DNA from: Promethearchaeota archaeon
GTDB lineage: Archaea; Asgardarchaeota; Thorarchaeia; Thorarchaeales; Thorarchaeaceae
Reading direction: 5' to 3'
DNA length: 12,419 nt
Assembly: GCA_027031765.1 (NCBI GenBank)
Contig: JALVPN010000130.1
Location: 1 to 12,419, forward strand
The translations under genes were made by a program, and so were the position numbers. Of the stretch, positions 1 through 12,419 are shown one piece after another (position 1 is the first letter of the stretch; the number at the start of each line of letters is the position of its first letter). The notes under the pieces are model-generated. The model made no database searches. It was given only the letters and a program-made list of their open reading frames with translations, and was not told where the DNA came from.

Positions 1-23
1 CATGCCCGCGTGCGCGTCCAATA

Positions 24-158
24 GGCCCGGTACTGCTCGATACGAGTGCGTACCTTAGGGGCGCCACGGGCCCGGTACTGCTCGATACGAGTGCGTACCT
101 TAGGGGCGCCACGGGCCCGGTACTGCTCGATACGAGTGCGTACCTTAGGGGCGCCACG
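24..158. repeat. Three perfect tandem copies of a 45-bp unit (GGCCCGGTACTGCTCGATACGAGTGCGTACCTTAGGGGCGCCACG)
   Basis: Read directly: units at 24-68, 69-113 and 114-158 are identical with no spacers. Each unit has an internal CTCG-ATA-CGAG inverted repeat. Confidence 0.97.
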
Positions 159-446
159 GCCATCACAGGGCCGGAAGGCTGGACTCGATTGGACCAGACT
201 GGACTGGTGGACACGTGCCACTTGTCCCGACCTCTCCATGAGGACGGCACTCCCGTCCCGGTGCAGTCTGTGGCCTCCGTGTCCGTGGTCGTGCTGCGCC
301 GTGCAGTCCCCTGTCGTGCAGTCCCCAAGTCATCGTCATAGCGCCCCATTGCGACAGCCCTTGGAAGGACACTGGAAACGGCTGGTTGGGGGTAGGTATG
401 CGGCGGTCTTACTGCATGTGGTGTATTATGGGCGTCATGCCGTGCA

Positions 447-1283
447 TCAGTCACTGTCCCTGTCCGGGATGTCCCATGCGCCCGGGTCCTCAAGGTCCCT
501 GCTGAGGATGGGCCTCTGACGGAGGGCAAGGAGGTCAGCATCGAACCTGTCACTGTCCACTACGAGCTCGTCGTTCTCCTCGTCCAAGTAGGCAGGGATC
601 AGCCCGCGTTCTATGCTCCTTCGGATGATACGGCGAGCACGTGAGACTTTCATCCCTGTGCTCTCCGCGATGCTCGACACTGTGAGTGCCACTTCAGACT
701 CAAGCGAGGCCCTCACGAACCCTGCGAACATCAGGACGAAGAACTCCCGGACATCTGCAAGACGTTCCTCATCGAGCACCTTGGTGAGGACTGTTTCGAT
801 GTAGTCGTCTGCGACGCCAAACTCGAACTCGCTCATCAGGAATGCCACCCGGAGGACGCGTTCGTCAGCGAGGTCTGATGTCCTCTGTGCGGCCCTGAGC
901 AGTTCCTTTACCATGTCCCTGTCGCCGCCTAGGAGCGCGTACAGGGTGGCATCAACGAGCATTGAAGGGTCCCTATCCCGTTCTGCTGCCATCAGACAGG
1001 CGTCGGCTGCAATCTGGCAGTCGAGCTCGAACTTGTCATACTCAGCCTGTCTCATCCACTGGTAGCCAGCACGGAGTAGGAGCCTTGCCGCTTCGCAGTA
1101 GCGCCGTTCAAGCATGGCGTGCTCATATGCCCGCTCATAGGCCAGTGCGGCACGTGAGAACGACTCCCACTTCTGCCAGCACTCGGCGGCCCTTGTGAAC
1201 TCTTCCATCGCTCTGACATTCTTGCCAGCATCTCCGAGCGCCTCCGCATTGTCCAGCAGGGTCTGGCAGTCGGAACGTTCCAT
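447..1283 (-). CDS. Helical-repeat (alpha-SNAP/TPR-like) protein with C-terminal PCI-like winged helix, 278 aa
   Basis: N-terminal helices (AMEEFTRAAECWQK..FSRAALAYERA..YCEAARLLLRA) have the AA..Y..AA pattern of alpha-SNAP/TPR-like solenoids. The C-terminal LTVSSIAESTGMKVSRARRIIRRSIERGLIPAYLDEENDELVV fits the PCI winged-helix pattern (I..LA..hgh....V...h..hI..G.I.a.ID....hV). GGGGA SD-like element upstream of ATG 1283. Confidence 0.65.
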   Translation of the reverse strand: MERSDCQTLLDNAEALGDAGKNVRAMEEFTRAAECWQKWESFSRAALAYERAYEHAMLERRYCEAARLLLRAGYQWMRQAEYDKFELDCQIAADACLMAAERDRDPSMLVDATLYALLGGDRDMVKELLRAAQRTSDLADERVLRVAFLMSEFEFGVADDYIETVLTKVLDEERLADVREFFVLMFAGFVRASLESEVALTVSSIAESTGMKVSRARRIIRRSIERGLIPAYLDEENDELVVDSDRFDADLLALRQRPILSRDLEDPGAWDIPDRDSD

Positions 1284-1381
1284 GAGCAGTCCCCGGTGTC
1301 ATGTTCAGGATCTATGGTTGACATGACATACTACCCATGAGGAACCCTGAGATAGCTGTCGTATCGCACCCCGGGCACCAC

Positions 1382-2068
1382 TCACTCCTCACCCACAATG
1401 CGGCCGTCCCTCATCCGGAAGATGCGCTGGACATACTTGGTGAGGTCCTCATTATGGGTGACCAGGACGACCGTCATCTCACGCTCCTTGTTCAGTTCTG
1501 CGATGAGATCCATTATTGTTTCGCCCGTCTTTGAGTCGAGGTTGCCGGTAGGCTCGTCGCAGAACAGGATGGGTGGGTTGTTGACGAGGGCCCGGGCAAT
1601 AGCGACCCTCTGCTGTTCGCCGCCCGACATCTGCCGGGGGAAGTGGTCGCGCCTCTCAAGCATGTCGACCTCCCTGAGCACCTCGAGCGCCATCTCCTCC
1701 TTCTTCTCCCATGTGAGCCCTTCGACCGGCCACAACACTGACTCGACATTCTCCAGTGCCGTGAGGTCCTCAATCAGGAGGAATGCCTGGAAGACGAAGC
1801 CTATCTTCTGGGCCCGCACCTTTGGTAGGTCGCGTTCACTTATCAGGGTCACATCGACCCCGTCCAAGAGGATTCTCCCTGAGCTCGGCTGCTCAAGGCC
1901 AGCCATCACGTGGAGCAGTGTCGACTTGCCGCATCCGGACGGGCCCACAACGGCCACGAACTCTCCCGGGAATATCTCAAGGTTGATGCTCTTCAGGGCC
2001 GCGACCGTATTCTTGCCCTTCCCATACTCCTTGTCCACTGCTTCAAGCCTGATTATCGGGTTTGCCAT
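1382..2068 (-). CDS. ABC transporter ATP-binding protein, LolD/MacB/FtsE-like
   Basis: Walker A GPSGCGKS, Q-loop GFVFQ, signature MSGGEQQRVAIARAL, Walker B/D-loop LFCDEPTGNLD, H-loop VTHN. Starts 7 nt after the permease stop. Confidence 0.95.
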   Translation of the reverse strand: MANPIIRLEAVDKEYGKGKNTVAALKSINLEIFPGEFVAVVGPSGCGKSTLLHVMAGLEQPSSGRILLDGVDVTLISERDLPKVRAQKIGFVFQAFLLIEDLTALENVESVLWPVEGLTWEKKEEMALEVLREVDMLERRDHFPRQMSGGEQQRVAIARALVNNPPILFCDEPTGNLDSKTGETIMDLIAELNKEREMTVVLVTHNEDLTKYVQRIFRMRDGRIVGEE

Positions 2069-2075
2069 GACTCAC

Positions 2076-2606
2076 TCACTCCTCCCGTAGTGCCTTCATT
2101 GGGGGTATCCGCATCGCCCGCAGCTGTGCGAGGACGAGTCCGGGAATCTGTAGGATGACAATGTAGAACAGTGTCATGCCCATCGGTCCCGCCTGTACCG
2201 TAATCGCATTCCTCACTGTGATGAGCAGCGACAGGTCGAACCCCGAGAAGTAACTGATAAGGCCCAGCACTTCCACGCTCAACTGGAACACCAAGAGGAA
2301 TGCGCCGAGGGACACAATTACCACCTCTCCTATCAGCAGCAGCAGTATGTCGTTGTTCTGCCACGATATGCACTTCAAGATTGCGATGTCTCTTCTCCTG
2401 AACTGAGAGATGAGTATCGCATACACTGTGGCAACGAGGCATGCCATCCCCAGCCACATGACCTCTGCCCCGGGTGCTGAGGCCGCCCGTTCTACCTGCT
2501 TGCCTACTACGATGAACAGCACAGCGTAGATGATCATGAATGCGAAGACCCGTTTTTTCGACCGGAGTGCCATCCGCATACTCTTGAGGAGAATTCGCCA
2601 GTTCAA
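2076..2606 (-). CDS. FtsX-like (type VII ABC) permease, very short, 176 aa
   Basis: About 4 hydrophobic segments. RRRDIAILKCISW..DILLLLIGE matches the R..EIAILKAhG...I..hhh.E coupling-helix motif, and C-terminal RAMRIPPMKALREE matches RA.rh.P..ALR.E. TTG start with GGAGG 9 nt upstream. Confidence 0.85.
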   Translation of the reverse strand: MNWRILLKSMRMALRSKKRVFAFMIIYAVLFIVVGKQVERAASAPGAEVMWLGMACLVATVYAILISQFRRRDIAILKCISWQNNDILLLLIGEVVIVSLGAFLLVFQLSVEVLGLISYFSGFDLSLLITVRNAITVQAGPMGMTLFYIVILQIPGLVLAQLRAMRIPPMKALREE

Positions 2607-2652
2607 ATAAGCAGTCCTCCTATGCGTATCACTTGTCGCAGGGTGCCCTTAC

Positions 2653-2661
2653 CTTAATTAT
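2653..2661 (-). promoter_or_regulatory. Putative TATA box for the permease/ATPase operon
   Basis: Minus strand reads CATAATTAAG, an AT-rich island about 50 nt upstream of the TTG at 2606 in a GC-rich background. Confidence 0.5.
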
Positions 2662-2782
2662 GTTTGGTGGTCATTGCTGCTCCAAGCCCGTCGCAATCCG
2701 GTGGGCTAGGTCATCCCGGGTAGTCTGTGGTACCGAGCTGTCATCTTTGCGCCTGTCAGACCACGGTTCTGGACTCCCAGGT

Positions 2783-2950
2783 TCATGCGATGTTCGTCGT
2801 GGGTATCCCGTCGACCCAGAGCTCTCTCCTCAGCAGATCCCTTATGGCAACCCTGATGGCCTCGCTCCGGTTCGGATAGAGCCCACGTGCAACGAGCTCG
2901 TCAATTGCACTGATGTAGACCTCACTCATTTTCACTGTTACGATCCGCAT
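2783..2950 (-). CDS. Ribbon-helix-helix (CopG/CdrS-like) transcription regulator, 55 aa; not in ORF track
   Basis: Hand translation: MRIVTVKMSEVYISAIDELVARGLYPNRSEAIRVAIRDLLRRELWVDGIPTTNIA*. Alternating N-terminal beta strand (RIVTVK), helix, G.YPNRSEAIR turn and second helix are typical of RHH/CdrS. GGGAGG SD 10 nt upstream; TTATTA about 45 nt upstream. Confidence 0.9.
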   Translation of the reverse strand: MRIVTVKMSEVYISAIDELVARGLYPNRSEAIRVAIRDLLRRELWVDGIPTTNIA

Positions 2951-3055
2951 CTCTCGTTTTCCTCCCGGCGTCCTGCTCCACCATGGGGCCGTCTAATAAG
3001 GCCTCCCCTACGACCAGTATGTCCCGGGTGTTACGCGCCATCCTCCTCATAGTCG

Positions 3056-3095
3056 ACAACACAACACAACACAACACAACACAACACACCACACC
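3056..3095 (+). repeat. Pentanucleotide microsatellite (ACAAC)6 followed by (ACACC)2
   Basis: Read directly at 3056-3085 and 3086-3095, in the divergent intergenic region between the RHH gene and the GTPase. Confidence 0.95.
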
Positions 3096-3157
3096 CGCCA
3101 TGATGATGTGTGTTCTCTTATCTGCCACCTGTGGCTGCGCTCCCGACCGAATCCGCT

Positions 3158-3174
3158 GCGAAAAAGGCTATATG
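3158..3174 (+). promoter_or_regulatory. Putative BRE/TATA promoter of the small GTPase gene
   Basis: GCGAAAAAGGCTATATG: purine-rich BRE-like tract directly followed by TATAT, about 110 nt upstream of the likely start. Confidence 0.5.
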
Positions 3175-3281
3175 TTGTGGAGAACTCGAATCTAGTACTC
3201 AGCGGTCATGAGCAGTTCCAGCATCATACCCCTGGGAGCCACCATGGAACAAAGACAGAACAGTACTCAGCGAGGGTCCCT

Positions 3282-3821
3282 GTGTTGGCAGAACAAGACT
3301 TCACTTACATGCGCAAGGTCGTGATGATTGGTGCTGGGGGGAGTGGCAAGACTGCACTTGTCAACCGCTTTCTGACCAACAGGTTTACGGAAGACTACAT
3401 CATGACGATTGGCTCACAGTTTGCAGTCAAGACCGTGCCCGCCATTGATGAGAACGGCTCCGAGGTGATGGTAAAGCTCTTGGTCTGGGATCTCGCAGGC
3501 CAGCAGCGTTTTGACTTCATACGTACGAGCTACTACCAGGGCGCAAAGGGCGCCCTCCTCGTCTTTGACACGACACGCAAGAGCACATTCGTGGAGCTCC
3601 CCCGCTGGCTCGAAGAGATTGATGGTGCCCTAGGTGTGCGGGTACCAATCCTCCTCCTCGCCAACAAGGTCGACCTCGTCGACGAGCGGGTCATTGATGC
3701 TGAGATGGGGCGGCGCTTCGTGGCGGAGAACAATCTTGAGGGCTACCTCGAGACCAGTGCGCTCACAGGCCAGAACGTTGAGGAGGCCTTCAGGATGCTC
3801 GCCCAGGCCAGCATCCGGTAA
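3282..3821 (+). CDS. Rab-like small GTPase (Ras superfamily)
   Basis: G1 GAGGSGKT, switch I YIMTIGSQF, G3 WDLAGQQRF, YYQGAKG, LVFDTT, G4 NKVD, G5 ETSAL. The ORF track start at 3108 looks over-extended; likely start is GTG 3282 or TTG 3285 (GAGGG upstream), with ATG 3309 as an alternative. Confidence 0.93.
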   Translation: MLAEQDFTYMRKVVMIGAGGSGKTALVNRFLTNRFTEDYIMTIGSQFAVKTVPAIDENGSEVMVKLLVWDLAGQQRFDFIRTSYYQGAKGALLVFDTTRKSTFVELPRWLEEIDGALGVRVPILLLANKVDLVDERVIDAEMGRRFVAENNLEGYLETSALTGQNVEEAFRMLAQASIR

Positions 3822-4073
3822 CGGTGCACATCCCTCCTCACACCGGTCATCGCTGCTCTCCAGTCCCCGGGGCGTCTTGGCCGGGCGTCCTCAGACCCCT
3901 ACATGTGTGCAGTTGTGTGCTACAGCGGGCCCAGTTTCCCTGCTCCCAGCTGACCCCTGCGCACGCCCGGCAATGCTCCCCGGAGCACCCAGGATGCTCA
4001 AACTGACCGGACCCATACGTATAACTCTGGCGCCTCATGCAGTAGCGCACACTCATGACTCGTGGTGAATGCT

Positions 4074-5216
4074 ATGACTGGTAAGCAACTGGACTGGGAT
4101 CTGCTCGAACGCCTGTGCAATGCGTTCGGGCCCAGCGGCTTTGAGCACGAGGTCCAGAGGACTGTGCGTGACTATGGGGCGCCCCTGGCCGACGAGGTGC
4201 TATATGACCGCCTCGCCTCGGTAATCTTCCGAAAGGGGGATGGTGGCCCAAAGATTATGCTTGCGGGCCATGTGGACGAGATTGGTTTCGTGATAACAGA
4301 CATCGAGAAGAACGGTTTCCTCAGGTTCCATCAGCTGGGCGGCTGGTGGGACCAGACCCTGTTGACGCAGGAGGTGGTAATCCGCCCCTCAAAAGGGGAC
4401 GAGAAGATTATCGGTGTGATTGGTGCCCCGCCACCACATGTCCTGTCCCCAGAGGCACGGAAGAAGGTGGTCACAAAGGACAAGATGTTCATCGACATCG
4501 GCGCGTCCTCTGCAAAGGAGGTCAGGGAGCTTGGCATCAGGGTCGGTGACCCTGCCGTGCCGTACTCGGAGTACCGTACCATGCGGCGCAAGCGTGTGGA
4601 GAAGGCTGATGCGGATGACAAGGACTCTGAAGAGGTCACCCGTGAAGTGACCCTTGCAGTGGCAAAGGCCTTTGATGACCGCATCGGCGTGTTCATTGCA
4701 CTCCAGGTGCTCCGACGACTGGCCCAGGAAGGGATTGAACACCCGAACACGGTCTACTCGGTCTCCACAACACAGGAAGAGGTCGGTCTCCGGGGGGCAC
4801 GCACTGCTGCCCGTGTCATCATGCCTGACGTCGGGTTCTCGCTGGACGTGGACATCTCCGGTGATGTGCCCGGTGTCGAGGGCCTCGTCCAGAAGATGGG
4901 GAAAGGGGTGTCCATCTCCGCAGGTGACGGCTCAATGATACCCAACCCGCGACTGAGAGCATTCGTCCTGGACGTCGCCGAAGAGGCCGGTATCCGCCAC
5001 CAACCGGCATTCCTGAAGGCTGGTGGGACCGACGCTGGCGTGATACATCTCACTGGTATCGGTGCACCCTCCCTCTTCATCGGCATCCCGACACGTCACA
5101 TCCACTCGCACCACGGGATACTTGACCTCAGTGATGTCGAGAGTGCGGTCGACCTCCTCGTAGAAGTGATTAAACGCCTTGATGCAGATACTGTGACCAG
5201 CTTCACAGAGGTCTAG
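4074..5216 (+). CDS. M42 family metallo-aminopeptidase (TET/FrvX-like)
   Basis: Metal-ligand motifs AGHVDEIG, AFDDRIG, QEEVGLRGA, LDVD and HIHSH, plus GGTDAG. ATG 4074 is preceded by GGTGA and by TATAA at 4020-4024; GTG 4062 is an alternative start. Confidence 0.95.
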   Translation: MTGKQLDWDLLERLCNAFGPSGFEHEVQRTVRDYGAPLADEVLYDRLASVIFRKGDGGPKIMLAGHVDEIGFVITDIEKNGFLRFHQLGGWWDQTLLTQEVVIRPSKGDEKIIGVIGAPPPHVLSPEARKKVVTKDKMFIDIGASSAKEVRELGIRVGDPAVPYSEYRTMRRKRVEKADADDKDSEEVTREVTLAVAKAFDDRIGVFIALQVLRRLAQEGIEHPNTVYSVSTTQEEVGLRGARTAARVIMPDVGFSLDVDISGDVPGVEGLVQKMGKGVSISAGDGSMIPNPRLRAFVLDVAEEAGIRHQPAFLKAGGTDAGVIHLTGIGAPSLFIGIPTRHIHSHHGILDLSDVESAVDLLVEVIKRLDADTVTSFTEV

Positions 5217-5396
5217 TCCGGGCCCTGTAGGGTGAGTGGTGCCTTGTGCCGGACACCGCCGCCCGGCCCGCTCATACATACCCAGCAGAGGAGAGGACTA
5301 CCGGCCCGGAGTCGGGAGCGCCGGGTACAGCAGTCTATTGTTGGCTGACGGCAGTCATGGTCTGGTGTGGTGTGCACTGGTAGGCCGCTGCCTTCC

Positions 5397-6485
5397 CTAC
5401 CGCTCCCTCTTCCCCTCTATGAACTCGTCGACCCTCTTCCTGGCCTCAAAGTCATCAATCTGGTAACGCGGGTGCTTGAAGCAGTATGAGCTGATGCTCG
5501 ACAGCTCGCCACCAATCCCACGGTCGAGGGCAATCTTGATGGCCCTGACCACGTCGATGATGACACCTGCGCTGTTCGGTGAGTCCTGTACAGAGAGCTT
5601 CAGGTGCAGGTCAATTGGCAGGTCGCCAAAGGCCCGGGAGCGCATGCTTATGTAGCACACCTTGTTGTCACCCAGGAAGGGGACATAGTCGCTCGGCCCA
5701 ATCTTGGTCGGCAGCTCGTAGTCGACACAGCTCGTCACGGCCTCGGTCTTGCTTATCCTCTTTGATGAGAGGCGCGCCTCGACCTGCATGTTCTCGAAGT
5801 CGGTGTTCCCACCGATGTTGAGCTGATACGTGTTCTGGAGGATGAGTCCCCGCTTGTCGAAGAGCTGGGCGAGCACCCTGTGGAGGATTGTGGCACCGAG
5901 CTGGCTCTTGATGTCATCGCCGGCACATGGGATCCCCTTGGACTCAAAGCCCTGTGCAATGGGGCTGTCCGGGTCGGAAACTATGAACTCCGGGATTGCG
6001 TTTATGAAGGCGACCTCCGCGTCGAGTGCGGCCTGTGCATAGATGCGGGAGCCCTCGGCGCTCCCTACTGGCAAGTAGTTTATCAGGACATCAGCCCGTG
6101 CCCTGCGCAGCTCCTCGGCGACATCCACTGGTTCGACCTCGCTACCATCATACGCGAAGAAGGACTCCCGCATGTGTGGTGCAACGCCGTCCGATATCGG
6201 CCCGGGCAGGACCTTTACCCCCGTCTTTGGTACGTCGGGCGCAAACCTGGCGCAGCAGTTCGGCTCGGCCCAGATGGCGTCGGCAATGTCGAGCCCTATC
6301 TTTTTCCTGTTGGCCTCAAAGGCTGCCACGAACCTGAGGTCTCTCGGGAAGTACCCACCAAAGTCAACATGCATCAGTCCGGGCACTTCGTCATCGGCCT
6401 TTGCATTCCTGTAGTAGTGGACTCCTTGGACCAGCGCTGACGCACAGTTGCCGAGTCCTGCAATTGCGACACGTATCTCGCCCAT
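5397..6485 (-). CDS. ino1: Myo-inositol-1-phosphate (inositol-3-phosphate) synthase, archaeal/actinobacterial type
   Basis: GLGNCASALVQG Rossmann motif, NYLPVGS, GDDIKSQLGAT.LHR, QLNIGGNTDF.NM, SK.ISKT, DNK, DSPNSAG. ATG 6485 likely; GTG 6494 alternative. Confidence 0.96.
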   Translation of the reverse strand: MGEIRVAIAGLGNCASALVQGVHYYRNAKADDEVPGLMHVDFGGYFPRDLRFVAAFEANRKKIGLDIADAIWAEPNCCARFAPDVPKTGVKVLPGPISDGVAPHMRESFFAYDGSEVEPVDVAEELRRARADVLINYLPVGSAEGSRIYAQAALDAEVAFINAIPEFIVSDPDSPIAQGFESKGIPCAGDDIKSQLGATILHRVLAQLFDKRGLILQNTYQLNIGGNTDFENMQVEARLSSKRISKTEAVTSCVDYELPTKIGPSDYVPFLGDNKVCYISMRSRAFGDLPIDLHLKLSVQDSPNSAGVIIDVVRAIKIALDRGIGGELSSISSYCFKHPRYQIDDFEARKRVDEFIEGKRER

Positions 6486-6531
6486 GCGGCTCACTATCCC
6501 TGCTATTTTACAGCTGTAGAATAGCCCCTTC

Positions 6532-6539
6532 TTTTAAAA
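6532..6539 (-). promoter_or_regulatory. TATA box of ino1
   Basis: TTTTAAAA about 47 nt upstream of ATG 6485, in a short intergenic region. Confidence 0.65.
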
Positions 6540-6567
6540 CTATCGAGTTCGCACACTGTGCCCTCTC

Positions 6568-6607
6568 ATGTTTCCCTGCTGTCCTCTATGTTTCCCTGCT
6601 GTCTTCT
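6568..6607. repeat. 20-bp tandem duplication (19/20 identical) spanning the XPF stop codon
   Basis: ATGTTTCCCTGCTGTCCTCT at 6568-6587 and ATGTTTCCCTGCTGTCTTCT at 6588-6607. Confidence 0.9.
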
Positions 6608-7449
6608 GTGACCCGTGTTGTCCCTTCCGGCTCGTCCTTGTCCCCCGTTTCCTCCTCTGCTGGGTGCTCACGTCTGTACTCGGTGAAGAGCACCCTCTTG
6701 GCTGATGCAACAGTCTTTGGCCCAATGCCCGCGACCTGCGTCCAGTCGTCGGTACTCGTGATTGCCTCTATTGGTGACCCGAAGTGGTCCAGCAGTGCCC
6801 GGGCCCTCACAACGTTGATACCGGGCAGGCCCGCAATGAAGAACTCCTGCTCCTCCGCAGTCGATGCCAGTCCTTTCCGCGTCCTTATCGTGGGTAGCCT
6901 CTTTGGGCCCGCATGTTGTGTGTCCTGTCCTGTGAGGAGGGCGAACAGTAGGCCTGCTGAGTGTAGAGCGTTGAACCCCTCAATGACCTCCACACCCCTC
7001 TCTCGGACGCTGTCCAGCAGGGCGTCTAGGGCACTGGGGTGAATATAGAGGGCGTGCTCCAGTGTGACAAAGTACTTCTGTTTCGTCTGCTTGGTGCTGA
7101 AGGGCACATAGATACAGCCCTTCATCGGGTCCCGCCTGATTGCCAAGAGGTTCTCCACAAGCAGGTATGGCCGCTCGTACTGGAGAAGTCCTTCCAGCTG
7201 CCGTGTGAGGCGTGGCACTCCGGATGTGCTGCCCCTGAGGGTCCCGACAAGGTCATTCACAGTCTTCCTCTCGATAGCGACCCCATCAGGGCCGAGGATG
7301 TCACCCACAGGTATCGTCTGGACGGCGTACTGGACACCGTTCTTCTCCAACAGCTCGATGAGGTGGTGTACTGCGTTCTTCCTCCTCCCCATGGTCTCGT
7401 GGGAGTCGATGAGAATCTCGGGGACATTCCCGAACAGGTCCATTTGCAT
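6586..7449 (-). CDS. Short XPF/ERCC4-family structure-specific nuclease (ERCC4 + tandem HhH, no helicase domain)
   Basis: ILIDSHE; GDIL..DGVAIERKTVNDL matches the GDX(n)ERKXXXD catalytic motif; RL.RQ..L...YERP.LLVE; C-terminal GLPGINVVRARALLDHFGS and V.GIGPKT HhH motifs. Start is ATG 7449 (GAGGG 7 nt upstream) or GTG 7467 (overlapping the upstream stop). Confidence 0.9.
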   Translation of the reverse strand: MQMDLFGNVPEILIDSHETMGRRKNAVHHLIELLEKNGVQYAVQTIPVGDILGPDGVAIERKTVNDLVGTLRGSTSGVPRLTRQLEGLLQYERPYLLVENLLAIRRDPMKGCIYVPFSTKQTKQKYFVTLEHALYIHPSALDALLDSVRERGVEVIEGFNALHSAGLLFALLTGQDTQHAGPKRLPTIRTRKGLASTAEEQEFFIAGLPGINVVRARALLDHFGSPIEAITSTDDWTQVAGIGPKTVASAKRVLFTEYRREHPAEEETGDKDEPEGTTRVTEDSRET

Positions 7450-7459
7450 GTCCGAGCCC

Positions 7460-8098
7460 TCAGTCACTGTTGAAGAGCGTCATGACAGCCGCCATCGACA
7501 CCTCACGTGCAAGGTTCCGGTCGTCCGCTGTCCCGAGGACAACAACGTCCCCCTCTTCCGGTCTGAGGCTCTCAAGTATGAGCAGTCCTTCTTCAGGGTA
7601 CTCGCGCAGGACATTGAACTCGTCTGGCGGCATGTTGAGCGTGCCGTGTCTGTAGACTAGGGTGCTTGCCCCGGCCTGACCATAGCCGCCTTGGATTATC
7701 GCCTCGTCCCGTTGACGGATGCCATCTGTAATCCTGTCGGCGCGTTTCCTGACGAGGTTGGCATATGCGTGCCTGTAAATCACCAGGTGTGGTACATCGA
7801 GGAAGAGGCCGAGGGGTACGTCCTCACAGACACTTGCGAACAGCGCCTCCCCCTTCTCGGTGAGCCGCTGGCCCTGGCGGCCGTCAGCACAGATGAGCCC
7901 TGCCTCTGTGAGCCTCCGGAGCAGCGTCCTTGCGCTACCCTCTCCTATCGACATGTTGTCACAGAGCTCGTATCTCCCCAGCGGCTGTTCACGTCCAATC
8001 ATCAGGAGTGCCACAGCTGCATGGTGTGGTCGGAACGCGGGCGCCACCCTCTTTGTGGCTGGCTCGGCAAGCTTGACAAAGGCCTCTTTCCAGTGCAC
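7460..8098 (-). CDS. Winged-HTH protein, DUF4443/DUF2111-like (putative regulator)
   Basis: PLGRYELCDNMSIGEGSARTLLRRL.EAGLI is an archaeal wHTH of the GR..La..hghGEGS.RThL..L type. C-terminal G.RQRDEAI..G..GA.TL segment recalls DUF4443. Confidence 0.7.
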   Translation of the reverse strand: MHWKEAFVKLAEPATKRVAPAFRPHHAAVALLMIGREQPLGRYELCDNMSIGEGSARTLLRRLTEAGLICADGRQGQRLTEKGEALFASVCEDVPLGLFLDVPHLVIYRHAYANLVRKRADRITDGIRQRDEAIIQGGYGQAGASTLVYRHGTLNMPPDEFNVLREYPEEGLLILESLRPEEGDVVVLGTADDRNLAREVSMAAVMTLFNSD

Positions 8099-8135
8099 CG
8101 GTACTCACGTCTCGTCACGTTGTGTCCACCGCTTT

Positions 8136-8744
8136 TTACTCTTCGCAACGGCCGCACATACCTGTCCCATCACTTCTGCCGGTCACCATGAGGACCTCGG
8201 AGATTGCCCTGCTCACACGGGGGACGACACCCGGGAAGAGGACCGTGTTCGAGACCACATGTACGACCATGAACGGGAGGCCTGCCGCCAGTGCAACAGG
8301 ATACGGTACTGAGAACGCCCACGAAAACCCGATGTTAGTGAGGAGGTCGTAGAACACAGTGGTCGTGAGTCCGAGGGCCGCGAGCTCCGTGGTGCTGCTA
8401 CCACTGTTCTCCACTGTATCGTTGAGACCACGGCCCTGACCGGCGATATGCCCCGTCCCTACAGTGAACAGCCACCCGCCCACCTGAGTGACCAGGATCT
8501 GCGGGATCATGGCACCCCATGGGTTGAGCGTCCCGTACACGACGGACACGATGACGACGCACAGCACCCCGACTTGGAGCCCAAAGACATACGCGGTGGT
8601 GAATAGGACTACTGTCCCGAGTTCCACATTGGGCACTGGCGAGAGGACATACATTCCCACGAGGGCCAGGGCAGACATGAGGGCCACGATGGAAACCCGG
8701 CGACTGGTCGGCGCCCTGCCATCATGCCCCATCATGTCCATCAC
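8136..8744 (-). CDS. ECF transporter S component, CbrT-like (possible cobalamin specificity)
   Basis: About 5-6 hydrophobic helices; ALMSALA (AxxxA) in helix 1; PVPNVE..T..LF...YVFG motif; C-terminal G(L)PF..H..SN. These are typical of S components, and PN-x-x resembles CbrT. The exact start among GTG 8744 and nearby ATGs is uncertain. Confidence 0.8.
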   Translation of the reverse strand: MMDMMGHDGRAPTSRRVSIVALMSALALVGMYVLSPVPNVELGTVVLFTTAYVFGLQVGVLCVVIVSVVYGTLNPWGAMIPQILVTQVGGWLFTVGTGHIAGQGRGLNDTVENSGSSTTELAALGLTTTVFYDLLTNIGFSWAFSVPYPVALAAGLPFMVVHVVSNTVLFPGVVPRVSRAISEVLMVTGRSDGTGMCGRCEE

Positions 8745-8745
8745 C

Positions 8746-9519
8746 CTACTTACGCTTCCTGACCACTGCTGCGACCACGACGACGAACACCACGGCCCCC
8801 ACTACGCCCGCTACGTACGGTGCCACGCCCCAGATGTCCTGCTGGTATGGTAGGCTCACCGCCTTGAGCTCTAGCTCAAGGTGATAGGGTATCCCAAATG
8901 AGTAGCTCGTGTTCGCCCGTACGAGTATCCCAGTGACCGTGTCATATGCAAGGTAGGTCTGCTGGGGCTCGCCAAAGCCCATGTTGTCCTGTTGGTACTC
9001 AAAGACAATGCACTGGAAGGTCCCGGCTGCAACGGTCAGGGCCTCGGTCCTCGTTGTCATTGTGCCGTTCATGTAGTTGCCACTGACACGTGCTGCGGCA
9101 CGGTGGGCAGACTCGTTCAGTGCCGCGAGAGCGCCCCCCTGTGTCGGTATCACGAGGCCCGGTGTCCATGCGTGTTCACCGTATACTCCCACACTCAGGG
9201 TCAGGTCTCTGGCTATATCATCATCATGCGCCGTCCAGGTCGCGTTCCCGAGTGTGACGACCCCCTGTACGTCCTCGTCCACCTCCGTGATGTTGAACGT
9301 CATTGTGCTCCCGGCCTCGGCAAGCCAGCGCCCACTGCCAGAGAAGTAGAGCTGGAATGCCACATCGGGGGTGCTCAGTACATCCCATGTGATCACCGTG
9401 TGCCCCTCTGACGGCATGAGGACCGGTGTGTTGTACCCGGTCTGGGCCATGACCCCTACCGGAAGTGACAGTATCACCGTCAGTGTAAGAGCACTGCATA
9501 CAACATACTTGACCCGCAT
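8746..9519 (-). CDS. Secreted/surface protein with C-terminal membrane anchor, function unknown
   Basis: N-terminal signal-like segment (MRVKYVVCSALTLTVILSLPVGVMA), beta-rich body with TVAAGTFQC..YDTVTGILVRA, and C-terminal hydrophobic helix followed by RKRK. The start overlaps the upstream stop (TGATG). Confidence 0.8.
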   Translation of the reverse strand: MRVKYVVCSALTLTVILSLPVGVMAQTGYNTPVLMPSEGHTVITWDVLSTPDVAFQLYFSGSGRWLAEAGSTMTFNITEVDEDVQGVVTLGNATWTAHDDDIARDLTLSVGVYGEHAWTPGLVIPTQGGALAALNESAHRAAARVSGNYMNGTMTTRTEALTVAAGTFQCIVFEYQQDNMGFGEPQQTYLAYDTVTGILVRANTSYSFGIPYHLELELKAVSLPYQQDIWGVAPYVAGVVGAVVFVVVVAAVVRKRK

Positions 9520-10040
9520 CAACTCAATGTCTTCCTCCTATTAAGGTAGTATCCTGCAAGGACAATGCCCCCGGCCGCAACAGTCCCGATGGCATACCAC
9601 AGGAGCATCGGGTCTGGGCTACTCCCTGTGCCTGTTGGCTGCGTCCCCTGCTGTGACGGCCCTCTCACCCACTCGATGGTGTCGCTGTCATTCAGACTGT
9701 ACTTGTTCGCTGCGACCGACGCGTAGTCGCCGTTCACCCAGTACTGCCACCACAGGTCTCTGTCACCGTCGTTGGCTACCCCATCTATGGCCGTCACAAA
9801 GGCCAGGTTTCCGTACCATGCGACCTCCACATCAGCTACGGTCATGGTGGCACTGAGCACATTGTCGGCGGTGACATTGTCGTAGCTGCGCACCGTGCCG
9901 TTGCCGTAGTCAATGACGACTCCGATGCCAAAAGCTGCAGTCGCCATACTCTGCTGCCCAATGGGGCCGTGTACTGTGCTGCCCGTCCCCAACGCGAGGG
10001 CTACCAGACAGAGCAGCCATGTGGACCGCAACCAGTACAC
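9519..10040 (-). CDS. Membrane-anchored DUF4430 (transcobalamin beta-domain-like) protein
   Basis: Signal-like N-terminus; V.IDYGNG, FVTAIDG, WWQYWVNG..ASVAA.KY.L.D.D.IEW match the DUF4430 pattern; Ser/Thr/Gly/Gln linker; C-terminal TM followed by NRRK. GTG start with GGGGTGA SD; CTTAAAT about 50 nt upstream. Confidence 0.85.
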   Translation of the reverse strand: MYWLRSTWLLCLVALALGTGSTVHGPIGQQSMATAAFGIGVVIDYGNGTVRSYDNVTADNVLSATMTVADVEVAWYGNLAFVTAIDGVANDGDRDLWWQYWVNGDYASVAANKYSLNDSDTIEWVRGPSQQGTQPTGTGSSPDPMLLWYAIGTVAAGGIVLAGYYLNRRKTLS

Positions 10041-10330
10041 TCCAGTTCACCCCTATAGGATATGTTGACCTACGATGGTCAAGTGGTGGATTTAAGTCTT
10101 GTTGAATGTGCGCCGCCCGCACACCCGACGTGGTGCGTGCCATCGTGGTCTATTGGTGGTCTTGTCTGAGATGTTGAGGGCTGCACCCCGTCAGTCCCCC
10201 ATGAGCAGAGTGAGATGTGCTGGCTAGGGCACTCATAGTGGGCCAGCGAGGCCGTGTGCCCCACCATGATGCCTGCGGAGAGCAAAGACATAAAGGGGAT
10301 GGAGACTGGGGGCCTCTGGTGGTCGACTAC

Positions 10331-10972
10331 TTGGCGAGCACGGACAGTCCTCCCAAGCGCGGTATGCTGGTTGTCTTCGAGGGTATTGACGGTGCCGGGA
10401 AGACCACGGTCTGCAACATACTGGCAGAACGGCTCAGAGGGGCCGGTCATGATGTTGTGGTGCTCCGAGAGCCGACGAAAGAGAGCCCGTGGGGACGGGA
10501 GATAATCGAGCGCTCGCCGTGGGGTGAGCTCACGCCCGAAGAGGAGCTGCAGCTGTTCATGCGCGACCGCCGGTGGAACGTGGAGAACCGTATCCTGCCC
10601 GCACTGGGAGAGGGAAAGGTCGTACTGCTTGACCGGTACTTCTTTGCTACCGGGGCCTACCAGAGTGTCAGCACCAAGGTCTCATGGGCAGAAATACTCA
10701 GGATGAACCGTGAGGAGCTCCATGCGCCAGACCCGGACATTGTCTTCCTGCTCGATGTGCCAGTCCAAGTGGGCTTGGAGCGTGCGGTTTCGCGGAAGGG
10801 GGCGACGAACATCCAGTTCGAACGACCGGAGCGCCTTGTGCGGGTGCGGCAGGTGTACCTTGAGATGGCCCGTGAGTACAGTGACTGCTTCCGCGTGGTC
10901 GATGCCACCCGTCCCATTGATGCCGTAGTGGACGAGGTCTTTGATGTCCTCATGGGGCTCATGGGCCAATGA
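10331..10972 (+). CDS. tmk: Thymidylate (dTMP) kinase
   Basis: VVFEGIDGAGKTT P-loop, REP, LLDRY, YQ, PD.VFLLD. The ORF track start at 10217 looks over-extended; TTG 10331 or ATG 10364 is more plausible. Confidence 0.95.
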   Translation: MASTDSPPKRGMLVVFEGIDGAGKTTVCNILAERLRGAGHDVVVLREPTKESPWGREIIERSPWGELTPEEELQLFMRDRRWNVENRILPALGEGKVVLLDRYFFATGAYQSVSTKVSWAEILRMNREELHAPDPDIVFLLDVPVQVGLERAVSRKGATNIQFERPERLVRVRQVYLEMAREYSDCFRVVDATRPIDAVVDEVFDVLMGLMGQ

Positions 10973-10977
10973 TATCA

Positions 10978-10987
10978 CATATATATG
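10978..10987 (+). promoter_or_regulatory. Putative TATA element (CATATATATG) upstream of the longin-like pair
   Basis: AT-rich palindrome immediately after the tmk stop, about 130 nt before ATG 11116. Confidence 0.4.
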
Positions 10988-11115
10988 CACAAGCGGCCCC
11001 ATTGTTATCGTATTACTGGTCACCCAACAGAGGCGGCCAGCCCATCCCGAATGGTGGCACATTGCCGGCTACACCCGGACTGGACATGACCACCACACCT
11101 TGGAGGGAGTCCCCA

Positions 11116-11520
11116 ATGTCTGTTGCACTGCTCGTGACTGAATTCGAGCCGTCTGTGGGTGCCGTCCTGAAGGCGAAGGCACCCCGCGACTTTGCAGATG
11201 AATACCATGGCGGCCTGATGGCCGAGATAATGCGCGTCTTCGCATTCCATGCGATGGGGGAGGCCTTGGACGAGTCAGCAGTCTTCTCTGCACGCATTGG
11301 CGGTAGAGAGTACTACCTAGCGTCCTACTATACGACCCCGAATGGGACAGGCCCCTATTGCATAATGCTCCTTGTGGAGCCCTCTGAAGACCCGAGGACA
11401 TACCTGTCAGCCTTGAGGTCTGTGGCACCCCGGCTGGTGGATGCTGTCTGTTCGCTGTCCACCAGTGAGATGCACGATGAAGTGGAGAGGGCCTACCAGG
11501 ACATTGTCGCACAGGCGTGA
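11116..11520 (+). CDS. Stand-alone longin/uDENN-like domain protein, 134 aa
   Basis: ATG 11116 has GGAGG 9 nt upstream and aligns with the start of the paralogous domain downstream, so the track start at 10969 looks too long. N-terminal hairpin LLVTEFEPSVGAVLK resembles the F[DH]xxxGP beta1-beta2 motif of uDENN/NPRL2-type longins. Strand-strand-helix order is consistent with longin (YYLASYY, YCIMLLV, then two helices). Confidence 0.6.
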   Translation: MSVALLVTEFEPSVGAVLKAKAPRDFADEYHGGLMAEIMRVFAFHAMGEALDESAVFSARIGGREYYLASYYTTPNGTGPYCIMLLVEPSEDPRTYLSALRSVAPRLVDAVCSLSTSEMHDEVERAYQDIVAQA

Positions 11521-11737
11521 CCCGGGGGCCGTCGCACTGGAGGGGCCTGACGCCCGGGGCCGTGATGTGGGCCCGGATGTGTGTCAGCCCTCTGCTGCTG
11601 CTCGTGGCCCCTTTCACAGTCTAGTTGCGGAGGGTCTAGTGCGAAGGTTTTTTAGTCCCCCGACAGTTTGGCCTGTTTAGACACCACTCAAGCCCTCTCC
11701 AGGCGAAAGACGTCAACTGTCGCCGCCTGCCACGTGA

Positions 11738-12419
11738 ATGACGACTGTGTCTGCGGAGGAATCTATCATTCCTGTTGCAATGCTCCTGATTGACTGGGAT
11801 AGCAAGATTGGTGCGGTCCTCAAGGCCAAGGTGCCTGCCAACTTTGCAGACGAGTACCAGGCAGACCTGAACACCGAGATTATGCGGATTTTCACATCGC
11901 ATGCCATGGGTGATGCAGTCGCTGGGTTCGCGACACTCACAGTCCGCATTGGTACTCAGGACTACTCTGTGGCCTCCTACTATACCGGACAGGTCCGAGA
12001 GGAAGAGCAGTACTGTATCTCCCTCCTACTAGAGCCGTCCGAAGACCCAAAGGCGTACGAGGCCGCTGTCACGTCCGTAGTCGGTCCTCTGGTCAATGCC
12101 GTCGCCTCCATGACAGATGCCGAGCTACAGGAAGAGCTGGAGACCACGTACCGCCGTATCATCCGCCTGGCAGGGATGACCGACGAGTCCAAGCTTGCCA
12201 GACTCTTCGCCGATGAGGTGTCCCGTGCGGTGTTCCCAAAACTGTGGAAGGGCGGCATCACGAAGGAGGCGCTTGAGGAGTGGCTCAAGATGGTCACTGG
12301 CCTCCCGAGCATAAGCGTCGACTCGGTCCTCGCACCGTTCGAGGAGCTCGGGCTGATTAAGACGGAGTGGGTCGACGAGATTGGCCGCACATGCGTCTTC
12401 CTGATAAAGGATCTTGAGG
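11738..12419 (+). CDS. Longin/uDENN-like domain + winged-helix protein, partial (runs off window); not in ORF track
   Basis: Hand translation, open for 227 codons to the edge: MTTVSAEESIIPVAMLLIDWDSKIGAVLKAKVPANFADEY...YCISLLLEPSEDPKAY...GITKEALEEWLKMVTGLPSISVDSVLAPFEELGLIKTEWVDEIGRTCVFLIKDLE. The N-terminal part is a clear paralog of 11116-11520. Confidence 0.8.
   Translation, partial: MTTVSAEESIIPVAMLLIDWDSKIGAVLKAKVPANFADEYQADLNTEIMRIFTSHAMGDAVAGFATLTVRIGTQDYSVASYYTGQVREEEQYCISLLLEPSEDPKAYEAAVTSVVGPLVNAVASMTDAELQEELETTYRRIIRLAGMTDESKLARLFADEVSRAVFPKLWKGGITKEALEEWLKMVTGLPSISVDSVLAPFEELGLIKTEWVDEIGRTCVFLIKDLE

Follow-up and report, generated by a model that had tools for sequence, protein, structure and literature searches.

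A lineage-specific, longin-only duplicate beside a conserved longin and winged-helix gene in a Thorarchaeial genome

The window, i.e. the whole stretch of 12,419 nucleotides analysed here, is one entire contig (JALVPN010000130.1, contig C130 in our numbering) of a Thorarchaeial genome (GCA_027031765.1). Towards its 3' end it carries, all on the forward strand, a thymidylate kinase gene (tmk, 10217..10972; Pfam Thymidylate_kin, E 9.4e-41), gene A (11116..11520), which starts with ATG and encodes a stand-alone longin domain of 134 aa, a spacer (11521..11737) and the 5' part of gene B (11738..12419, 227 codons to 12418), inside which the contig ends. The thymidylate kinase is the upstream neighbour of B. 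A single DNA sequencing run, from a hydrothermal vent metagenome and probably the source of the contig, contains this stretch, and no RNA run is among those listed; A is known from this one run and this one genome. The Logan contig of the run is identical to the window and stops at the same base, and a contig made from the same run by an independent assembler gives identical sequences for A and B at a depth of 13.9. The last 49 residues of B were found on another contig of the genome (C90, positions 1-150), and approximately 108 codons are missing between the two parts.

Two start positions had to be considered for A. The ORF listing gives an ORF of 183 aa at 10969-11520, corresponding to A plus a possible N-terminal extension of 49 codons (10969..11115, forward strand) from an in-frame ATG at 10969, which overlaps the stop codon of tmk (ATGA). 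The homology that A shares with B, and with the family at large, begins exactly at the ATG at 11116, and translation of A probably does not include the extension. The start at 11116 is also favoured by a Shine-Dalgarno-like GGAGGG at 11102-11107, 8 nt upstream of the ATG. In B, the usual Met start of the family aligns with an ATT at 11768-11770.

A and B are paralogs. BLASTP aligns residues 3-131 of A with residues 13-142 of B, with a single gap of one residue, 62/130 identities (48%), 68% positives and an E-value of 2e-41. The original prediction, which had been made from the DNA letters, placed the identity at approximately 45% by hand count; this is slightly low, while its coordinates were correct and all of its shared blocks (GAVLKAK, FADEY, EIMR.F..HAMG, RIG, ASYYT and YCI.LL.EPSEDP) are present in the BLASTP alignment. 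At the DNA level the identity is 60% over 134 aligned codons. It amounts to 0.69, 0.70 and 0.40 for the first, second and third codon position, respectively, and the similarity is therefore real coding paralogy and not a chance resemblance.

B belongs, as the Thorarchaeial ortholog, to a widespread and conserved Asgard family of proteins of approximately 380 aa. Orthologs of this length, 81-84% identical to B, are found in 24/24 genomes of the same taxonomic family, and a phmmer search with a full-length ortholog returned 206 cluster representatives at E <= 1e-3, A being included at 3.4e-28. Two further full-length paralogs are encoded in the genome itself, on contigs C91 and C216. The family architecture consists of an N-terminal longin domain, two winged helices and a short helical tail. 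In the AlphaFold model of a full-length ortholog (83% identical to B; pLDDT 93.6, pTM 0.88), the longin domain covers residues 9-140 (DSSP: E9-16, E20-27, H33-51, E58-66, E69-77, E87-93, H99-119, H122-140) and the winged helices cover residues 144-226 and 262-346. The proposal that B continues into a winged-helix region is thereby confirmed, with two such domains in place of one. On the DNA the longin domain of B extends from approximately 11777 to 12172 and the first winged helix begins at approximately 12182; it is the only winged helix of B held by the window.

The longin domain of the ortholog was compared with known structures by superposition, for which a Z of 7-8 is typical background. 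The best match was the dimeric longin of a Lokiarchaeial Roadblock-Longin protein (8yqg_B; PDB, released 2025), with Z 13.4 and an rmsd of 2.7 Å over 132 aligned positions. It shows that an Asgard longin of this type can dimerise; unlike B, this protein has an N-terminal roadblock fusion and no winged helices, and the identity is only 5-8%. A likeness to NPRL2 is seen in the matches to the NPRL2-size chain of GATOR1 (8fw5_B; Z 12.1, rmsd 2.6, 127 aligned) and to the SEA complex (8adl_S; Z 11.2). FLCN (6nzd_H) gave Z 10.4 and the uDENN of DENND1A (6ekk_A) Z 10.3, and the longins of TRAPP, VAMP7, Sec22, sigma-adaptin and Mon1/Ccz1 gave Z 8.6-10.4. The second winged helix resembles ArsR/SmtB repressors with a Z of approximately 9. 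When whole chains were compared using Foldseek, the ortholog matched the NPRL2-size chains of GATOR1 with probabilities of 0.95-0.99. For 9o5d_D and 9o5a_H, 328-378 model columns were aligned with probabilities of 0.98-0.99 and a TM-score of only 0.26-0.28, and the VIA-align rows for the NPRL2-size chains of GATOR1 cover only the longin domain.

A was modelled with AlphaFold2 as strand-strand-helix-strand-strand-strand-helix-helix, which is the full longin topology, at a pLDDT of 93.6 and from an alignment dominated by relatives (DSSP: E2-11, E15-22, H28-46, E54-61, E64-73, E81-87, H93-113, H116-133). The longin fold is thus borne out for both proteins. The best Foldseek matches of A are SEA/GATOR1, DENND1A and 8yqg, with probabilities up to 1.0 and E-values of only about 3e-3. 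Protein-language-model features place A near Asgard clusters of approximately 141 and 154 aa, with 94 and 86 members in the Atlas, and also near the eukaryotic C9orf72/NPR2/LST7/NPRL3 clusters; PF06218 (NPR2) is annotated on 19% of the members of the Atlas cluster nearest to A. The term 'uDENN-like' of the original prediction is apt for the fold, in view of the Z of B and the Foldseek probability of 1.0 of A against DENN proteins (DENND1A/B). Unlike these, B has neither a core DENN nor a dDENN domain, the remainder of the protein being two winged helices plus helices, and the term therefore holds only in the sense of longin-like.

At the sequence level, scanning A, B and the full-length ortholog against Pfam and NCBIfam yielded sub-threshold noise only and no family match, and with hmmscan none of the three matched Pfam NPR2 (PF06218), NPR3 (PF03666), Folliculin or DENN, even at E 10. 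Searches of PDB sequences with phmmer, using the ortholog, and with the family profile returned only spurious matches, e.g. protein A repeats by way of an 'EEQR.A' helix, and the family profile found no NPRL2 or FLCN chain. Since no match exists in Pfam or among PDB sequences, the link between the B family and the eukaryotic GAP longins is drawn from structure and motifs only.

The motif concerned is WDxxxG, which spans the turn from strand 1 to strand 2 and in which W is found in 155/172, D in 143/172 and G in 163/172 N-domains of the family. It has the same place and spacing as the motif W33-D34...G38-P39 described for C9orf72 (PMC12290439). Among the residues that follow the family Gly, A is the commonest with 73 of the 172, ahead of V (23) and T (19), and P accounts for only 16. 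A Pro after strand 2 is a further family feature. B has W20-D21, G25-A26, P33 as the Pro after strand 2, R70 (of 'RIG') and R87, the latter in the loop between strands 4 and 5. A and B thus differ from the GAP longins with a GP motif (FLCN, NPRL2, SMCR8 and C9orf72), which have Gly-Pro before strand 2 where A and B have Gly-Ala; the paralog on C91 of the same genome carries W-D...G-P.

The locus had been put forward as a candidate for a novel system. For B this does not hold, as a Thorarchaeota family of a longin plus a C-terminal domain, named 'NPRL2-like', has been described by Liu et al. (bioRxiv 10.1101/2020.10.19.343400), and GAP-type Asgard longins have been described as well (Traffic 2025, PMC12290439). 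Like the members of these sets, B combines a longin with a small C-terminal module and has a motif in the loop before strand 2, and its longin structurally resembles those of NPRL2, FLCN and SMCR8. Lineage, architecture and fold make it very probable that B belongs to the published Asgard NPRL2-like set. The preprint is said to have appeared later in Nature (2021). What is new here is A, the longin-only duplicate; a truncated, longin-only duplicate beside B was not found in Liu et al. or in PMC12290439. The B family itself is an Asgard 'eukaryotic signature' candidate for an ancestral small-GTPase regulator.

The gene order around B is conserved. In this genome and its relatives the thymidylate kinase is followed by B and by an Arf-like GTPase, which bears a longin-like N-domain of its own. 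In 18/19 of the relatives' loci the B ortholog is directly preceded by tmk, and the longin-fused GTPase gene follows B on C90 (Pfam Arf, E 4.4e-21) as well as in 5/5 relatives tested. The most likely role of B is to regulate this neighbouring GTPase or to serve as its scaffold. As has been pointed out in the literature, the conserved linkage makes the B family amenable to biochemical tests.

A is a young, lineage-specific duplicate that comprises the longin-coding part of B and nothing more, situated between tmk and the probable promoter of B. In the trees it falls inside the clade of Thorarchaeial B proteins (SH-aLRT 100; 100/100 in a second tree), and it has the three insertions of this clade, which upholds the idea of a local duplication of B. 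Its branch is more than seven times as long as that of B (0.88 versus 0.12). As regards the time of the duplication, neither a placement as sister of its own B (p-AU 0.585) nor one outside the B clade of the taxonomic family (p-AU 0.555) was rejected. No A-like match was found in any of the 24 genomes of the same family (0/24), and in 19 orthologous loci the interval from tmk to B is free of A-like ORFs. A word-based search of 5.8 billion proteins of near lengths returned only A itself, which does not prove uniqueness since the method needs shared 5-mers. The A-B pair, whose recurrence had been suggested as a check, was accordingly not found again: A was seen in this genome only, and B stands alone in 24/24 genomes and 19/19 loci. 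Since all sampled relatives lack A, it is not a core subunit.

The spacer between A and B holds no remnant of the winged-helix part of B, the best match 3' of the A stop codon being no better than E 0.8 in a tblastn search of the spacer with the full-length ortholog. It does contain a 33-nt element (11625-11657) with a T-rich box at its end, which recurs in other genera at a distance of 60-100 nt ahead of their B orthologs; blastn matches upstream of B in loci L006, L007, L010 and L020 have 85-95% identity over 21-33 nt. The region is probably the promoter region of B itself. A search around A for a duplicated promoter and for flanking target-site or inverted repeats gave only the coding homology of A and B and short chance repeats. 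Nothing was found by a scan for sigma-70 promoters and intrinsic terminators, which is unsuited to archaea, nor by Rfam at gathering thresholds in the window and C90, and when the spacer on C90 that separates B from the GTPase gene was compared with five relatives by blastn, no conserved DNA was detected.

Several residues that are typical of the family have changed in A. G15-A16, P23 and R60 (of 'RIG') are present; F10-E11 stands in place of W-D, the loop between strands 4 and 5 (TPNGTGP, residues 74-80) has no arginine, and the conserved Gly after the fourth strand is replaced. The protein ends after the longin helices and has no winged helices. Of 72 positions that are invariant in the Thorarchaeial B proteins, 36 are altered in A, and among the hallmarks of the family as a whole the changes are P to S, W to F, D to E, G to A, G to T and E to L. 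These changes could equally mean a loss of function. A might then be a remnant without function, left by a partial tandem duplication and drifting without partner or role in a frame that is open by chance. In favour of such a relic, A was found in one genome only and has a long branch, it has lost the loop arginine, a conserved G and both residues of the nearly invariant W-D pair, and the HMM of the family N-domain recognises it (E 2.4e-17) far more weakly than B (E 4e-32). The intact reading frame is in itself weak evidence against it, because 7% of the sequences in a neutral simulation to 48% identity were still free of stop codons.

The substitution pattern speaks against a relic. For the A-B pair, dN is 0.42, dS 1.45-1.73 and omega 0.29 (bootstrap 95% range 0.14-0.47), a rough value as dS is near saturation. 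Even if all dN is assigned to the branch of A, omega is 1 or more in only 0.8% of the bootstraps and below 1 in 99.2%. Third codon positions are far more diverged than first and second positions, and just one indel, of one codon, has occurred in 130 codons. Residues conserved in the family have been kept preferentially over variable ones (17/27 versus 25/65, Fisher p 0.04). To this may be added the well-placed GGAGGG ahead of the ATG and the confident model of a full longin, the latter with the reservation that its alignment was dominated by relatives. By its predicted fold and its selection signature, A is still kept as a complete, foldable longin under relaxed purifying selection. The description as a decaying lineage-specific partial duplicate, which the original prediction had set against a functional pair, is hence right in that A is lineage-specific and partial, whereas neutral decay is not apparent. 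We regard the functionless leftover as a minor, though serious, possibility.

Our main reading is that A is a longin-only duplicate which pairs with B or with the longin of the GTPase and thereby tunes B; we give it a probability of about one in two. The longin domain of A would pair either with that of B or with that of the neighbouring GTPase. The resulting dimer would be asymmetric, having one winged-helix set and one candidate arginine fewer. By analogy with NPRL3, FNIP and C9orf72, which in eukaryotes partner catalytic longins, A may be a non-catalytic partner or a competitor that tunes B. A precedent for a short longin gene next to a long one is the tandem pair of G036 described below. 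The analysis shows the paralogy, the fold, the position in the tree, the confinement to one lineage, the selection signature and the gene neighbourhood, while dimerisation, any GAP/GEF activity and any regulatory effect are inferred.

The pairing of A with B was evaluated by complex prediction. For A and B(1-150) the median score was 0.49 against 0.20 for the best control, the partner pLDDT being at least 80, and one of three runs scored 0.01. The mark is reached by 58/80 solved complexes and by 2/110 mismatched pairs; only 7 of the 80 solved complexes pass at a score of 0.60 or less, as do both mismatches. In the range of the A+B score, false passes outnumber correct ones except where the prior was high beforehand. 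Furthermore, it may only reflect likeness, as longin dimers have already been solved. The heterodimer suggested originally has thus obtained a weak in silico pass.

The run at 0.01 would suit a function of A without B, in which A pairs with the GTPase longin or with the paralogs encoded on C91 and C216, or acts alone in the manner of the many stand-alone NPR2-like longins of about 140-155 aa known from Asgard archaea. The longin-like N-domain of the GTPase and the two additional full-length paralogs provide candidate partners for this, and proteins of about this length exist elsewhere, i.e. in the two Atlas clusters mentioned above and as stand-alone short forms without an adjacent long paralog (one in G026 next to a RecA/KaiC-like gene, and P0165 with unrelated neighbours). 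However, A is derived from B and lies directly upstream of it, the median A+B score exceeds all controls, and young paralogs usually retain the dimer interface of the parent. A function independent of B is in our judgement unlikely.

A pairing of A with B would be informative about how easily a homodimeric longin regulator becomes an asymmetric heterodimer; without such binding, A would be an ordinary young paralog. The locus is in this respect a natural experiment, where one lineage duplicated only the longin and let the copy diverge, and 24 sampled relatives kept the single-gene state.

The closest eukaryotic parallel is NPRL2-NPRL3 (Npr2-Npr3 in yeast), the paralogous longin subunits of GATOR1/SEACIT, which is a GAP for RagA/Gtr1. 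To our knowledge, all three eukaryotic longin GAP complexes are built as asymmetric heterodimers. B recalls that system in its overall layout, a longin followed by domains of winged-helix type that may correspond to the C-terminal ones of NPRL2 and NPRL3; in addition, a gene for a small GTPase is linked to that of B, and one paralog (B) has a candidate arginine which the other (A) lacks. The candidate, R87, lies in the loop between strands 4 and 5, where we take the catalytic arginine finger of NPRL2, Arg78, to be placed as well; either R87 or R70 of B may be its counterpart. The differences are considerable: A and B have no Pfam NPR2 or NPR3 match at E 10, the whole-chain TM-scores of the B ortholog are low (0.17-0.28), the GTPase encoded next to B is of the Arf and not of the Rag type, A lacks the entire C-terminal half found in NPRL3, and no equivalent of DEPDC5, as in GATOR1, is known here. 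It is doubtful, and in our estimate quite improbable, that an asymmetric A-B heterodimer, with B giving the W-D turn and the loop arginine and A as a non-catalytic partner, has GAP (or GEF) activity towards the downstream GTPase. If it did, the locus would be a recent and independent archaeal re-run of the catalytic/non-catalytic split of NPRL2-NPRL3, FLCN-FNIP and SMCR8-C9orf72. The split would have been caught early, with the parent state (the relatives without A) and the derived state both available for comparison.

The original prediction went further and saw in the pair a possible snapshot of how GATOR1/DENN-like regulators arose, i.e. an ancestral type of archaeal longin heterodimer recording that step. 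B having W-D and the loop arginine where A has neither recalls NPRL2-NPRL3, and a tandem short and long pair occurs in another, distant Asgard family: in G036, a stand-alone paralog of 160 aa lies directly upstream of a full-length gene. This reading is nevertheless very improbable. A is nested in the Thorarchaeial B clade with full support and was not seen in any of the 24 sampled relatives; it must therefore be far younger than any event that bears on eukaryogenesis. With A in one genome and B alone elsewhere, A is a late, lineage-specific add-on and the pair at most an analogy. An exact-sequence look-up of the short G036 protein returned no record. The short forms of G036 and G026 do not group with A, which fits, without proving, independent origins; both lie on long branches in another part of the tree.

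The source MAG is 2.95 Mb in size and 95% complete, its contig C130 being the full window, and close homologs are annotated as Thorarchaeota (Asgard). Gene A (11116-11520, plus strand; 134 aa, ATG start, GGAGGG 8 nt 5' of the ATG) encodes a longin domain only, and gene B (11738-12418, plus strand; 227 codons), which encodes a longin domain followed by winged helices, is interrupted by the contig end. By BLASTP the two proteins share 48% identity across 130 residues (E 2e-41), and all blocks listed in the original prediction of tandem paralogs are found in this alignment. The DNA identity is 60% over 134 codons, with 0.69, 0.70 and 0.40 at codon positions 1, 2 and 3, respectively. Identical A and B sequences are also present on a contig from a second assembler, based on the same sequencing run. 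The tandem paralogy is thus confirmed.

Two observations concern the start codons. An in-frame ATG at 10969, 49 codons 5' of A, overlaps the stop codon of the upstream thymidylate kinase gene tmk (ATGA, 10969-10972), which by sequence is a pattern of translational coupling; the 49-codon extension is Pro/Gly-rich and no homolog of it was found. B orthologs start with 'MP.A...', and where they have this methionine the window has an ATT codon (11768-11770); the open frame of B starts 10 codons earlier, at the ATG at 11738. B in this genome would have either a short N-terminal extension or else a non-canonical start codon.

Orthologs of B with 81-84% identity were found in each of the 24 same-family genomes sampled, and weaker relatives occur phylum-wide; full-length orthologs are about 379-385 aa. 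An exhaustive phmmer search gave 206 cluster representatives at E <= 1e-3. Among these, from some relatives, are giant proteins of 1,330-2,548 aa (P0072, P0108, P0115, P0116, P0117, P0123 and P0152) with the entire longin and winged-helix module at their C-terminus. Sequence searches of Pfam, NCBIfam and PDB with the B family returned no match, and neither A nor B belongs by sequence to the Pfam NPR2/NPR3, Folliculin or DENN families. B is very probably a member of a known set, the Asgard NPRL2-like longins (Liu et al.), and it is A that is new.

The fold was modelled with AlphaFold for the B ortholog from another Asgard genome (G004), using an input alignment of 67 sequences (pLDDT 93.6, pTM 0.88). 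The model has a longin topology in residues 9-140, two three-stranded winged helices in residues 144-226 and 262-346, and two terminal helices after these. Compared by VIA-align with 48,161 PDB representatives, its longin domain came closest to the dimeric Lokiarchaeial longin 8yqg_B (Z 13.4; 132 residues aligned at an rmsd of 2.7 A), the NPRL2-sized GATOR1 chain 8fw5_B (Z 12.1), the SEA-complex chain 8adl_S (Z 11.2), FLCN (Z 10.4) and DENND1A (Z 10.3), and the second winged helix resembled ArsR/SmtB repressors (Z around 9). Foldseek on the whole chain also listed GATOR1, SEA and FLCN chains among its matches, at low TM-scores. The model thus agrees with both the longin fold and the winged-helix continuation of B that had been proposed from the sequence.

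The strongest conservation within the family is a W-D-x-x-x-G turn between strand 1 and strand 2, followed by a proline past strand 2. C9orf72 carries W33-D34...G38-P39 at the same place and with the same spacing. The turn coincides in position with the 'GP motif' described for FLCN, NPRL2, SMCR8, C9orf72 and one class of Asgard longins (PMC12290439); the strict Gly-Pro motif is absent from both A and B. The likeness to longins of the NPRL2/FLCN type is, as modelled, structural and positional.

A consists of the whole longin domain, ending past the second C-terminal helix, and no winged-helix coding remnant was found in the 217-nt spacer between A and B. A tree of 172 N-domain sequences places A within the B clade of Thorarchaeia (SH-aLRT 100), a carefully built tree of 41 sequences gives the clade holding A 100/100 support, and three insertions diagnostic of the clade are also present in A. 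A was therefore derived from a B-type gene within the lineage, in line with the local duplication originally proposed. Topology tests rejected neither A as sister to its own B (p-AU 0.585) nor A outside the B genes of the family (p-AU 0.555). A and its own B differ by a dS of 1.45-1.73, and comparisons with other orthologs are mostly saturated; a duplication after the split of the genera would fit the sequences loosely.

No A-like match was found in 24 genomes of the same family, and no ORF lies between tmk and B in 19 orthologous loci. The tmk gene itself (10217-10972, plus strand; Pfam E 9.4e-41) is directly 5' of B in 18 of these 19. A 33-nt element at 11625-11657, with a T-rich box at its end, is retained upstream of B in the window; it has 85-95% identity over 21-33 nt to sites 60-100 nt 5' of B in other genera, despite saturation at synonymous sites, and may be a conserved part of the B promoter or 5'-UTR. 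Since this element is still in place and the relatives have no ORF at this position, A was inserted between tmk and the promoter region of B. The idea that the pair is a snapshot of how GATOR1/DENN regulators arose does not hold in the form proposed, since A was added late and in a single lineage.

The evidence is mixed as to whether A is a decaying copy. Its branch is long (0.88 versus 0.12 for B), and 36 of 72 positions invariant in Thorarchaeial B are altered, including family-wide hallmarks (the N-terminal P to S, W to F and D to E, plus changes at two conserved glycines and one conserved glutamate). The loop between strands 4 and 5 reads 'TPNGTGP' in A and 'QVREEEQ' in B, so that A has no arginine there, unlike B and 76 of 172 family members. 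An open frame could also persist by chance, as 7% of sequences simulated neutrally to 48% identity were still free of stops. However, the dN/dS between A and B is 0.29 (bootstrap 95% range 0.14-0.47), and with all non-synonymous and half of the synonymous change assigned to A, omega reached at least 1 in only 0.8% of bootstraps. Third codon positions are by far the most diverged, the only indel is of one codon, and family-conserved residues are kept preferentially (17/27 versus 25/65 variable ones, p 0.04). A also yields a confident model of a complete longin, from an alignment consisting of relatives. On balance A does not appear to be decaying, and we read it as being under relaxed but real purifying selection for a changed function.

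Longins of the GAP-type class act as dimers, such as NPRL2-NPRL3, FLCN-FNIP and SMCR8-C9orf72 (PMC12290439). As the class works in this way and 8yqg, the best structural match of the B longin, was deposited as a dimer, the simplest role for A, a young longin-only copy of B, would be to pair with or compete for the longin domain of B, or that of the neighbouring GTPase. In a dimer with A, one winged-helix pair would be missing, along with one of the W-D turns and one of the loop arginines. Complex prediction of A with B(1-150) scored 0.49 against 0.20 for the best control, with a partner pLDDT of at least 80, and one of three runs gave 0.01. Of 80 solved complexes, 58 attained the score mark used, as did 2 of 110 mismatched pairs; at scores <= 0.60 only 7 of the 80 did so, together with both mismatches. 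The pass may reflect mere likeness, because longin dimers have already been solved. The heterodimer of the original prediction is plausible, with this weak pass in its favour.

The remainder of B is separated by an assembly gap, its final 49 residues being encoded at positions 1-150 of contig C90 of the same genome, and about 108 codons are lost in between. A Logan contig of 2,978 bp, assembled from the same sequencing run, ends within B at the identical base as the MAG contig, 12419; possible causes are a repeat, variation between strains or a fall in coverage. About 1.6 kb past the end of B, a gene at 1779-2999 of C90 (locus L032) specifies a protein that combines a longin-like N-domain with an Arf-like G domain (Pfam Arf E 4.4e-21) and ends in a long acidic tail. 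Neither a long conserved ORF nor an Rfam match was found in the 1.6-kb spacer, and its DNA is not conserved in relatives. All 5 relatives tested have the same GTPase gene 3' of B and co-directional with it; in one of them, from another family of the order, the gap is only 127 nt. G035, a more distant Asgard genome, has the gene for the longin-GTPase directly 5' of its B ortholog. Mainly because this linkage is conserved, we infer that B may regulate or scaffold the GTPase.

The G035 locus (L029, contig C29, 2045-5690) comprises three co-directional genes, encoding, in this order, a 320-aa protein with a very divergent N-domain copy, a 289-aa fusion of longin and small GTPase, and the B ortholog, which at 534 aa carries a long Lys/Glu-rich extension at its C-terminus. 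In the window, a Rab/Ras-like small GTPase gene is located at 3108-3821 (Pfam Ras E 7.4e-45), about 8 kb 5' of the longin pair. The source genome has two further full-length paralogs of B, one of 388 aa on C91 that carries W-D...G-P and one of 378 aa on C216. The 3' end of the former (L004, 1501-2667) overlaps a gene at 2660-3628 for a secreted, Asn/Thr-rich protein of surface type.

The A/B pair is a natural experiment, of modest interest, in how asymmetric longin pairs arise. Longins that stand alone are not in themselves new: they are also found away from long paralogs, and the Atlas has longin clusters at about 141 aa and 154 aa, with 94 and 86 members. In the tree the various short forms stay apart from one another. 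A comparable tandem in G036, from a distant Asgard family (L028, contig C1, 2348-4178, minus strand), has a 160-aa stand-alone longin directly 5' of a full-length paralog of 362 aa. This short form, which does not group with A, has W-D...G-P and the loop arginine; the 362-aa paralog has G-T at the Gly-Pro position.
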